Shown: piece by piece, positions 1 to 64,000 of the stretch | Layout of the letters: each line of letters starts with the position of its first letter | Position numbering within the stretch: the first letter of the stretch is position 1 | From: a virus | Reading direction: 5' to 3' (one strand) | DNA: 64,000 nt | IMG/VR virus record: IMGVR_UViG_3300014152_000001 | Location: 1 to 64,000 of that record | Translations under genes and position numbers: made by a program | Notes under the pieces: model-generated | Databases searched by the model: none | The model's input: the letters and a program-made list of their open reading frames with translations, nothing else | Told to the model about the DNA's origin: nothing

Positions 1-136
1 CTCGACCAAGAAGACCCCACTGAGGTTGCAAATTCCATTCGCTTTCCATTGCAAAGATGGAAGACTTACAGGTTGAAGGATATAGTATATACCCCTTATT
101 CAGAACCTTTATTAGAGATGAAGTAGAAGGGTATCT

Positions 137-373
137 ATGCAACTCTCAGACATCGGAAAGTATCTGAAGGAGCAGGCCATCTTCCTTGGTTCCACCTTTC
201 TATTCACAGTAGTAGGTGGTATCATAGGAGCAATTGTGGCATGGGTAATCTCTTGGTTTACAGGAGTGCCCGTCCTACAATCGGCCATAGTCGCGCCAGC
301 CTATGTTGCCCTAGCACCGCTAGGAGCATTGGCAGGATTCGTGACTTCGTTCCTTAGACGCATACTGGCGTAA
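137..373 (+). CDS. Small membrane protein (2 TM)
   Basis: Hydrophobic 78-aa ORF; gaacctttattag promoter at ~103-115. Confidence 0.7.
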   Translation: MQLSDIGKYLKEQAIFLGSTFLFTVVGGIIGAIVAWVISWFTGVPVLQSAIVAPAYVALAPLGALAGFVTSFLRRILA

Positions 374-397
374 AATCTACGCCAGCCTGTATTTTTT
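365..397 (+). terminator. Hairpin plus T-tract
   Basis: ctggcgta/tacgccag 8-bp stem followed by tttttt. Confidence 0.55.
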
Positions 398-447
398 CTA
401 TCCGAGGCTAATCTTTAAATAGGTTACTCTCTATAGTATGGACTACA

Positions 448-527
448 CAGTAGAGTGGCGTTGAGTTGAGTGAAGTGGAGTGTAGTGTGGTAAAGTATAG
501 TGAAGTCCAGTCTAGTGTAGTGAAGTC
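448..527 (+). repeat. Array of 16 NNGTN (mostly NAGTN) pentamers
   Basis: cagta gagtg gcgtt gagtt gagtg aagtg gagtg tagtg tggta aagta tagtg aagtc cagtc tagtg tagtg aagtc. Confidence 0.85.
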
Positions 528-559
528 CTGAATCTTTATATAAGTCAGCCTCTACTCAG

Positions 560-946
560 ATGGTGTTGCCAAAAAAATGTTATGGAGTTGTTGAAATCCG
601 AACCTCTCCCTCTGGATGGTGGGAAGGGTGTCTCAATATCACACCATTGGTCGAGCAGGTTCCTGCCGTTACAGGTGCTCTCTTCGATGTGGACAATATC
701 AAAGGCTTGAAACCGATTGCCGCCAGACGGGAGATACCAGAGGATAGGTCTTTCATGACTGAGACGCTTGTGCAGGAGATGAACCTCTTCTACTACAACG
801 CGACTTGGATACGCCCTGCTGAGATAAAGCAAGCCTTCAACGTCATAAAGACAGAGAAGGGATGGGCTACCGTATTCAAACTCATCTCAGACTTTGCCGA
901 GCAGTATGGCGAAAACAACTGTCGTTTAATCGTGTGGTTTAGTTAG
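560..946 (+). CDS. Hypothetical protein
   Basis: gaatctttatata promoter at ~530; C-terminal W..VF.L....AEQYG..N.RLIVWF motif. Confidence 0.7.
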   Translation: MVLPKKCYGVVEIRTSPSGWWEGCLNITPLVEQVPAVTGALFDVDNIKGLKPIAARREIPEDRSFMTETLVQEMNLFYYNATWIRPAEIKQAFNVIKTEKGWATVFKLISDFAEQYGENNCRLIVWFS

Positions 947-1461
947 ACTCGAATGAGGTTCTGAGCCTTAATGAAGTTGCACAAGATACACCACACTTCG
1001 TATCCTTCTGGATAGTTATGGAGACGAAGCCACACATAGAAACGCCATCCACCGTATCCTATTCTACGCCTTTCTTCAGCACCATTATTGTTGGGATGGT
1101 CAATGGTGAGACCTCTGATGTCAGCAACAGGACATAATCCCGTATGCCAACAATCTTTTCCTTTACACATACAACGTGGCGGATTTCCCGCATAATGAGT
1201 AAAAGCCATCATTCTTTCCTTATTGCGTTGTTCCTTTCCTCTTATTCGTTCTTTCGCTCTAATTTCTTCTCCATGAAGAGCATACCGTTTCTTTGCTTGT
1301 CTAAGAATCGCACTGTGATTCTCCTTGTAATACTTGGCCTTGTAAGCCAACTTCTTGGTTCGATTCTTCTGATACGACCTTCTGGCAATTTCCTTTGCTC
1401 TTTCAGGATTCTTCTCTCGCCATTCTTTCTGATACTCTGCACCAGTCTTCATAGCAACCAA
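943..1461 (-). CDS. HNH-like endonuclease, paralog 1 (start likely 1452)
   Basis: Basic N-terminus; TIDHPNNNG...FYVWL..HNYPEGYEVWC..CN. Confidence 0.8.
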   Translation of the reverse strand: MVAMKTGAEYQKEWREKNPERAKEIARRSYQKNRTKKLAYKAKYYKENHSAILRQAKKRYALHGEEIRAKERIRGKEQRNKERMMAFTHYAGNPPRCMCKGKDCWHTGLCPVADIRGLTIDHPNNNGAEERRRIGYGGWRFYVWLRLHNYPEGYEVWCILCNFIKAQNLIRV

Positions 1462-1552
1462 ACTATTTATAGCGTTTGGTCTATTTAAATGTTCTCATCG
1501 TCTGGTTTTCGTGATTTCGGCAAGAACCTTTATATAGGATGCAAACAAAGGG

Positions 1553-2560
1553 GTGTCTATGAACATGATGAAACTGACAGCAAAACGAGTTCTTCCTCCA
1601 GTCCTACTCATCACCATACTTGCTTTAGCCTTCCTCATACCAGCAGTGATGGCTTGGAACAGTGCGTGCACCAATAGTGATGGCACTTTCCTTGGAACAT
1701 CCGGTATTACTTCAAATGGGGTGTGGCACGTTTCTTGGAATGACCCATACGTTGTTCCTTCAGGACATTGGTGTTTCAACATTAATGTTAACGTTCCTAC
1801 CTCGACTGTAACCATCACACACACGCAAACTCAAACTCAGACTGTTACTGGCCCAACATCAACTGTGACTCAAACTAACACTGAGACTACGACTTTGCCA
1901 GTTGTGACAACCACAGTAACCAACACAACAACTCTGCCACAAGTAACAACTACAGTTACCGCAACACAAACCGAGACCACGACCACACCAATTACAACGA
2001 CTGAGACCACTACAGTCAACCAAACGTTGACGGAGACTCAGACTGAGACACAGACCAACACAGTGACTCAGAATAACACGATAACACAGACTGAGACTTC
2101 AACTCTGCCGCAAGCAACAACCACAGTGACCTCACCACCTGTCACAACTACCCAGACTAATACAGCAACCGTTACCCAAACTAAGACTCAGACCAACACA
2201 CAGACGCTTCCGGCAGTTACAGTGACGAACACACAAACTAACACAGAAACACAAGATATCACTACAACTCAAACAGAGACGGTTCCCACAACCGCGACTG
2301 AGACTCAGACTAACACAGAAACTCAGACACTACCCGCACAGATTGTCACTTCAACTGTAACCGCAAGTGTGACTTTACCAATCACCACTCGAACAGTAAC
2401 CACCACGCCTCAATCCCTGCCAACGTCTGCTTGGTATGTCTTAGACAACTACTGGCCTCTAATCATACTCCTACTGCTCACAATTGCTGGATGCGTGGGT
2501 GTAGGACTATACCAAGTATGGAAGTCACCACCGAAGCCGATAGAAACTCCAACTACATAA
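1553..2560 (+). CDS. Thr-rich cell-surface protein (signal peptide, Thr-rich stalk, C-terminal TM)
   Basis: N-terminal hydrophobic signal, TQTET/TVT repeats, C-terminal TM helix. Confidence 0.8.
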   Translation: MSMNMMKLTAKRVLPPVLLITILALAFLIPAVMAWNSACTNSDGTFLGTSGITSNGVWHVSWNDPYVVPSGHWCFNINVNVPTSTVTITHTQTQTQTVTGPTSTVTQTNTETTTLPVVTTTVTNTTTLPQVTTTVTATQTETTTTPITTTETTTVNQTLTETQTETQTNTVTQNNTITQTETSTLPQATTTVTSPPVTTTQTNTATVTQTKTQTNTQTLPAVTVTNTQTNTETQDITTTQTETVPTTATETQTNTETQTLPAQIVTSTVTASVTLPITTRTVTTTPQSLPTSAWYVLDNYWPLIILLLLTIAGCVGVGLYQVWKSPPKPIETPTT

Positions 2561-2570
2561 GAACATAAGT

Positions 2571-2597
2571 AGGGGCGAAACTCCCCTTCCTTTTCTT
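2571..2597 (+). terminator. Hairpin plus pyrimidine/T-tract
   Basis: aggggcgaaactcccc followed by ttccttttcttt. Confidence 0.5.
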
Positions 2598-2912
2598 TTA
2601 AAGAGCAACTCCAAGCAGATGGAGTATCGTTAGAATCGTGACAGTGAACCCTGCCGCACCAGTCAAAGTGATGCCAACCTTCTTCGCAAAGTCCTTGTAG
2701 TCTGTAGCAGTCTTGTTGGTCGATTCAAGTTTGCTGATTCGCTCCGCCATGATGGTGCTGTTGTGATTCATGACAGCACAACTTTCTTTCATCATATCCA
2801 TCTTTACTGAAAGTGCAGCTATGTCGGCTTTGCTATCGACCATAAAGTCTGTCAATTTCTGATTCAGTTGAAGCAATAGTTCTCGGGATGTGTTACCATT
2901 GCCACTCATCAC
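2598..2912 (-). CDS. Coiled-coil plus C-terminal TM protein (XhlA/holin-like architecture)
   Basis: Heptad pattern then hydrophobic C-terminus. Confidence 0.55.
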   Translation of the reverse strand: MMSGNGNTSRELLLQLNQKLTDFMVDSKADIAALSVKMDMMKESCAVMNHNSTIMAERISKLESTNKTATDYKDFAKKVGITLTGAAGFTVTILTILHLLGVAL

Positions 2913-3748
2913 GCTTCACCCTTCTCCGGCTCCTTCTCCTCCTCTGGCTCTGGAACATCCTTTTCCTTCGGCTCGGTTTCGGGTTCCTTCTCTGGACCAA
3001 ATGGGGTAGGCTTAGTGGGCTTCTTTGTCTGAGGCTTTGGTGAATCTGGTGAACTTGGGAAACCTATCTCTTTGGCATCCTTAAGGGCTTGAAAGATGTT
3101 GTTAACGACTTCAATGGTGTCGTCAATGTCGTCCATGTCTAACCCTTCGATGTCTTCCATGAATCCTTCGACTCCTGTGATTAGATTGCTTGCATTGGTC
3201 ATGGCTTCATCCAGAGCGTCTTTGACCGAACTAGCATCAATGGGCTTTACTTCCTCTTCCTCTCCTTTCTTTTGACAAGTGCAATCCATGTAAGAGTTTC
3301 CACAGCCCTTACAAACTCCCGGCATCATCCCTTCTGCTACAACCGCACTACCGCACCTTGGGCAAGTTCCTACCTTGTCCTCTTCCTCTCCGTGGGATGG
3401 GAACTTATGGTAGAGGTCTCTTGCTCTCGGTGACATCCTCTCTTCGGATATGTCGGGTGGTGCGTCATGCGCCCCTTGGATTGGGCTTTGGCTTGGAACC
3501 CTTGCCTTTCCTTCGTCTTCGCTTCTGCTTACCTCAATAGGTTCGGTAGGTGAGACCTTGCTGTTGGGAGTAAGACCCTCTTCAAGTTTTCTGATAGCGT
3601 CTTCAGCCTTCTCATAGTAGGCCATCTCAGTCCCTCTAACCTTGTCAATCTCGGTCATAGGGTCGTCCCGACTGTAGAACTCTTCGGCTTTAGAGACTTC
3701 CTCTTCAGTCTTCTGGAGCAGAGCAGGCCAAGATAGTTTGTAACTCAT
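2909..3748 (-). CDS. Acidic modular protein with Zn ribbon
   Basis: CPRCG..CKGCG motifs; repeated xGEEE/xxEE; tttaaatag promoter. Confidence 0.7.
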   Translation of the reverse strand: MSYKLSWPALLQKTEEEVSKAEEFYSRDDPMTEIDKVRGTEMAYYEKAEDAIRKLEEGLTPNSKVSPTEPIEVSRSEDEGKARVPSQSPIQGAHDAPPDISEERMSPRARDLYHKFPSHGEEEDKVGTCPRCGSAVVAEGMMPGVCKGCGNSYMDCTCQKKGEEEEVKPIDASSVKDALDEAMTNASNLITGVEGFMEDIEGLDMDDIDDTIEVVNNIFQALKDAKEIGFPSSPDSPKPQTKKPTKPTPFGPEKEPETEPKEKDVPEPEEEKEPEKGEA

Positions 3749-3792
3749 CCTATATCAAGTCTTTATAGTGCTATGCACTATTTAAAGCCTTC

Positions 3793-4485
3793 CTAGAGCA
3801 ACTCGTGTGGACTCTTCAAGAAGATACGCCAATCCAAAGGAATGGGCTCTCTCTTATAGAGAGCATACATTTCATCAACGTAATTTTCTGGGTATTGGGA
3901 GCGTCTAAGTATTTCTTGGAGACTCATATCTGGACTCACAGGGACTTTCCATCTTATAGGGGTAGGGTGTTCAGGGTTAACCGAGTGCTTAGTGAGGGTG
4001 ATGCGACAAATCCTGTCCAAACTGATGAAGACCCTCTTATCGTGACGATACTGAAGCCAAGTGGCTAGGTTCCAATAGAGTTCGTCTCGATACCCATGCA
4101 ACTCTTTGTAGGTGGTAGGAGTGATGTAGATGTAGAAATGAAAACCCTTTCCCGCACTGAAGAACATATCCACATTGTCCCAAAACCTAGTGCCAAAGAA
4201 CCTCGCTTTCTCCAAGACACCAGCAAAGGTGTCGCCCTCTTTCACATCTATATCTACAAAGAGCCTGTCCAACACCACGGCATCCTTTCGTGGCTGTGGC
4301 CAGTCTTTAGTCTTAAGTGGAGCATAGAAGGGGAAGTAGGCATCTTCCACACTAGAAAGCCTGTTCAAAACAAAGTTGTAGTAATCTGCTTTTGTTTCCA
4401 TGTGATAACGGTAGAGTCCTACGTCTGCCGGAATCTGAGGCAAATCTCTATCCCAATAGAGACGACCCAATTCAAGTAATGGCAT
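3793..4485 (-). CDS. priS: Archaeo-eukaryotic primase catalytic subunit (PriS-like)
   Basis: LFVDID, FSAGKGFHFY, DRICRI..TKH motifs. Confidence 0.85.
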   Translation of the reverse strand: MPLLELGRLYWDRDLPQIPADVGLYRYHMETKADYYNFVLNRLSSVEDAYFPFYAPLKTKDWPQPRKDAVVLDRLFVDIDVKEGDTFAGVLEKARFFGTRFWDNVDMFFSAGKGFHFYIYITPTTYKELHGYRDELYWNLATWLQYRHDKRVFISLDRICRITLTKHSVNPEHPTPIRWKVPVSPDMSLQEILRRSQYPENYVDEMYALYKREPIPLDWRIFLKSPHELL

Positions 4486-5830
4486 ATTTAATGGAGTCGA
4501 GATTCATCACCTTTATTTGTTCTACATAAGTCTTAGCCTGCTCGATGACATCATCCACAATCTTCTCCAAGTCGCCCACCATCAGAATCTCCACTGCGGC
4601 CAATCTGGGTAGGTTGTCCACTAGAGCGCAGTTCAAAGCCCCACCCCGAATGTGAGGAAAGGAGTGAGCGTAGTGCGCCTTGAGAAAGGACGAGACCTCT
4701 ATTATCTCACAATCCTCAATCTCTTCAAAAAGACCTCTCTCATATACGGGTGTGTTGCAGAAGTCTCGAACCTTGTGATTGAACCAGAACTTCCTCAGAG
4801 TCAGGGTTATCCTCTCTTCTAAGGCTCGATAGTCGTCAATCAATCCCTTATGCAAGTCGCTGTCGTATCCCATGTCCTGTAGTGGAGCATAGTCTCCATA
4901 GGCCAGAATACCGAACCTTCTTCCCATTGCGTAACTATTTCTACAGAGGAAGCCTAGAATATCTCTAAAGACCGATACATGGGTTCCTTGGAGAGCGAGA
5001 GGATTGGCCGTCACAACGAAGGGACACGCACCTGTCACCGATAGAGTTGTGCCACCGCCAGCCACCGTTGCCCTTCCCGATTCTAAGAATCCTAGCAGGA
5101 ATCCGGCCATGTTTTCCACCGTCTGGCTCTCAATCTGGTCTATCGCAAGCGGATAGTATTGCTCATGGAACAACCCATAAGCCTTATCGTCAGTCCACTT
5201 GGCCGACCCTAGAAGGGTGTTCTTGGTGGCCTTGTCAATCAATCTGCCAGCCAACTCGAAGAAGGTGCTCTTGCCAGTGTTAGGCGGAGTAATCTGTAAT
5301 TCGTGGGGCTGATACCTCATGACATAGCCTCTCGGTAGGGTGGCTCTGTTAGCCAGAACCAGAGCAGGGTCTCTTGTGCAGTTGTATTCCATGATGCCTT
5401 TGATGAGATTGTTATACTCTTCGGTAGGTTTGTCTGCAATAGCATCGAACCACTTGCCCAAAGTAATGTCATTGAACTGATAGTCCGTCCCAAAAACATA
5501 CATCCCCAAGTCATTCCATTCTTCTAGCCTTGGGTCGCCTCTCTGAATCTTGTTCATGATGTAGCCCTGTTCCTTCAATTCAAAGATAACATCTAAATCC
5601 TTAATAGTCATCTCAGTTAGAGGTAGGGCAGACTTCTTGCTATGGATAACGCTTTTAGTATCTACGATGTAGATAGGCGGAGTTATCACTGTTGGGTAAG
5701 CCCGATAGAGTTTGGCTCCTACGGTGATGAGGATTCCATTGTCGGTCTTCTCCATCTCAGACTTCTGATAGACGGGTTCGATTTGCTCAAAAGAATTGAG
5801 CACTTTGTTCTCAGACATTGGTTTCATCAC
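4472..5830 (-). CDS. MCM-like AAA+ ATPase, probable replicative helicase (start likely 5818)
   Basis: PPNTGKST Walker A, LAIDQIE Walker B variant, VVTANP sensor, RRF arginine finger. Confidence 0.7.
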   Translation of the reverse strand: MMKPMSENKVLNSFEQIEPVYQKSEMEKTDNGILITVGAKLYRAYPTVITPPIYIVDTKSVIHSKKSALPLTEMTIKDLDVIFELKEQGYIMNKIQRGDPRLEEWNDLGMYVFGTDYQFNDITLGKWFDAIADKPTEEYNNLIKGIMEYNCTRDPALVLANRATLPRGYVMRYQPHELQITPPNTGKSTFFELAGRLIDKATKNTLLGSAKWTDDKAYGLFHEQYYPLAIDQIESQTVENMAGFLLGFLESGRATVAGGGTTLSVTGACPFVVTANPLALQGTHVSVFRDILGFLCRNSYAMGRRFGILAYGDYAPLQDMGYDSDLHKGLIDDYRALEERITLTLRKFWFNHKVRDFCNTPVYERGLFEEIEDCEIIEVSSFLKAHYAHSFPHIRGGALNCALVDNLPRLAAVEILMVGDLEKIVDDVIEQAKTYVEQIKVMNLDSIKYAIT

Positions 5831-5990
5831 TCTCTATTGGGGCTATTAAGGATTGTGTTCTTGACCTCGCCCTTATCAACTCACGCCAATTGGCAAGGGT
5901 TCTCAGTATTCGCTCATCTTCGGCTGTATCGGGAAAGCCCTGTGTAAGTTCGATTATTCTATTGGCTAAACAGGGATACAGTATCTCCAT
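5811..5990 (-). CDS. 59-aa mini-protein with MCP-like N-terminal segment (not in ORF track)
   Basis: MEILYPCLANRIIELTQ vs MCP 16-30 LFYPALAKRIVELTM; own promoter aatccttattaa on minus strand at ~6013-6024. Confidence 0.75.
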   Translation of the reverse strand: MEILYPCLANRIIELTQGFPDTAEDERILRTLANWRELIRARSRTQSLIAPIESDETNV

Positions 5991-6071
5991 TACCTATCTT
6001 GCGTGAGTAAGGTTAATAAGGATTCTCACTCGTAAGCATTTAAATAGGCCAATTACGCAGGGTATAGTAGC

Positions 6072-6749
6072 ATGGCAGAACCAGAAGGAGAGAAGGAACC
6101 AGTCGAGAAGCCGACAAAAGAGGCACTCGAAGACCTTTATCCAGATGTGGATATGCCCCACCTTCAGGCCGTCATCCAACTTCTTTACCACACGGCCAAC
6201 GAGATTGACGACATTGAGAGCATAGACGCTACTCCCTATGTGACAGTCTATGTAGGTGGCGAAGAGTGGTTCGTTATGAACGACAGCGAGGCTGATGGGT
6301 ATGCTGAAGAGAGTGCAGAAGAGTTGTTTGATGAGATGGAAATGGATGCGTTGCCCGGAGACTGGCCCGACTTCATAATGAACAAAGATGAGTTCGATTC
6401 GGCTTTATCCGAAGCCATTCAAAACTACATTGAGACCGCTAGAGAGGAGCCGTCTAACGACCCTACAACCTACGATAGCAAACTAGACGAGGAGATGGCC
6501 GGAGCCAATACCGCCTCAGAACAGGAGTTCGAGGATTATCTCACTACTCAATGGGTTCCAGACGGAGACGTTATCCAGTGGTTCATCAACGAATATGGTC
6601 ACGAAGCCTTTAAAGAGACGGCCAATGTTGATGCTACAGCCCTCGCCAAGCACATCATGGAAACGGAAGGAAGAGGTTCTATCATCGCATCCCATGATGG
6701 AGAAGAGATTGACCTTGGTAAAGGTTACTACGGCTATCGTCTGAGTTAA
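6072..6749 (+). CDS. Highly acidic protein, possible DNA mimic
   Basis: Very D/E-rich; C-terminal GRGSIIASHDGEE..YYGYRL. Confidence 0.6.
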   Translation: MAEPEGEKEPVEKPTKEALEDLYPDVDMPHLQAVIQLLYHTANEIDDIESIDATPYVTVYVGGEEWFVMNDSEADGYAEESAEELFDEMEMDALPGDWPDFIMNKDEFDSALSEAIQNYIETAREEPSNDPTTYDSKLDEEMAGANTASEQEFEDYLTTQWVPDGDVIQWFINEYGHEAFKETANVDATALAKHIMETEGRGSIIASHDGEEIDLGKGYYGYRLS

Positions 6750-6787
6750 GCCGAGAATCCTTATAAGTCGAGAGTTCCCATTGATGT

Positions 6788-7183
6788 ATGAGAACTTTGA
6801 CCAGAGAAGATAAACTAAAGTATCTCAAGACCTACAGAGAAACGCATAGGAGAGAGCGTTATCTCTACAATCGAGAATACTTCCACAAGTTGAAACTTAC
6901 GGTTCTTACCCATTATTCTGGAACCAATCCACCCCAATGTGCCAATCCTTATGGAGAGCACAAAGAACCATACACTAACATAAAGGCTCTCTCAATAGAC
7001 CATATCAACGGTGGTGGGAATAAGCATAGGAAGACCATTGGTTGGAGTCTCTACTATTGGCTTATTGCCCACAACTATCCCAAAGGCTTTCAGGTGCTTT
7101 GTATGAACTGCCAATTCATCAAGAAGTATGAAGAGGCTTACACAGAATCCTTAAATAGAATAGAGAGGAAGGGTATGATATGA
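6788..7183 (+). CDS. HNH-like endonuclease, paralog 2
   Basis: HYSGTNPPQCANP...SIDHINGGG...YYWL..NYPKGFQVLCMNCQ. Confidence 0.82.
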   Translation: MRTLTREDKLKYLKTYRETHRRERYLYNREYFHKLKLTVLTHYSGTNPPQCANPYGEHKEPYTNIKALSIDHINGGGNKHRKTIGWSLYYWLIAHNYPKGFQVLCMNCQFIKKYEEAYTESLNRIERKGMI

Positions 7184-8163
7184 CACGATTCTTAGAATTG
7201 GATGAGCCAATGATACCGTTCATTTGTATGGGAACCTGCGGCAAGAAGCAGGCCGGGAAGAGCCTCTACTCTCGTGAGTTAGGCTATAAAGTAGTCAAAG
7301 AAGAGGGGGGCGAGATTCTGTGGCTGTCCACAGAAGAGCCTACCGACTTCATGTTCACCACCGCAATAGAAGAGCACGAAGGATGGGATAAGGTCTTTGC
7401 CAAGAAGTATGGCATTGAACCAGTAATTCATTGGGAATGGTGCCCGACTGCCGAAGACATGATGCGCTTCATCGGAGTCGAAGGAAAGGTCATAATCACC
7501 GAAGCAAGCGTATCCACACCAAAGCCTCTAAAGGACATAAAAGGTGAGAGTGCAGAAGACAGAACCAAGAGAGAGGCCGAAGCAAAGAAGGCGGCAGAGG
7601 AGAAGCAGAAGGGTAGCACACTTGCGTTCAAGACCATCAAAGTGGACACCGACAACTCGCCCCTGCTTAAGATGCTCAAAGCATATGACATACGTTACAT
7701 TGTGGTTGACTCCTTCACCAATCCTTTTGACGAACTGATAAGCGGTGGGAGACAGAACTTCAACATCAGGGCGCAACTCGAAGAAACGTTCCTTAACACC
7801 ATGCAACGCCTAGTCACCAGATACGGTCAATCGGTCAAGAGGAACACCTATATCATGACCACCAACCACATCACCAACAACCCGACAGACCCCTTCACAG
7901 CCATGATGATTGAGAAGGAACTTCATGAGAAAGGTGGTGGGGCGGTAGGTTACAACCTCAAAGTCCTGTATGGCTTCAAGCCGAGACAAACGCCTCATGG
8001 TCTGAGAGAGGTCTGGGTGATGAGATTCCCCAATCTGCCGGACTACGGTAAGATGTATAACTTGCTCATCACCAATAAGGGCTTCACCAAGACAACGAAG
8101 GACGCACTGAAGGATGTGAAAGAGGAGCAAAAGGAAGAGAGAAAAGAAGCGAAAGAATCATGA
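7180..8163 (+). CDS. RecA/RadA-superfamily ATPase
   Basis: GKKQAGKS Walker A, WLSTEE, IVVDSF Walker B, TNH, KGG.AVGY. Confidence 0.8.
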   Translation: MTRFLELDEPMIPFICMGTCGKKQAGKSLYSRELGYKVVKEEGGEILWLSTEEPTDFMFTTAIEEHEGWDKVFAKKYGIEPVIHWEWCPTAEDMMRFIGVEGKVIITEASVSTPKPLKDIKGESAEDRTKREAEAKKAAEEKQKGSTLAFKTIKVDTDNSPLLKMLKAYDIRYIVVDSFTNPFDELISGGRQNFNIRAQLEETFLNTMQRLVTRYGQSVKRNTYIMTTNHITNNPTDPFTAMMIEKELHEKGGGAVGYNLKVLYGFKPRQTPHGLREVWVMRFPNLPDYGKMYNLLITNKGFTKTTKDALKDVKEEQKEERKEAKES

Positions 8164-8291
8164 GCGAGAGCAGGAAGCATACAATAAACTGCAAGGCTCT
8201 TCAACAGATGCTTGAGTCCGAAGGATATTGCAACACCCATATGTATAGAAAACAAACCAAGTGCGATTGTTGGTGTCATCACCATGATTGA
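8160..8291 (+). CDS. Small Cys/His-rich protein (43 aa)
   Basis: Manual translation MSESRKHTINCK...KCDCWCHHHD; ATGA overlap with upstream gene. Confidence 0.45.
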   Translation: MSESRKHTINCKALQQMLESEGYCNTHMYRKQTKCDCWCHHHD

Positions 8292-8694
8292 CAAGGCGAA
8301 ATTCAACACCGAGAATTTTAAGGCCCAGTTCAAGAAGGAAGGGAAATACACTGGCGAAGTCTACGAAGGCGGGAGCATGGGTGGTGGTTACGGGTATATA
8401 GCCCAACTCTTGCTTCATCCTGTAACAGATGGCCGAAACAGAATCCTATGGCTGATTTTGGCTCCCTATGCCGTAACTATCCTCAAATTGGATAGAGAGA
8501 AAGCCATAGCCTTGGTGCGAGAGTATCTGGAAGCCTGTAATGAACTCAACCCCTGCCAAAGTGTGCTCGATAAGGTGGAACAGTATGTGGACAATGCGGC
8601 AAACGTAGAGAACGGATTAAAGCCGCCTCACTTGGATACTCTCCAACAGAGCGACCCCGAATTATACGACATTGTGATGGGTGCAATCACTTGA
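8284..8694 (+). CDS. priX: Primase non-catalytic subunit PriX-like
   Basis: P..DGRNRILWLILAPY....K.....A...V.EYL..CN...KPP.L..L...DPELY matches the PriX pattern. Confidence 0.75.
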   Translation: MIDKAKFNTENFKAQFKKEGKYTGEVYEGGSMGGGYGYIAQLLLHPVTDGRNRILWLILAPYAVTILKLDREKAIALVREYLEACNELNPCQSVLDKVEQYVDNAANVENGLKPPHLDTLQQSDPELYDIVMGAIT

Positions 8695-8912
8695 GCAAAG
8701 AAGAGGCATGGTGGAGAAAGTTTCCCAAGGAAACCTACGAGTATCCAGAGGAGGTACTGGAAGGAACCATCGTCATGGAGTATCTGAACTCAAAAGGAGA
8801 AGTTGTGATGAGTCAGCCCTGTTTTGCTTTTGCCAAATGGTCTCGGATTTGGAGTGACATAGACTACAACATCAGAGATGGGATGCTGGCTCTGTTTGGT
8901 GAGAAAGAATGA
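8691..8912 (+). CDS. Hypothetical protein
   Basis: Overlap-coupled ORF in the replication operon. Confidence 0.55.
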   Translation: MSKEEAWWRKFPKETYEYPEEVLEGTIVMEYLNSKGEVVMSQPCFAFAKWSRIWSDIDYNIRDGMLALFGEKE

Positions 8913-9067
8913 AACTAGCCAATCAAGAAGAGTTGAATAAGGCAAGAGGCTCACAGATAAGTGGCTTCGTTTCCTACGATGCACTATATGATATGATTAC
9001 TATTCCAAGTTGTGTCTATGGAATGAGGCCAATTCACGTTTCAAGAGAGGCGATTGAAGATTGGTAG
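8909..9067 (+). CDS. 52-aa mini-protein resembling MCP residues 80-104 (not in ORF track)
   Basis: YDMITIPSCVYGMRPIHVSREAIEDW vs YDSITVTPYKVGMR-VRVTRELIEDQ; overlaps both neighbouring genes. Confidence 0.75.
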   Translation: MKLANQEELNKARGSQISGFVSYDALYDMITIPSCVYGMRPIHVSREAIEDW

Positions 9068-11169
9068 TTCCTTTCGATTCGGCCACCTATACCACACAGA
9101 ATGGTAAGGTCAAGATGAAGGTCTATAGGAATGGAGAGGTCGAACTCATAGACCCTGACCCCATGCCTTATTGCTATGCGCCAGCCAAATACGAAATCCA
9201 GACACAAGCCAAGATGACGAGGACAGATATGAGGACTTTCGATACAGGAGAGAGCGTGAAGAGATACACCTTTCCACAACCTATGAACGTAAAGGCGTTC
9301 CGCACTTGGCAAGAGGGCAAGGGCATTCCCGTCTATGAAGCCGACAAAAAGTATGTGGGAGTTTGGATGGCAGACAACGGGTTCGTATGCGATGACTATC
9401 CCAACCAAGCCTCATGGGACACAGAAGAGGACGACTCCAAGTCCAAGCCCGACCCAGAGACGGCCAACGTTCCGATAACGGCTATAGGCATAGTCTATAA
9501 GGGACAGAAGTATGCGTGGACGGGCATCGAGAAAGAGATTCTTAAGGGAGCAGTAGACTTCATAGCAGAGAACAAGATTACTATGTTGAAGGGATGGAAC
9601 ACCCACTTCTGGGACGTTCCCTTCTTTTCCAAGAGGCTGGCTTACGCAGGCATCAAGTTCGACTTTAGTTCCGTCAGATTCCTAGACCTAGCCCTCTGCT
9701 ATCGTTTCATGGAGAAGAACTTCAGGAGCCAGTGGTCGCTGGAGAAGGTGGGTAGGAGATTGCTCAATGAGCAAAAGCCCTTCGTCAACACTAGACTCAG
9801 CACCCTGCCGCCAGAGCAACTAAAGGAGAGAGTCCTGTGGGATGCGAAAATGACGGAGAAGATAGACGCTAAGAAGGGATATACCGGAGTGGCCATACAA
9901 CTGGCCAAGCAGGGTCATATCTTTCCAGACCAGATATTTGGAATCCATCCCATCAAGAAATCCATCACCATCACCCCCGTCCTAGACCAATACTTCTTGA
10001 AGTATGCCCACAAGATTAACTATGTCTTGCCTTGCAAGTCGGGATATAAGCAGAGGCCCAAATATACAGGAGCATGGGTCGAAGTCTTCGAGCAGGGGTT
10101 CTTTGAAGATGTGCTACAGTTCGATGTGGACTCCCTGTATCCCAACATCATCCTAGCGTATAAGTTGGCCCCGTTGGGTAGGTTCGACTTGGTTGAACCC
10201 ATCGTCAGAGACCTGCTTGCTGGCAAGAGGAACGCCAAAGACGAGGTAGAGAGATGGGCATATAAGATTACCGTCAATGCCTTATACGGTCTCTTCGCCA
10301 GTTCCTATTACCGATTCAAGGCCGTAGAAGTGGCAGACAGTATAACCTATCACGGCAGAGACATAGTTACCCATACAGCAGAGTTTCTAAGAAGTATGGG
10401 TTATACGGTCTACTACATAGATACGGACTCCTGCTTCGTGAAGGGCAAATTCGGTGAAGCAGAGACCATAAGAGACATGATGAACTCTTATGTGGCCAAG
10501 ACATACAATGTAGATAACATCAAATTCGGGATGGAGAACCATTGGAGTCTGCTCGGATTCCCAAGGGGGGCCAAGGGCGAGAAGACCAAGAAGCGTTACT
10601 ATGGTATAGTCCATGTCAACAAGAAAGGTGAAGTGGTGGACAAGTTTGAAGAGGCTGGCATGGAAGGCTTGCGTGGGGATTGGTGTGAGTTGGCGAGGAA
10701 CGTGCAAGACACCATAAAGAGGTTCCAAGTCACCAAAGTCCCGAAGGAGAAGATGGTGGAGTTCTATGAGGATACAAAAGTCAGACTCTACAAGGGACTT
10801 TACGACCCCCTTCTGGTCATGGAGAAACATATGGGGAAGGATGTCTCAGAGTATGGTCAGATGAAGAAGGACGAGAAGACGGGAAAGATGCGGAAGATGC
10901 CTACCCCACAACACGTTAAGGCTTTACGAGATGCGATGGAACATGGGTGGGTTCCCAGTGATATGGTCCAATATGGTGTGGTCCAATACTATATGTGCAG
11001 AGGAGCCATACCCAAACTGGTCAATCTAGTAAGGCTGGGTGAGATAGACTATGCTTGGTATTGCTCCCATCAGATAGACCCCATAGTTTGGCGATTGGGA
11101 ATAATCGAACAGATGAGCAAATATAAGAAGGAGAAGGTTATAGCGGAAGACCAGTCTACCTTAGACTAA
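9061..11169 (+). CDS. polB: Family B DNA polymerase
   Basis: Exo motifs WDTEE and GWN..FWD.PF; DVDSLYPNI, KITVNALYG, YIDTDS. Confidence 0.96.
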   Translation: MVVPFDSATYTTQNGKVKMKVYRNGEVELIDPDPMPYCYAPAKYEIQTQAKMTRTDMRTFDTGESVKRYTFPQPMNVKAFRTWQEGKGIPVYEADKKYVGVWMADNGFVCDDYPNQASWDTEEDDSKSKPDPETANVPITAIGIVYKGQKYAWTGIEKEILKGAVDFIAENKITMLKGWNTHFWDVPFFSKRLAYAGIKFDFSSVRFLDLALCYRFMEKNFRSQWSLEKVGRRLLNEQKPFVNTRLSTLPPEQLKERVLWDAKMTEKIDAKKGYTGVAIQLAKQGHIFPDQIFGIHPIKKSITITPVLDQYFLKYAHKINYVLPCKSGYKQRPKYTGAWVEVFEQGFFEDVLQFDVDSLYPNIILAYKLAPLGRFDLVEPIVRDLLAGKRNAKDEVERWAYKITVNALYGLFASSYYRFKAVEVADSITYHGRDIVTHTAEFLRSMGYTVYYIDTDSCFVKGKFGEAETIRDMMNSYVAKTYNVDNIKFGMENHWSLLGFPRGAKGEKTKKRYYGIVHVNKKGEVVDKFEEAGMEGLRGDWCELARNVQDTIKRFQVTKVPKEKMVEFYEDTKVRLYKGLYDPLLVMEKHMGKDVSEYGQMKKDEKTGKMRKMPTPQHVKALRDAMEHGWVPSDMVQYGVVQYYMCRGAIPKLVNLVRLGEIDYAWYCSHQIDPIVWRLGIIEQMSKYKKEKVIAEDQSTLD

Positions 11170-11560
11170 ATATTCGTTTTTTCCATTGACAATTCCAACA
11201 CAAGTCTTGGAATCCAGAGGGAAAGTTATTTCTCTTGAGCCAAAGATAGAATGAACTACCATATCCAATCGTTTTACGTTCTTTTGTTCCACCATCATTG
11301 ATGTGGTCTACAGTAAGACAATCTATATCGGTAAGCATGGGGTCATTAGGTAAATGCAAATGAAAAGGGTCTGCACAAACTGGATATGGCTTAGTAGAGT
11401 AATGTGTAAGGACTTCAACTTTCAGGTCGTGCCTCTCTTTCCGAGTTTTGAGATTGGCTTCCTTCTTATGCTTACTATACCATGTTTTGAAATATCCTCT
11501 CCATTTGCTTCTATTTTTCTCATAGTAATCCTTATGATAGTTAGAATCCATAGAAGTCAC
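11156..11560 (-). CDS. HNH-like endonuclease, paralog 3
   Basis: TVDHINDGG...FYLWLKRNNFPSGFQDLCWNCQ. Confidence 0.82.
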   Translation of the reverse strand: MTSMDSNYHKDYYEKNRSKWRGYFKTWYSKHKKEANLKTRKERHDLKVEVLTHYSTKPYPVCADPFHLHLPNDPMLTDIDCLTVDHINDGGTKERKTIGYGSSFYLWLKRNNFPSGFQDLCWNCQWKKRIFSLR

Positions 11561-11808
11561 TTATATGCGGCTGGAAGTGGAGTGGCGTTCTCGTCTTTTT
11601 GCATGGCACTCTCAGTGGTCTTTATGAACTCATCGAAATTGTGAGCGTTGAGTAGGGTCATCTCCAAGTCGGCCTTGTAGTTGGCCATAATGACACCCAT
11701 CTTCCTCTCTTGGTCCTTGATGACACCAAATGCTCCTATTAGAAGCAGTGTGTCAAAGAGAGTAATCGCACCAAACAGAATCAAAAGAACCAGAGATACA
11801 ATGTCCAA
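11557..11808 (-). CDS. Membrane-anchored small protein
   Basis: N-terminal TM; gaatctttaaatag promoter. Confidence 0.65.
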   Translation of the reverse strand: MDIVSLVLLILFGAITLFDTLLLIGAFGVIKDQERKMGVIMANYKADLEMTLLNAHNFDEFIKTTESAMQKDENATPLPAAYK

Positions 11809-11848
11809 GGGATATGGTATATACCCTTCCTCGAACTATTTAAAGATT

Positions 11849-12250
11849 CTAACCGTCTGTTTGGGTTAGAGTCACATCTACGGTGTAGTAGAGAGGTTGG
11901 CCACCAGTATGCGAAGGACTGGCCTGAGTAACCCTTACATTATAGGACACGCCTTCAGCGTCTACAAGTATCTGGTCTAAGCCCTGCATACCCGCAAGCA
12001 GGGTCTCGATGTCCTCTCCACCGTATTGTGGAATGCCGCCAATCAATGTGAACTGTTGAGGAACAGCAATACTCAATGAGAACTCGGTATTAAACGACCC
12101 CATAATCAGTGAAACATCGGAAAAGGCTTGGACTCTCGAATAAGTCCTCAACTTGGCCTTCTTGCTCTCATCAAAGGTGGCTACCTCTAGAAGGATAGGG
12201 CTCCCATAAGGAATACCAGCAATGACGGACTGAAGCGTAATCTGAGTCAT
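11849..12250 (-). CDS. Putative tail (distal tail-like) protein
   Basis: Position at the end of the tail module; YYTVDVTLTQ beta-strand C-terminus. Confidence 0.5.
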   Translation of the reverse strand: MTQITLQSVIAGIPYGSPILLEVATFDESKKAKLRTYSRVQAFSDVSLIMGSFNTEFSLSIAVPQQFTLIGGIPQYGGEDIETLLAGMQGLDQILVDAEGVSYNVRVTQASPSHTGGQPLYYTVDVTLTQTDG

Positions 12251-12286
12251 CAGACAGTGAATGGTTGAAGCCCCTTATATACCTTA

Positions 12287-14221
12287 TCACAAAGAGTTTA
12301 TGTTGTAAATGGCATCTTGAGCAAGAATCATAGGTGCTCCTTTGTAGACTAACAATGAGAGTGTGCCGGGTGCTGTAAACTGCGTTTCACTGTCTGGAAG
12401 ATGCTTGGTTGCCGCTAGAGTCCAAGCGGGATAGTTGTAAATGTAGATTGTAGTAGGATTCGTCTTTGTCGCTACATATACTTCGTTACCAATAAGCGTC
12501 AGACTGCCTTCGATGTCTGTTTGGTTTGGAACCTGAAGAATGGTAGAGTGAGTAATATTTACTCCAGACACCCCTAATCTGTAGATACTTCCGCGAGTGC
12601 CTTGACCAACATTGCCACTACCAGTGTAAATGGAGCCACCAAAATAGGCAATGTCTGTTCTTGATAGGTCAAGCGTAGAATAGGCCACCAAATTCAAATT
12701 AGTATCGAGAACACAAGTAGTGATATTAGCACCACCATTATAGATACCATCGGCCCACCAGATATAGGTTCCATCAAAATTTATTTGTCCCGCAGAAGAC
12801 ACACCAATATGCCAAAAAACGTTCTTTTGAACAGTTAACGTGGGGTCAAACTGAAACAGGTCTCCCGCACCAGTTCCAAAATAAACATCACCACCAGCCG
12901 CTATGGTCATAAGTCCGGTACAACCTTCGCCAAATGGAACCTCAAGAGAGGCCGCAAGACTCATATCACTTGGGTTTAGTTTGTAGATATAGCCGGGAAT
13001 GCCGCTAACCGTATCAGTGGTATAGCCACCATACAAATAGAGCCCATCATACCAAAGATTATAGGCGTTGTTAGCGATTCCTACATAACTGGGGTCGAAT
13101 GTAGCAACAACGTTGCCAAGTGGGTCTATCTTATGAATCTTACCACTATCCGAGTAACTATGGGTAGAAACATAGAAGTAGATTCCATCTGTAACCATCT
13201 TAAGACCCGGAAAGCCTACTGGAAGAAGAACGATGGGTGGCGGTGGTATCGGGACTATTGGACAAGTGAGGTCTATATTCACTTCATTGTCTGCCTTTAT
13301 CAGAGAGAAGGAAACATCATACAACTGTTGACCTGTAGCAGTCACAGCAAGAGAGTCCGAACTTGGAAGGGGCACACCGACCCACCCGGCCTCACTGTGT
13401 CTTTTCACATCGCTAAGGTATCCAGTGGCTTGTTGAGTAGGAGTGACGAGTTCCAGAGGGATGCTCTTGTTGAGTTTGTCCTTCAACCAAGCATAGGTTG
13501 TAGTAGGAGCCTTTGGTATCACTACCGTTTTAGACCTGCTTGTGATGCCCAACTGTTGGATGATGTCATAACTATTGAGGATGGTCTGAGATTGAGTCTT
13601 CTTGGGGATGGAGACGTTCAGACTTAATCCACCTTGATTGATGTAATCACTAGACCCTAGAGCCACATAGTCTACGATGGCTCCATTGCTACAATGCATC
13701 CTAACTCCCCAAACAGGGCCATCGGTATAGTGGCCATCAAGATAGAAAGCAGGAATCGAGTAATGAGTATACAGAGAAGAGTCCAAAGAGATGGGACCAA
13801 AGGTTCCATCAGGAAGTGCAGAGAGAGTGCTATCCAAAAGAACAACGTAAAGATTAGAGGTTCCAAAACCAGAGTTCTTTGCCCTGATTCTCACATAGCC
13901 GATAATGTCAGTCGGAATCCCGACTGGAAAGTCTTTCTCTACCTCAATATTGCTCGGAAGATAGAGTTCGTCTCCATTTGAGAGAGCAGGACTTTGAATA
14001 AGACTCATAGCCCCGTTTGTAACCACCCCACCCGTTAGAACATTGCCAGTCGAAGGGATGTTGCTACCAGTATTGGAAAAGGTGATGGCGTTTCCAATAG
14101 TGTTATCCCACCAACCAAGAGTCCCGTATCCAGCCGCAGGTTCGTGGTCAGCCTGACGGAAGGAATCGTCTTTCCAACAAAGTCGTCTTACCTCAAGACC
14201 AGCAGAAATGGTTGTAGACAT
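12287..14221 (-). CDS. Tail protein with C-terminal beta-propeller-like domain
   Basis: Repeated xDGxYxY/W blades; tail module context. Confidence 0.6.
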   Translation of the reverse strand: MSTTISAGLEVRRLCWKDDSFRQADHEPAAGYGTLGWWDNTIGNAITFSNTGSNIPSTGNVLTGGVVTNGAMSLIQSPALSNGDELYLPSNIEVEKDFPVGIPTDIIGYVRIRAKNSGFGTSNLYVVLLDSTLSALPDGTFGPISLDSSLYTHYSIPAFYLDGHYTDGPVWGVRMHCSNGAIVDYVALGSSDYINQGGLSLNVSIPKKTQSQTILNSYDIIQQLGITSRSKTVVIPKAPTTTYAWLKDKLNKSIPLELVTPTQQATGYLSDVKRHSEAGWVGVPLPSSDSLAVTATGQQLYDVSFSLIKADNEVNIDLTCPIVPIPPPPIVLLPVGFPGLKMVTDGIYFYVSTHSYSDSGKIHKIDPLGNVVATFDPSYVGIANNAYNLWYDGLYLYGGYTTDTVSGIPGYIYKLNPSDMSLAASLEVPFGEGCTGLMTIAAGGDVYFGTGAGDLFQFDPTLTVQKNVFWHIGVSSAGQINFDGTYIWWADGIYNGGANITTCVLDTNLNLVAYSTLDLSRTDIAYFGGSIYTGSGNVGQGTRGSIYRLGVSGVNITHSTILQVPNQTDIEGSLTLIGNEVYVATKTNPTTIYIYNYPAWTLAATKHLPDSETQFTAPGTLSLLVYKGAPMILAQDAIYNINSL

Positions 14222-14222
14222 T

Positions 14223-15344
14223 TTACGTCACCACAATCACAACATAAGCAGAAGCAGTCACTCCATTGGCATCTGTTCCGGTTACTTTGATAGTGGCATG
14301 GCGTTCATAGAGAAACATAGAAGTAGGAGAAGCCGTGCCATTCAATTTGATATGAAGTCGGATTCTCGGAGTTGAAGGATTGTCTCTTGTGAAAGCGGGA
14401 GCAGGAGTCAAAACGGGCCAAGCATTAGTCCCACCACAAGAGGGGAAATTGTTGAATTGGTCATAGTCGGGTGCACCACCGCCTTCTTTACCAAACATAG
14501 ATGCGGTTTCATCGAAAATGGTGCTATTGAAAATGTTGAAACTGACCGTAATTGGTGTAAGTTCTGCGTCAGCAGGTAGGGCAGGTTCAAGCGGATACCA
14601 CTGAAAATAGAGGTCAGTTGGGCCGCCATTTTTTGGAAGACTGATACTGTTCGTGTAATTGCCGTCAGCATCAACTTCAAACACACCCAAACCATAGGTC
14701 TGGACGCTTGGCATCACAACCAAAGTGAAACTACATGAAGCATAAGTATTGGGAGTGACTGTTGTATCGGTTGCATAGATAGTAACTTGATAAGAAGGCG
14801 GGTGAGCAGAATTGATACTTCCACCAGTGGTGGTAGGATTAATCCAAAGGGTCACATAGTTGTAGGGTGAGTAGGTATTAAGCGGGTTTTGATAGATACC
14901 AAGAACTACCTTATTGGGAGTAAGAATAAGAGGGCCACCCCCCGGTGCAAGGATTGTTCCCGGCCATCCAAAATTGACGTTATCCCATGCTCCGGCAAAA
15001 GTCATATTGGCCGCACTCGTGCCAATCTCAAGAGGCAAGGCAACTCCATCAGCAGGGACGGTAGTGTAGTCATCTACTGGAAGAGTAGTTGTATCAGAAT
15101 TAACTCTGGCATCTATCTTCAGAATGAAGTAAGAGATGGTTAGAGGATGGTCGAATCCCTTTATCGCTGAGATGTAAAGAGTAACTGAATCTTTGGTCGT
15201 TCCATTCGGATTCACTACATCTGCACCATAAGGCGGATTATGAAGCGAAGGCGGGTTAGCAGGAACCGTATAGTTCTGGGGCACCTGAATCATCTGATTG
15301 TCTACGCCTATCTGGAAGTCGGCTGAAACAATGGGAACGGCCAT
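14223..15344 (-). CDS. Virion protein with Ig-like repeats
   Basis: Two repeats ending YQVTIYATD..ASCSFTLVV and IKVTGTDANG..ASAYVVIVV. Confidence 0.55.
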   Translation of the reverse strand: MAVPIVSADFQIGVDNQMIQVPQNYTVPANPPSLHNPPYGADVVNPNGTTKDSVTLYISAIKGFDHPLTISYFILKIDARVNSDTTTLPVDDYTTVPADGVALPLEIGTSAANMTFAGAWDNVNFGWPGTILAPGGGPLILTPNKVVLGIYQNPLNTYSPYNYVTLWINPTTTGGSINSAHPPSYQVTIYATDTTVTPNTYASCSFTLVVMPSVQTYGLGVFEVDADGNYTNSISLPKNGGPTDLYFQWYPLEPALPADAELTPITVSFNIFNSTIFDETASMFGKEGGGAPDYDQFNNFPSCGGTNAWPVLTPAPAFTRDNPSTPRIRLHIKLNGTASPTSMFLYERHATIKVTGTDANGVTASAYVVIVVT

Positions 15345-15383
15345 GCTAAGATTCTAAGGCGGTTGAGGGCTTATAAAGATTGC

Positions 15384-18300
15384 TCAAACTGGATAGCGGA
15401 AGGGCGGATATGTCCTCTGGACTATAGGATTGTAAGTGATAGACGTAGCAGGATTGAAGTTGGACGTATTCGAGATAGAGGCAGTCTTCGCAGGATTGGG
15501 ATGGAAAGAGACGTTTAAGAACGTCTGGTAAGTGTTGTTGTCGGCCCCAACGTATGGGCCATCATAGAGACCAAGAATGGCTCCTGTTGGCGTATAACTT
15601 CCATCATCTGTAAAAGATGTTGTGGTCACGTTTACATCTGTTCCGCCATCCTGAAGTAGATTGTAAGAGGCTTCTAACTGTGGTGAGAGGGGGTCGCCCA
15701 CACTATATGGCCCTGCCCGATAGATGTAATAACTCTGAGCCTCTGGAACGGTTGGCCACGAGATTTCAATCGCACCCAATACTATCTGATAGGGGTCGCC
15801 AACAACAAGGGTGTAAGGAAATGGGTGAGCAGGGTCAGTAGAGATGCTGTGAGTGCCATTGTCAACAATCAATCTATACTCCCCTGCATTGGCCGCAGGT
15901 GGAGTGTATGTTAACCATAGATTTTGGCTTACTCCTGCTATAAGACCAAACTCGTGTGCTACCCATCCTGTTACACCACTATCTTGTAAGACCGTAGTAG
16001 AAGAACCTGCGGTAGCAGTTGCACCAGTATAGTTACCCGTCAAATCGGTAGTGGGCAAAATGCGGGGATAGTGATTAGCCGCATTGGTTCCACCATAGCC
16101 CGGAACTACTGCTACTGTTGGTGCTCCTGCGGCTGAATATTCAACCTCTGTTCCTGTAGGATTGACTGCGGTAATTACATACCAATAGGTATTACCGCCT
16201 ATCTGAGCATTGAGATTGGACAGAACACTCCCAGAAGCAGGATTTCCTGTGAATCCTACGCTTGGGGGATAGGGCTGAGTGAGAGGAAGACCAGTTGGAT
16301 AGGTTGCTGTTGAAAAGGTGAAAGACGGTGCATTCACAAATTTACAGAACCAGAACGTAATAGGACTGTCAGAACCACTGATGGGGGGATAGGTAGAGAT
16401 GTAGACGTTATATCCTACAACGAGAGGATTGGGCGATGCTACCCAAGTCATCGTGAAATCTGCAAAGCCATTTACTTTGATGGGTGGAGATATACCTAGT
16501 TCACTCCCATCTGCACCTACAGGACAATATAAGAACCAAGTTACATTGGCTCCCCCAGATGTTATGGTAACAGAGGGGGGCAAAAGAGTGGTAAACAACG
16601 GCACAGGACACCACATTTGAGTAGAAACGTTACGAAGCAAAATCATATATTGACCAGTCAACGAGCCAACGAAGGGAGCCGAATCCGTCTGCTGAACAAT
16701 GCTCCCAAAGATATGGGCCTTGGTTGCGGGAGCAACAGTCAAGATTGTATTGCCTAAATGACTTGATATTCCTGCCACCTGAAGGACTTCGGAACTTGCA
16801 GACGGCAATGAAGGTGGGTCATAGATTGTAATGTAATCGCCTGTCTCGATACCAGTAATATCGTTCAGAGTAAACGAATTGTCTCCTATTGAACTGGCAA
16901 GATTCAAATTGTGCGTGAAGGTGTAAACAAAGGTCTTGTGCGACTTGGAGAGCAGTGAGAGGATGTTGCTCTGCTGACCAAGAGCAATTATGTCATCAAA
17001 GATGGTCATCCCATCTGGTTGAATCACGGTCATCCAAGCATTGGTCGTAGAAGAGGATAGACCAGATGCAAGATTGTTTTCTGTCAAAAACTGATAAATC
17101 AGAACATCGTCTCCTTTAACCTGCTGACCAGTCCCATCTACCACACTTACGTTGTTAGGTATCACCTGAGCGTTCAATATGACAGGAAGAATAGCAGTAT
17201 CTACAACAGTGCCAACAGAGCCATCTATTGCTTGCTCATTCAATTGAGGACTGGCTTTGTTAGTTATGAAATCGGCACCCGCTTGATAGGTGGCTCCCCC
17301 TTCGGCCTGTCGTCCCCTTCCGAGCATGGTTTTGGCGGCTGGCTGGACGGTGGTATACATGAATTGCATTGCTCCCCCCACAGACCCTTTGTTCATAGTT
17401 ACCTCTTGCCATGCACCAATCGGAACATTCTGAACAGGGAAGGTGAGAGTAAGAGTGATGTCCTCGCCATCGGTAGGATTCCACGTTATGTCTATAGTCT
17501 TGATTCTGGCGGTAAAAGCAAGGACTATTTGATTATAGGGGAAAATACTGCTATAGGACGCTTCCAAAAGATTGCCGTTGCTATCCTCTACCACACCCTT
17601 AAGACTTGGAGCGTTCACCAGAATGTAGTCGCCTGCATACATGGTGTGAGTGCTGGCGTAAACGTAGTCTGGCTTTATCACGATGTTGGGGATAGGATGC
17701 TGGAAAAAGTTGATGCTCGTTCCCACATATCGAGCAATCTCCCCTTGGTCTACCACATTGGAAAGAGATTGGGTAGTCTGTTTCAATCCATACTCAGCAA
17801 TGCTTCTCTGGTTGTCTATCGGCAGAGTGACCACATCCGACCCTTGGAAACTGCCGCCAGTGAGAACGTAACTGTTGTTCATCACCGTATAGTCGTAAGT
17901 GAGGTCAATTGAAACGATGTTGTCGCCTTCGGAAAAGATTATGGTATCTATAGGACAATAGCCATTGTAGACCCCAAACTCAATATAACTCATTGGATAG
18001 GCAAGTTCATCAAGAGTCAAACCCGAAGGAGTAGGAGTTGGGCCACAAGTTCCAGTAACCCATTGTGGGTCGATAGAATTGTCTCCAAGACATATTCCAG
18101 TCCTGTTATTACCATTGCCCAACTTGCTGTGGGTAGGGTCAAAGAGCATGACAGTGACAGTGGGCAACATCTCATTATAGAGATTCGATAACGAGGTAGT
18201 TGTCTCTACAATCTCACCAGCATAGTGATTGTAGGCCAGAGGCAACGTAAAAAGAAGATTGGGCGAAGGAATGAAAACGGTCTGCACCGTCATGGTTTCC

Positions 18301-19175
18301 TGAGTCGTAAGTCCATAGCCGACATAGACTGTCTGACCCGAAGCAAAGCCACTTACAGAAGTGACATCAATGTTGGTGCTTCCCGACCCTATACTCGTTC
18401 TCACATACGTTTGAATAAGATTGATGGGATAGTCTCCGATGTCCAACCTATATTCTGAGAGAAACGGTTGACTTTGGTTTGCATTGAATAGAGCAGACTG
18501 AACCAACCGATTTATCACAGCATCAATGGACTGATATTGGATGTTCATGTTGTCGTTTACAACAATAGCATCAAAGTCGGTAAGATAGGGGGGTATGATT
18601 CCTACATTAATGTTGCCCGACCCATCTGGTAACAAATTAGCCAAATGAATGGTCGGAAGATGACCTGTAGAATAAGACCCTTGGAATGCACTCGAAACAA
18701 TGTCTGACCAAAGGACTCCAAAGTTCAGACCCAACGTTGGATTGAGGTAGACGAGGTAGGGGTTGGTATTGGGTTGAAGAGGCGGTGGACTCTTGCCTGC
18801 GATACCAAACAATCTGGTCTGGAACATATACCACAGACTGGCGACTTCAACCGTGGTGACGAGTGCATCGTCAGCAACGTGAAAAGTAGGATTCGTGGTC
18901 ATCCCTCTGAACTTGAGCGTAAGGGTTCCATCCGAGTTTACTCTATAAATGTAGACCTCTCTAGCCGATTGAATGGGCTGAATCCCAGCAAGAGTGATAG
19001 AAGCATTGTCTTCAGACGGAGCAATATTGCGTTGAAACTGAAGATTCGTAATAGGAACTGAAACAGAAGCGGGTGGAGAACCAACAGTCATTAGAAGGCT
19101 CGAAGTCGTGAAAGGCCCGGTATAAGAAGTGATGTCAGAGTCGTATGTAACTACATAGTTGATGTTGTTAGACAT
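15384..19175 (-). CDS. Large baseplate hub / tail tip protein
   Basis: 1263 aa directly after the tape measure; SIAEYGLK hub-like motif, FN3-like C-terminal repeats. Confidence 0.65.
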   Translation of the reverse strand: MSNNINYVVTYDSDITSYTGPFTTSSLLMTVGSPPASVSVPITNLQFQRNIAPSEDNASITLAGIQPIQSAREVYIYRVNSDGTLTLKFRGMTTNPTFHVADDALVTTVEVASLWYMFQTRLFGIAGKSPPPLQPNTNPYLVYLNPTLGLNFGVLWSDIVSSAFQGSYSTGHLPTIHLANLLPDGSGNINVGIIPPYLTDFDAIVVNDNMNIQYQSIDAVINRLVQSALFNANQSQPFLSEYRLDIGDYPINLIQTYVRTSIGSGSTNIDVTSVSGFASGQTVYVGYGLTTQETMTVQTVFIPSPNLLFTLPLAYNHYAGEIVETTTSLSNLYNEMLPTVTVMLFDPTHSKLGNGNNRTGICLGDNSIDPQWVTGTCGPTPTPSGLTLDELAYPMSYIEFGVYNGYCPIDTIIFSEGDNIVSIDLTYDYTVMNNSYVLTGGSFQGSDVVTLPIDNQRSIAEYGLKQTTQSLSNVVDQGEIARYVGTSINFFQHPIPNIVIKPDYVYASTHTMYAGDYILVNAPSLKGVVEDSNGNLLEASYSSIFPYNQIVLAFTARIKTIDITWNPTDGEDITLTLTFPVQNVPIGAWQEVTMNKGSVGGAMQFMYTTVQPAAKTMLGRGRQAEGGATYQAGADFITNKASPQLNEQAIDGSVGTVVDTAILPVILNAQVIPNNVSVVDGTGQQVKGDDVLIYQFLTENNLASGLSSSTTNAWMTVIQPDGMTIFDDIIALGQQSNILSLLSKSHKTFVYTFTHNLNLASSIGDNSFTLNDITGIETGDYITIYDPPSLPSASSEVLQVAGISSHLGNTILTVAPATKAHIFGSIVQQTDSAPFVGSLTGQYMILLRNVSTQMWCPVPLFTTLLPPSVTITSGGANVTWFLYCPVGADGSELGISPPIKVNGFADFTMTWVASPNPLVVGYNVYISTYPPISGSDSPITFWFCKFVNAPSFTFSTATYPTGLPLTQPYPPSVGFTGNPASGSVLSNLNAQIGGNTYWYVITAVNPTGTEVEYSAAGAPTVAVVPGYGGTNAANHYPRILPTTDLTGNYTGATATAGSSTTVLQDSGVTGWVAHEFGLIAGVSQNLWLTYTPPAANAGEYRLIVDNGTHSISTDPAHPFPYTLVVGDPYQIVLGAIEISWPTVPEAQSYYIYRAGPYSVGDPLSPQLEASYNLLQDGGTDVNVTTTSFTDDGSYTPTGAILGLYDGPYVGADNNTYQTFLNVSFHPNPAKTASISNTSNFNPATSITYNPIVQRTYPPFRYPV

Positions 19176-19177
19176 GG

Positions 19178-20080
19178 CTAGTAGACACCTCTCTGCCTCT
19201 GGGCTTGCAGTAGGGTCTTGGCCAAAGCACTCTCCACTTCCTGTCTCACCCTCGCCAAGTCCACATTGCTTGAAGCATTGATAGTAATCTGAACGTTTCC
19301 CATCCCTGACCCACCACCCTTTGGAACCACAGTCTCGCCCTGATGAAGTAGATAGGGGCCAGTTCTGGGAACATAGCCACCAGTTTGCATACCGGGGGCT
19401 GTAACATGAGGCACTGTCAATGCTTGATACGCTCCAATTCCCATTGCAAGTAGACCACCTACAAGTGGGATGGCCGCAAGTGCCATTCTCGCACTACTGT
19501 CAGCCGCATTCAGAGCCACAGTTCCTAAAGCAATATCAAACAAATTCAAAGAAGTTATCACTTCAGTAAAAGATGTGCTAATGGTCGCCAAATTCTTAGC
19601 CGTTGCAGTTATGTAATCATTGAGAGCCACAGTCTCGTTTTTCTTAGACTGCGTGTAAAGAGCACCAACATAACTTGCGGCTGTGCTTGCTCTTGTTGCC
19701 TGTTCTGTGCCAGCACCATAGACCTTGACAGCAGTTGCCTGCAAAGCGAGTGCTTGAGTATATCTATTCTGAGTCTGAATGACGTTGATTTGAGCATTAT
19801 ACAAATCCACCAACTCATCAATGTTACCAGAGACCATATCGGCTGTAGCATTGAAGATGGTTCGCCAACTATCTATAACAGTAGAGAACGTTTTCACTCC
19901 CTGAATGGCTCCAGTTGTGGTTGTGCTAAGTTTGTTTAACTCTTCAGAATACTCTCTGGCAAAGGTAGCATCTTTTTGGAAAGCCTCTGCAAGTTCGTTA
20001 GCACTTCCCATAGCAAGCAATGAGGCTTTACTAGCCCTAGTATAACCGCCACCAAGTCCAGTAGTATCGTCTTCACTCAT
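19178..20080 (-). CDS. Tape measure protein (short, 300 aa)
   Basis: Ala-rich helical; C-terminal MQTGGYVP.TG..LLHQGETVVP; follows the chaperone genes. Confidence 0.8.
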   Translation of the reverse strand: MSEDDTTGLGGGYTRASKASLLAMGSANELAEAFQKDATFAREYSEELNKLSTTTTGAIQGVKTFSTVIDSWRTIFNATADMVSGNIDELVDLYNAQINVIQTQNRYTQALALQATAVKVYGAGTEQATRASTAASYVGALYTQSKKNETVALNDYITATAKNLATISTSFTEVITSLNLFDIALGTVALNAADSSARMALAAIPLVGGLLAMGIGAYQALTVPHVTAPGMQTGGYVPRTGPYLLHQGETVVPKGGGSGMGNVQITINASSNVDLARVRQEVESALAKTLLQAQRQRGVY

Positions 20081-20094
20081 ACTACTCTATATGG

Positions 20095-20373
20095 TTACGT
20101 TGTGGCATTTAAGGCTTGCGACTTCTTGCGTTCCTTCTCAAGTCTCCTCTTCTCGGCTTCAACAGTGAACTCATGGGCCAAAAGGAGTTCCTTTACTTCA
20201 AGAGTGGACATCTTGAGGGCTTCCTCTCTGGGGATGCCTATCTGGTCTTGAAGCACCTTCAGAACGACATACTTGTTGTATTTGTTCAGAATGGCCTTGG
20301 CTTCGCTTACTGTGGCAAGGTCTTTTCTTGTGGTGACTCCGGTGAGGGTGAGTTCCTTAAGAGCGATAAAAAA
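20095..20373 (-). CDS. -1 frameshift extension of the tail assembly chaperone (gpGT-like)
   Basis: The -1 frame opens right at the T TTT TTA heptamer (20373-20367) and runs ~90 codons to TAA at 20095. Confidence 0.8.
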   Translation of the reverse strand, partial: FFIALKELTLTGVTTRKDLATVSEAKAILNKYNKYVVLKVLQDQIGIPREEALKMSTLEVKELLLAHEFTVEAEKRRLEKERKKSQALNATT

Positions 20374-20657
20374 CTGGGTTCATATTGGTTGAACCTGTTT
20401 ATCTCAAGCCAAAGATGCAAAACCACTTCTCTATTCGTTATCTTCACCGCTTGTAGGGACTCAAACTTAGGGTCAATTGTTCCATAGAAGACATTGATGG
20501 CTTGCTGTTCTCTAACCAAAGCCCGTTGGTCTTTAATCCTGTCTCTGGCCTCGTCAACAAGGTCGTCTACAATTCCACCCTCTTCAAAGCCAAAACGTTG
20601 AATGACGTAGGGTTTGCCCTTAATCGTTAAAGTCTTAGTTTCGGTAGACACAAACAA
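20307..20657 (-). CDS. Tail assembly chaperone (gpG-like)
   Basis: Between tail tube and tape measure; contains the slippery site. Confidence 0.75.
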   Translation of the reverse strand: MFVSTETKTLTIKGKPYVIQRFGFEEGGIVDDLVDEARDRIKDQRALVREQQAINVFYGTIDPKFESLQAVKITNREVVLHLWLEINRFNQYEPSFLSLLRNSPSPESPQEKTLPQ

Positions 20658-20684
20658 TAGAGGAGCGAAAGGCTATATAAAGAT

Positions 20685-21068
20685 TTACCCTCTACGCAGT
20701 CTCTCGTGTCTCTCTCGTGCTTCCTCTGCATACCTGAGTTCCATAATCTCACTAGCGGCAGTCCCATACACGACATTCTGAAAGGGGTAGTCTCGCATGA
20801 CTTCGGCAACAGCATTCCCACTAGGATAAATTCCCATAGCCCGTAACATCTTTCCTACCTCTGCATCTCTCTTCGCTGACGTATAGATGCCCACAAAGGC
20901 AAGTGGAACGATTATTGCCCCCATCCCTATGAGTCCGTATACCAACACTTCAAAACTTCCCGTCAGCAATCCTAGCCCTGCCACTACAACCCCCATTAGG
21001 CAGACGATTCCTGAGACCCAATCCTTCTTCTTGTAGAAGTCCATGTGTTTTTTCACTCTCCTGAGCAA
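20685..21068 (-). CDS. 2-TM membrane protein inserted in the tail module
   Basis: Two TM helices; own TATA promoter. Confidence 0.65.
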   Translation of the reverse strand: MLRRVKKHMDFYKKKDWVSGIVCLMGVVVAGLGLLTGSFEVLVYGLIGMGAIIVPLAFVGIYTSAKRDAEVGKMLRAMGIYPSGNAVAEVMRDYPFQNVVYGTAASEIMELRYAEEARERHERLRRG

Positions 21069-21110
21069 TGGTATAGTCTGTGACCTTTATAAGGTTTCTT
21101 GCCGAAATCC

Positions 21111-22094
21111 TTAAGTTGTCAGTGAAACTGCGGCATTTGTGGCAGTCCAATCCAAACTTAGGGCAACTAGGTCAGCAATGGGTGTGGTGAGGTCTATCTT
21201 GGGCAGAACAGCACCAGTGTAATTCAAATAGTAGTTGGTTGCAGGCAGACTAAGTGTTCCCAACTTCAAAGAAATCTCTTGCTGAGACAGACCAGATGGA
21301 GCAGTCTCAGTGTCTGCATAAGCAGTGGTATATGGAATCTTGCTCTCGTTAGCAAATCCATAACTTCCTGCAACATCTATTGTATCGTAAGTTGCAGTGA
21401 GAGTGCCATCGGCTTTGCGTGTCAAAGTCGGAATGCTTCTGATGACATCCGTTCCAAACTGAGGCACACGCTGTAGGTTGTTGGTGATGGTAGCAGTGAA
21501 GGTCAAAGCCTGTGCTTTCGGAGTGCCAGCCGGAACCTGAATACTCTCCTGAGAGAAGTAGAATGGGATACAGACAGGAGTAGCAATGCCGGGGTCGTTA
21601 GGGAAGGTCACACCAGTAGGAAGCCCGTCAAGGATGTTTTGACACCAATAGGTGATTTCAACTTCGAGTGCCGCCCCTGTCTTACCACTAATCCTCACAC
21701 TGTTAGCCACTGCTCCAGTGACGGTGTAAACATTGCCATTCTCAAAGTCTTTGATAACGAAAGAATGAGAGACTGTATTGATTCCAATGTTGTTAATATC
21801 GTCAACTAGAAGGCCAAGGTCTGATAAGACTCCAGTATTACTAAGGGGTTGCGGCCAGTAGGTGATAGTGAAATCCACGTTTCTCTGTCCTTTCAGTAGG
21901 TAGGCAGGAAAGTTAGTGTTTCCATTCATTCTGTAAACAAAGATTGGGTTCTTGTCTATCGTTGCCTTTAAGTTCTGCACCGCACCAACCCAATAATATT
22001 GGACACTTGGAACTGCTGTTCCGTAGGTCGCCTCTGGATACCACCCTACTGCGGCACGCCAGCCTGCCGAGATTAACGGGAAAGTCGTTACCAT
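21111..22094 (-). CDS. Major tail tube protein
   Basis: EATYGT N-terminal motif, beta-rich, FTATITNNL; upstream of chaperone and tape measure. Confidence 0.8.
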   Translation of the reverse strand: MVTTFPLISAGWRAAVGWYPEATYGTAVPSVQYYWVGAVQNLKATIDKNPIFVYRMNGNTNFPAYLLKGQRNVDFTITYWPQPLSNTGVLSDLGLLVDDINNIGINTVSHSFVIKDFENGNVYTVTGAVANSVRISGKTGAALEVEITYWCQNILDGLPTGVTFPNDPGIATPVCIPFYFSQESIQVPAGTPKAQALTFTATITNNLQRVPQFGTDVIRSIPTLTRKADGTLTATYDTIDVAGSYGFANESKIPYTTAYADTETAPSGLSQQEISLKLGTLSLPATNYYLNYTGAVLPKIDLTTPIADLVALSLDWTATNAAVSLTT

Positions 22095-22134
22095 ACTAAG
22101 AAGATAAGGGCTTCCCTTCTATTTAAAGACTCTG

Positions 22135-22587
22135 CTACAAAGCGTAAGTCATCAAGAAGCCGTCTTCATCAGGATGACTGTAGTAGTGAGGAACAGTCAT
22201 ATTGACCACATATCCGAACTTCTTATACATCTGAATGGCAGACTCGTTGCTCTTCCGCACCTGAAGTGCGGCCATAGGCAGGTTCCTCGCCAACATCGCT
22301 CTGTGTGCCGTCTGCATCAATTTCTCTCCTATGCCCTGTCTCTGATGCTCCTTGTCCACGGCCACAGAAATGATAAGACCCATTCTAACATGGCTAACCA
22401 TCTCCTCTCTACACATGACGTAACCCACCACCTTACTGTCTACCTTGGCCACATAGAGCATATCTCCAAACTGATTAAGATGAACAGTCCAAAATCGAGG
22501 GGCATATGTTTCAGGCATACTGCTCTCGTTGAGAGCTATCATAGCGGCAAAGTCCTTCCTAGTAGGGTGCTCGATTAAGACGCTCAT
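22135..22587 (-). CDS. GNAT acetyltransferase (Ard1/RimI-like)
   Basis: N..SMPETY, ISVAVDKEHQRQGIGEKLM, LQVRKSN.SAI.MY, YY...EDG..M. Confidence 0.9.
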   Translation of the reverse strand: MSVLIEHPTRKDFAAMIALNESSMPETYAPRFWTVHLNQFGDMLYVAKVDSKVVGYVMCREEMVSHVRMGLIISVAVDKEHQRQGIGEKLMQTAHRAMLARNLPMAALQVRKSNESAIQMYKKFGYVVNMTVPHYYSHPDEDGFLMTYAL

Positions 22588-23165
22588 GACACCAACACCA
22601 TACGACAGATTTCTGCCTGTTCGATGGCATCTTGTAAGGCATTGTGAGTGTGCGGTGTAGTGATGCCTAAAGCCTTCTTAATATCCCCTTTATTTGTCTC
22701 ATACCAAGCCCTACCCATTTTTCCCATTGCATATGCCTTAATGTCTATGGCGTTGATACCAAATGGATTGTCTCCCAAGAAGTGATGGAAATACCAGTCT
22801 ACAAACTTGTAGTCGAAGACCGCATTGAAGCCCACAAAGACAGGTCTGCCTTTGGCGTTCTCTGCCAACCATTCAGCAAACTCCTTCATTGCAACTATTG
22901 GCATTGGGGCTTTCTCCCAACAACGTTTGATGAGGTCTGCCAGATGTGTGGCTGGCCACGCTGTCACTTCAGTATTCATGGGATGGATTTCGATGTAGAA
23001 CCTAACATTTGGGTTGGTCACTAAACAGGCTCCGATTGAGAGTAGAGAGTAATCACCGGGGATTGGGCCAGTTGCCTCTACATCAACAGAGACGTATCTA
23101 GACACATCTCCTTTCAACTCAAACCCACGGATTTCTAGGTCGCTCATGTGAACATCACTGCCCAA
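22584..23165 (-). CDS. DEDDh 3'-5' exonuclease
   Basis: VDVEATGP, FNAVFD, HNALQDA. Confidence 0.88.
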   Translation of the reverse strand: MGSDVHMSDLEIRGFELKGDVSRYVSVDVEATGPIPGDYSLLSIGACLVTNPNVRFYIEIHPMNTEVTAWPATHLADLIKRCWEKAPMPIVAMKEFAEWLAENAKGRPVFVGFNAVFDYKFVDWYFHHFLGDNPFGINAIDIKAYAMGKMGRAWYETNKGDIKKALGITTPHTHNALQDAIEQAEICRMVLVS

Positions 23166-23842
23166 ATCTCCTTACCCTTGGTCTCTCCGATTCTCCTTCC
23201 ACTTTCGAGTTTAATATCAGCAAGCCGCTTTACAATCCCTTCATCGAAGTCGCTGTTTTGCTCGATGAGATTCCGAACAGACCCATATTCCTTTCTGAGA
23301 GCCTTGCCCACCTTCGGCCCAAAAGCTTCCAAGAGATACTCCTTCTTCTTGGCTGTGTCCCAATTCCTGCGGAATCCGCCACGTTCAGGGAACTCTCTCT
23401 TTTCTTTGGCTTTGCCTAACTTAGCATTCTCATACGAAAGGAAGAGTGCTGTATCCTGCTTATCCATAGTGAGAATCAACCCTACCTTGAAAGCCCGAAA
23501 CGCTACTAATGCTTCATAGAATGCCATTTTACGGTCAGGATGTAAGTCCATCCACTGCTTGAGAGAGAGCCACCGCTTTTCGGCAAAGTCATAGAAACCA
23601 GTCCCTTCGAGTATAACGTAGGGTTCGTAGGCTTCTTTGTTGTCTGAAAGCATCTTCAACTGTTCCCAAATGCGACCATCTACAATAGAGGCAAGAAAAT
23701 CCTTAATCTCTTTCCTTTCATACATTCTATTCTTCTCTACGCCCTGCACTATAGCGTCTGTAGCAATCTCAGAGTCCACTACAGTATCGGGTGGAAGCCA
23801 CTCCTTCAATGTGTTGTATTCCTGTTGATTGACGTATAACAC
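23144..23842 (-). CDS. ERCC4 (XPF/Mus81/Hef-type) nuclease with HhH
   Basis: D.IV...ERK..KDF..SI.DGRIWEQ, VILEG, C-terminal HhH. Confidence 0.85.
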   Translation of the reverse strand: MLYVNQQEYNTLKEWLPPDTVVDSEIATDAIVQGVEKNRMYERKEIKDFLASIVDGRIWEQLKMLSDNKEAYEPYVILEGTGFYDFAEKRWLSLKQWMDLHPDRKMAFYEALVAFRAFKVGLILTMDKQDTALFLSYENAKLGKAKEKREFPERGGFRRNWDTAKKKEYLLEAFGPKVGKALRKEYGSVRNLIEQNSDFDEGIVKRLADIKLESGRRIGETKGKEIWAVMFT

Positions 23843-23844
23843 GA

Positions 23845-24069
23845 CTATCCCTTGTTCCTCTGTGTTAATAAGGATTTCAACGTCTTGAGGGAGGTATTAT
23901 CGTCCCAACTCACGTTCCTTTGAATGGACTTGGCGTAGCAAGAATCTCCCATAGGAAAAGACATTCCAGTAACGCCTAGCGTGGCCAACTCCTTCCCACC
24001 ACAAAAGATACACATCTTGGTATCAAATTCCGGCACATCTCCCAACAGATTAGTTGTTCCCTTTACCAT
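23845..24069 (-). CDS. Small Zn-finger-like protein
   Basis: CIFCG...DSC. Confidence 0.5.
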   Translation of the reverse strand: MVKGTTNLLGDVPEFDTKMCIFCGGKELATLGVTGMSFPMGDSCYAKSIQRNVSWDDNTSLKTLKSLLTQRNKG

Positions 24070-24121
24070 ACCACCCCCTATGACACAAACCTTTATATAC
24101 TTTTCGGTCTATTTAGTAAAC

Positions 24122-24475
24122 ATGAAACCTCTAACTCTCGAATACACGGCTGGAATCATAGATGGAGAAGGGAGTCTGGGTCTACATACTAACCACAAGA
24201 CGATGGTTCAGCAACCTGCTATATCGGTTAATCTGGTGAAAACACCCGAATCTGAGGCATTGCTCCAAGGTTTCTTGAATCTATTGGGTGGCCATGTTTA
24301 CACCAAACCCAAAGAGTATTGGACAAAGTATGGTCTTAATGCTAGAGACCAGATTGAATGGAGACTCTACGGCAGTAAAGAGATTTACGATGTATGTAAG
24401 ATACTCCTTCCTTATCTCAAATTGAAACAGAAAGATTGCAAAATTCTCATGAAATTCTGTGCAAAACACTTATAA
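24122..24475 (+). CDS. Single-motif LAGLIDADG homing endonuclease
   Basis: YTAGIIDGEGS, ILLPYLKLK; TATA at ~24092; ATG at 24122. Confidence 0.88.
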   Translation: MKPLTLEYTAGIIDGEGSLGLHTNHKTMVQQPAISVNLVKTPESEALLQGFLNLLGGHVYTKPKEYWTKYGLNARDQIEWRLYGSKEIYDVCKILLPYLKLKQKDCKILMKFCAKHL

Positions 24476-24498
24476 ACCTTTAGATGGTAGGGTAGGGC

Positions 24499-24633
24499 AT
24501 GGAATTGGGATTTAGTCATGTCTGTGCCTGCAAGTGCGGATGCAAAAGGCTGATTCCTGAGTTCCATAACATCTGCATAAAATGTCAACTAGGTGAACAC
24601 TTAAATAGGATGGCAAGAGAGGGTCTGGTATGA
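24499..24633 (+). CDS. 44-aa Cys-rich protein
   Basis: Manual translation MELGFSHVCACKCGCKR...CIKCQLGEH. Confidence 0.55.
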   Translation: MELGFSHVCACKCGCKRLIPEFHNICIKCQLGEHLNRMAREGLV

Positions 24634-24917
24634 GTTCGAGAAATCCAGACAGACCAGACCCAGACTCGCACAGTTGTTGGGGCAAGGCTCGTGAGATACA
24701 GCGAAGGACGGGTATCCTTCTAGGTCTAGAAGCCCACTCCATCATCTCAGAGATGTGCCGACTATGGGGCACACAAAATGCAGACGAGTTCTACATGAGG
24801 ATGAACTCCATGTCCGATGCCCAACTTGCGGCAGACGTAGAAGCGGCCAAGGCAAAGTTGAGAAAGAAAAAAGGTTTGACGATGGCAGACCAAATAGAGG
24901 TCGCGGCCTATGCTTGA
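24630..24917 (+). CDS. Hypothetical protein
   Basis: cttaaatag promoter at ~24600. Confidence 0.6.
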   Translation: MSSRNPDRPDPDSHSCWGKAREIQRRTGILLGLEAHSIISEMCRLWGTQNADEFYMRMNSMSDAQLAADVEAAKAKLRKKKGLTMADQIEVAAYA

Positions 24918-25077
24918 AGAGAAGTGTCGAAAACCATTGGACAGTTTGGTAGGGCCGATTGCCCTCTGTTGTCTTGACCCAAATCATAGTGGGTATCATA
25001 AGGGCATCACCTTCTATGGGCGATGGGTAGAATGGGAAGGATTCGATATAAGATTGGGTGAGTCAGCATTTGCCTGA
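24910..25077 (+). CDS. 55-aa protein with C.L...H.G.H motif
   Basis: Manual translation; overlaps both neighbours. Confidence 0.5.
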   Translation: MLEEKCRKPLDSLVGPIALCCLDPNHSGYHKGITFYGRWVEWEGFDIRLGESAFA

Positions 25078-25723
25078 GACCCACAAACTTTCTGACGTTG
25101 AGAGACAAACCGTCCAACAGAACATCCAAAGACGCATGGACGAACTCTTCCAGTGGACTCAAGTGAAGATGGCTCTCCGTCTACTCAAGGAAGACGAGGG
25201 CATAAATCAGGAAGAACTGAAGTATACGGAACAGGGAGTGAACGGTGTCTTTAATGATATGCTCAAAAGTTTCGTGCCAAGAGTGGAGAAGAGAAAGAAG
25301 ACCTTTATCGAGATGGCGGATACAGACTTCGACAAGAGTGTGATGAGCGACCCTTTGCTTACTCTCTTCCGAAAGGGAGAGTTCATTTACCACATCACTG
25401 CCCCAGACTACGAAGAGAAAGAGCACCCTATCAAAGACCTTGCCTACGCCCCACCTAGCACCAATCGTTTCATGTTGATTGGAACTGTGGGTGGACAAGA
25501 TTGGGCAATCGTAGACTCCAATCCAGTCACTTCAGCAGTTGTTTCAACCAAACCAGATGGCACACCAGACCAAACGGTCAGCCACGGAGTCTACAGGATA
25601 TACTGTTTCAAGTGTAAAGAGTTCTTCGTCTACGAAATGAACGAGGGACAGAACGCAGACCAGATAGCCTGCGACAAGTGCAACAGCACTATCATTGAGA
25701 GACGGGCTCGGATTCGTCAGTAG
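25058..25723 (+). CDS. Hypothetical protein with C-terminal Zn ribbon
   Basis: CFKC...CDKC. Confidence 0.65.
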   Translation: MSQHLPETHKLSDVERQTVQQNIQRRMDELFQWTQVKMALRLLKEDEGINQEELKYTEQGVNGVFNDMLKSFVPRVEKRKKTFIEMADTDFDKSVMSDPLLTLFRKGEFIYHITAPDYEEKEHPIKDLAYAPPSTNRFMLIGTVGGQDWAIVDSNPVTSAVVSTKPDGTPDQTVSHGVYRIYCFKCKEFFVYEMNEGQNADQIACDKCNSTIIERRARIRQ

Positions 25724-25898
25724 TTTCAAAGACACAAACCCAATCCAAGAAAGTAATACTACCATCCGCTTCTATCCTGTGATATGGCGGCTCAGAAGAC
25801 GAGAAGGGTAGATAGGTCAACTCTCCTGTATGCTCAAGTCCCTCTTCAGGGATGTCACAAATGAGACCGTAATATAAGACCTTAACCCGCTTAGTCAC
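25692..25898 (-). CDS. Hypothetical protein
   Basis: aatctttatatag promoter on minus strand. Confidence 0.5.
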   Translation of the reverse strand: MTKRVKVLYYGLICDIPEEGLEHTGELTYLPFSSSEPPYHRIEADGSITFLDWVCVFETTDESEPVSQ

Positions 25899-25938
25899 AA
25901 CAGTTATTAAGGTGTGGATACTATATAAAGATTTGATG

Positions 25939-26373
25939 TCATAAATACTGATTATGAAGTTCTGTGTTCTTGAAACGTTTTACAAATTGACAATTCATGC
26001 AAAGCACCTGATAGCCAGTTGGATAGTTATTGGCTCGAAGCCATGTGTAGAATGCCCATCCCCCATGTTTATTTAACTTGCTTCTCTCTTTACCACCTTT
26101 TCCATTAATATGGTCTATCGAGAGAGCCAGAATGTTTGTATAGGGCTTTTCGTGCTCACCGAATGGGTTGACACATTGGGGTGGGTCTGTGCCAGAATAG
26201 TAGGAAAAGACATCATGTTTCAACTTACTCTTAGACCGCACAACTGCTTCTCTATTGTAGAGCCTAACCTTGGCTCGATTGGTAGAATAGTATTCTCTTT
26301 CCTTTAGCCTTATTTCTTCTCTATGCTTTACACGATAGCGTCTATTACGTTCTAACTTCTTAGCGTCATTCAT
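25939..26373 (-). CDS. HNH-like endonuclease, paralog 4
   Basis: YSGTDPPQCVNPFGEH...SIDHING...YQVLCMNCQ. Confidence 0.82.
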   Translation of the reverse strand: MNDAKKLERNRRYRVKHREEIRLKEREYYSTNRAKVRLYNREAVVRSKSKLKHDVFSYYSGTDPPQCVNPFGEHEKPYTNILALSIDHINGKGGKERSKLNKHGGWAFYTWLRANNYPTGYQVLCMNCQFVKRFKNTELHNQYL

Positions 26374-26390
26374 TATTCTATAAAGGAATG

Positions 26391-26416
26391 AGGGACTATT
26401 TAAACCTTTATATAGG
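26391..26416. promoter_or_regulatory. Back-to-back divergent TATA boxes (HNH4 / terminase)
   Basis: gggactatttaaacctttatatagg; each box lies ~25 nt from its start codon. Confidence 0.7.
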
Positions 26417-26441
26417 ATTATCCCAATAATACATTGGTGAT

Positions 26442-28001
26442 GTGTCCATAAGCACCGTCAATGAACGACTCCTCAAGACCATAGAGACTGAGTTCGGTCA
26501 AATCAAGGACATCCAACCAAAGAACGTAACGTTAGACCTTAGTGACCCCGTTACCTTCGTTGAGAAGTATGTAGCCATCCCAGACAAGGCTCCACCCGAA
26601 CAGACGACTTGGTTCGAGAAGCGGCCTTGGCTCCCAGAACTCTACCGAGATGAAAGCAAACGTATCATCATAGTGAAAGGAAGACAGATGGAAGTCTCCG
26701 AGTATGCTGTCAATATGCTCTTCTACTGGGGTCTCAAATGGCCGGGAAAGTATATCTACGCCTCATCTTCGGGTGAGAAGGCAGACAACTTCAGCCATGA
26801 CCGTTTCCAAAAGCAACTGCTCCGAAGCCCCACCCTTCAAGCCCTTGTAAGTGGGCAAGCGGTCAGAAGGATTGTCTATGGCAATTCCCAACTCTACTTC
26901 ATGACAGGTTATGAGGACACCAAGACCTTGAGAAGCATTGACGCTGATGGCATCATCCTTGACGAGTTCCAAGACTATAGAGCCAATGCCGTCCCTATCG
27001 CAGAAGAGGGCATCCAACACAGTGCTCTGAAGAGGTTGTGGGTAATCGGAACACCTCTACTGACCGGAACCAACTTCTCCAACCTATGGGACAACAGCAC
27101 AAAGAAAGAATGGAAAACAGACAAACAAATATGGGAAGTGGGCAATCCTGAGTCTGATAAGGCGTGGTCTGGATACCACATCAGTCAAGATTTCGCTGTG
27201 AATGTCTGGATTACACCAGAAGACATGGAATACAGACGCAAAAAGAAGCCACGACAGGAGTTCATGAACGAAGTCTTAGGACTGTTCTATGCAGGTCTTG
27301 GTAGACCAACCGACTACGGTTACATGAGAACCCTCTTCAGTCCAACCTTGTCAAAGGGGCAGTTTGCAACAAACGACTTGCTACTGGCTGGTGTGGATTG
27401 GGGTGTCTCTAAGGCCAACACCGTCTTCTACGTCATCCGCCCCAGACTCTTGGAGTTGCCAGACATCTACACTCTCGACACCATCTACATAGAGAAGGTA
27501 GAAGACCCCGACCTCACCAAACAAATTGACAGAGTAGAGACCTTACTCAAGACTTTTCCCATAAGACTGGCCATGTTAGATTATGGTTCGGGCTTTGTCC
27601 AGAATCAGACTCTCTTTAAGAAGTTCGGCAATCGTGTGATGCAAGTGGAGTTGGGCAGTGGCAAAGCAGGTCAACCCATCACCATCGAGAACACTGCCTT
27701 TGGCAACTTTGTGAAGGTGAACAGAACATGGGCCATTGATACGGCTATGGATTTCGTCACCAAACCGGAGAGGTTCAGATTCTACAATGAAGTAGACGAA
27801 GGGACGCGAGATTGGATTATCAGCGACTTCCTAGCGGAGTATCCAGAGAACAGCACAACCACAGGCAAGAAGATATGGGTTCACAACCCCGATACTACAG
27901 ATGACGTTCTCATGGCCTTTGTCAACGCTGTAATAGGCTTTAATCTCCAGAAGAGAACCACAGTCTCAGGAGACGCATCAGATTGGATTAGTTTCGTTTG
28001 A
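26442..28001 (+). CDS. terL: Terminase large subunit
   Basis: VKGRQMEVSE Walker A, IILDEFQD Walker B, IGTP, GVDWG nuclease motif, DD.LMA. Confidence 0.92.
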   Translation: MSISTVNERLLKTIETEFGQIKDIQPKNVTLDLSDPVTFVEKYVAIPDKAPPEQTTWFEKRPWLPELYRDESKRIIIVKGRQMEVSEYAVNMLFYWGLKWPGKYIYASSSGEKADNFSHDRFQKQLLRSPTLQALVSGQAVRRIVYGNSQLYFMTGYEDTKTLRSIDADGIILDEFQDYRANAVPIAEEGIQHSALKRLWVIGTPLLTGTNFSNLWDNSTKKEWKTDKQIWEVGNPESDKAWSGYHISQDFAVNVWITPEDMEYRRKKKPRQEFMNEVLGLFYAGLGRPTDYGYMRTLFSPTLSKGQFATNDLLLAGVDWGVSKANTVFYVIRPRLLELPDIYTLDTIYIEKVEDPDLTKQIDRVETLLKTFPIRLAMLDYGSGFVQNQTLFKKFGNRVMQVELGSGKAGQPITIENTAFGNFVKVNRTWAIDTAMDFVTKPERFRFYNEVDEGTRDWIISDFLAEYPENSTTTGKKIWVHNPDTTDDVLMAFVNAVIGFNLQKRTTVSGDASDWISFV

Positions 28002-28039
28002 GAGGCTTTAAATAGTCCCTTTACCTTATTCAATGTAGT

Positions 28040-29506
28040 ATGGCACAGCCACCGGATGAAGGAGTCATCCCTAGCAACCCAGATGTTTGGAATTACATTG
28101 AACCAAATACCTCAGAGCCAGAGTCAGAGCCAACGCCACAACAGCCAGAAACGCCTGCTCCTTACGACACAATAGAGGTTGCATTGGACGGATGGACTTA
28201 TCGCCTTTGGAGACAATGGTTAGGAGAGGACGAGCAAGAGCAAAGGAAGAACGTAGACCTGCTCACTGATATACTTCAACGATATGACCCCTCCGCAACA
28301 TCGCTTTTGGAAGGGTCAAAGTCCCAACCAGACTCTCCCGACCCCTACTCATGGGTATTTAGATTTGGTCTGTATGGAGACCCTGCAAAAGTGACGGAAG
28401 CAATCGAAAACCTTGACTCTCAATTCCTTAAGATAACCCAAAAATTCAAGGTCATACCCGGAACAGCAAAGGCACTCGTAACAAGAATGGACGGGACAGA
28501 AGAGGCCGTTGAACTTCCAAAGGATATGGTTTCCGCAGACATCGCTACTACCACATATAGGCTTCTCGATTTGGTGCAGACGGGTGGAAGAGTTAAATCG
28601 TCTCCTGAAACCGAATCTAGAACCTCGGAACTTCGTCAAATCACATCCCCTGCTTCTGGTGAGTATTGCACTGCACATGGTAAGACGGGTGAGGAACATA
28701 CCGATGAAGAGAGAGAACAAGACATACTGGGAGTAAAAGGAGAGGAAGGTGCACAATGTATCGAATGCGGTGCTCCAATGAATCCTGTTCAAAGTATGCT
28801 GAGTTCGTCTTCAGGGAAGTGTGCAGATTGTATCCAAAAGGCACACAACAGAGCCGTTGGAAAGGGCGAGGAAGAGCCGTGCCAAAAGCATAATAAGGAA
28901 TGGAAAGACCACTCCTTTGACGAGGCGATGGAAGACATGACCAGAGAAGTGGACACACTATACGAAGAGCAAGCATGGTTGCCGGGGTATCAGGCCGTTC
29001 CGAAAGCACTGAAAGAGGGAAAGCCAACAGACCATCTTCCAAAAGACACAAAAGGGCTACCATATACAGATGACTTGCCCACTTCCGAGACTACTGAGTT
29101 CGATAAGATGGGAAGACCCATCATACCTTACACTGAACAAGAACCCACTCCAGAACCAGAGCCACAACCTAACTGGGGCAGATGGAGAAAGGACGTAGAC
29201 ACCTACAACACAGAGATGTCCAACCTCATTGACACCGTTCTTCAAATCGGAGATGACCCAACAGGAACTCCTGAAGCCATCGAAAAGACGACAAAAGTGG
29301 CCGGAGACAGAATGAAAGAGATTGTAGACTGGGCAACAGAGTTGCTTGAGAAGGTCACGGAAGCGATGAAAACCTCTCTAGATACGGGCCAAGACTCTGA
29401 GTATATCATAGACAACCTACAGAACATAATCGACTACGGAAACCGCTTCCATATGCTTCTCATTCAGAACGAGGAAAAGGCCAAATCAATGGACATCCCT
29501 CAGTAA
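28040..29506 (+). CDS. Acidic modular protein with Zn-binding modules
   Basis: KGEE-delimited modules, CIECG..CADC; tttaaatag promoter. Confidence 0.7.
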   Translation: MAQPPDEGVIPSNPDVWNYIEPNTSEPESEPTPQQPETPAPYDTIEVALDGWTYRLWRQWLGEDEQEQRKNVDLLTDILQRYDPSATSLLEGSKSQPDSPDPYSWVFRFGLYGDPAKVTEAIENLDSQFLKITQKFKVIPGTAKALVTRMDGTEEAVELPKDMVSADIATTTYRLLDLVQTGGRVKSSPETESRTSELRQITSPASGEYCTAHGKTGEEHTDEEREQDILGVKGEEGAQCIECGAPMNPVQSMLSSSSGKCADCIQKAHNRAVGKGEEEPCQKHNKEWKDHSFDEAMEDMTREVDTLYEEQAWLPGYQAVPKALKEGKPTDHLPKDTKGLPYTDDLPTSETTEFDKMGRPIIPYTEQEPTPEPEPQPNWGRWRKDVDTYNTEMSNLIDTVLQIGDDPTGTPEAIEKTTKVAGDRMKEIVDWATELLEKVTEAMKTSLDTGQDSEYIIDNLQNIIDYGNRFHMLLIQNEEKAKSMDIPQ

Positions 29507-29545
29507 GTAGAATCTTTATATAGCAAGAAGGGGCATAGACACATC

Positions 29546-29872
29546 ATGAGTCTTACAAACGAGGTTCCAAAGACCGAAGCACAAGTAATGAAAGTAATGC
29601 GAAACCTCTTCACATCCGAATATGCCCTTGAGAAGCCCGACAGAGAACTTGTCTTTCGCCTTATGCAATATGGCAAAGACAAAGCAGGATTGGATAAGGA
29701 AGAAATAACGCTTCTTCAGAATCGAGGACTGATGGATAAGGACGAGACCTTTCTGATACCAGATGAGTTCTGGTTTCGGGGCTTGGTCACACCGTCCTTT
29801 TGGCTCAAGTGTCTGCTGGCTTTCCACGGTTTGATGGACTTCAACGGACTTCAAGGTGAAGCGAAGAAATGA
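29546..29872 (+). CDS. Hypothetical protein
   Basis: gaatctttatatag promoter. Confidence 0.6.
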   Translation: MSLTNEVPKTEAQVMKVMRNLFTSEYALEKPDRELVFRLMQYGKDKAGLDKEEITLLQNRGLMDKDETFLIPDEFWFRGLVTPSFWLKCLLAFHGLMDFNGLQGEAKK

Positions 29873-30234
29873 AACTCCATCCACAAGATGTGGTCGCAAT
29901 AGTCTCGGTTGCATGGGACATCTGCACAGGCGTTCCGCTTCTGTTAATAGGCCAAACTCTCATAGCGGCATTGGTTCTGATGGGCGGGGTCGTCATAGTC
30001 ATAGGAGCCGACCTGTATGAAGACCGCTTCTACAGGAGAGGCGGGAAGATTAGTTGGCTAGACTTCATGCAAATAAGAGACCTCATGTCTCACGGAAACA
30101 ACTTTGAGGCTATAAGGTTCACCATGAAACGAGCCTTCGATATGGACGATGAAGAGATTCTTGCTCTCAAACCAGAGGACTTCTCAACCCTTATGAACAA
30201 GTTGCGTATAGAACAACAGAATGGTGAATCGTAG
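29869..30234 (+). CDS. Membrane protein with soluble helical C-terminal domain
   Basis: N-terminal TM segments. Confidence 0.6.
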   Translation: MKLHPQDVVAIVSVAWDICTGVPLLLIGQTLIAALVLMGGVVIVIGADLYEDRFYRRGGKISWLDFMQIRDLMSHGNNFEAIRFTMKRAFDMDDEEILALKPEDFSTLMNKLRIEQQNGES

Positions 30235-30528
30235 TTGGCTTGGCTTCCACCTGACTTTGCCGAAGGTCTGCAAGGACTAGACACCAGTAAATATGTGTTC
30301 GTGAAGTGTTTGGTCTGTAAGTCGGTCTACAGATGGGGCATCTACGGCTTCCAAGAAGGGGCCGTCCATTGTCCAATCTGTGGGGCTGTGACTTGGAATC
30401 CTATGCTCGTAAGCAAGATGGACTACATCCACTTCCTACAGAAGATGGGCAACGTCAAGAACCTATACGACATACAGAAACGACTCTGGGATTATAGAAG
30501 AAACGATGAGTCGGAACAGCGTAGATAA
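30235..30528 (+). CDS. Zn-ribbon protein
   Basis: CLVC...CPICG. Confidence 0.6.
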   Translation: MAWLPPDFAEGLQGLDTSKYVFVKCLVCKSVYRWGIYGFQEGAVHCPICGAVTWNPMLVSKMDYIHFLQKMGNVKNLYDIQKRLWDYRRNDESEQRR

Positions 30529-30546
30529 AAACTACGCTAGATTCGA

Positions 30547-30753
30547 CTAAGGCGAAGGTGCGACCTGTTCTTGCGTAGTGAGGTAGACAATCACGCCACC
30601 TACAACAGCCGCTACGAAGACGACAAGTGCTCCTGCTTCAACTGTATTTGGAACATAAATCGGTATGAATGTTCCAACGAGAGCACCAACCGCACCCACG
30701 ATTGCGATAATTAGAGCAAGAAACGACTTGCTCACACTAAGGATTGTGGTCAT
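30547..30753 (-). CDS. 2-TM small protein (holin-like)
   Basis: Two hydrophobic helices in 68 aa. Confidence 0.55.
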   Translation of the reverse strand: MTTILSVSKSFLALIIAIVGAVGALVGTFIPIYVPNTVEAGALVVFVAAVVGGVIVYLTTQEQVAPSP

Positions 30754-31166
30754 GTCTTTACCCTACGTTTTCGAGGTTTATAAGTGTTCTTGCTTCTTTT
30801 AGACATTGTGAAGTTAGGTATATCCATCAATTCCTTTGGTAAAAGACCACGTTCTATCATTTCTTCGGTATGAATTGCACTTGCAAGATTCCATGCTCCC
30901 GCAGTTAAATGGTCTTCATCTTTCAATCCTTCTCGATATTCATTAATGTGTCTCAATGCACTATCCAAAAAACGACCTATTGGAATGCCTTTCGACCAAT
31001 TCCAATCTCCATATTTAACAGCCCCGTTCTCATAGTGCTTGGCTAGTCTACGAAGGAAGATTGGTGAAATAAGGTCGAAACGTCCTTTACCCTGTTGGAT
31101 GTCTCGCACTGCACCCGTCTTGAACTTCTGCCGTCTTCCACTATCTTTGACTTTTTTGTAGTCCAT
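30750..31166 (-). CDS. dATP/dGTP diphosphohydrolase-like protein (DUF5664)
   Basis: TGAVRD...KGRFDLI...GAVKYG.WNW.KG....DSALRH....EDHL...AWN. Confidence 0.85.
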   Translation of the reverse strand: MDYKKVKDSGRRQKFKTGAVRDIQQGKGRFDLISPIFLRRLAKHYENGAVKYGDWNWSKGIPIGRFLDSALRHINEYREGLKDEDHLTAGAWNLASAIHTEEMIERGLLPKELMDIPNFTMSKRSKNTYKPRKRRVKT

Positions 31167-31593
31167 TGTAGTTCCTCTTATACCATGCTTCAAACTCTGA
31201 AGGCGATTTAAAGATTTCTGTGGCGCAATAGCGAAGCCAAGGGTGCGTTTGGAGACGTTTGTAGGTTATAATGAGATAGGTTGGATGCTTCAGAACCCAC
31301 GCATTATAGAAGATTTCCATGAATGTGCCAACTGAAACGCTTGGTGTTACAAAGGCTACAAGACCATTGGACTTGTTAATCTCATTCAGGTCTCCAAATA
31401 CAATCTCGTTTGGTTTGAGTTGGATACCATAAGGCATGACCTTTCCAGCGTCTATTGATTTGATGTCACCACGCTCTGGTCCATCATAGAACGGATTGGC
31501 AAGTTCGATATGGAGAGTCCTTTCAAGCCTTCGCTCTTCCTTCCGAACCCACTTTCTATCGAGGATGGGATGGGCTAAGTAATATCTAACCAT
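31141..31593 (-). CDS. Nucleoside 2-deoxyribosyltransferase / NMP N-glycosidase-like protein
   Basis: YYLAHP, DLNEI..S..LVA, SVGTFMEI.Y. Confidence 0.75.
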   Translation of the reverse strand: MVRYYLAHPILDRKWVRKEERRLERTLHIELANPFYDGPERGDIKSIDAGKVMPYGIQLKPNEIVFGDLNEINKSNGLVAFVTPSVSVGTFMEIFYNAWVLKHPTYLIITYKRLQTHPWLRYCATEIFKSPSEFEAWYKRNYNGLQKSQR

Positions 31594-31718
31594 GGACTTC
31601 ACCCTCAATTATTTTGAAGACCTCTTCCTCAGAGACCATCAGGATAGGACCGCTATATCCTTGAGTCATATAGCCAGTCAGTTTCCTGATACGGTTAATA
31701 AGGATTTGGGCTTCTTCC

Positions 31719-32024
31719 TCAGTCAAAGACCTCACCATTTTCGTGACACTTCACGTTCTCATAGGGAGCCACTCGTTTCCGATAGAACTCCAACTTCACT
31801 GCTTCAAGCACACCAAGACCACGATTCATCATTTCGTAGTGCGAGAAGCGTCCACCATACATCCTATCAATGAGACGAGTAATCACATAGTTCACATCAC
31901 CATCGGTAACATACGATTCATCGTCTCTCCCCTTATTCAAGGGTTCCAAAGCGAAGAACGCATCAAGAAGTTGGCCGAAACCAACGTCCAATATCCGCCT
32001 TCGCTCTTCTTTGATATAAGGCAT
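31719..32024 (-). CDS. DUF6899-like phage protein
   Basis: MPYIK..RR, GD.NY.ITR, GVLE.VKLEFYR..VAPYE..K..ENG.V. Confidence 0.75.
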   Translation of the reverse strand: MPYIKEERRRILDVGFGQLLDAFFALEPLNKGRDDESYVTDGDVNYVITRLIDRMYGGRFSHYEMMNRGLGVLEAVKLEFYRKRVAPYENVKCHENGEVFD

Positions 32025-32212
32025 ACCAACCCCATACTTCTCAGTCTATTTAAAGATTCTCGGAAAGTGGAGAGGAATTCTTCGCTCTTCTTTGCTGGGT
32101 GTCATATTCCTCTTGGCTCGTATTCTCTCCACTACCGCCCACCCTTGGTAAGCAGGTTATTTAAATGTTCAGTTCAGAACCTTTATATAGCCCCAGAGTC
32201 TAAAGATTAGTA

Positions 32213-32404
32213 ATGACTAAAGACTGGAAAAAACTAATCAGCACGGCCCATGCTTGCACCAGAATTGCCCACATCAATGCCGACCTCATCCGAGAGATTA
32301 TCCCAAATGCCAACGCTAAAACCATAATCAGAGGAAGGTGGACTGTCGAACAGAGAGGAGATATGAAGGTTCTTATCCTAGAGATAAAGGAGACAACCGA
32401 GTGA
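32213..32404 (+). CDS. Hypothetical protein
   Basis: gaacctttatatag promoter. Confidence 0.55.
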   Translation: MTKDWKKLISTAHACTRIAHINADLIREIIPNANAKTIIRGRWTVEQRGDMKVLILEIKETTE

Positions 32405-32408
32405 AAGC

Positions 32409-32717
32409 ATGGCTCAAGAGCAAACTCCGCCTAAAAAGGGACGTAGAGAACAGCATCGGACATTGTTCGTGCAGATAGACGACTTGAACCTCAATACACC
32501 AAAAGGTCAGGATGAGATGCTGGAACGGATGCAGACCCTTCTAGCGACCCATGACCACAACGGACTCGACCTTAATGCCTTCAAGATTCTACAAGCCACG
32601 GTGAAGACCAAGACCGACCTGAACGTGCTGAGACTCTTCACTGAGATGAGGAAGGAGATGGATGAATGGAGAGCCAGACAAAAAGACCAAGAACACTTAA
32701 ATACAAAGCCGCAGTAG
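32409..32717 (+). CDS. Helical hypothetical protein (terminase small subunit candidate)
   Basis: Size and helical pattern only. Confidence 0.35.
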   Translation: MAQEQTPPKKGRREQHRTLFVQIDDLNLNTPKGQDEMLERMQTLLATHDHNGLDLNAFKILQATVKTKTDLNVLRLFTEMRKEMDEWRARQKDQEHLNTKPQ

Positions 32718-32727
32718 GGTAGTGGCT

Positions 32728-32838
32728 ATGAATGGCGAAAGAGAGGAAAGAAGATACTACTTCTGGAGAACGGTGACAGGGACGATTTCAGCGGTAGGCA
32801 CGGTGCTCGTTCTCTTGAAGGTCTTTGGAATCATATAG
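32728..32838 (+). CDS. 36-aa single-TM peptide
   Basis: MNGEREERRYYFWRTVTGTISAVGTVLVLLKVFGII; TATA at ~32697. Confidence 0.55.
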   Translation: MNGEREERRYYFWRTVTGTISAVGTVLVLLKVFGII

Positions 32839-32888
32839 GCTTCATTGCTCATGCTTTAAATAGTGGTATTGCTCATACTATCCTTAGA

Positions 32889-33362
32889 TTGAGCCAGAAT
32901 ACACCGATTCCCTACTGTGACACTCAAGACCTAGTAAAGCAGTTGAATCTACAACAGTCGGCCACCGACCCCAATAAGTATGTCATCTATGCGATTCCGA
33001 CTTCAGTGGATGTAATCAATACCTTCGTGAAGCAGGCTAACGAGCAGACTACCATCCTCTTTGGAGACCTCACCAAGACCAATTCATATGGACTTGCCAA
33101 ACAATACGCGACTTGGAGAGCCGTTCTCAACATGATTGAAACGATGACTATCAGTTGGGTAATCTCTGGTATGCCTGTGACAGTAGGCGACATCAGCATC
33201 CAACGTCTCTCAGCCATGCAAGCGGCAACTGTCGAACTTAAGGAAAACACACTCAGAGAACTAGCGAGACTCTACATCATGCTATCCGATTTCAGTTACC
33301 CCAACAACTACCAGAGTCCAAGCCCGTTTGTGGATACGGGAGGTCAGATGTTCTTCAGTTAG
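32889..33362 (+). CDS. Head-tail adaptor protein
   Basis: YCD.QD. N-terminus, helical core, VGDISI strand. Confidence 0.65.
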   Translation: MSQNTPIPYCDTQDLVKQLNLQQSATDPNKYVIYAIPTSVDVINTFVKQANEQTTILFGDLTKTNSYGLAKQYATWRAVLNMIETMTISWVISGMPVTVGDISIQRLSAMQAATVELKENTLRELARLYIMLSDFSYPNNYQSPSPFVDTGGQMFFS

Positions 33363-34957
33363 TGATAAAAATGGCTACAACAATAGATAATGGTTTCTTC
33401 GCTACAGTCAGTAATCAACAAAACGTCTTTTTTGTCAATGGACTTTATTGGGTTTTCTACTATGAGACAGGAAAACCACCCAATGAAGTAGGATACAAAA
33501 CAAGTTCAGATGGTGCATCATGGTCAGCCTATACAATGGCTATTGCCAATGTCGGTGGTGGCCAAGAAGAGGTAGATTTTGTCGTTGTTGGCACTACAAT
33601 TTATTACGCAACTTGCTTAGGCAATTACAGATATGGAAATCTTGATGTGGCTGGAACTATAACTTGGGCTATCCCAGAAACAAGTATAGGATTTCCTGCC
33701 TATGACTACCCAAGTATTGCGGTAGATAGTGGCGGCTTCATTTACATTGCCACACTTGGGACGAATGTGGTCAATGTTTACACAAACAGAACTGGAAGTT
33801 GGACACTAGATTTGACTGTTCCATTTGTTTCAGTGCCGGGAGCAAGATATAAGATTGTAGCCCTCACAGGTGGAAAGATGCTCCTTGTATATGGTGATTT
33901 CAACCCAAGCACTTGGTATACTCAAAGATTTGATGGAGCAAATTGGAGTGCTGGCTCAAACACTGTTTCTAATGAATACGATATGATATACAGTGAATTT
34001 ACGTCAAGCGGTGATGTAGCCTATGGTTCGGCTGTAAGAGAGAGTGGTGGCTCAATTGTAGGTATAGATTTTGTCAAGTATGATTACAATACCGATACTT
34101 GGAGTGCGACTGTGATTGATACCGGACAAACTTATCCATCTACAATTCTTATCAATTCTTCTAACACATTGCTAATAACCTATGCCACTACCTCTGGGCC
34201 TATCTCTTATACATTTTCTAACAATTATGGTGCATCATGGACACCCATTGCAACCATTGCTGTGTCACCAAGTCCATTTGACCTAACGGCTATCCTTACC
34301 AATGCTAATGAATTTTCTGTGGTCTTTGATGACCAAATTTCAATTTACATAACTCCCGACCCACCCATTCTCATAACAACAGCAATAATCATAACAGACT
34401 ATGCCTATGCCGAAGACAGCATCTCAATTAATAGAGGCACATTACCAGTCTGCGGAATGACCTCTGGAGCCTACCCTCTCTCGCCTATGGAGAAAGATTA
34501 CATAAATCTCGGCTACCAGCAGATAATAGACATAAGCGGGCTTCCTATCACCTATAAGACTATGAACATAATTGGTGAAGACGCATACGAGCATCCTATC
34601 ATCACATACACCAATAAAACCATCACAGCCTTCATCACCATCCTCAGAAACGATGAGTATGAGTATGTTGAACCGGGCTTCCTACCCAACCACTACGCCA
34701 GTATGTGGGTCTATTGCGTGACTCCACAAGTAGGAGACCATGTAGTATGGCAAGGCATTGAATGGGAAGTAAGGAACTCCATACCAAAGGTCATCGGTAA
34801 CGATACCGTTTACTATCAAACCGTCCTCAGAAGGGTGCTTGCTCGTGTGCCCCTCACAGGTGAAGTGGGAGATGGAACCGACTTAGGCGATACAACAGGG
34901 TCAGGCGGAACACTTCAGTCTGGCGGTGTCCAATACCCGCCAGAAGGAGACCCATAG
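33362..34957 (+). CDS. BNR/beta-propeller domain fused to a head-closure-like C-terminal domain
   Basis: SSDGASWS and SNNYGASWT Asp-boxes; C-terminal P.VGD.V.WQG.EWEV...LRR. Confidence 0.6.
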   Translation: MIKMATTIDNGFFATVSNQQNVFFVNGLYWVFYYETGKPPNEVGYKTSSDGASWSAYTMAIANVGGGQEEVDFVVVGTTIYYATCLGNYRYGNLDVAGTITWAIPETSIGFPAYDYPSIAVDSGGFIYIATLGTNVVNVYTNRTGSWTLDLTVPFVSVPGARYKIVALTGGKMLLVYGDFNPSTWYTQRFDGANWSAGSNTVSNEYDMIYSEFTSSGDVAYGSAVRESGGSIVGIDFVKYDYNTDTWSATVIDTGQTYPSTILINSSNTLLITYATTSGPISYTFSNNYGASWTPIATIAVSPSPFDLTAILTNANEFSVVFDDQISIYITPDPPILITTAIIITDYAYAEDSISINRGTLPVCGMTSGAYPLSPMEKDYINLGYQQIIDISGLPITYKTMNIIGEDAYEHPIITYTNKTITAFITILRNDEYEYVEPGFLPNHYASMWVYCVTPQVGDHVVWQGIEWEVRNSIPKVIGNDTVYYQTVLRRVLARVPLTGEVGDGTDLGDTTGSGGTLQSGGVQYPPEGDP

Positions 34958-35004
34958 AGGTCAATACCAATACATTTATATAGGAATAGACCTTATTAGA
35001 GAGT

Positions 35005-35415
35005 ATGCCATATAAGAATCCAGAAGATAAGAAGGCTTGGTTTCAACGAAACAAAACCAGAATGGAAGAGAAGTCTCGTATTTGGAAAAGGACTCACAAA
35101 TCGTCAATCAACAAAAGCAATAATAAGAGTCGAAAGAAGTTACGTCTTAAAGTATTGATTCATTATTCTGGAACAGACCCGCCCCAATGCGTTAATCCTT
35201 TCAATTTGCATCTTCCTAACGACCCATTTCTCACAGACCTCAGAGTTCTCTCTATTGACCATATTAATGGTGGTGGACGAAAGGACAGAAGAGAAGGCAA
35301 AAGCGGTTCCTTGTTCTACTATTGGCTTCAGAGAAACAACTTCCCAAAGGGCTTTCAAGTGCTCTGTATGAATTGCCAGTATGTGAAGAGAGAACTTAAT
35401 AAGGAGCACAACTAA
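35005..35415 (+). CDS. HNH-like endonuclease, paralog 5
   Basis: SIDHINGGG...YYWLQRNNFPKGFQVLCMNCQ. Confidence 0.82.
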   Translation: MPYKNPEDKKAWFQRNKTRMEEKSRIWKRTHKSSINKSNNKSRKKLRLKVLIHYSGTDPPQCVNPFNLHLPNDPFLTDLRVLSIDHINGGGRKDRREGKSGSLFYYWLQRNNFPKGFQVLCMNCQYVKRELNKEHN

Positions 35416-35427
35416 AGACAATATGAT

Positions 35428-35889
35428 ATGGTGCTGATTTCCCAACCGCCTTCAGGGATAGACCCCATCCTCTTCCTAGAGAACTTGCTAGAAGGTTTCG
35501 TCAAAGATGAGAAAGGAAACGATGTTCCCTTAGGAACCGTCTTTCCAAAGTCCATAAACAAACTACCGAGAGTGATAATCAACCAAAAGACAGAAGAGAT
35601 GAAATTCATCAGCATCCCTGCTATCAGACGCAGATGGACTACGCCCTTCACCCTAGAATGTTGGGCCTTGAGCGTGGCCCAAAGATACGCCATAAAGCAA
35701 AGCCTGATGGCTAGACTGGATACTCTTACTGGCAACCCCGGAGTGCAACTTGCAGACAACTACATCTATATGTGGTTCAAGATTCACGAGCCGAAAGACC
35801 AACCAAGCAGATTTGGGCAACCCATATTCACGATAGGTTTCGAGATTACACTGGTTTACGATACCTTAACAGGAAGTGTGCCTCCATGA
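35428..35889 (+). CDS. Tail terminator-like protein
   Basis: LPRVII, F.LECWA motifs; neck gene context. Confidence 0.55.
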   Translation: MVLISQPPSGIDPILFLENLLEGFVKDEKGNDVPLGTVFPKSINKLPRVIINQKTEEMKFISIPAIRRRWTTPFTLECWALSVAQRYAIKQSLMARLDTLTGNPGVQLADNYIYMWFKIHEPKDQPSRFGQPIFTIGFEITLVYDTLTGSVPP

Positions 35890-35942
35890 TAACAATTAGA
35901 ATCATGGTAAACCTTATATAGTCAAGTAACCATTACTTCCAT

Positions 35943-36332
35943 GTGTCAGCACAAAAGAGATACTACCAAAATCACAAAACCGCAATGCTACAGAAGAGTA
36001 AAGACTACTATTGGAGCCACAAACCAAAAATACAAAGGGAACAAAAAGAGTATCGGGAGCAAGTTCGTATACAAGTTTTTACTCATTATGGCGGCAATCC
36101 ACCCAAATGCGCTTGTTGTGGGGAGAGCAGAATCGAGTTTCTCACTATAGACCACATCAACAACGATGGTGCAAATCAACGGAGACGTATATGGGGCCAG
36201 AAAGTATCTGGTTTTGGATTCTATGCGTGGTTAGTTAGAATGAACTTTCCTGAAGGCTATCAAGTTTTATGTTTCAACTGCAACTGTGGCAGAGCACATA
36301 CTTTAAATAAGGTATGCCCTCATAAACAGTAG
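35943..36332 (+). CDS. HNH-like endonuclease, paralog 6
   Basis: CACCGE..IEFLTIDHINNDG...YQVLCFNCN..CPH. Confidence 0.82.
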   Translation: MSAQKRYYQNHKTAMLQKSKDYYWSHKPKIQREQKEYREQVRIQVFTHYGGNPPKCACCGESRIEFLTIDHINNDGANQRRRIWGQKVSGFGFYAWLVRMNFPEGYQVLCFNCNCGRAHTLNKVCPHKQ

Positions 36333-36333
36333 A

Positions 36334-36399
36334 ATGGTCACGCGAGAACAGGTTCCTATCGTCAATACAGGAGCATTATTCTATCCCGGAGTAGGTTGA
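36334..36399 (+). CDS. 21-aa micropeptide copying the MCP N-terminus (not in ORF track)
   Basis: MVTREQVPIVNTGALFYPGVG vs MCP MAMTREQFPIVNTGALFYPAL; tttaaata at 36302-36309. Confidence 0.8.
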   Translation: MVTREQVPIVNTGALFYPGVG

Positions 36400-36866
36400 G
36401 ATTTACGCTTTCGTAAGGCTTCTTTCTTGAATTGACAATTCATACATAACACTTGGTATCCTTCTGGGTATCCTCTAACAAAGAGCCACCAATAGATGTT
36501 AATACCACCCCAATTCTTGGTCTTAGCCACTAATCTTCGCTCCTTTGCTCCATCATCATTGATATGGTCTATCGTAAGACAATCTACATCTGTAAACGGT
36601 TCTTTGTGCATTCCAAAAGGATTGGCACATTGAGACGGGTTAGTGCCAGAGTAATGAATCAACGTCTTAACTTTCATCTGATATTTGGCCTTCTTCCGAT
36701 TTGCGTTATACTTCTTTCTATGTTTTCTATAATATCCTCGTTCTCTATTATTTTTTGCAGACTGTTTTTTGTCGCACTCTTTACAGACCCGACTGTTGAT
36801 TCGCTTATGACATGGATACCAATTTTCATCGGCTAACAATATTCCACAGACACGGCAATTGGTCAT
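36381..36866 (-). CDS. HNH-like endonuclease, paralog 7
   Basis: N-terminal CRVC..CKEC; TIDHINDDG...YQVLCMNCQ. Confidence 0.82.
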   Translation of the reverse strand: MTNCRVCGILLADENWYPCHKRINSRVCKECDKKQSAKNNRERGYYRKHRKKYNANRKKAKYQMKVKTLIHYSGTNPSQCANPFGMHKEPFTDVDCLTIDHINDDGAKERRLVAKTKNWGGINIYWWLFVRGYPEGYQVLCMNCQFKKEALRKRKSQPTPG

Positions 36867-36901
36867 ATATCAAACATATAGCCTCTGCCCTATTTAAGTG
36901 T

Positions 36902-37210
36902 TTATTGGAGAAGTTGGAGGTCGGAAACATCCAAAACGGCTGTCGCAAATTTCTTGAAATAGGGAGACATAACAATATCGCCCATCAAACCAAAGCGTTC
37001 TCCAAGTTCTCCTATTAAGACTAAGACATCTTCTTCGCTCACTATCTCATCTCCGCAATAGATAGCCAATGGTTCTTGGGTCTCTTTGCAAAATACAAAC
37101 TGATAATCATTTACCCTAGCGATGTGCTTAGTGTGTTTGCAGTCTTCGTGCCCCCCTTCAAATAGTAAAACATAATGGCCATCACTGGCTCTCGCTCCGG
37201 TGAGTTGCAT
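36902..37210 (-). CDS. Hypothetical protein with weak MCP-like segments
   Basis: QLTGAR, DGHYVL and D.......IVMSP segments; divergent promoter shared with 37274. Confidence 0.5.
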   Translation of the reverse strand: MQLTGARASDGHYVLLFEGGHEDCKHTKHIARVNDYQFVFCKETQEPLAIYCGDEIVSEEDVLVLIGELGERFGLMGDIVMSPYFKKFATAVLDVSDLQLLQ

Positions 37211-37273
37211 GGGTATATACTGTATCCTACCCTTAATAAACATTTAAGTAGGTCGCGGAGAGAGGCTGTGGCT

Positions 37274-37636
37274 ATGGTATACAATGAAGAAATCAATCAC
37301 GAATGGGGCACTGAGGTCTATCCGTTAGTCCTCAAGCCAACGATGAAAGACCTTACGACAAGCAAAGGTAAGGTTTGGATAAACACTGAGAAAGAACGAG
37401 TAGAGGAATGGCAAGGAAAGCCGTGGGTCGTTGAAAAGAGCGACATCGCAGACCGTCTTGCCCAGAAGACAGGCATCAAGTCAAAGGGCACTCACTTCAA
37501 GATGAACATAGGCCAGAAGAAGGTGGGCCTGAGTGAGTTACTGGTCATCCGAGCCAGAGAAGACAGCCTAAACGACTTCACCAAGAAAGTCGAACTGATG
37601 GCCATCTCTCTCAAGAGTGGCAGAAGCCGAAAGTAA
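37274..37636 (+). CDS. Diverged truncated homolog of the MCP N-terminal third
   Basis: Colinear blocks LVLKPTMKDL....G and KVGL(x9)EDSL vs MCP LALKPLLQDF....G and KVGM(x9)EDQI. Confidence 0.65.
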   Translation: MVYNEEINHEWGTEVYPLVLKPTMKDLTTSKGKVWINTEKERVEEWQGKPWVVEKSDIADRLAQKTGIKSKGTHFKMNIGQKKVGLSELLVIRAREDSLNDFTKKVELMAISLKSGRSRK

Positions 37637-37673
37637 GGAAGCCTTTAAATAGTCCAATCCCCCTATTTATCTC

Positions 37674-38396
37674 ATGCCAATGGGAGACTATACAGATTTC
37701 GCTGATTGTGTGTCTAAGAACAAATCGAAAGACGACCCGAAAGCCTACTGCGGTTATATCAAGAACCAGATAGAAGGGGGCAAAAAGAAAGAAGAGTGTC
37801 TGGAAGCCACAGAACACGAAGCCTACCATCTTGAAGAAGAGGTTAAGAAGTTGGAATCATTAGCAACCTGTCCAAATTGCGGTTCTTCAGTCGCTCCTTC
37901 ACCCGAAGCCCCCGGCCCCGGTGGATTCTACACTTGCGATAAGTGCGGCAAACTCTACAAGAAAACAGAAGAGACAGACCGCCAGACAAGACTACCAAAG
38001 GGTGTTCGCCATACCGTAGAAAGGATGGGTGGAGAAGACTGGACTCCAGAGAGCGAGATAGAGAAGGCCAAAGCAGAGTTCTTGAATACACTAAAGGCGA
38101 CCATTGATGAAATGACACTGATGGCAAAGGACGTTGGTTACAGCAACGTATCCGAGAAGACTTCACCAACTCCGTCAACCTATATGTATGAGGTCAAACA
38201 ACCGATGGCTGATGTCTTCGTAAAGCAGGCCAAGGGCTTCGGTGTAGAAGTCAATTGGTTCAACACAACTATGGACGAACTCCAAGACATCGTGAAGAGT
38301 GCCAACAAGTTCTTTACCGATGCTGGCTGGAACTCCAAAGAGACAGTCAAAGAGTATGAGAAGCACGCCAAGAAGTGGGGCAAGGACTTCACCTAA
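37674..38396 (+). CDS. Acidic modular protein with Zn ribbon
   Basis: N-terminal DFADCV.KN....DP.AYC motif, CPNCG..CDKCG, EE-delimited modules. Confidence 0.7.
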   Translation: MPMGDYTDFADCVSKNKSKDDPKAYCGYIKNQIEGGKKKEECLEATEHEAYHLEEEVKKLESLATCPNCGSSVAPSPEAPGPGGFYTCDKCGKLYKKTEETDRQTRLPKGVRHTVERMGGEDWTPESEIEKAKAEFLNTLKATIDEMTLMAKDVGYSNVSEKTSPTPSTYMYEVKQPMADVFVKQAKGFGVEVNWFNTTMDELQDIVKSANKFFTDAGWNSKETVKEYEKHAKKWGKDFT

Positions 38397-38428
38397 ACTG
38401 TTAAATAGGACTCCTACGCAATAGACGT

Positions 38429-38857
38429 ATGGAATACAAAACTTCTGAAGAGAAGAGAGCCTACCAAGCAGACTACGCCAAAACACATAAGGAAGAGAAA
38501 CAGGCTTACGATAGGAAGTATTGGAAAATCCGTTATGCTAAAAATAGCAAGCAATACTTGGAAAACAGAGCGAAAGCGACAAGAGAACGGAAACTACTTG
38601 TCCTAAGTCATTACAGTAGTAATCCGCCCAAGTGTGCTTGTCCACCTTGCGGAGAGACCATTATCGAATTTCTCTCAATAGACCATATTATCCCTATTGG
38701 TAATAAAGCGAGAGACAATCAACTAGGCACGCGACACGGAAGCAATCTCTACGGCTGGCTCATTAGACACAACTTTCCAGAGGGCTTCCAAGTGCTCTGT
38801 ATGAATTGCAACTTCGCCAAAGGACACTACGATAAATGTCCTCACGAGAGACTGTAG
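38429..38857 (+). CDS. HNH-like endonuclease, paralog 8
   Basis: SIDHIIP...YGWL..HNFPEGFQVLCMNCN..CPH. Confidence 0.82.
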   Translation: MEYKTSEEKRAYQADYAKTHKEEKQAYDRKYWKIRYAKNSKQYLENRAKATRERKLLVLSHYSSNPPKCACPPCGETIIEFLSIDHIIPIGNKARDNQLGTRHGSNLYGWLIRHNFPEGFQVLCMNCNFAKGHYDKCPHERL

Positions 38858-38888
38858 GTTTAAATAGTCCTAACCCCTATCTCTACTC

Positions 38889-38942
38889 ATGGTAAAGGAC
38901 AGTCTCGGCCACGAAGTCGAGTTTCGTGACTATTGGGATTAG
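38889..38942 (+). CDS. 17-aa micro-ORF with own promoter
   Basis: MVKDSLGHEVEFRDYWD; tttaaatagtcc at 38859. Confidence 0.5.
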   Translation: MVKDSLGHEVEFRDYWD

Positions 38943-38979
38943 AAAAGCCCTTATATAGTCGGCTGTCCAATTAAGTCTC

Positions 38980-41325
38980 ATGAGCAGTGATGGTGCTAGA
39001 CGACCTGAAGAGGCTTTCGGCAAGACGACTCCATATGCCACCTGTCCAATCTGCCACGCCTTCATGCTAACTGAAGAGTATGACAAACACATGGCTCAAA
39101 ATCACTCACAAGAACAACGAAACAAATATACCCCAAAAGATGAAGAGAGTGGACCACAGGGCCACTTCTATGGTGATGTCTGGTCGAAGTATGAGGCCAC
39201 ACAAAGTCCGGCTTATCAACTCACCCAAGACGAGTTGGACAAGATTACTAATGAAGCGTGGGAAGGAGAAGGTTGTGAAGATTGTCGAAGCATAATTCAA
39301 AGCACCGAGATGGATAAGAAGGGCAACTATGCCATCTATCCTACATCAAGTCAAGTCGGACACATGAGCGACCTCTTCGGATACCAAACCGAGCCATCCA
39401 TGCCTACCACTGGTTATCTAGACCCAGAAGACCCCAAATGGCAACAGTCGGTTGAGCACATCCAAGAGCGACAGAAGACCCCGAAAGGGGTAGGAACCTT
39501 TGGGCCACAGTCTGGAATGACGAGAGACGAACCCACTCGTGATGAATGGCAAGTGACCAGTTATCTAGACAGCGTTGGTGTGACCTATATCCATAAGATG
39601 AAGTTAGGAGAACTAGACTCTACAACAGAGAAGCCAAAGGTTGAGTATGACCTCTATCTTCCAGACCTAGTTATGGCCATCGAAACCTCACCGGGTTGGC
39701 ATGAGGGTGGGCCACAAGCAGGAAGATTTCCACAAGTAATTGAGAATGACCACTTCAAAAAGAACTTTGCTGAAGAGCATGGAATAGACTTGGTGAGTTT
39801 CGACCCTGCTCAGGGAACGGAAAAGTTTATCAACGAAACCCTAGTGCCCAAGTTGAGGGCTGTGGGTGTGAATGCCTTTGAAGTGCCTACAACAAAGAAC
39901 GAAGAAAAGGAGAGGCTGGTATGGTGTATGGATTGTGGTGGTCTCTTTGATGACAAACCATCTCTGAACACACACTTCCAACAGACTGGACATAGTTCCG
40001 TAGGCGAAGGGACGGTAGAGAAGTATGAAGAGTTTGAGAAGGGCAATCCCTTCAATCAGCAATACATCTACCGAGAAGAAGACACGCTCCCAACATCTTG
40101 GCTTGCTCCGGTCTTCAAGTATGAGGGCTATGGGAAGGGCGAAGAGGAAGGTGGTGGAAGATTCCCAGACCCCGCTAACCATATAATGGGACCGGGAGTT
40201 GAGGTCAAGAAATGTCCTCATGGTAATGGTGTCTTCGCTACTCGTGACTTCAAAGAAGGAGAACTAATTTCAAGTTTCAAATCCCCATTTGTAAAGGAAC
40301 TTCCCGACCCTGCTCGTGGATGGGCCACTCTAAGAGTGGGAGACCTGTGGTGGGAAGAGCCAGCATCAGGAGAAGAGGACGAATGGGCCAACTTCTTAGA
40401 CCATGAGAAGTCGCCTAACTCTGTCTTTGTCAACTTCAACTTTGATGAAGGGACGGGAGACCTTATGACGACCCGACCTATCAAAACAGGAGAGGAAGTC
40501 TACATCGATTACGGTGCATACTCACCAGAGAACATAGGCGATGTCAGCGAAGACTTCGCCCCAGAAGACCTACCCCCAGAAGTTGTTCCTGCGGTCCCAG
40601 AGACGACAACTCTACCACCCACAGAGCCAGAAAAGGACTTAGGACAGGAAACAGCAGGATACGATTGGGATTACAACGTGAAGTATCGAGAAAAGCCTAT
40701 TCTTGAAGAGCAGTCTGGAATCAACCAGAATATTCCGACTGGAATATATTCCAGAGTGGAACCTCTTGCCTTTGACCAGTCCCAAAACGTGCCCAGATAC
40801 CCAGAGCGTGGGAAGGTCAATACCATAGAACAAGAGAGTGGTGGTGAAGAGTTGGCGGCTGATAGTCACCTGTTCCAAGAACAAGAGGAAGGTGGAGTCT
40901 ACCTAGCCTGTCCGAAATGCACTGGCGGTGGCGGCTTCTACAATAGGAGAGGCGATAAATGGATTACCTGCCCAATGTGTGGTGGAACGGGTAGCGGAGA
41001 GAAGCAGTTCGATTGGCCTGAAGACGAGAGAGACACCAAAAACGAGGGACGATGGGACGCACCAACACCAGACAAACAGAATGAAGCCGAGAAGATGGCC
41101 TACTATCAGTTGGCTGACGAAACAGGAGACTACATAATGAAAGCAAGAGAAGACGGCTCTCTCACAACACCAGAAGCCGATGCTCTAATGGCTCTACAAA
41201 CTCAAGCCAAAGAAGCAGTATTAGTAGACAATCTGGAGAAGGCACAAGAAATACTGGCTAAAATGGCAGAACTTGTTACGACTAAACTGGGAGTTCAAGA
41301 CCTAGACGTTGAAGGACAGCAGTGA
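38980..41325 (+). CDS. Multidomain protein: C2H2 ZnF, PD-(D/E)XK (Vsr/DUF559-like) nuclease, SET domain, DnaJ-type Zn finger
   Basis: YDLYLPD...AIE..GWH; GNGVFATRDFKEGE...ANFLDH..SPN...TRPIKTGEEVYIDYG; CPKC.G.G..CPMCGGTG. Confidence 0.8.
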   Translation: MSSDGARRPEEAFGKTTPYATCPICHAFMLTEEYDKHMAQNHSQEQRNKYTPKDEESGPQGHFYGDVWSKYEATQSPAYQLTQDELDKITNEAWEGEGCEDCRSIIQSTEMDKKGNYAIYPTSSQVGHMSDLFGYQTEPSMPTTGYLDPEDPKWQQSVEHIQERQKTPKGVGTFGPQSGMTRDEPTRDEWQVTSYLDSVGVTYIHKMKLGELDSTTEKPKVEYDLYLPDLVMAIETSPGWHEGGPQAGRFPQVIENDHFKKNFAEEHGIDLVSFDPAQGTEKFINETLVPKLRAVGVNAFEVPTTKNEEKERLVWCMDCGGLFDDKPSLNTHFQQTGHSSVGEGTVEKYEEFEKGNPFNQQYIYREEDTLPTSWLAPVFKYEGYGKGEEEGGGRFPDPANHIMGPGVEVKKCPHGNGVFATRDFKEGELISSFKSPFVKELPDPARGWATLRVGDLWWEEPASGEEDEWANFLDHEKSPNSVFVNFNFDEGTGDLMTTRPIKTGEEVYIDYGAYSPENIGDVSEDFAPEDLPPEVVPAVPETTTLPPTEPEKDLGQETAGYDWDYNVKYREKPILEEQSGINQNIPTGIYSRVEPLAFDQSQNVPRYPERGKVNTIEQESGGEELAADSHLFQEQEEGGVYLACPKCTGGGGFYNRRGDKWITCPMCGGTGSGEKQFDWPEDERDTKNEGRWDAPTPDKQNEAEKMAYYQLADETGDYIMKAREDGSLTTPEADALMALQTQAKEAVLVDNLEKAQEILAKMAELVTTKLGVQDLDVEGQQ

Positions 41326-41503
41326 AATGCCAGCATTTCCGGTTATTGAAAAATCCCTCACAATCGCATGACCCTACCTTGTCAATCTTGTTGTAGAAGA
41401 CATTATGCCAAATGTTTGAGTATCGTTTAGACTTAACTCTGGCGAAGACCAAATCACCATCTTGTAAAATTTCAACTACCTCAGACATTGTGCCATCTCC
41501 CAT
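41282..41503 (-). CDS. SWIM zinc-finger protein
   Basis: V.S.......V.....SCDCEGF....KCWH. Confidence 0.7.
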   Translation of the reverse strand: MGDGTMSEVVEILQDGDLVFARVKSKRYSNIWHNVFYNKIDKVGSCDCEGFFNNRKCWHFTAVLQRLGLELPV

Positions 41504-41996
41504 AATACTCTTCTAACAATGGTTCAATAACTTCTCTAAGATGTTTATACCATCGCCCAACCTTTGCCTCATAAGCCATTTGACAACTGCCACAACAAGT
41601 TTCCAAGTCATCTGTCTTTCTTGAGCCATTAATTATAGCCCTATACAAATCAGTTCCAACTCTATCTTTAGTTCCACCACCATTCTTGTGATTGATGGTG
41701 AGCACAATAGGATTGGTTTCTCCACAATAAACACAACTCTTTCCAACAATTTCAAGTGCTCTCATCTTCACTTTCCATGTATGTCTATCTTGATATTCGG
41801 GATGGTTCTTGTTGAAGTTCTTCACATAAATCTGTCGTTTAGGCCAATTTCGCTTTGTTCGATTCACAGTATCAACACTGGTGCACATTTTACACTCTTT
41901 ACGATACCAGATTTGACCTTTTACACCAATACCATTAATGTAAAAATCTTCAACATTCTTTGTTCTACCACACTTTGAGCAAACTCTAGAAGTCAT
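41481..41996 (-). CDS. HNH-like endonuclease, paralog 9 (divergent)
   Basis: CSKC..CKMC N-domain; CVYCGE...LTINHKNGGG...CGSCQ. Confidence 0.72.
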   Translation of the reverse strand: MTSRVCSKCGRTKNVEDFYINGIGVKGQIWYRKECKMCTSVDTVNRTKRNWPKRQIYVKNFNKNHPEYQDRHTWKVKMRALEIVGKSCVYCGETNPIVLTINHKNGGGTKDRVGTDLYRAIINGSRKTDDLETCCGSCQMAYEAKVGRWYKHLREVIEPLLEEYYGRWHNV

Positions 41997-42065
41997 CTAA
42001 CCATAGGTATAGTATTCACTACTATTTAAGGCTTTTTAGCCTTTTCCTGTAATACTTCGATGTCT

Positions 42066-42332
42066 TCACTTAGTCTCTGTCTTTTCTGGCTCTGGAATTC
42101 CAAGACCTTTTCGCCTCGCCTTCTTTTCCTCTTCGGTTTCAAAGGGCATGATGACTCCTGATTCATAGGTCAGCCCCTCTTCGGCATAACCGGATTCCGA
42201 AGTGACTGGGGTGATTTCGCCAAGTCCACCACCTGACTCTACGGTGATACACTCTGGTCCCATGTGCTTCAGGTCGTCTTCTGTGGTCTTGATAGCCACA
42301 TGATGCGTGAGACAGATTTTCTCTATTCCCAT
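42066..42332 (-). CDS. Hypothetical protein
   Basis: gaatctttatatagg promoter points to ATG at 42332. Confidence 0.55.
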   Translation of the reverse strand: MGIEKICLTHHVAIKTTEDDLKHMGPECITVESGGGLGEITPVTSESGYAEEGLTYESGVIMPFETEEEKKARRKGLGIPEPEKTETK

Positions 42333-42375
42333 ACTAGGACTACTTAATGGTATTGCCCTATATAAAGATTCGTTG

Positions 42376-42531
42376 TCAAGGGTATTCAAATATCCCTGTT
42401 GGTCCCATTCCTTGAGCCGCACACGCGGCTGTAGGAATGAGAGTATGGCAACTGCACCCACAACCGAAGTTCAACCTTGCATGACCGCAAGAGTCACAGA
42501 CCCCGCAACCACACTTAGAACAGAATCCCAT
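42376..42531 (-). CDS. 51-aa Cys-rich metallothionein-like protein
   Basis: MGFCSKCGCGVCDSCGH...CGCSCH (manual translation). Confidence 0.55.
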   Translation of the reverse strand: MGFCSKCGCGVCDSCGHARLNFGCGCSCHTLIPTAACAAQGMGPTGIFEYP

Positions 42532-42833
42532 CACTTCAACCCCAGATTGCGTTTAATACCCGCGATATAGACATCCAACAGAGAAGAGAAGACATTAGTG
42601 AAGGCATAGACCTCATTAGTGAAGGCATAGACCTCATTCAACTCTTTATGTGACCAGAACTCGCACTCAGATTTATGGGCTATTGGAAAGAGATACCGCA
42701 AAAGAGTGGCGAGGGCTGGCCTTGGAATATACATTGTTTCCGTGTAAGTAGGGAGCATGATTTTGTCCTTCTCAAAGTCTCCTGTCTCAAGGTCTTTGAC
42801 GATTGCATCAATACACTTTTGGCAGAGTTTCAT
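42531..42833 (-). CDS. Hypothetical protein with internal 21-bp tandem duplication
   Basis: NEVYAFT x2; cattagtgaaggcatagacct repeated at 42593-42634. Confidence 0.6.
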   Translation of the reverse strand: MKLCQKCIDAIVKDLETGDFEKDKIMLPTYTETMYIPRPALATLLRYLFPIAHKSECEFWSHKELNEVYAFTNEVYAFTNVFSSLLDVYIAGIKRNLGLK

Positions 42834-43519
42834 TTTTCCTCATCCTCTTCCTCCTTCTCCGGCATCTTAGTCTCAAAGTCCTCAATAGTGAGGGGTGTTT
42901 TAGTCATGGCATCAAATATCTCCTCATCTGCCTTTATCTTCTCAGAGTGAAGCAAGATAGACCTAGCCAAGAGATAGAAGACCGTGGCTATGGCCTTTGC
43001 GCCAGTGTTGTTGGCCGGAATGCAGAGGTCCAAATCCTCGAAAGTGGCGTTGGTGTTGCAGATGGCAATAACGGGGATACCAACGCTTCCGGCCTCTTGC
43101 ATGGCCCTTCGGTCTCCTTTTATGGCTTCTCCTATCTTCTTCGGTATGCCATTGGTAGGGTCGGAGACAATCAACACATTTGCATCAATGTAGTATTTCG
43201 ATTGAGAGTTTGTAAGACAACCCGGCATGAAGCGATGAAAGACGGTGGGTATGAGAGTGGCCTTCTCAAATGCCGTAAGAGCGTTCTCAAATCTCGCATC
43301 AGTGGCATAGAGCACAGCACCTTCGGTCTTGACTATGAACTTACCAGCCGTGTCAAGCCGAGTAAGGATGGCGTTCACATCCAAAATGGGATTGCCACTT
43401 GGAGCGATGCTAGAGACATACTGAGCCATGTCTTTAGTAACTGCTCCCTTAATGCCTAAGTGTATACCAGTGGCCTTTAGTGGCTCTTCTGTAAGGGTTT
43501 TAGGTAGGATATGACTCAT
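42830..43519 (-). CDS. rps2: Ribosomal protein uS2 homolog (archaeal type, divergent)
   Basis: GIHLG, TKDM..YV, ILDV, RFMPGCLTN, VSDP..D..A..EA...GIPVIAICNT, DLCIPANNTG.KAI..VFYLLAR.IL, IEDFETK. Confidence 0.9.
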   Translation of the reverse strand: MSHILPKTLTEEPLKATGIHLGIKGAVTKDMAQYVSSIAPSGNPILDVNAILTRLDTAGKFIVKTEGAVLYATDARFENALTAFEKATLIPTVFHRFMPGCLTNSQSKYYIDANVLIVSDPTNGIPKKIGEAIKGDRRAMQEAGSVGIPVIAICNTNATFEDLDLCIPANNTGAKAIATVFYLLARSILLHSEKIKADEEIFDAMTKTPLTIEDFETKMPEKEEEDEEK

Positions 43520-44745
43520 TGTTTGCTTACCCCTACACATCTAACCAACTCGTCCAGTATGGCCTCTACATCGTTGGTGTGAGTCTTAGCACTGCCAGCA
43601 GGTTTCAATCCACCCCCTTCCATGATGGCAGGATTGGCACTTCTGAAGGCCTTGCCAATGTGGATTGTGCTGTCCCTTCCGCCCCTACCAGAGACATGAA
43701 CCCCATACTTAGGAATGGTGTTAATGACGAACCAAGTCTTATGGTTGGTGTTGGTAAACTTACTGCATAGTGCAGAACCCATGTTCCATTTGCTACTGAT
43801 GATGGTCACACCGAAGTCTGGGTAGTCTAGTTGGGTGTAGTTGCCCCGCTTCTCTACATCTCCCTTGTCCTTTCTGTAGTTCACAGTGAGTTCCAGAAGC
43901 ATCTTAGTGTTGGAGTTCTTTGGTGTTGGAGTGGTCGTTGGAAATACAGTCGGCTCCCAGAAGAGGTCGCCCTCAATCTTTTCCTTGTTGACCATCGCAT
44001 AGAAGTCTAGCCAATTAGGAATCTTCTCCATCTCTTTCATGGCTTCATAGCAGATGGGCGGGGCTTTGTTGAATATCATCCTTCGAGGATTGTGAAGCAA
44101 TTGGGCGTAGAATGCAAGAATGCTCCAATCGTAACTACTGTTCAGACTCTTGGAAGCAAGCAATCCCCGCATAGAAGGATGCTTGTTGAGGAGTTCTTGG
44201 AAGAGAGGGCCACCTTCTTTGGTCCCAGTTGCTACATCTCCTTCTAACCCTAGCAAGGCCCACTTCTCCATGTTGACTACCGACCATCCCATCCTCTTGG
44301 CAAATGCGTAAGAGATGCCAGTAGTGCAATTCTCGGTGGATGACTCATAGTAGAAGAAGGGGAGATTGGGGAAAGGAAACTTCCCTTGGAGATTGGCTAA
44401 AGTCTTTGCATACTCTCCATAGGCTTCTGCGGTTTCAACCAAAAGGTCTGGCGGGTGGTTGTCCAAGATGATGACATTGATGCCACTGGCCAAAAATGCT
44501 ACTGCATAGTTCAGCATCTCTTGACCGCTTCCAAGGTCTAGAATGAAGACCGTTGCTGGCTTCAAGTCCATTATGTCTGAGACATTCTTATCCGTCATCC
44601 CGAAGACATCCCAATCTTGCCACATAATAGTGTGGGTAGCCTTGGGAGCATTCAGGGAGATGGCATTATGGATGATGCGACAGGCGCACATCCCATCGGT
44701 ATCTTCATCGCTGAAGATTACGGTATCCTGATTTGCTTTACTCAT
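43516..44745 (-). CDS. DHH-family phosphoesterase (RecJ/GAN-like)
   Basis: DEDTDG, ILDLG, LDNHPP, GD, SGR, GGG...AG. Confidence 0.8.
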   Translation of the reverse strand: MSKANQDTVIFSDEDTDGMCACRIIHNAISLNAPKATHTIMWQDWDVFGMTDKNVSDIMDLKPATVFILDLGSGQEMLNYAVAFLASGINVIILDNHPPDLLVETAEAYGEYAKTLANLQGKFPFPNLPFFYYESSTENCTTGISYAFAKRMGWSVVNMEKWALLGLEGDVATGTKEGGPLFQELLNKHPSMRGLLASKSLNSSYDWSILAFYAQLLHNPRRMIFNKAPPICYEAMKEMEKIPNWLDFYAMVNKEKIEGDLFWEPTVFPTTTPTPKNSNTKMLLELTVNYRKDKGDVEKRGNYTQLDYPDFGVTIISSKWNMGSALCSKFTNTNHKTWFVINTIPKYGVHVSGRGGRDSTIHIGKAFRSANPAIMEGGGLKPAGSAKTHTNDVEAILDELVRCVGVSKQ

Positions 44746-44911
44746 GACTATAGGTATCCTCTCTAACCTATATAAAGATTCTAATGGTTTAACCAGTAGA
44801 GGCAACATCTAATATGGACAAAGTGCCACGCCCAATTCCATTTGTCCCCAACCTTGCATCTAGTCAATTTACCACACTCTTTGTTCTTATAGAGACATCT
44901 CAGTGACTTCA

Positions 44912-45568
44912 TTAGATGCTCCTACGCAAACCTTTGATGTAAGGCAGTAGTCTTTCGTGGGCCTTCTCCAGAAGGATGACATCTCGCTTGTTGTGGTCTT
45001 GGATGTAGTCTCTAGCCTTCGGACTGAGCAAGGCTTGAGTCCAGATGTCGGGGTCTAGGTGCGTCTTAAGGTCTCCAAAGCCCAAGAGACTGCCTGCGTT
45101 CTCCAGTCTATTTCTGCTCATCTTCAGTTTGGACTTCACAACATAGTAGAGGTCGTGATGGATGATTGAGCCATACTCTGGGAATGGCACATTCCACTTC
45201 AGAGCACGAGTTCTCATGAAGGGGATGTCGTAACCTGTTCCGTAGTAGGTCACTACCATGTCGAATTTGAGCATATCCTCAATGCACTGAATCACTAGAG
45301 GCTTGTCCAACCTCAGTGCATCAATGTCCTTCTGTTGAATCACGTTTGAATAGATGATGTCTTTGCCTCTTACTTTGAAAGCGTAACTCAGAAGGATGCC
45401 AAAGTCTGCGTCAAGATTGGTCGCTTCGATGTCAAAGTAACCGATTCTGAAGTCGTTTTCGGTATTCGCCACAAACTCGTCCCAACATTGTGGGTGCTCC
45501 GTTCCACGATGACCGTGAACGCAATGCCAATGTTCGGCAACTATCAGTAATTTCTTTGGGTCTTTCAT
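44912..45568 (-). CDS. RNase H-fold (DnaQ/YprB-like) exonuclease
   Basis: FDIEAT, YYG..YD.PF, HHDLY, HN..DV..L. Confidence 0.85.
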   Translation of the reverse strand: MKDPKKLLIVAEHWHCVHGHRGTEHPQCWDEFVANTENDFRIGYFDIEATNLDADFGILLSYAFKVRGKDIIYSNVIQQKDIDALRLDKPLVIQCIEDMLKFDMVVTYYGTGYDIPFMRTRALKWNVPFPEYGSIIHHDLYYVVKSKLKMSRNRLENAGSLLGFGDLKTHLDPDIWTQALLSPKARDYIQDHNKRDVILLEKAHERLLPYIKGLRRSI

Positions 45569-46290
45569 ATCACTACCATACCCTTCGTTTCTACTCCTAA
45601 TAAGTGTTTGGCTTTACCCAGTCTCTCTGGAGTTCCACAATCCATGTAAGGACATTTGGCCTTGACTACCTTGAAATCGGTTCCTTTCAACATCATCAAT
45701 GAAACAACATCTGCCATAGTTCCTCTTTGGAATTGGCCATACTTTGAGAGTTGTTTCACCGTAGTCTTCATCATATCTGTGAACACCCAACCTTCTGAAT
45801 GAACGTTAAGCGTCCCACAAACGTAGGGCGGAGTCTTGATTTTTCCTTTCCAATCGAGAGTTAGAGCAGGTCGTCCAAGCATATCACCCTTCGCCACCAC
45901 TATTGCGTGTTCTTGTTCCATCAACTCATCCATGAAGTTGAAGTTCTTGAAGTAGGAGTCGATGGCTGAGAAGACGACCTCAGTAATCACACTGTGCGTC
46001 AGATACACAGGAACGTTACTGGTTATCCAAAGGGCCGGATTGTTCACCTTCTGAGCGTCTACATAGATACCAAGATTCTTATCCTTGAAAGTAGTATCCA
46101 TGTTATCCAAACGCCACTTGGCCCACCAACCTTGATTCCACTTGCTATGGACTATCCACACCGTATCCGCAGGCACGGCATCGATAATCCTCTCAAAGAG
46201 AGGAAGTCCATCAACAGAGAGCAGATGCTTCTGCACTGCTTCGGCTGAATAGCCACCAGCCAACAAAACTAAGATTCTCTTCTCACTCAT
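45565..46290 (-). CDS. Sugar-phosphate nucleotidyltransferase-like protein
   Basis: LLAGG, K.LL.VDG.PL..RII, YMDCGTPERL. Confidence 0.7.
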   Translation of the reverse strand: MSEKRILVLLAGGYSAEAVQKHLLSVDGLPLFERIIDAVPADTVWIVHSKWNQGWWAKWRLDNMDTTFKDKNLGIYVDAQKVNNPALWITSNVPVYLTHSVITEVVFSAIDSYFKNFNFMDELMEQEHAIVVAKGDMLGRPALTLDWKGKIKTPPYVCGTLNVHSEGWVFTDMMKTTVKQLSKYGQFQRGTMADVVSLMMLKGTDFKVVKAKCPYMDCGTPERLGKAKHLLGVETKGMVVI

Positions 46291-46475
46291 CTCAGTTGAC
46301 CCTTTATGAATCGTGCCTTCTGAATTGCTCTGAATAAGACATTGTTGACTTCTTCATTAGCCGCTATTTGAGCCGTCCTTTCGTCTATTCCGTTTTTCAC
46401 CATATAGTCGTAGAGAAGACGAAATATTGTGTTGGCCTCTTCCTTGGTAGGATAACTTCCAACTGATTTTTCCAT
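46287..46475 (-). CDS. Hypothetical protein
   Basis: gaatctttaaatagg promoter. Confidence 0.55.
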   Translation of the reverse strand: MEKSVGSYPTKEEANTIFRLLYDYMVKNGIDERTAQIAANEEVNNVLFRAIQKARFIKGQLR

Positions 46476-46509
46476 ACCTACCCCTACTACCCTATCCTAT
46501 TTAAAGATT

Positions 46510-47406
46510 CTATGCTTCCTTGAGCATATTCATTCCTTTACGAACCGTCCAAAAGTCGCTGGCGAGAGTTGGGTCGGACAGATAGGCGTAAGGTATCGTG
46601 AAATACCCTTCTTGCCCCCAGTCTGTTCCCCAACTGTTACGGCAGATGAATCTCTGTGAGGCATCGTTATATCCGAGACACATGACAGCATGACCACCCA
46701 CTGTATAGTCATTCGACCCCGGCATCGGCACGACTCCTGTTACTTCAACTGAGAGACTCTCAAAACTGTTGTAGACGGTGAAACCATAGACGAAAGGAAA
46801 CCCCGCGTCTAAACACGCTTTCATGTCAGCCAGTGTGGTGATACTGAAGTATTGGGTAATCTCGTGATTCGTCCCTTCAGTATAGGCATTGGTTGGCGGC
46901 TGGACAGCGAACTTGCCGATGTCATATGCCCATGTTGCTTCGTAACACGACCCTTGCTGTGCAAGAGTCTTCGCCCCATCACGAAGTTCTGCCCCAGAAT
47001 CAGTGTTTACTGTTCCTTCGATAACCCTCTCATTATAGTAGATAAAGAGTCGACTGAAATTGAGTGCTCCCGTCTGCTCCTGAAGCCCGTCCTTAATCTC
47101 AAGGAAGGCTAGTGCCCCGGCCCAAGCATTCGCAGTGCAACTTCCTAAGTCTCCTTGGTCTACGATTGGTGAATCCAGACACCGCATATCCACTACACTA
47201 TTATCAGGCGGTGTTGGCGATGGATTCGGTTTTGGGTCGAAAATGCTCATGAGCCAATTCCAGAAGTCCTGCCATATTCCTTTCTCAACAGTCTCAACCT
47301 TCATAATGTCCTGTCCTGCGTGATAGATGAAATCATTAGGGTCGTAATGGTCTTTCTTCCAACCACTGAGATTATGTTTCTTGGGTTCTTTCTTAGTTTC
47401 TGACAT
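46510..47406 (-). CDS. Papain-like (C1A) cysteine peptidase
   Basis: DQG.LGSCTAN, SRLFIYYNER, GGHAV..LGY, RNSWG..WG..GYF. Confidence 0.93.
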   Translation of the reverse strand: MSETKKEPKKHNLSGWKKDHYDPNDFIYHAGQDIMKVETVEKGIWQDFWNWLMSIFDPKPNPSPTPPDNSVVDMRCLDSPIVDQGDLGSCTANAWAGALAFLEIKDGLQEQTGALNFSRLFIYYNERVIEGTVNTDSGAELRDGAKTLAQQGSCYEATWAYDIGKFAVQPPTNAYTEGTNHEITQYFSITTLADMKACLDAGFPFVYGFTVYNSFESLSVEVTGVVPMPGSNDYTVGGHAVMCLGYNDASQRFICRNSWGTDWGQEGYFTIPYAYLSDPTLASDFWTVRKGMNMLKEA

Positions 47407-47442
47407 CGGATGTTATTACGTTTTCTTCCTATTTAAGGATTC

Positions 47443-47745
47443 TCAAAGCCTTGGAACGTCTTTTTCTGTATAGGTCATGACAGTCCTTCCTTTCTCATGC
47501 TTGAGGGTGAAGACTACCGCCACCAGAACTAGAGTCTGATACTCGCTCTTGATGGTCTTGAAGAGTTGAGAAGCGTAGAGTTGGGGATTGGCCCTGCTCT
47601 CCTGTGAGATGTTCATCATAATCGTGTAGAGGTCGAGACGGGTCTTCCATACTGTCTTCGGAGCAACCTCTCCTTCTCGCGTCTTTGGAACATCCACTAT
47701 GAGAGCGACTTCCGGCTCTCCATCGAAGGTGTAAGTCAGTTGCAT
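47443..47745 (-). CDS. Hypothetical protein
   Basis: Divergent TATA pair at ~47752-47777. Confidence 0.5.
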   Translation of the reverse strand: MQLTYTFDGEPEVALIVDVPKTREGEVAPKTVWKTRLDLYTIMMNISQESRANPQLYASQLFKTIKSEYQTLVLVAVVFTLKHEKGRTVMTYTEKDVPRL

Positions 47746-47776
47746 AGCAAGTTTATATACGAGCAGAGGCTTATAA

Positions 47777-48244
47777 ATGTTCATGGCAGTAGGTTCCGCA
47801 TTCGGCACCACAGAAGCCCCAATGTTTTATCGCGTCTCAACAGACAAGAATCCGGCTCACAAGACCATCCAAATCCAGTCGGATACTGCTGTAGTCTATG
47901 TCTTCTCTACCCTAGAGGACGCACCGTTGGGCGCGGCATATACCCCAGACAACGTGTTCAGCCCTTTCATAGTAACGTGGGACTTCCCACAGTTGCCCTA
48001 TCCAGCCACCATAGAAGTGAACGTCCTAGACGCGGCCAGTCACCAGTCATTAGGAACGACCAACCTACAACTCTTTGGTCTAGATGTCTTCAAGATGAGA
48101 GTGACTTATTCGAGCAACAACCCTGCTTCACACGGTTACATTGACGCTATGATAAACGGGAACCGCCAAACCGTCTTCGGTCAGGACTATATACAACAGG
48201 ACTTCTACAATGACGACTGTTGGACAAGAGGAAGCGATGGGTAA
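47777..48244 (+). CDS. Hypothetical beta-rich protein
   Basis: tttatata promoter at ~47752. Confidence 0.55.
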   Translation: MFMAVGSAFGTTEAPMFYRVSTDKNPAHKTIQIQSDTAVVYVFSTLEDAPLGAAYTPDNVFSPFIVTWDFPQLPYPATIEVNVLDAASHQSLGTTNLQLFGLDVFKMRVTYSSNNPASHGYIDAMINGNRQTVFGQDYIQQDFYNDDCWTRGSDG

Positions 48245-48277
48245 AGGCTTATTAGTTACCACTTCCTATTATAGAGT

Positions 48278-48808
48278 ATGACAAAAGGACACGGATGGAA
48301 ATCAAAATATGAAAGAAACTGGTATGCTGAACATAGAGACGAGCAACTTTTGAAAATGAAAGCATGGCGAGAAGAAAATCCAGAGAAGATGAAAGTGGCT
48401 CATCAACGATGGAATGCTACTCATAAAGAACAGAACAAACAAACTCAAAAAGAGTATCGTCAAAAGAACAGAAGTCGTGTTCGCAAGTGGAAAGACGAAT
48501 GGTATCATAACAATCTAAATAAGGGAAGAGAGATGCACCGTAGATATTATTACAAGCGAAAGTATGGTATAACTCCTAATGATTATGAAAGAATGATACA
48601 AGAACGGGAAGGCAAATGCGACCTTTGTGGAAAGCCCATTGAAAGAACTAAATATCAGCCTTGTATAGACCATGACCACGAAACTGGAAAGATAAGGGGT
48701 CTTTTACATACTAATGAAAATAAGGCTCTTGGGTTGTTAGAAGACAACCCAGAACTATTAACTAAAGCATTAGACTACCTAAAGAGGACACGAGGCTCTG
48801 GTAATTAG
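48278..48808 (+). CDS. Endonuclease VII-family nuclease
   Basis: KYGIT..DY......G.C.LC......IDHDH.TGKIRGLL....N..LG...DN...L..A..YL. Confidence 0.88.
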   Translation: MTKGHGWKSKYERNWYAEHRDEQLLKMKAWREENPEKMKVAHQRWNATHKEQNKQTQKEYRQKNRSRVRKWKDEWYHNNLNKGREMHRRYYYKRKYGITPNDYERMIQEREGKCDLCGKPIERTKYQPCIDHDHETGKIRGLLHTNENKALGLLEDNPELLTKALDYLKRTRGSGN

Positions 48809-48827
48809 CATTATGTATAATTAGCAT

Positions 48828-48986
48828 TTAGTCTCGTCTGGCGTATGCACCACGACTCTTGTAGAAGCACTCCATAGAGCAGAATACCGTTTTCAACACT
48901 CCATTGTCGTTGTCAAGGAACTGGATGTATGTCTGCCCCACCTTCAAGTGTTTGGGGTCTACCTCATTTCCACAGGCGCACTTCAT
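48828..48986 (-). CDS. TRASH/FCS-type Zn-binding small protein
   Basis: MKCACG...FCSMECF (manual translation). Confidence 0.55.
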   Translation of the reverse strand: MKCACGNEVDPKHLKVGQTYIQFLDNDNGVLKTVFCSMECFYKSRGAYARRD

Positions 48987-48992
48987 AAGTGA

Positions 48993-49241
48993 CTACCCAA
49001 ACATACTGCTCATATCGTTTAAAGCCGCCTTTTCTTCCTTGGCAAACTGCTCGTTGAGTGTAGACTGGAAGAGGGTTCTCATCAAAAGAACCTTTGACGA
49101 TACCAACCAATGCTCCTTCTCTATTTGGTCGTAAAGTTCTATAACCTCTAGTGACCCCAAGTCTGGACGCAGGGTAGAGGCAAACTCCACAAGTTTCTTC
49201 TCCATCTCCTTATCCACTATTCCGTTGTATTTCGCTACCAT
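48993..49241 (-). CDS. Hypothetical protein
   Basis: cttaaatag promoter. Confidence 0.55.
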   Translation of the reverse strand: MVAKYNGIVDKEMEKKLVEFASTLRPDLGSLEVIELYDQIEKEHWLVSSKVLLMRTLFQSTLNEQFAKEEKAALNDMSSMFG

Positions 49242-49322
49242 ACACTATCCTATCTCTGAATGCTATTTAAGTATTTTTGTGGTGTAGAATCCTTAATAAC
49301 TCTGCAATACATAGCGAGCCCT

Positions 49323-49397
49323 ATGGCACGCCTCCCCTATATGCGAGCCGTCATCTCTTTGGGTTCTTCGGAAAAGAAGAACCTTAGAAAGGTCTGA
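49323..49397 (+). CDS. 24-aa micro-ORF, candidate MCP 194-208 mimic
   Basis: MARLPYMRAVISLGS vs LSRIPQFAALLFYGQ; gaatccttaataa promoter. Confidence 0.45.
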   Translation: MARLPYMRAVISLGSSEKKNLRKV

Positions 49398-49516
49398 AAT
49401 GGAAGAACAAATGTCAGCACTATGGCTCATTGGGGAATCATCCTTAATAGATGTATTTTGTGGGGCCGAGCCTTGGCTATAGAATCTTTATATAGGTTGC
49501 CGAGTATGGGGTTGGT

Positions 49517-49756
49517 ATGAGTTCAGTAACAATGCCGATAACAGCGCAGACGAGAGCCGAGTTCGAGACAAAGGTGAAGGACGCTCTCAAGAAGGACTAT
49601 CCCGCGGGTTCTGAGGTTAATGTGAACGAGTTCTCTATGAAGTATGGTGTGAGGACCGCTAACGTAAGGAAGATGGTAGATGCACTTGAGAAGGAAGGCT
49701 ATGTCCTGAAGGTGCCAGCAGTCGTGAAGATGCCAATACCAAGTGGTCAAAAATGA
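49517..49756 (+). CDS. Winged-helix DNA-binding protein
   Basis: VNEFS.KYGV....VRK.V..LEKEGYV. Confidence 0.75.
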   Translation: MSSVTMPITAQTRAEFETKVKDALKKDYPAGSEVNVNEFSMKYGVRTANVRKMVDALEKEGYVLKVPAVVKMPIPSGQK

Positions 49757-49853
49757 GTGAGAAACCATTAATCCTAGTCAAAGTAGAACGTCTTGATGGA
49801 AAACCAGTGAATAAGACACAATTCAAAAAGATTGTGAATGCGGTGAGACAAGC

Positions 49854-50219
49854 ATGAGCACAACAACTGATACTGTCTCTATAACAGGAGCAAATTTGCA
49901 ACCTACACCTGAGAAGGAACACTTTCCAGCCTTCGAGGACGCTGAAGGGAACATCCGAGTCATCGAGGGCAAGACTCTCAGTTGCAACAACGGATGGTGG
50001 AGCGCAGTCCTGCTTGTAGACACCTATGGCAAGATACAGGTCAAGTGGTATCTCTGGCAACAGAGAACCGATAAAACCACGGGAATTTCCACTTGGAAGC
50101 GTAAGCAGAGTTATACTATAAATCCTTTCAGTTGGCCAGACTCCAAGAAAGTAACGGATGAATATTTAGAGAAACGTAAGAGTGTCAAATCAACAACCGC
50201 AGGGTATGTAAGAAAATGA
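49854..50219 (+). CDS. Putative PC4/Whirly-like ssDNA-binding protein
   Basis: GWWSAVLL...YLWQ...WKRKQ.Y.I..W strand-helix pattern. Confidence 0.45.
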   Translation: MSTTTDTVSITGANLQPTPEKEHFPAFEDAEGNIRVIEGKTLSCNNGWWSAVLLVDTYGKIQVKWYLWQQRTDKTTGISTWKRKQSYTINPFSWPDSKKVTDEYLEKRKSVKSTTAGYVRK

Positions 50220-50449
50220 GCGACATAGATGAGAGAGTTAAGATAGCCTTTACAGGCACCATCAGAGCCAATGATTCTGCTCTATCTACAGACCAAATTC
50301 GGGCTATCGCAATCATTTGTCAAAACATCGACTTTGCAAGGGCTGTGGGCAGAGAAATATTTAGGTTGGGAATACTCAATCCTCCGAAGGAACCCACTTC
50401 TGTCGAAACTGAAAAAACCGAACCAAGTTCTTCCGGTAAAGATTCATAG
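50216..50449 (+). CDS. Hypothetical protein
   Basis: ATGA-coupled to the upstream gene. Confidence 0.5.
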   Translation: MSDIDERVKIAFTGTIRANDSALSTDQIRAIAIICQNIDFARAVGREIFRLGILNPPKEPTSVETEKTEPSSSGKDS

Positions 50450-50590
50450 CCTGATGTTTCGTGTAGCCATTGGCGACTAGAGTGGCTATAATATCGTCTC
50501 TCCTCTTAAGTTCCATGAGACAAGTGTAGATATATCGAGACACTGTAGGATAGCCCAAGAACGGCTTGGAACCTAGATGTTTGGTGGGCA

Positions 50591-50971
50591 TTATGGTATA
50601 GGGTGGCGAGGTATGATGTTAAAGGAGAACGTCTCGGTGTCTTCTAAGAAGGTTGTAACAGGTGGAAGGATGGGTGGAGGAACGGGAGTGACCAGAGTAA
50701 TCATCTCTAGTTCGGCATCGAAGGTTCCTATCTGAGATAGATTGGTGCTTACCACCGAATAGGTGCATATACCAGTGGTGGGGGTGATAGAGTTACATGG
50801 CCCTGAGAAGAGAAGAGTAGGGGTCTGCTCTTGAGTGTAGACATAGAGGGTTGTAGTGCCATTTGGAGCAAAGAAGTCGGTGAGGTCTCTTATCGTTCCA
50901 TCAGCATTCTGAATCGTGAATGTGAGGTCAAATCCGAAATTATTTACTTTAACAACGAGTCCTGCTGGCAT
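50591..50971 (-). CDS. BppU-like virion protein
   Basis: FTIQNADG...DLT, GICTY......L...GTF.AELE. Confidence 0.6.
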   Translation of the reverse strand: MPAGLVVKVNNFGFDLTFTIQNADGTIRDLTDFFAPNGTTTLYVYTQEQTPTLLFSGPCNSITPTTGICTYSVVSTNLSQIGTFDAELEMITLVTPVPPPILPPVTTFLEDTETFSFNIIPRHPIP

Positions 50972-50996
50972 AGGTTACATTGGGAGACGGGAGTAT

Positions 50997-51113
50997 TTAA
51001 GTCTGTTTGCTGGCCATCTCAAACTCGGCTTCCTTGTTCGCAATCTTAGCAGTGAACTTCTTATTTGTGACCTTAAGTGTTATCTCACGCACTTCATCAG
51101 GTGGAGTGACCAT
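50997..51113 (-). CDS. 38-aa mini-ORF between duplicated promoters
   Basis: MVTPPDEVREITLKVTNKKFTAKIANKEAEFEMASKQT. Confidence 0.5.
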   Translation of the reverse strand: MVTPPDEVREITLKVTNKKFTAKIANKEAEFEMASKQT

Positions 51114-51138
51114 AGGTTACATTGGGAGATGGAGGTAT

Positions 51139-52692
51139 TTAGGTATTTTCTTCTGGCTTTACCCTCAACTTCAGTGCTTTCTTAAAGGTCTTGACTATCA
51201 AGTCCTTAGATGAGAGTTCTCTCACCTTGATGGGTCTGAAGATGGGAAGTGTCCTTGTTCCAGATACTCTCACACCGATGGAACCCTTTACTGCTTGATG
51301 GAGTATCCGAGTAACACCAGAGAGATTCACACCTATCTCTCCTCGCACCACCTGACTAATCCTCACTACTCCTTGTAGTCTAGACCCTATCGTTCCTGTT
51401 GTTATCTGTCCTGTTCTGACCACACCATTCAATGCGCCACCTATACTACCACCTACCACCTGATGGAGTATCCTAGTGATACCAGTAAGATTGGCCCCTA
51501 TCTCACCCCGCACCACTTGGCTGATGACTTCCTTTTCTGTGACTCTGCTACCCACTTCACCCTTTACAACATCTTTAGTGACCACCTTTCCAGATGTCTT
51601 CTCACCGATTTTACCCTTTACAACATCGTGGGTTCTGGACTTCTTAGTCTCCTTGACTCCAATCTCTCCTTTGACCATATCACTGGTTATGACCTTTGCT
51701 CTGAAACTCACACCGATTGTGCCATACACATCCTCGCCCTCTCTCTTTACCTTCCCAGACTCTCCCGCACCTATCTCGCCTGATACCACATCGTTAGTGA
51801 TTACCACTCCACTTACAAGTGTTCCAATCTCACCTGAGACGACCTGATGGACTGCTACAACCCCATTTAGACTGTCTCCTATAGAACCAGCCACTACATC
51901 ACTGGTAATCGGCACACCAGACATAACGATACCAACTTCTCCTGTGACTTCTTGGTGGGTGATTTTCGTTACACCAGAGACTTGAGTTCCGATGCTTCCG
52001 GTTACCAAATCGTTAGTGATTGTTATTCCAGTTACATTGCCACCTACAACTCCATTCACCTTTTGGTTGACGACCTCTGCTCCTGAGAGTGTGGTCCCTA
52101 TGCTTCCGGCCACTGAGTCACTAACTACGACCTTTGCTGAAAGACTAACACCTATCACACCAGAAGCCTTTACTCCACCTGCATTTGCCTTTCCAGACTC
52201 TCCTGCACCTATTTCACCCGACACTACATCGTTGGTGATTACTACACCAGAGACGGCATCTCCTATAGTCCCGCTTACTGTTTGGTGAGGTATCTGAGTT
52301 GCACCAGACACCGAGACACCAATACTTCCAGACGCTACATCATTGGTGTTTGTCTTTTCAGACACACTGGTTCCAATCGAACCTGAAACTACCTCGTTAA
52401 CCACCACTTTTCCAGAGAGGTCTGCACCAGTGCCTATGTAGACATCAACGTGTTCACCAGTGGTGGCCACACCCTTCAGTGCGGCTCCAACCGAACCTGT
52501 TACCTTCTGGCTTATATTCACAGCACCAGACGCTCTCGCACCCACATAACCTTGAACCACTTGGCTAACCACAACCGTTGCCGAGAATCCGCTATGGACG
52601 GTCCCAGAGACAGAAATGGGCACGACTCCGCTATAAATCTCCTCTTCTTGAGGGAAGGGCGTAGTTAGGAAGTTAGCCTCTGGATATGACAT
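51139..52692 (-). CDS. Val/Gly/Ser repeat virion protein
   Basis: About 20 copies of a ~21-22-aa V.G.IG..VSG repeat. Confidence 0.7.
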   Translation of the reverse strand: MSYPEANFLTTPFPQEEEIYSGVVPISVSGTVHSGFSATVVVSQVVQGYVGARASGAVNISQKVTGSVGAALKGVATTGEHVDVYIGTGADLSGKVVVNEVVSGSIGTSVSEKTNTNDVASGSIGVSVSGATQIPHQTVSGTIGDAVSGVVITNDVVSGEIGAGESGKANAGGVKASGVIGVSLSAKVVVSDSVAGSIGTTLSGAEVVNQKVNGVVGGNVTGITITNDLVTGSIGTQVSGVTKITHQEVTGEVGIVMSGVPITSDVVAGSIGDSLNGVVAVHQVVSGEIGTLVSGVVITNDVVSGEIGAGESGKVKREGEDVYGTIGVSFRAKVITSDMVKGEIGVKETKKSRTHDVVKGKIGEKTSGKVVTKDVVKGEVGSRVTEKEVISQVVRGEIGANLTGITRILHQVVGGSIGGALNGVVRTGQITTGTIGSRLQGVVRISQVVRGEIGVNLSGVTRILHQAVKGSIGVRVSGTRTLPIFRPIKVRELSSKDLIVKTFKKALKLRVKPEENT

Positions 52693-52731
52693 CCTACAGT
52701 AGATAAAGCAGTAGACCTATTTAAAGTCATT

Positions 52732-53106
52732 TTAGGCGTTGAAAATCTGAATAATCGAAGCGAGAGGATAGACTCTGGCTGTGCCGCCTGTCTGTTTAAC
52801 CGTGACCTTGTAGAGCATACCCAACTCAAGCAACTTGCCGTGAAGCCTCAAAAGCGGCTCTGTCTGAACATCTTTGAAGGTCTTTTGAAAGTAGATTCTT
52901 TGGTTGATTCCATCTACTGAGATATACTCAGTGACAATCGTAGTGTCTCCGGCTTGCATATTCCCAAGGTCGAGATACAACTCTGGAACGTAGTCAGCGG
53001 CTTGGGCGGCTATATTCACTACATCGGTTTCCACATTAAGGCTAGGGGAGATACTAGACTGAGCATCGGTCTTAGTCGTAATGGCGTAATTGGTCATCCC
53101 TACCAC
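52732..53106 (-). CDS. Putative virion beta-sandwich protein
   Basis: LDL.NMQAGD, YKVT.KQT.GT.R.YP. Confidence 0.5.
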   Translation of the reverse strand: MVGMTNYAITTKTDAQSSISPSLNVETDVVNIAAQAADYVPELYLDLGNMQAGDTTIVTEYISVDGINQRIYFQKTFKDVQTEPLLRLHGKLLELGMLYKVTVKQTGGTARVYPLASIIQIFNA

Positions 53107-53134
53107 CTAAAGGAGTGTGCCCCTATTTGAGTCT

Positions 53135-53410
53135 TTATGGTTGCCGCCTTACAGTAGATTCTTTCGGCTTCTCGTTAACCTTCTCTTTGCCCTTGTTTTC
53201 CTCGTTAATCCGTTTTTGAACCTCTGCGGCTTTCTCTCTTGCATCCTTCTGTTCTTTCTGTAACTGATTCACAGCAATGTAGATGAGGCCAGTGATGTCG
53301 TCATCCAACTGTCTCACGGTCTGTCGTATCTGAGCGAACTTCGTCAGAACGTCATTTGTGTCGTGAACATCGAACTCCTTCTGCGGCTGTTGGTTTTGAT
53401 TCTGAGCCAT
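53135..53410 (-). CDS. Coiled-coil protein
   Basis: Heptad pattern; own promoter. Confidence 0.55.
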   Translation of the reverse strand: MAQNQNQQPQKEFDVHDTNDVLTKFAQIRQTVRQLDDDITGLIYIAVNQLQKEQKDAREKAAEVQKRINEENKGKEKVNEKPKESTVRRQP

Positions 53411-53469
53411 ACCAGATAGAGGGGAATCAATCTATATAAAGATTCTGATGGAATGCTTTAAATAAGACG

Positions 53470-54732
53470 TTGCTCCTCTGTATCATGAAGACAATGCCAG
53501 AACTCGTTCTTACAGCGGTAGTCAACCAACTTACCTCAACGGGTGGAACACTCACTCTCTCACCCACAACAGGGCTAGGAGTTGTAGATGTATCCATTGC
53601 TCTTGCCCATGCTAATACTTGGTCTGGGTCACAGACATTCTATAGTTCGGGCCTGCTTCTCAATAATCCTGCTAATACCTTTGCCTACACCTTTGTAGGG
53701 GCGGCTATTGCGGCAAGTCACAACATCACTCTTCCTCTCTTAACTGGAAGCGACACTATGGCTGTGCTAGGGTTTGCTCAAACTTGGACTGCGGCACAGA
53801 CCTTCTACAGTTCCGACTTCCTTATTAACAATCCTGCCAACACCTTTGCTTACACATTCGTAGGTGCGGCTATAGGCGCTTCACACGACATAACCCTACC
53901 ATTGCTTACTGGAAACGATACAATGGCCGTCTTAGGGTTTGCACAAACTTTCACTGCAACTCAGACCTTCCACGAGATAGACACTGCTACAGATGCTACC
54001 TATGCAATAGGAACGACAACCAATAGATGGACTTCAGTTCATGCTCAAAACTTCCAAGTAGAAGCCGCTTCAGGCGATGCCAACCCAACTGCCAAACTTA
54101 CTAATGGAGCACTCTACTTTGGTGCGGGTGGAGCAAGCGCATTGGACATTGAAATAAACCGCACAGGTTCGACAACCCTCACTATGACTGCTGGAACCTT
54201 TGCCTTTGGTAATACTGGTATCAGTATTGGTGGTGCGTCTTACGACATTACCAAAGTCACTGCATTAGCCACAGGAGACATTGTTTTCTATGACGGGACC
54301 AATTGGATTAACTTGGCGGTTGGAGTCAGCACCAGTTATGTGCTTGGAGTCAGTGCCGGAAAACCATCATGGGTAACTTTCTCAAGTCTTGGTGGTGTCT
54401 CTGCTCCTCAGAACATATACACTGAGTATGAACTTCCAGATGTGGCTTCACATAACATCGCCACCTACACGCCAAGTGCGGCAGGAAATCTTATGCTTAT
54501 GGTTTACTATAGAGTTACTGTGGGCGCAACTAATGTGACTCTTACTGCGACTTGGACAGACCAAGCAGGGGCGCAATCCTATTCATGGATGAGTGCCGTT
54601 TCAAACGCAACTGGTTCTTACTCAGTCCTGCCTTTGTTCATCAACAGTGCGGCTTCACAGCCAGTTACAATTGCGGCAACAGCCGGAACAGCAAACCAAG
54701 TCTACACAACTGCCTCAATAATGTTGATGTAA
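53470..54732 (+). CDS. Tail fibre protein A
   Basis: ANTW..QTF repeats, GDIVFYDGTNWINL; paralog of the next gene. Confidence 0.7.
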   Translation: MLLCIMKTMPELVLTAVVNQLTSTGGTLTLSPTTGLGVVDVSIALAHANTWSGSQTFYSSGLLLNNPANTFAYTFVGAAIAASHNITLPLLTGSDTMAVLGFAQTWTAAQTFYSSDFLINNPANTFAYTFVGAAIGASHDITLPLLTGNDTMAVLGFAQTFTATQTFHEIDTATDATYAIGTTTNRWTSVHAQNFQVEAASGDANPTAKLTNGALYFGAGGASALDIEINRTGSTTLTMTAGTFAFGNTGISIGGASYDITKVTALATGDIVFYDGTNWINLAVGVSTSYVLGVSAGKPSWVTFSSLGGVSAPQNIYTEYELPDVASHNIATYTPSAAGNLMLMVYYRVTVGATNVTLTATWTDQAGAQSYSWMSAVSNATGSYSVLPLFINSAASQPVTIAATAGTANQVYTTASIMLM

Positions 54733-54733
54733 A

Positions 54734-56176
54734 TTGGGTATTTTACATCGGAGGACCAAGAAGAAGGATGCTACGTTAGTGTTGCCCGTCCTTAAACATG
54801 AATATTACCCTACTGGTGGCCTCAGTGCTGAAGCCCTCTACGCAGTCACTCAACTTACTTCTACAGGTGGTTCTCTTACTCTCTCGCCTACAACCGGAAT
54901 AGGAGTAGTAGATGTTAGTCACAATCTCAGTCACGCCAACACTTGGATTGCTACCCAAGCCTTCGGGAATACCTACCTAAGTCTGGGTGGGGCCACATTC
55001 GATATAACCAAGAACACTGCGTTGGCTACAGGAGACATCATCATCTACGATGGAACCAACTGGATTAATCTGGCGGTGGGCACTGGAAGTCAAGTGCTTG
55101 GAGTAAGCGGTGGAATCCCAACATGGGAAGCCGTGCCAGCAACAGCAGGAGTCACATCATTGGGCGGTGTGACGGGGGCCATAACTCTGAGTTCTGGGCT
55201 TTCAATGGCGGCTTCTGTTCTAACAGTTACCTTCCCAACTGTTGTTACCTCTTTTGCGACAAAGACAGGAGCCATTACATTAGGTTCAGGACTCTCAATG
55301 TCCAGCAACGAATTAGACGTTACTTTTCCAACTGTAGTCACAAGTTTTGCTACTAAGACAGGAGCGATTACACTAGGCTCAGGTCTTTCAATGTCGAGCA
55401 ACGAATTAGATGTTACATTCCCAACTGTAGTGACCTCATTGGGCGCACAAACGGGAGCCATTACTCTAAGTTCGGGACTTTCAATGGTAGGGTCTGTTCT
55501 TACGGTGACATTTCCAACTGTTGTCACCTCAATAGATTCATTGACTGGAGCAGTGACTACATCAAGTCCAAACAGCACTCTATCTCTTAGCACGACATCT
55601 CAGAATAGGAACTTTGACATCAATCTTGGCAACGCCAACAGTTGGACTGGCGTTCAGTCTTTTGGTAATACCTACCTAAGTTTGGGCGGAAAAGCATTCG
55701 ACATCACTAAGAACACTGTGTTGGCTACAGGAGACATCATTTTCTATGATGGAACCAACTGGATTAACTTGGCGGTTGGGGCCAGTGCCAGTTATGTGCT
55801 TGGAGTCAGCGGTGGTCTACCAGCATGGGTTGTAGGTAGCAATCCTCTTGTAGCGAGTGCTAAAGAAACCAAGTTAACAACTACAGGTGCTACCAACGTA
55901 ATCAATTACACTACAGTCGCGGCTGGAAACTATGCCGTCAATGTATACTTCAGAGTCGTCACTGGGGCTACCGTAGTAACGCTTACTTACGTTTGGACAG
56001 ACGTTACCGGAGCGCAATCCTACACTTACCTCAGTGCCGTCTCAGAATCTACTGGCTCCTACACTATGCAACCACTCTTCTTCAATGCGACAAATAGCAG
56101 TGCCATCCAAGTCACTGCCACCGCTGGAACGGCCAACCAAGTGTATGTCTCAGCATCGGTGATATTAGAATCATGA
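54734..56176 (+). CDS. Tail fibre protein B
   Basis: VTS....TGAITL ~30-aa repeats; shares N- and C-terminal domains with fibre A. Confidence 0.7.
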   Translation: MGILHRRTKKKDATLVLPVLKHEYYPTGGLSAEALYAVTQLTSTGGSLTLSPTTGIGVVDVSHNLSHANTWIATQAFGNTYLSLGGATFDITKNTALATGDIIIYDGTNWINLAVGTGSQVLGVSGGIPTWEAVPATAGVTSLGGVTGAITLSSGLSMAASVLTVTFPTVVTSFATKTGAITLGSGLSMSSNELDVTFPTVVTSFATKTGAITLGSGLSMSSNELDVTFPTVVTSLGAQTGAITLSSGLSMVGSVLTVTFPTVVTSIDSLTGAVTTSSPNSTLSLSTTSQNRNFDINLGNANSWTGVQSFGNTYLSLGGKAFDITKNTVLATGDIIFYDGTNWINLAVGASASYVLGVSGGLPAWVVGSNPLVASAKETKLTTTGATNVINYTTVAAGNYAVNVYFRVVTGATVVTLTYVWTDVTGAQSYTYLSAVSESTGSYTMQPLFFNATNSSAIQVTATAGTANQVYVSASVILES

Positions 56177-58422
56177 CCAAGTTTGCTGATAACACTCTCT
56201 ATTATCTTCCTGTTACGCTGACTAACAGTGCAAGTGGGGCTACTTCGGCAAATCTTCAGGTTAAGATAACAGTCAACTCAAACACCTACAATTCTTATGA
56301 AGCCTCGAACCTAATTAATCTTAATTGGCAGGACGGTGCGGGAAACATCCTCAACTCTTGGCTCGAAAGCGGTTTGACGAATGCTTCGACTGCGAGTGTC
56401 TATTGGGTCAATCTCGGAAGCCTCACCATTGCAGGAAGCAATGGCACCTTAGTAATCTATCTGTGCTTTTACAACACATCAACAAACAATTTTAGTTCAG
56501 GAGGCACGACAGGCGCACAACCGAACTTCGATGGAACCTATGGTCATTATGATAACGGGTCTCAGGTCTTCGATTACTACACAGACTGGCCTAGCACAAG
56601 TCTTCCATCAGGATGGATTGTGGGCACAGGAACGGGCTCCAGCGTTAGCAATGGATTGATATTAACGTCTACCAGTGCAACTACTGAAGTATATTACAAC
56701 GTGGCAATCAACTCAAAAACTGAGATTCTTGAGGCTTACGAGTCAGCCATTGGGTCGGCCAACGCTGTCTATCCTCTTGGTCTAAGCACGACAGGTAACT
56801 CAGGCAACCCTTATGGTGCTTCCTCTGTTGCATGGGCCATGAGACTAAATGCTGTCAATGGAACTTGGGCTGAGTTCAATTGGAGTTCTGGTGCGTCAAA
56901 CGCAGTTGCCGATACAATTACAGGAGCCGTCAACACATACCATGTAATCTCTCTCTGGGAAAACGGCACGACTAACATCCAAGGACTCTACGATTACGCT
57001 AACGGGACGAGCAACGCTGTCGATTACGTTGCTGAAACCGTGCAATACATCTTCTTACAAATCAACGCCAATTCATCAACTGTGAATGTGGCATGGCTCA
57101 GATACCGTCAGGCTCCGCCTTCTTACACCGCACCAACATCAGCCTTTGGCTCAATAACAGTAGTTACTGTAATCCATTGGGTCGAACCAAGTCACACACA
57201 CGCAATAGCCGCACCCACGACAGGCTCAGGTCTATTAACACTGATTAACGGTGGCCTTGTTACAGGAGTATACATGGCTCTTGGTTCTCTCACCACCGCA
57301 CCCGGATTTACAAGTGTTGCGACTTCTGTAAGTGTAGGGTCTTCGATTCACACTCATACAATGAATGCGAGTGGAACGGCCTGTGCAAGTGGTGCTTGTA
57401 TAAGTAGCAATAACACTGCCGCGGCATCATCATCAACATCTGTTGCGGCCACAGCCAACTATACTAACTTTGTGACCGGAAGAAACTCAGATACAACTGG
57501 GACTTTTTGGTCAGGGGTTAACACCACAAGTGGAAGTCCAGTAACAGTCATACCTGTCAATACAGGTAACACCACTCAAACCTACGTTGCCTCTGTAACC
57601 TACGTTCTACCGATTCATACGCATTCAATAGCCGCGGCTACCACTGGAAGTATTCTAACTTCAGCAAGTGGAACTGGTAGTGCTACTGTTGTTACTGGCG
57701 GATGCGTATTTAACACCAATGGCTTTTTCACCACTTTCACAGGCACAACTGGAACGACCTCAACTCATACTCATACAGAAACGGGTGCTGGTAGTGCTTG
57801 CACCTTAGGAACTTGTGTTAATGCTGGAAACACAGGTTCTCCATCCGCCACAACAGCCATATTAGGCTCAAGTAACTCCACAAATTTTGTTACAACTATG
57901 ACCAGTGCTACCACTACAGGTGGTGTTAACACCGGAATATCAACAACCCCGGTAACGGTTGTAACAGCTATTCCTGCTTCAACAGGAAACAATACTCAGA
58001 CTGCCACTCTTCCTGTGCCCATCCACACTCATACGATAGGGGCGGCTGGCACTACCACATTCATTGCAACTGCAACCGCAGTCACTTCTACTGCTCTTAC
58101 ATCCGTTGGTTCCCTCGTCACTGGAACAGCCTGTGTAAACGGAATAAATAATACCGTAGTAGCAGGCAATAGTCATATTCATGCCCAAGGAGCCACTGGA
58201 AGCAGTTGCGTTGTAGGAACTTGTGTTAAAAATGGGGTAGATGTGACGGGTGCTCCATCTAACACGGTATCTGTTTGTTTTTCAGTCGCTACCACTTCTT
58301 CTACTCCCGCAACCAGTAGAAATTCAGATACTACTACCAGCGGCCTTACTAACACAAGTAATACTACTAAGAGTTGCGTTACCAGCATCCCTTCCACCAC
58401 AGGGGCGAATGTAACACCATGA
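56173..58422 (+). CDS. Fibre/adhesin: DUF2341-like N-domain plus three His-x-His repeats
   Basis: YYLPVTLTN...W.E.......YWV N-domain; periodic HTH motifs with C....C. Confidence 0.65.
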   Translation: MTKFADNTLYYLPVTLTNSASGATSANLQVKITVNSNTYNSYEASNLINLNWQDGAGNILNSWLESGLTNASTASVYWVNLGSLTIAGSNGTLVIYLCFYNTSTNNFSSGGTTGAQPNFDGTYGHYDNGSQVFDYYTDWPSTSLPSGWIVGTGTGSSVSNGLILTSTSATTEVYYNVAINSKTEILEAYESAIGSANAVYPLGLSTTGNSGNPYGASSVAWAMRLNAVNGTWAEFNWSSGASNAVADTITGAVNTYHVISLWENGTTNIQGLYDYANGTSNAVDYVAETVQYIFLQINANSSTVNVAWLRYRQAPPSYTAPTSAFGSITVVTVIHWVEPSHTHAIAAPTTGSGLLTLINGGLVTGVYMALGSLTTAPGFTSVATSVSVGSSIHTHTMNASGTACASGACISSNNTAAASSSTSVAATANYTNFVTGRNSDTTGTFWSGVNTTSGSPVTVIPVNTGNTTQTYVASVTYVLPIHTHSIAAATTGSILTSASGTGSATVVTGGCVFNTNGFFTTFTGTTGTTSTHTHTETGAGSACTLGTCVNAGNTGSPSATTAILGSSNSTNFVTTMTSATTTGGVNTGISTTPVTVVTAIPASTGNNTQTATLPVPIHTHTIGAAGTTTFIATATAVTSTALTSVGSLVTGTACVNGINNTVVAGNSHIHAQGATGSSCVVGTCVKNGVDVTGAPSNTVSVCFSVATTSSTPATSRNSDTTTSGLTNTSNTTKSCVTSIPSTTGANVTP

Positions 58423-58661
58423 AAGTAGTCTTAGAAGGGAAGGACATCAAAGAATGCAGTTGCAAGACTGGCGGTGCTATCGCAGAGGAATTTATCTGGG
58501 CCTTGGAAAAGGGATGGATTGCCCTCTTTTGCGACATATGTAAACAGAGGATTGAACTGAAAGATATTGTCATTTTCGCGCCAAGAGCAGTGCAAGAAGA
58601 CCCAATCTTCTATCATTTGGATAAGAAGTGCTTCAAAGAGTGGTTGGCCAAAAATCCTTAA
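58419..58661 (+). CDS. Small Zn-binding protein
   Basis: CDIC...H...C. Confidence 0.55.
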   Translation: MKVVLEGKDIKECSCKTGGAIAEEFIWALEKGWIALFCDICKQRIELKDIVIFAPRAVQEDPIFYHLDKKCFKEWLAKNP

Positions 58662-58687
58662 ATAGCCTCAAATCGTAGATAGAACCA

Positions 58688-58840
58688 TGATTCTGTGCGA
58701 CAAGTGTGGAAAGCCTATAGACATTGCTTCAGGTTACTATACTGCCACTGTAAATGTTATGATGGCAGGAGAAGTGCCAACAATCTATCAGTTCCACAAA
58801 GACTGTCTAAAAGCCATTGCTACTTCTACGACTGTCTAAG
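58688..58840 (+). CDS. 50-aa Zn-finger protein
   Basis: MILCDKCGKPI...FHKDC (manual translation); TATA at ~58658. Confidence 0.55.
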
Positions 58841-59492
58841 TAACGGTTATTGTGTAGGTTACTCCGACAGTTCCAGCAGGTGAGACAACGTATCCAGCCG
58901 CACCGTTGGTTTGGTCATGAGCGAGTAGGAAGTAAGTTGGTCCTGCAACGAGACTTGCAAGGATGACGTAGATGCCGATGTTGCCGTAGGTCTCGTTGGC
59001 TAGAGAAGTGTTGTTGAAGGTTCCAGTAATCGTGGTGATGCTACTTGTGTAAGGTGGTCCAATAACTGGAAGACGAGTGACGGTTCCTGTTATGAGGGCG
59101 GCAGTAGGACTATCAGGATTAGGAATACCTGTTACAATCTCACTCTCTATGATATAGTCATCAGCACTAGGAGCAGTTGTGCCAGTTCCAGCACCAATCT
59201 CGAAAGTGCCGGGAGTCATGAGGGCTGTTCCATCCCAAGCAGTTCCGGTTGAATCTGTCATGGGAGTGCCTGTAGTGGGTGTATTGAAAATCTGAGTGAT
59301 AATCATAGAAGTGAAGTTGCCTGTTCCCATGTCATACTCTTTATTGGTTATCCCAATCAACCCGCCTTGACATCCTGCATTCGAGTCGGGCTGGCCTCCT
59401 TTCAACCCGTCCCAATGGGCATAACTGTGTTCAGGACAGGGGTTCCTTGCTACAATCTTCAGCCCTATTCTTAGACCACCGAAACCAGACAT
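58836..59492 (-). CDS. Putative virion protein
   Basis: IGAGTGTTAP..DDY motif; T/G-rich. Confidence 0.6.
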   Translation of the reverse strand: MSGFGGLRIGLKIVARNPCPEHSYAHWDGLKGGQPDSNAGCQGGLIGITNKEYDMGTGNFTSMIITQIFNTPTTGTPMTDSTGTAWDGTALMTPGTFEIGAGTGTTAPSADDYIIESEIVTGIPNPDSPTAALITGTVTRLPVIGPPYTSSITTITGTFNNTSLANETYGNIGIYVILASLVAGPTYFLLAHDQTNGAAGYVVSPAGTVGVTYTITVT

Positions 59493-59535
59493 ATCTAACC
59501 TATTATTGGGGAGAGGAGTATTTAAGGATGGTGGT

Positions 59536-60237
59536 CTAGTGCTGTTGGATATTCTGAGTCAAGACCCAAGTTTGCCCTGCCCCCTTCACGGCTTGGTTGC
59601 TTACATATCTGTTGTAGAGACCGATGTTTGGCGTTGCACTCCCCGTTCCTGAGTTTTCATAAGACGTAACGGCTGAAAAGTCGGAAGTAGGGAGAGTCCA
59701 CCCGTAACTTCCATCCCAATCAGGGGTTCCATCGTTGTCAACTCCAAAGGATTGCCATCCTGTGGCCCATTCAGCAATGCCGGGGCCAAAAGTCGCTTGC
59801 CATGTGACCGTATCCCCAGAAACCTGTGGATAGCCAGCATCTACATTCATTGCATAGAAGTTGTTGGTAGCGGAAGGATTGTTGCTAGGATTGGTGTAAC
59901 TCGTATCCACGAAATTCTGACTAGCATCGAAAGCGGTGGTGTCATCCGAAACACAAAGCCTTGAAATTGTAAGGGAATACGAAGGTGAGCCAGTGTTAGC
60001 AAGAGCACCAATTAGCAGATTCCATCCAAGTGTCTTACCAAAATTAGTCAAACCATTAGGCCCAGACTCGGACTTATTGATTAGTCTTTTGGGAAAATGT
60101 AGAGCCGCTTCTGCGGCAGAGTGCCCTGCCTTCGTGAACTTGGCAACCTCGCCATCTGGGTCTTTGAAGCGAGTGATACCCCATGTAATGCCTCTGGGTG
60201 AGGAAAGTCTTTGAATCGATACACTTTCTGTGGCCAT
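59536..60237 (-). CDS. Putative virion protein
   Basis: N.LTN.G, DAGYPQVSG.TVTWQATF...A...W..FG, K..GQTWVL. Confidence 0.6.
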   Translation of the reverse strand: MATESVSIQRLSSPRGITWGITRFKDPDGEVAKFTKAGHSAAEAALHFPKRLINKSESGPNGLTNFGKTLGWNLLIGALANTGSPSYSLTISRLCVSDDTTAFDASQNFVDTSYTNPSNNPSATNNFYAMNVDAGYPQVSGDTVTWQATFGPGIAEWATGWQSFGVDNDGTPDWDGSYGWTLPTSDFSAVTSYENSGTGSATPNIGLYNRYVSNQAVKGAGQTWVLTQNIQQH

Positions 60238-60276
60238 TCTAAGATATAATGGGCAGTAGGAGTATTTAAGTATGTT

Positions 60277-60323
60277 GAAAAATCGTGGGAAGAGGAGTGG
60301 TCCAGTAAAGGCGACCACGCCTC
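60277..60323 (-). terminator. Hairpin plus T-tract after the MCP gene
   Basis: gagg-c-gtggtc / gaccac-t-cctc stem then ttttt on the minus strand. Confidence 0.55.
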
Positions 60324-60373
60324 AACTTTGTCAGTTAACCGTGCTTAGAGGTTCGATATTGGCTTTCCGGTGA

Positions 60374-61324
60374 CTACAATGACCTTAGACCTGTTAATTG
60401 CACGACACTCTCCGGGTATGTGATAACCGGGGCATAGCGAGCAGTGATAACAATGTCTATCGAATCGAAAGTAGGTTGAGGCCAGACATCCACACTGATG
60501 GGTCTCTTCGTTGCGAAGTAACCCAACGGTGCATATGAGGCTGAATAGTTGCTACCAGCCGCGGCAAGGACGTATGCGCGTCCATCGAAGCCGCTGTTTG
60601 GTAACAGTGGAGCCTGTGGGATGTTCGGGGTGACTATCTGCTTCAGTCCATACAACTGAGGTGCTGAAACCACTGTTCCAGTTCCCTGAGCGTATACGGG
60701 CTGTCCGTAGAAGAGTAGGGCGGCAAACTGAGGTATCCTTGACAGGTCTTGATGAGCCATTGGGTTCATCGCAATCGTGTCAGGTTCCAAAGCAAGGTTC
60801 TGTATCACTTGCTTCGCCTGAGTTATGTCGTTAATCCCTATTGTTCCACCATACGCAGTTGTCGTCCCATCCATGAACACTGAAGCCCCTGTAACGGGCT
60901 GTGCGATGCCGTGACCAGCCGGGGCATTGAGTGCTTTCTCAACGTCTTGGTCGATGGTCATAACGACCCGTCTCGCGGCTCGTTTCAGTTGGTCTTCTAC
61001 AATGTTCACTATTTGGTCTTCAATCAACTCTCTAGTGACTCGGACTCTCATACCCACCTTGTAAGGTGTAACGGTAATCGAGTCGTAAGGTGTGAAGTCA
61101 GCCATAATCTCGGCTCCCTCTGCCGTCTTTCCTATGACGGCTGTAGCACGAGCACCCTTCTGCTTCGGTATCGAAGCAGTCGCTCCAACCTTGATGAAGA
61201 AGTCCTGAAGTAGAGGCTTCAATGCCAAGTTAGGCATTGTGAGTTCTACTATCCTCTTCGCCAGTGCTGGATAGAATAGAGCACCTGTGTTAACTATTGG
61301 GAACTGTTCACGAGTCATAGCCAT
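60374..61324 (-). CDS. Major capsid protein (HK97-fold)
   Basis: AEGAEI, K.G....VTRELIED, I..NDI..A...I, IAMNP, LYGL..IVTP.IP; follows protease/scaffold/cement genes. Confidence 0.9.
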   Translation of the reverse strand: MAMTREQFPIVNTGALFYPALAKRIVELTMPNLALKPLLQDFFIKVGATASIPKQKGARATAVIGKTAEGAEIMADFTPYDSITVTPYKVGMRVRVTRELIEDQIVNIVEDQLKRAARRVVMTIDQDVEKALNAPAGHGIAQPVTGASVFMDGTTTAYGGTIGINDITQAKQVIQNLALEPDTIAMNPMAHQDLSRIPQFAALLFYGQPVYAQGTGTVVSAPQLYGLKQIVTPNIPQAPLLPNSGFDGRAYVLAAAGSNYSASYAPLGYFATKRPISVDVWPQPTFDSIDIVITARYAPVITYPESVVQLTGLRSL

Positions 61325-61339
61325 TCTCTTTCACCTGTT

Positions 61340-61771
61340 TTAGAACAGAAGTGCTACGATAGGCAAAGGCGTGGCAACATATGTGCCGCCCTGCAATGCG
61401 ATAAGTCTAGTTGGCCCTGCTATGGGTGCAACATAACCATCGGTGGTTGCAGAAACGTCAAGATACTGACCAGCCGTGACAGTAGCATCGCAAAGCACAG
61501 TTACCTCACCACGACAAATGACATCAATTGCCGCGTTGAGTTGACCAGAGGTTTGGGCAATTCCAAGTAGGAATCCGCCTGTTACCGTTGCGGCCACAAC
61601 TTCACAAGTGAAGTCTGCCGTAGTAGCCAACGTAACCAATGCTCCAATGTATATTGCTGTCCCGTTTACATTTGCTATCGCATTGAAAGAGAGAAGGAAT
61701 GAATCATTGTGGAAGGGTGCGCCTTCAAGAGTTCCGGGGAGCGAACTGCCGTGTGGAATTGGGATAGCCAT
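61340..61771 (-). CDS. Capsid cement/decoration protein (DUF2190-like)
   Basis: GA.V.L, LGIA, V..RG.V.V.....V.AG..L. Confidence 0.7.
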   Translation of the reverse strand: MAIPIPHGSSLPGTLEGAPFHNDSFLLSFNAIANVNGTAIYIGALVTLATTADFTCEVVAATVTGGFLLGIAQTSGQLNAAIDVICRGEVTVLCDATVTAGQYLDVSATTDGYVAPIAGPTRLIALQGGTYVATPLPIVALLF

Positions 61772-61784
61772 TTTCTATCTCACT

Positions 61785-62300
61785 TTAACCCGACAGTAGA
61801 CCCAGTTCCTTGAAGCGGCTTGAAGCACCTGTAATCTCCTTCCAGTAGTCTGGGAACTCCGCAGAGGCACCAAAGCCAGCGAGTGGACTCGTCTCTTCCT
61901 TGACCGCCCCAACGTTACCCTTTCCGGTAACTTCGGGAGCCTTGGCAGACGCTTCCCTTGCTTTCTTGGCTTCCTCTACCTTGCTCTTGACTTCCTGAAG
62001 TCTCGACTTCAGTTCTTCAAGTTTCTTGCGCTTAACTTCCTCTTCTTCCTTCTTTTTCTTTTGGGCTTCCTCGTTTTCCTCGCTCTTTGCTTCAGATGCT
62101 CTCCTCAAGGCAATCCTCTGAGACAGCAACGCGGCTCTTTTACCGCGAAGGTCTTGCTGTTCCAGTTTTATGTTGACTTCCTTGATGATGGACATCAGAC
62201 CATCGAGTTTGGATTCGAGAGAACCCATCTGCTTCACAATTTGGTCATAACTGAGAGCCTTGCCCTCAGATATATCACCAGAAGGTGCGACAGTAGACAT
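61785..62300 (-). CDS. Scaffolding protein
   Basis: Charged coiled coil between protease and capsid genes. Confidence 0.7.
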   Translation of the reverse strand: MSTVAPSGDISEGKALSYDQIVKQMGSLESKLDGLMSIIKEVNIKLEQQDLRGKRAALLSQRIALRRASEAKSEENEEAQKKKKEEEEVKRKKLEELKSRLQEVKSKVEEAKKAREASAKAPEVTGKGNVGAVKEETSPLAGFGASAEFPDYWKEITGASSRFKELGLLSG

Positions 62301-62301
62301 T

Positions 62302-62373
62302 TTAGTTAGTTTTTTCTGGGTAGTATAGCATCGCCTTAGCCATCAACACTACCATAAAAGTTGAAGGAGTCAT
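62302..62373 (-). CDS. 23-aa leader ORF of the capsid operon
   Basis: MTPSTFMVVLMAKAMLYYPEKTN; ATG 25 nt after tttaaata; stop 1 nt before the scaffold ATG. Confidence 0.5.
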   Translation of the reverse strand: MTPSTFMVVLMAKAMLYYPEKTN

Positions 62374-62422
62374 AGGTAGTTTATATAGGAGTTTCGCCTT
62401 ATTTAAACTCTGCGGTCAGGCT

Positions 62423-63703
62423 TTAGAGCCCCTCTTCATGAGACCGTTCCCTTCGATAGAAGTCGTAACCACAATTGGTGCATTTGAATGTATCCATACC
62501 CGTCTCGTCTGCATAGGTAGTCTGATAGGGTGTGGCAGTGCTTCCGCAATTGGCACAACTCTTAAGAGCCTCGTCCTTTCCTTTTTCCTTTCCCCTCTCC
62601 ACCAAAGGAAAGTCTTCTATTGAGCCGCCCTTGCCTTCGTCCTTCCAAGTAAGTGGGTCGCAAGTGTCGCAAACCAGATACTCACCAATCGGATGGGTTC
62701 CGGTCCTCTTATGGCAGAAGTCGCAGGAGCCACCTTCCTCGTCCTCTGGTTTGCACGGTGGCAGAGAATCTAGAAAGGCTTGCTCATCGGGAGTGAATCC
62801 TTCATCCTCTATGGGCTTGGCCGAAGGCAGACCTCTCTCCTTTTGAGAGTAATGAATATCAACTCGGTCTTCTGGATAGCCTTCCATCTGTATCTTAGCC
62901 ACTCTAAGAGTGATTTCAGACACTCCAATGATGGCCATTGCGACTGCATCAAAGGCCGAGATAAGCACTGGTGTCAAGTCCGGCATAATCACTTTAGCCT
63001 TCTTCGGGGTCTGTTTAGGCTGTAGAATGCCATAAGACTTGTCTTGAGGCGCAAATCTCTTCTGAAGAGCCCTGTCTAGACTGGCTTTGAAGCCAATCGG
63101 GGTCACTTCAGCCTTCTCGTAAGCCGGAATTGCGACCATGCTTTGCTCCAAAACCATCGGATGTCGGATGAGCATATCGAGACTTCCGCACCTTGGGCAC
63201 GGCAAATCGAGGTCATCTATCCCCGCTTCCTCTTCTTTCTTGCCCATTGCGGCAATGCAATTATCGCAGTAGGCTTGTGGAACTGCAATCTGAATACTGT
63301 TAAACCTCACATAGCCTAACAGAATCTTCTGAATGAGGCTCTCGTCAACGGTTTGACCAGCCCACAAGACCTTTCCAGTCTTCTCATCCTGTTCATCCTT
63401 CTCTACCCAAGCGTCTTCGACCTTACCGATGATTGAATCTACATGGTCGATGTCGTGGTCTTTCATCAGAGGAGCACCCTTCAGTTGGTCAGCGATGGCC
63501 TGAAGGTCTTCGATTGGGACACGCCACTTGTTTCTGTTCCTTGAGGTATCAATTGCCATGCCACCAAGGTTCAGAATGTGCGGAAACTGACCTGTGGCTT
63601 TGTAGTTTTTAATGAGTTCTTGGTATTCTTTTCCTGTAATCAGTGGAGCGATACCAGAACTGTAGCGAAATTTGAAGCCCCTGCCGTCAAGAGGATTAGT
63701 CAT
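62423..63703 (-). CDS. Prohead protease with C-terminal Zn-ribbon modules
   Basis: NRNKW, PLMKDH, IGKV, SI, EQS.VAIPAY..A. Confidence 0.8.
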   Translation of the reverse strand: MTNPLDGRGFKFRYSSGIAPLITGKEYQELIKNYKATGQFPHILNLGGMAIDTSRNRNKWRVPIEDLQAIADQLKGAPLMKDHDIDHVDSIIGKVEDAWVEKDEQDEKTGKVLWAGQTVDESLIQKILLGYVRFNSIQIAVPQAYCDNCIAAMGKKEEEAGIDDLDLPCPRCGSLDMLIRHPMVLEQSMVAIPAYEKAEVTPIGFKASLDRALQKRFAPQDKSYGILQPKQTPKKAKVIMPDLTPVLISAFDAVAMAIIGVSEITLRVAKIQMEGYPEDRVDIHYSQKERGLPSAKPIEDEGFTPDEQAFLDSLPPCKPEDEEGGSCDFCHKRTGTHPIGEYLVCDTCDPLTWKDEGKGGSIEDFPLVERGKEKGKDEALKSCANCGSTATPYQTTYADETGMDTFKCTNCGYDFYRRERSHEEGL

Positions 63704-63855
63704 CCTAGTAGGTTTAGGGTCGTAGGACTATTTAAACCCTACCTAGAATGTTTAAATAGTGTGCTACTGTAGGGTATGAGCGATAGTAGAGAGAAACCTA
63801 TAATAAGATACCGAGCCAGACCAAAGATGATACCCCATGGGTATCTGCGTTCTCT

Positions 63856-63999
63856 CTACTTCTTCTTCTTCTCTACTGATTTGGCGAACACACATATCGC
63901 CTGCCCTTCAGCGTGAACTATCTTCACTATCTGAGCCTTTCGATTCCATAGATAGACTCTGGCAAAGTCAGCAGGTAAGGCTATAATGACTTGTCCATC
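63856..63999 (-). CDS. Partial ORF, AbrB-like regulator candidate
   Basis: DGQVIIALPADFAR...; runs off the window edge. Confidence 0.4.
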   Translation of the reverse strand, partial: DGQVIIALPADFARVYLWNRKAQIVKIVHAEGQAICVFAKSVEKKKK

Positions 64000-64000
64000 T

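Follow-up and report, generated by a model that had tools for sequence, protein, structure and literature searches.

What does a SET domain do in a virus of archaea, and why does it sit in one polypeptide with a nuclease and zinc fingers? The question is raised by a gene in a 64,000-nt stretch of viral DNA (hereafter the window; positions 1 to 64,000 of the IMG/VR record IMGVR_UViG_3300014152_000001). To our knowledge, virus-encoded SET enzymes have been characterised for eukaryotic viruses only, as with chlorovirus vSET, and a literature search for a SET domain in a phage or archaeal virus found no description of one.

Results

Origin of the viral genome

The record is a single sequence of 105,748 bp, carries a direct terminal repeat of ~124 bp and is rated 100% complete. 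Its genes include those for TerL, PolB and a capsid protein of the HK97 type. TIGR01012 identifies its uS2 protein as archaeal/eukaryotic in type (E 1.3e-38), and its RecJ is of the archaeal type. By its gene content the genome is that of a complete tailed virus, archaeal in type, and the uS2 and RecJ genes bear out the sequence-only reading of the window, which had assigned it to an archaeal virus. The closest cellular relatives of the viral uS2 are found in the Nitrososphaerales (37-38% identity). The SET domain described below also has its cellular relatives in the Nitrososphaerota (Thaumarchaeota), which makes a thaumarchaeal host the preferable guess; this group of roughly 105-kb archaeal tailed viruses probably infects Nitrososphaerota. 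A Magrovirus assignment, raised for the ~105-kb genome and PolB, was set aside, as the uS2 and SET relatives favour a thaumarchaeal host.

Modular organisation of P0001

The SET domain belongs to P0001, a single uninterrupted open reading frame of 781 amino acids (38980-41325, + strand, as are all features below), with a syntenic orthologue in L001 and in the complete sister virus G433. A TATA-like box (cTTATATA, 38949..38956), read from the sequence ~24-31 nt 5' of the ATG, is a possible archaeal promoter, in which case the leader would be short or absent. The N-terminal region carries a C2H2-like pattern (zinc finger A, 39043..39105; C22-x2-C25-x11-H37-x4-H42) that has no Pfam match above cut-off and is placed elsewhere within homologues. 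It is followed by the conserved core of the family (residues 56-312; 39145..39915), which shows 52-68% identity across 15 aligned homologues with 63 invariant columns, and which includes a nuclease fold (residues 186-297; 39535..39870). A second C2H2 pattern (zinc finger B, 39925..39993; C316-x2-C319-x12-H332-x5-H338) matches zf-C2H2_2 at E 0.0047 and 17.6 bits, below the cut-off of 26.9, and its counterpart in G433 sits in another protein. The SET module itself spans residues 393-525 (40156..40554; Pfam core 40222-40515), begins with a conserved leader (R-F-P...GPG), and is recognised by Pfam, by profile comparison and in a structural model.

Downstream of the SET module, a Pro/Glu/Thr-rich linker (40555..40695) closes with the motif GYDWDYNVKYREKPILEE, found in the orthologues by sequence comparison, and leads into a conserved segment (residues 573-636; 40696..40887) that is 70-83% identical to the orthologues. 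A DnaJ-type zinc module follows (40909..40998), its two CxxCxGxG repeats (C644PKCTGGG...C664PMCGGTG) supplying C644, C647, C664 and C667; the Pfam match (DnaJ_CXXCXGXG, PF00684, E 0.025, 15.3 bits) lies below the cut-off of 32.7. The protein ends in a helical tail (EGRWD...YYQLADE..., 41044..41322) common to some of the nuclease homologues. This tail is matched in full by the SET-only protein P0027, while P0024 has the EGRWD motif alone. A structure search with residues 560-781 against a protein atlas gave only TM values below 0.32. No paralogues of the P0001 modules occur elsewhere in the viral genome, and tblastn with the whole protein against GenBank phages gave zero matches.

The nuclease region was matched by a PHROG annotated as homing endonuclease (PHROG 9084, residues 186-288, E 2.3e-8). 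An AF2 model of residues 56-312 has a pLDDT of 74.5. Foldseek returned weak matches only, but structure alignment of model residues 131-242 gave VIA Z 9.9 to the catalytic domain of I-Bth0305I (3r3p), Z 9.3 to NGO0050 (3hrl) and Z 9.2 to Vsr (1cw0), the alignments covering 88-106 residues across matches. On the modelled fold, the P0001 nuclease belongs to the Vsr-like branch of the PD-(D/E)XK fold. While the fold is that of I-Bth0305I and Vsr-like endonucleases and the matched PHROG families are those of homing endonucleases, D224, E235 and H241, invariant in 16 family sequences, form a motif (D224...E235-T-S...H241) that departs from the canonical D...(D/E)xK, and differs from both EDxHD and the Vsr motif. 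In contrast to a sporadic homing cassette, the P0001 nuclease lies in a conserved syntenic core gene. The arrangement first described from the sequence, with a SET domain embedded alongside a nuclease and zinc fingers, thus holds, the nuclease on the Vsr-like fold and the fingers on their patterns, with Pfam scores below cut-off.

The SET domain and its motifs

The Pfam SET profile PF00856 aligned over its full length (1-105/105) with residues 415-512 of P0001, at E 9.3e-11 and 42.5 bits against a curated cut-off of 22.4; a six-frame search of the genome with the same profile gave 46.3 bits. Profile-to-PDB comparison of the module matched LegAS4, MLL1 and vSET with E values from 7e-11 to about 1e-9. 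An AF2 model of residues 395-530 has a pLDDT of 90.5, and the top matches among the 322 PDB entries found by Foldseek at E <= 1e-3 are the MLL1 SET domain, SETD8 and vSET (3kma; TM by target 0.81), with probability 1.00 and E values of ~1e-6 to 1e-7. The SET domain of P0001 is real and has the SET beta-fold. Both checks proposed in the sequence-only reading, by HMM and by structure, uphold its call, and the motifs that it had listed (GxG, ANFLDHxxxPN and GEE..IDYG) are all present. The GxG cofactor loop is G415-N-G417, with both glycines invariant across the clade of related SET domains. Motif III reads ANFLD474-H475-EKS-P479-N480, with Asp474 replacing the usual Asn of N-H-(S/C)-x-x-P-N, and motif IV (G-E-E506-VYID-Y511-G) contains the catalytic Tyr Y511, its Glu and Tyr being invariant or nearly so. 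GxG, H475, P479-N480, E506 and Y511 are invariant among the viral members, and the module, with the fold and hallmarks of the class, is most likely an active SAM-dependent protein-lysine methyltransferase, an activity we infer from these comparisons. Such domains are rare in the genomes sampled, in agreement with the earlier remark that SET is uncommon in archaea: PF00856 was found in one of 14 control genomes, and in samples of 301 and 151 genomes the clade's own SET profile matched this virus's genome only.

An Asp-His clade shared with Nitrososphaerota

That Asp here replaces the NH-motif Asn had already been remarked upon. The substitution is present, although it is no one-off oddity of this protein, being kept across a viral and thaumarchaeal SET clade. 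Asp474, which aligns with the Asn of MLL1 in the profile alignment, is retained in at least 90% of this clade, comprising the sister-virus SET domains and 15 chromosomal genes from 15 Nitrososphaerota genomes. As viral and cellular members alike retain it alongside GxG, His, Pro-Asn, Glu and the catalytic Tyr, the exchange is, by sequence comparison, a trait of the clade and not decay.

Could the exchange nevertheless have abolished catalysis, leaving a module that only binds, for example, SAM or a lysine-bearing peptide? Yeast Set1 cannot dispense with its NH-motif Asn, N1016A (Asn to Ala) being a null mutant (PMC3585878), and a literature search for a characterised member of the Asp-His clade found none. 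Against this, joint conservation of Asp474 with the other hallmark residues is not the pattern expected from decay. [quoted passage not shown] We consider an inactive domain quite improbable.

The cellular Asp-His genes were located with a degenerate DNA pattern followed by tblastn; a search for related loci with the single SET domain as the query had given no match. Nine bacterial pattern matches (in Herpetosiphon, Caldisericum and others) were discarded, as tblastn found no SET in them and their number equals chance expectation. The stand-alone Nitrososphaerota proteins (for example MDA4121924.1, 128 aa) resemble the viral domain in their signature (CPHGxGVFA ... WSNFLDHSxxPN ... GEExxIDY), in the Asp-His pair and in sequence (37-45% identity), and differ in being cellular, chromosomal and single-domain. 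In the tree they form a clade of their own (98/92 support), with the viral SETs outside it. Neighbours of the cellular genes include a thermosome gene, DUF929 and a short-chain dehydrogenase. This synteny was dropped as a clue to the SET target, as it is confined to subclades.

A fusion confined to one virus

The P0001 family is a conserved syntenic gene of the virus group. Its orthologues are without SET, and small, exchangeable modules make up its variable middle. A search of 5.8 billion protein clusters turned up the nuclease-SET fusion in this virus only. That singularity might suggest an assembly chimera or sequencing artefact. However, a separate 5,258-bp contig carries an identical 653-aa protein that spans nuclease, SET and tail, no stop interrupts the frame, the linker motifs flanking the SET module agree with those of orthologues, and GC content is even across the modules. 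An artefact is scarcely credible in these circumstances. The uniform GC content likewise gives no sign of a recent foreign insert. From these comparisons, the embedding is a lineage-specific fusion of the group's own SET module into the variable middle of P0001.

In sister viruses, with a capsid protein 85% identical, the SET domain has a gene of its own among the head genes, where it occurs alone (for example L030:9465-9980) or in fusion with an S-adenosylmethionine decarboxylase (AdoMet_dc) domain (L026:7273-8073). G433 has it as a free-standing frame, 171-178 aa long. Both in G433 and in five related viral contigs, the SET gene is immediately followed, on the same strand, by homologues of g_64633, g_63856, g_62423 (protease-like), g_61340 (scaffold-like) and g_60374 (capsid protein); in this virus the capsid, scaffold and protease-like genes lie at 60374-63703. 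In this virus, SET is outside the head cluster, between small genes and replication-type genes.

The AdoMet_dc-SET fusions are among the nearest relatives of the P0001 SET domain and contain a full AdoMet_dc domain (PF02675, E 2e-23) in which, as read from the sequence, the pyruvoyl-forming Ser, His and Cys are kept. Such fusions are a hint that the domain may be connected with SAM or polyamine metabolism and not with chromatin. On such a view, the Asp-His clade would be a functionally distinct SET branch in which the end of the cofactor pocket has been remodelled and which, in viruses, is coupled to SAM decarboxylation; cofactor or substrate would then have changed, for instance to decarboxylated SAM or a polyamine-like amine in place of protein lysine. 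The altered residue is indeed the one contacting the amino-acid end of the cofactor. Yet AdoMet_dc is absent from the genomes of this virus and G433, the cellular Asp-His SET genes do not adjoin polyamine genes, and we know of no SET-fold enzyme with decarboxylated-SAM or polyamine chemistry. A literature search for AdoMet_dc-SET fusions yielded nothing relevant. We regard this scheme as very improbable; were it true, P0001 would, through its fusion, bring such chemistry to DNA.

Discussion

We propose that P0001 carries an active lysine methyltransferase that is tethered to DNA and acts on DNA-associated proteins. Activity, tethering, target and timing are each inferred, and we give the reading as a whole slightly less than an even chance. 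P0001 would be this virus's form of the conserved syntenic zinc-finger/Vsr-like nuclease gene, the variable middle of which took in the SET module of the group. Asp474 would still hold the amino group of the cofactor. With DNA-binding fingers and a DNA nuclease in the same chain, the enzyme would be kept on DNA, where it may methylate lysine residues in DNA-associated proteins. Under this scheme the likeliest targets are chromatin proteins of the host, such as histones and Alba, and the effect could be altered packaging or reading of host or viral DNA during infection. The choice of target derives solely from the DNA-binding partners and the activities of other small SET enzymes.

A point against the chromatin reading comes from the sister viruses, where the SET domain is without a DNA-binding partner and is encoded among head-assembly genes. 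A virion or assembly target suits this setting no less well than a chromatin one. SET may instead act on viral proteins such as the capsid, the scaffold or other virion parts, or be head-associated, so that the nuclease fusion would be secondary and uninformative on target. The conserved position and orientation in the head cluster of the five contigs and G433 points to late, structural co-expression. On the other hand, gene position is weak evidence, the SET domain of this virus lies outside the head cluster, and the characterised small SETs all target chromatin-type proteins. A viral target is therefore, in our estimation, unlikely but by no means negligible.

Among those small SETs, the closest comparison is vSET, the A612L protein of Paramecium bursaria chlorella virus 1, which has 119 aa and is, by its PDB titles (1n3j, 3kma), an H3K27 methyltransferase. 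It is the best single-sequence PDB match of the SET module (E 0.012; profile E 1.3e-9) and, like it, a virus-encoded minimal SET core, with GxG, His, Pro-Asn and the catalytic Tyr in common and a TM by target of 0.81. The two nonetheless share only ~25% identity, and vSET is free-standing, Asn-His and from a eukaryotic virus, whereas the P0001 domain is Asp-His, from an archaeal virus, and embedded in 781 aa. For archaea, Go1-SET of Methanosarcina mazei is described as methylating the chromatin protein MC1-alpha (Manzur and Zhou 2005, reviewed in PMC3980110). As described there, it resembles the P0001 module in being a small SET in an archaeal context with a DNA-associated substrate, and differs in being a cellular enzyme outside the nearest relatives of the P0001 SET. 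The overall design, with a SET-fold writer tethered to DNA by fingers, is similar to that of the animal PRDM proteins, which combine a PR/SET domain with C2H2 finger arrays. No evolutionary link between the two is known, and P0001 differs in having single, scattered fingers and an additional fused nuclease.

With nuclease, SET and three zinc modules in one polypeptide, P0001 also recalls the polyvalent proteins of phages, plasmids and conjugative elements, which join unrelated enzymatic and zinc-binding modules and shuffle them among relatives (Iyer et al. 2017, PMC5512222; the term SET domain has 0 occurrences in that paper). By analogy, the whole of P0001 could travel inside the capsid and enter the cell along with the DNA, as an early effector cutting or marking the chromatin of the host, which would agree with the timing on entry suggested in the sequence-only reading. 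The C-terminal tail, common to nuclease homologues and SET-only proteins, could be a docking signal, and vSET is reportedly packaged in chlorovirus particles. Pfam and PHROG scans, however, found none of the polyvalent hub domains (MuF, ArdC-N, zincin peptidase, ART, SNF2, N6A methylase) in P0001. The gene does not adjoin portal or terminase genes and has no portal/MuF link, the tail is without recognisable fold or paralogue in the genome, and polyvalent proteins are scarce in archaea (PMC5512222). Delivery as a packaged effector seems rather unlikely to us.

What is new here, on comparison of the sequences, is the Asp-His clade trait, the conserved orthologues that are without SET, the separate SET gene of the sister viruses and the fusion found only in this virus. 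If the module is an ordinary methyltransferase with an ordinary target, it would simply add another accessory gene to a modular viral protein. If instead, as we tentatively propose, its substrates are archaeal histones or Alba, it would be a first case of a virus marking archaeal chromatin, and would provide a handle on protein methylation in the Nitrososphaerota, where a matching cellular enzyme exists. The natural series of stand-alone, decarboxylase-fused and nuclease-fused forms offers a ready-made experiment on what the SET module needs.

Identity and fold of the SET module

A single unbroken ORF (38980-41325, + strand), encoding a protein of 781 aa, holds the whole feature. In Pfam, aa 415-512 (nt 40222-40515; E 9.3e-11) match the SET domain over its full length, scoring 42.5 bits where the curated cut-off is 22.4 bits. 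Searched in all six frames, the whole genome gave 46.3 bits at the same site and no second SET copy. The motifs listed by the sequence-only reading can all be read in the ORF, as G415-N-G417, A-N-F-L-D474-H475-E-K-S-P479-N480 and G-E-E506-V-Y-I-D-Y511-G. An AlphaFold2 model of aa 395-530, computed with 50 relatives as input, has a mean pLDDT of 90.5 and resembles the solved structures of MLL1, SETD8 and chlorovirus vSET (TM 0.81 by target for vSET). Searching the clade profile against the PDB matched LegAS4/RomA, MLL1 and vSET (E 7e-11 to 1e-9), and put D474 opposite the Asn of canonical N-H-S. HMM, fold and motifs all place the module in the SET family, with a single motif position varied. 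Like vSET, it is a viral and minimal SET domain, but its sequence is not close to that of vSET and it does not stand alone as a protein.

The nuclease and zinc modules reported to accompany the SET domain were also recovered. Residues 186-288 match PHROG families annotated as homing endonuclease (E 2.3e-8). A model of aa 56-312 (pLDDT 74.5) gave weak Foldseek rows only; in an exhaustive structural search its residues 131-242 aligned to the catalytic domain of I-Bth0305I (Z 9.9), NGO0050 (Z 9.3) and Vsr (Z 9.2). Judged on this model, the nuclease part has a PD-(D/E)XK fold of the Vsr-like branch; D224, E235 and H241 do not vary across 16 family members. The ligand patterns comprise two of C2H2 type (C22/C25/H37/H42 and C316/C319/H332/H338) and two CxxCxGxG repeats (C644... 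and C664...), all with Pfam scores below cut-off. Since the SET, nuclease, finger and CxxCxGxG patterns were all retrieved, the original observation is confirmed in all its parts. The protein works somewhat similarly to phage polyvalent proteins, although their hub domains are absent from it.

The virus and its host

The window covers the opening 64 kb of a record that is one piece of 105,748 bp and is rated complete; a direct terminal repeat of ~124 bp (1-124 and 105625-105748) is consistent with this. The genome encodes a large terminase, an HK97-fold capsid protein, a scaffold-like protein, a family B DNA polymerase and a RecJ of archaeal type. A uS2 of archaeal/eukaryotic type lies at 42830-43540 (- strand; TIGR01012 E 1.3e-38, below the equivalog cut-off) and is kept in sister viruses at 53-80% identity. 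Its closest cellular relatives found in a word-indexed search are from Nitrososphaerales MAGs (37-38% identity), and a TATA-like box lies 24-31 nt 5' of the ATG of the ORF. The archaeal-type uS2 and RecJ, the affiliation of uS2 and the TATA-like box together support the assignment to an archaeal virus, and the host may reasonably be guessed to be thaumarchaeal.

The ORF sits in a dense patch of homing-endonuclease-like cassettes, flanked by small genes matching HNH/endonuclease VII PHROG families (35943-36332, 38429-38857 and 41481-41996, with a weaker match at 37674-38396). A second TATA-like box (tttaaata; 38857-38870) lies just past the stop of an HNH gene, with no obvious long ORF downstream.

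The Asp-for-Asn change as a clade trait

With the SET module as query, HMMER was run exhaustively over 1.84 billion representatives and gave 71 matches. The top tier consists of five sequences from viral-type contigs (50-67% identical) and the second of free-standing proteins of 119-144 aa (33-45% identity); the remainder are more distant canonical SETs with N-H-S. Alignment of the first two tiers reveals a common signature, C-P-H-G-x-G-V-F-A ... W-W-x-E ... W-S-N-F-L-D-H-S-x-x-P-N ... G-E-E-x-x-I-D-Y, with the Asp kept in at least 90% of members. Scanning one genome per prokaryotic species for W-x-N-F-x-D-H-x3-P-N returned 24 places, 15 of which encode an Asp-His SET. The MAGs that carry these small chromosomal genes (L002-L010, L013, L014, L017, L018, L021 and L024) are all archaeal, with the label Nitrososphaerota, Thaumarchaeota or unclassified archaeon, and the contigs reach 1.28 Mb. 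The other nine places, all bacterial, were rejected, as no SET is encoded there and their number equals chance expectation. In a maximum-likelihood tree the Asp-His clade splits from Asn-His outgroups (support 93/92); cellular and small metagenomic SETs form one clade (98/92) with the viral SETs outside it, and the SET of this virus groups with stand-alone and SET-plus-tail forms. The alignments thus indicate that the Asp-for-Asn change is a clade trait.

Many of the 15 MAGs come from acidic soil and peat, and one subclade of the archaeal gene adjoins a thermosome gene and a DUF929 gene. Most Asp-His members carry a Cys three residues before the GxG loop (here C412, window 40213, with D474 at window 40399), where Asn-His relatives mostly have Ser; the covariation with Asp is loose and has exceptions.

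The claim that SET domains are uncommon in archaea held: in samples of 301 genomes of the phylum and 151 of the order, the clade profile matched the centre genome only, and PF00856 was matched in 1 of 14 control genomes. The Asp-His gene is rare, and nearly all sampled relatives lack it.

[quoted passage not shown] By analogy, Asp could accept the same cofactor bond. That the Asn position matters is clear from yeast Set1, where Asn-to-Ala abolishes activity (PMC3585878).

Fusion history and architectures in relatives

Whole-protein homologues fall into 21 clusters that have aa 10-311 in common at 48-69% identity (74% in one truncated match), as well as aa 573-636 and, in some, the C-terminal tail; the SET part is absent from all 21. 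A related contig carries a 578-aa orthologue in the same position, lying between the neighbours seen here and the uS2/RecJ block. The orthologue of sister virus G433, whose genome is complete (105,335 bp, with terminal repeats), is 671 aa long and has other Cys/His-rich modules in place of the second C2H2 pattern and the SET, with the flanking linker motifs FIYREE... and GYDW-x-YN-x-KYREKPILEE kept. Among proteins of 429-1367 aa, this SET was matched only in the window's own protein, of which the same 653-aa stretch is recorded on a separate 5.3-kb contig. GC content is even across the modules of the ORF. On these comparisons, the embedding of the SET is a lineage-specific fusion.

Module boundaries share the motif GYDW(D/N)YN-x-KYREKPILEE, which occurs once here (40657-40710; aa 560-577) and at least once, possibly twice, in the G433 orthologue (L034; two separate same-frame matches). 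It may be a linker for module exchange or a short binding motif.

The SET of G433 is a separate gene (171-178 aa), ~22 kb from the nuclease orthologue. In G433, and likewise in five contigs with a capsid protein 85% identical to that of this virus, it lies in the head-gene cluster, upstream of homologues of g_64633, g_63856, the protease-like g_62423, the scaffold and the capsid protein. This location supports two other readings, in which the SET would have a virion or assembly target or the protein would be a packaged early effector, and is a real counterweight to a target among DNA-associated host proteins.

In four of the five contigs a complete S-adenosylmethionine decarboxylase domain precedes the SET in one fused protein (PF02675, E ~4e-27 to 2e-23; L026:7273-8073, with frames also resolved in L027, L028 and L031), and L029 has the same 270-aa form (proteins P0106 and P0028 represent the fusion). 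The decarboxylase is in neither complete genome. As read from sequence, the fusions retain the Ser, His and Cys of the pyruvoyl enzyme. They leave room for a changed cofactor or amine substrate in the Asp-His clade, to which we give a small probability.

Proposed action and novelty

Viral SETs are not new in kind, since uncultured tailed phages and many giant viruses already have annotated SET proteins. What is new is an uncharacterised Asp-His clade that Nitrososphaerota and archaeal viruses have in common, its movement between three architectures, the nuclease and zinc-finger fusion unique to this virus, and the AdoMet_dc-SET fusion in relatives; a literature search found no description of any of these.

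Because the fold, cofactor loop, pseudoknot residues and catalytic tyrosine are kept under evident selection, we lean towards the module being an active SAM-dependent lysine methyltransferase. Placed in this virus amid DNA-binding fingers and a DNA nuclease, it should work on DNA or close to it. The evidence does not support the proposal that it acts on entry. Small SETs that have been characterised modify chromatin proteins (MC1-alpha by Go1-SET, PMC3980110; histone H3 by vSET), and we therefore favour DNA-associated host proteins as putative targets of the viral enzyme.

Follow-up and report, generated by a model that had tools for sequence, protein, structure and literature searches.

The open reading frame at positions 42830..43519 on the minus strand (229 aa, with the stop codon included in the coordinates) is a genuine virus-encoded homologue of the archaeal ribosomal protein uS2, and the record that carries it is the complete, 106-kb genome of a tailed archaeal virus. 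The gene, intact and conserved, is viral and of TACK origin, and it lies in an operon of nucleic-acid metabolism. A lineage of large archaeal viruses has long kept its own version of uS2, distinguished by a lineage-specific loop. uS2 is missing from the published surveys of viral ribosomal proteins that we found: some 13-14 ribosomal proteins were detected in 424,225 viral contigs, uS2 not among them (Mizuno et al., 2019; PMC6375957, Supplementary Table 2), and it is likewise not among the ribosomal proteins named for huge phages (Al-Shayeb et al., 2020; PMC7162821). The virus-encoded ribosomal proteins of bacteriophages comprise bS21, bL12, bL9, bS1, uS4 and others (PMC6375957; PMC7162821). 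No report of a viral uS2 was found in the literature searched, the protein belongs to no PHROG family, tblastn against GenBank phage records gave no match, and a search of BFVD returned no structural match at E ≤ 0.001.

The viral uS2 resembles the phage-encoded ribosomal proteins in being a gene of cellular origin on a bona fide tailed-virus genome, in being under purifying selection and in its proposed action, substitution for the host copy. It differs from them in its archaeal/eukaryal type, in its likely archaeal host and in its clade-specific insertion. The L21e proteins of haloarchaeal Hafunaviridae have been called the first ribosomal proteins in archaeal viruses (Liu et al., 2021; PMC8651126), and they too are ribosomal protein homologues from tailed archaeal viruses; L21e, however, is a large-subunit protein from viruses of haloarchaea, whereas uS2 belongs to the small subunit and is found here in viruses of a TACK lineage. 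Ribosomal protein S2 is also carried by Borgs, extrachromosomal elements of Methanoperedens (Al-Shayeb et al., 2022; PMC9605863, Extended Data Fig. 9B), where it again resides on an archaeal mobile element and forms a clade of its own next to that of the presumed host. Borgs, which are compared here by their published description, differ in that they are not viruses, have no capsid genes and have a euryarchaeal host.

The uS2 gene and its viral genome

The first-pass annotation of the window, by which we mean the whole stretch of 64,000 nucleotides analysed, described the gene as a full-length archaeal-type uS2, and profile and structure comparisons bear this out. The 229-aa protein matches Pfam PF00318 (Ribosomal_S2) with an E-value of 1.8e-16 and 60.5 bits, above the cut-off of 26.1, and it matches TIGR01012 (uS2_euk_arch) over model positions 9-185 of 196 with an E-value of 1.2e-38. 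Its score on the latter model, 132.6 bits, lies under the equivalog cut-off of 211.5, which three cellular uS2 proteins from Nitrososphaerota/Bathyarchaeia exceed with 218-285 bits. In a phmmer search of the PDB, viral residues 15-201 align to residues 9-184 of Thermococcus uS2 (6tmf_B; E 6e-28). An AlphaFold2 model computed with 118 sequences (pLDDT 90.6, pTM 0.88) has the full-length alpha/beta fold of uS2, and the C-terminal EDFE segment is kept; the top Foldseek matches of this model are archaeal uS2 1vi5 (E 4e-20), 9fhl_B and 9qf4, and its target-normalised TM-scores against archaeal uS2 chains are 0.84-0.91. The fold, length class and conserved motifs are the same as those of cellular archaeal uS2 (TIGR01012; PDB 9fhl_B, 1vi5, 6tmf_B), from which the viral protein is set apart by an identity of at most 46%, by its score under the equivalog cut-off and by its place in a viral rather than a cellular operon. 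The start codon was placed at 43519 (MSHILPK), in agreement with the N-termini of the orthologues, which read MS(H/L)ILP, and a longer uS2 frame from 43540 was rejected on this ground. A 218-aa frame antisense to nearly all of the gene (42803-43459, plus strand) was judged to be a mechanical by-product.

The window covers the initial 64 kb of an IMG/VR record of 105,748 bp, whose classification gives it direct terminal repeats and 100% completeness; an exact terminal repeat of 123 bp was found in the record. It is well known that ribosomal proteins on a metagenome contig taken for viral should raise the suspicion of cellular contamination, and the possibility of a chimeric assembly had been raised in the first-pass annotation. 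It is nevertheless highly improbable that a cellular uS2 has been placed here by a chimeric or contaminated assembly, or that a host fragment has been binned as viral. Along with the terminal repeat, a Pfam scan of 150 predicted proteins identified the HK97-type capsid, portal, terminase large subunit and tail tube of a bona fide viral genome, together with PolB and PriX. Both ends of the uS2 gene overlap viral genes, its GC content (0.477, against 0.464 ± 0.028 for the genome) and its codon usage are typical of the virus, and the identical protein occurs on four contigs of up to 107 kb. Synteny extends to four further viral contigs at 52-83% protein identity, and among the matches listed no cellular genome searched holds a copy of more than 46% identity.

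The same Pfam scan accords with the earlier remark that no other ribosomal genes lie nearby, Ribosomal_S2 being the sole ribosomal family among the 25 families listed of the 41 found. The terminase can be aligned with those of phages over more than 90% of its length, at 25-27% identity, and no close relative of it was present among 50,697 GenBank phage records. Searches of the 64-kb window for tRNAs and Rfam families returned no match. The Pfam scan also recorded several homing endonucleases, a LAGLIDADG endonuclease and two Endonuclease VII, as well as a GNAT acetyltransferase (E 1.5e-19), a dATP/dGTP diphosphohydrolase, a SET domain, an IS110-family transposase, ERCC4 and a HerA-like ATPase.

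The gene had been described as overlap-coupled within a viral operon, following a DHH nuclease gene, and its two ends are arranged in just this way: at the start, the uS2 ATG shares bases with the TGA that ends the upstream DHH/RecJ-like gene; at the end, the uS2 TGA does the same with the ATG of a 100-aa ORF downstream (42531..42833, minus strand). The upstream gene (43516..44745, minus strand; 409 aa from the ATG at 44745, the mechanical ORF extending to 44808) encodes a RecJ/GAN-like protein of the DHH family (Pfam DHH, E 1e-4; NCBIfam RecJ_archaeal, E 2e-13; PHROG RecJ-like), whose profile matches include the archaeal RecJ/GAN structures 5x4h, 5ghr and 6tvv. This protein has DNH where the DHH motif is expected. 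Only 21 relatives of it were found at E ≤ 1e-10, several of them on contigs whose recorded lengths are equal or nearly equal to those of uS2-bearing contigs. The 100-aa ORF, which is the third cistron, has no Pfam or PHROG match and is not kept beside uS2 in the closest relative. Further upstream lies a syntenic block of four genes on the minus strand (44912..47406), headed by a papain-like cysteine protease (46510-47406; Peptidase_C1, E 1.6e-10), ending with an RNase H-fold exonuclease (44912-45568; Pfam RNase_H_2) and including a 241-aa protein (45565-46290) and a 62-aa ORF. On the plus strand, a 781-aa multidomain SET protein with zinc-finger-like segments (38980-41325; Pfam E 9e-11) is conserved in all four related contigs examined.

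In a word-indexed protein search, the four contigs with the identical uS2 were followed by about 19 further clusters at 48-80% identity, some of them on contigs of 77-111 kb; beyond these the matches drop to cellular uS2 at 41% or less. Four further IMG/VR contigs with uS2 (L086-L089, of 91, 105, 37.5 and 107 kb) have a neighbourhood in common that consists of the 241-aa protein, the RNase H-fold exonuclease, the RecJ-like protein, uS2, small ORFs and the SET protein. In four of the five viral contigs the RecJ-like gene immediately or almost immediately precedes uS2, and the papain-like protease leads the block in the window, L086 and L087, with no detectable match in L088 and L089. A third IMG/VR scan, in which divergent insertion-bearing homologues served as queries, returned only contigs already known. 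The viral uS2 is under purifying selection and is conserved in the five syntenic viral contigs. In the two closest pairs its dN/dS comes to 0.13 and 0.14, with 0.08-0.22 for the neighbouring genes; the uS2 value of 0.13 may be set beside the mean pN/pS of 0.10 reported for phage ribosomal proteins (PMC6375957). Over longer distances, conservation is higher for uS2 (52%) than for the other three of these four neighbouring genes (37-49%).

Remodelling and origin of the viral protein

Two departures from cellular uS2 that were noted at the outset, an insertion of about 12 aa after VSDP and the lack of several usual basic residues, hold across the viral clade. The inserted loop, TNGIPKKIGEAIK, is encoded at 43118..43156 on the minus strand and corresponds to approximately residues 122-134, the gap placement being arbitrary to within a residue or two. 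The 12-aa insertion is present in 18 of 18 viral-clade sequences, in which G124, P126 and K128 are conserved, and it is missing from all 10 cellular uS2 in the same alignment and from the Thermococcus uS2 of PDB 6tmf and 6skf. In the uS2 of L086 (P0017) the insertion reads TCGVPTKIGEPLKFE. The segment is modelled by AlphaFold2 as an ordered loop, with a block pLDDT of 92-94.

Outside the insertion, comparison with the uS2 of 80 archaeal species shows that the viral clade keeps 25 of the 43 columns that are at least 95% identical. The motifs GIHxG, RFxPGxLTN, DP, AxxEA..GIP and IPxNN are all kept, and the invariant motif columns are common to the 18 viral and 100 further sequences. The remaining 18 of the 43 conserved columns are altered, and the alternative residues fixed in the clade include L43N, Q138R, N158A, L177I and W182Y. 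Twelve columns, basic surface positions presumed to contact RNA, are at least 90% K/R in the 80 archaeal species, and of these the viral clade keeps four (R54, K60, R96 and K175), partly keeps three and has lost five (positions 26, 37, 74, 172 and 174), with reversals of charge at R37, replaced by E, and R74, replaced by D. The lost positions 172 and 174 adjoin the new loop, which contributes K128 and R138, and these two residues may compensate for the basic residues lost near the IPANN loop. A basic residue is found at position 172 in four of five divergent homologues, which suggests that the loss was stepwise.

These divergent homologues (P0121-P0125) were obtained by exhaustive search, are 35-47% identical and carry an insertion of 8-26 aa at the same site. 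A maximum-likelihood tree of 70 sequences, including 15 from the viral clade and these five, unites the 15 and the five in one clade (100/99), which takes in every insertion-bearing sequence. One of the five, P0124, and a homologue of the RecJ-like protein, P0289, are both recorded on a 161,867-bp JGI contig, which is probably a larger related virus. In the best tree the insertion-bearing clade falls inside the Nitrososphaerota (100/99), where it adjoins Nitrososphaerota genomes outside the Nitrososphaeraceae/Nitrosopelagicus clade, and the stem branch of the viral uS2 clade is long. Joining the viral clade with the Bathyarchaeia was not rejected by the AU test (p = 0.144). We therefore name the donor lineage with caution: it is a TACK archaeon, the Nitrososphaerota being favoured over the Bathyarchaeia by the best tree. 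Phylogeny, which the first-pass annotation had expected to identify the host as well, has delivered a single viral clade and a favoured lineage. Matching of tetranucleotide frequency and GC content gave no separation of the Bathyarchaeia from the Nitrososphaerota. The viral uS2 also gives a phylogenetic pointer to the host lineage of a virus family that is otherwise unplaced.

Cellular genomes supplied no counterpart of the viral form among the matches listed. In the Nitrososphaeria, the class of genome G001, uS2 is matched in 397 of the 401 genomes sampled, and all but one of these have a single match; the tally includes five unpublished genomes (G135, G234, G286, G330 and G368), none of which is among the top hits. 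None of the 401 sampled genomes holds a viral-type uS2, identity reaching at most 46% among the 150 matches listed. The best 80 matches among GTDB species representatives are at most 41% identical, and a scan of metagenomes yielded, among the matches listed, cellular uS2 only, at up to 42% identity, and did not recover the contigs of the divergent homologues. Cellular uS2 is a single-copy cellular gene, and the viral gene is found instead in a viral operon after the RecJ-like gene. In three Nitrososphaeria genomes one in-frame TAG occurs within the uS2 match (G100:C30:4405-5025, G063:C100:1286-1906 and G070:C3:191581-192198), which could reflect alignment overrun, an assembly error or recoding.

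Promoters and translation signals

The window has 32 occurrences of the motif CYTTAWATA, where 1.6 would be expected, and the whole genome has 49; nearly always a start codon follows 31-35 nt further on. For 43 of the 49 motifs a start codon lies 26-39 nt downstream of the motif start (mode 31-32), compared with 17% at random positions, a count that covers ORFs of at least 40 aa; both the promoter and the Shine-Dalgarno (SD) statistics use crude longest-ORF calls. Such spacing is expected of archaeal TATA boxes ahead of leaderless messages. The sites, in the window for example 413-421, 28006-28014 and 47430-47438, amount to a near-complete map of putative leaderless transcription units. A TATA-box-like motif, CTTTATATA, at 44769-44777 on the minus strand begins 32 nt upstream of the RecJ-like ATG at 44745, and the next CTTTATATA motif, at 42359-42367 on the same strand, marks the start of the following transcription unit; from these two promoters the unit is read as comprising the RecJ-like gene as first cistron, uS2 and the 100-aa ORF.

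Internal cistrons present a different signal. An SD-like 4-mer is found at -16..-5 in 52% of them, against 14% in a control window, and an SD-like 5-mer in 25% against 0%. Upstream of uS2 itself, three of the four orthologues examined (L086, L087 and L089) have an SD-like motif, GGTGA, GAGGAG or AGGTGA, at -8..-15. The description of the virus as largely leaderless holds for first cistrons, as judged by the promoter spacing of 43 of the 49 motifs. Both signals are also present, in weaker form, in G322, a GC-matched genome of the Nitrososphaeria whose uS2 is 44% identical to that of the virus: a TATA-like hexamer is found at -36..-27 in 12% of its first genes, against 3% in a control window, and a G-rich peak occurs at about -12 before internal genes. 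The genome G001 was left out of this host comparison on account of its GC content of 60%, against 46% for the virus.

The first-pass annotation had proposed that the viral uS2 replaces the host copy and so shifts initiation toward leaderless viral messages, a proposal that we now regard as distinctly improbable. The leaderless first cistrons implied by promoter spacing speak for it. Archaea, to our knowledge, are without bS1. The E. coli precedent on which the proposal drew holds in so far as leaderless mRNAs are indeed favoured, but the ribosomes concerned had lost bS1 jointly with uS2 (PMC7531240, citing Moll 2002). uS2 sits at the end of the archaeal mRNA exit chamber (PMC7531240), and in the TACK archaeon Saccharolobus the loosely bound eS26 in the exit channel competes with and excludes the SD duplex and favours leaderless mRNAs, an instance of switching at the level of a protein (PMC11698992). 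The proposal nevertheless meets the SD enrichment of internal cistrons, both for 4-mers and for 5-mers, and uS2 is itself such an internal cistron, with SD-like motifs in most of the orthologues examined. Leaderless and SD-led messages coexist, moreover, in almost all archaea (PMC7531240). The GC-matched genome G322, from the favoured host class, shares the pattern of a TATA box near -30 and internal SD motifs, so that leaderlessness does not separate viral from host messages; the virus, for its part, also relies on SD-led or coupled initiation, and the bias toward leaderless viral mRNAs is not borne out.

Candidate roles on and off the ribosome

The explanation that we consider best overall, and to which we would give about an even chance, is that of a single capture from a TACK archaeon, followed by remodelling and selection, of a protein that would supplement or replace host uS2 on the 30S subunit. 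The ancestor of a family of ~100-kb tailed archaeal viruses would have captured uS2 once from a TACK archaeon; the captured protein would then have gained the 12-aa loop and had some of its basic surface residues remodelled, and it would have been kept under purifying selection since. Expression would be from a message of three genes, with a leaderless start at the RecJ/GAN-like gene and with uS2 as second cistron, the initiation of uS2 itself depending on the stop/start overlap or on an SD-like motif. The viral protein would bind host 30S subunits at the uS2 site, where it would supplement or replace host uS2 during infection, and host ribosomes containing it would gain a virus-specific surface at that site.

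Occupation of the uS2 site on the host 30S subunit is the most likely action of the viral protein, and we infer it from three considerations. Both the fold and the best conserved motifs are retained. Viruses tend toward exchangeable ribosomal proteins, which enter ribosomes, and incorporation has been shown for the viral bS21 and bL12 (PMC6375957). Bacterial uS2, finally, dissociates readily and is easily lost from ribosomes (PMC7797042). Should the viral uS2 indeed enter host ribosomes, nature would have provided an experiment that tells in what ways an archaeal, eukaryote-like ribosome can be tuned on its exit-chamber side, and it would be clear that archaeal viruses act on translation by changing the composition of the ribosome.

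The closest documented parallel to the possible effect of a modified uS2 is eS26 of Saccharolobus (Bourgeois et al., 2025; PMC11698992), which in this TACK archaeon likewise belongs to the small subunit and is found at the mRNA exit channel. The comparison is an analogy only: eS26 is another protein with another binding site. With uS2 at the exit chamber and the precedent of eS26, a modified uS2 could affect message selection. A more specific version, in which the remodelled pocket, with K128 and R138 in the 12-aa loop and with K172 and R174 lost, produces virus-customised ribosomes once on the 30S subunit, seems to us improbable; were it true, this would be the first archaeal virus to re-engineer the mRNA-selection site of the ribosome.

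Binding to the 30S subunit has a serious, if unlikely, rival in the exaptation of the uS2 fold for a role off the ribosome, with no canonical 30S binding. The protein might be a partner of the co-inherited RecJ/GAN-like protein in replication or nucleic-acid processing, or its target might be a host factor or the host rps2 message, to which it would bind as decoy or regulator; in either case a core ribosomal protein fold would, as happens rarely, have been recruited to another task. Against such a role, the alignment-wide motifs are kept, as is the whole fold with its C-terminal EDFE segment; K128 and R138 of the new loop may replace the lost basic residues, which would fit RNA binding; and archaeal uS2 has no known non-ribosomal activity that could be invoked. 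A complex prediction for the RecJ-like protein with the viral uS2 gave a score of 0.00, which counts neither for nor against binding. What an off-ribosome role would readily accommodate is the score under the equivalog cut-off, the loss of five of the 12 conserved basic positions and the fixation of several alternative residues, together with a clade-specific ordered loop that adjoins the conserved pocket and a long stem branch followed by strong conservation. The company kept by the gene points in the same direction: the RecJ-like family, with its 21 members, is lineage-restricted, several members are on contigs that match uS2-bearing ones in recorded length, the divergent pair P0289 and P0124 are both recorded on the 161,867-bp contig, and the RecJ-like gene precedes uS2, directly or nearly so, in all but one of the five viral contigs.
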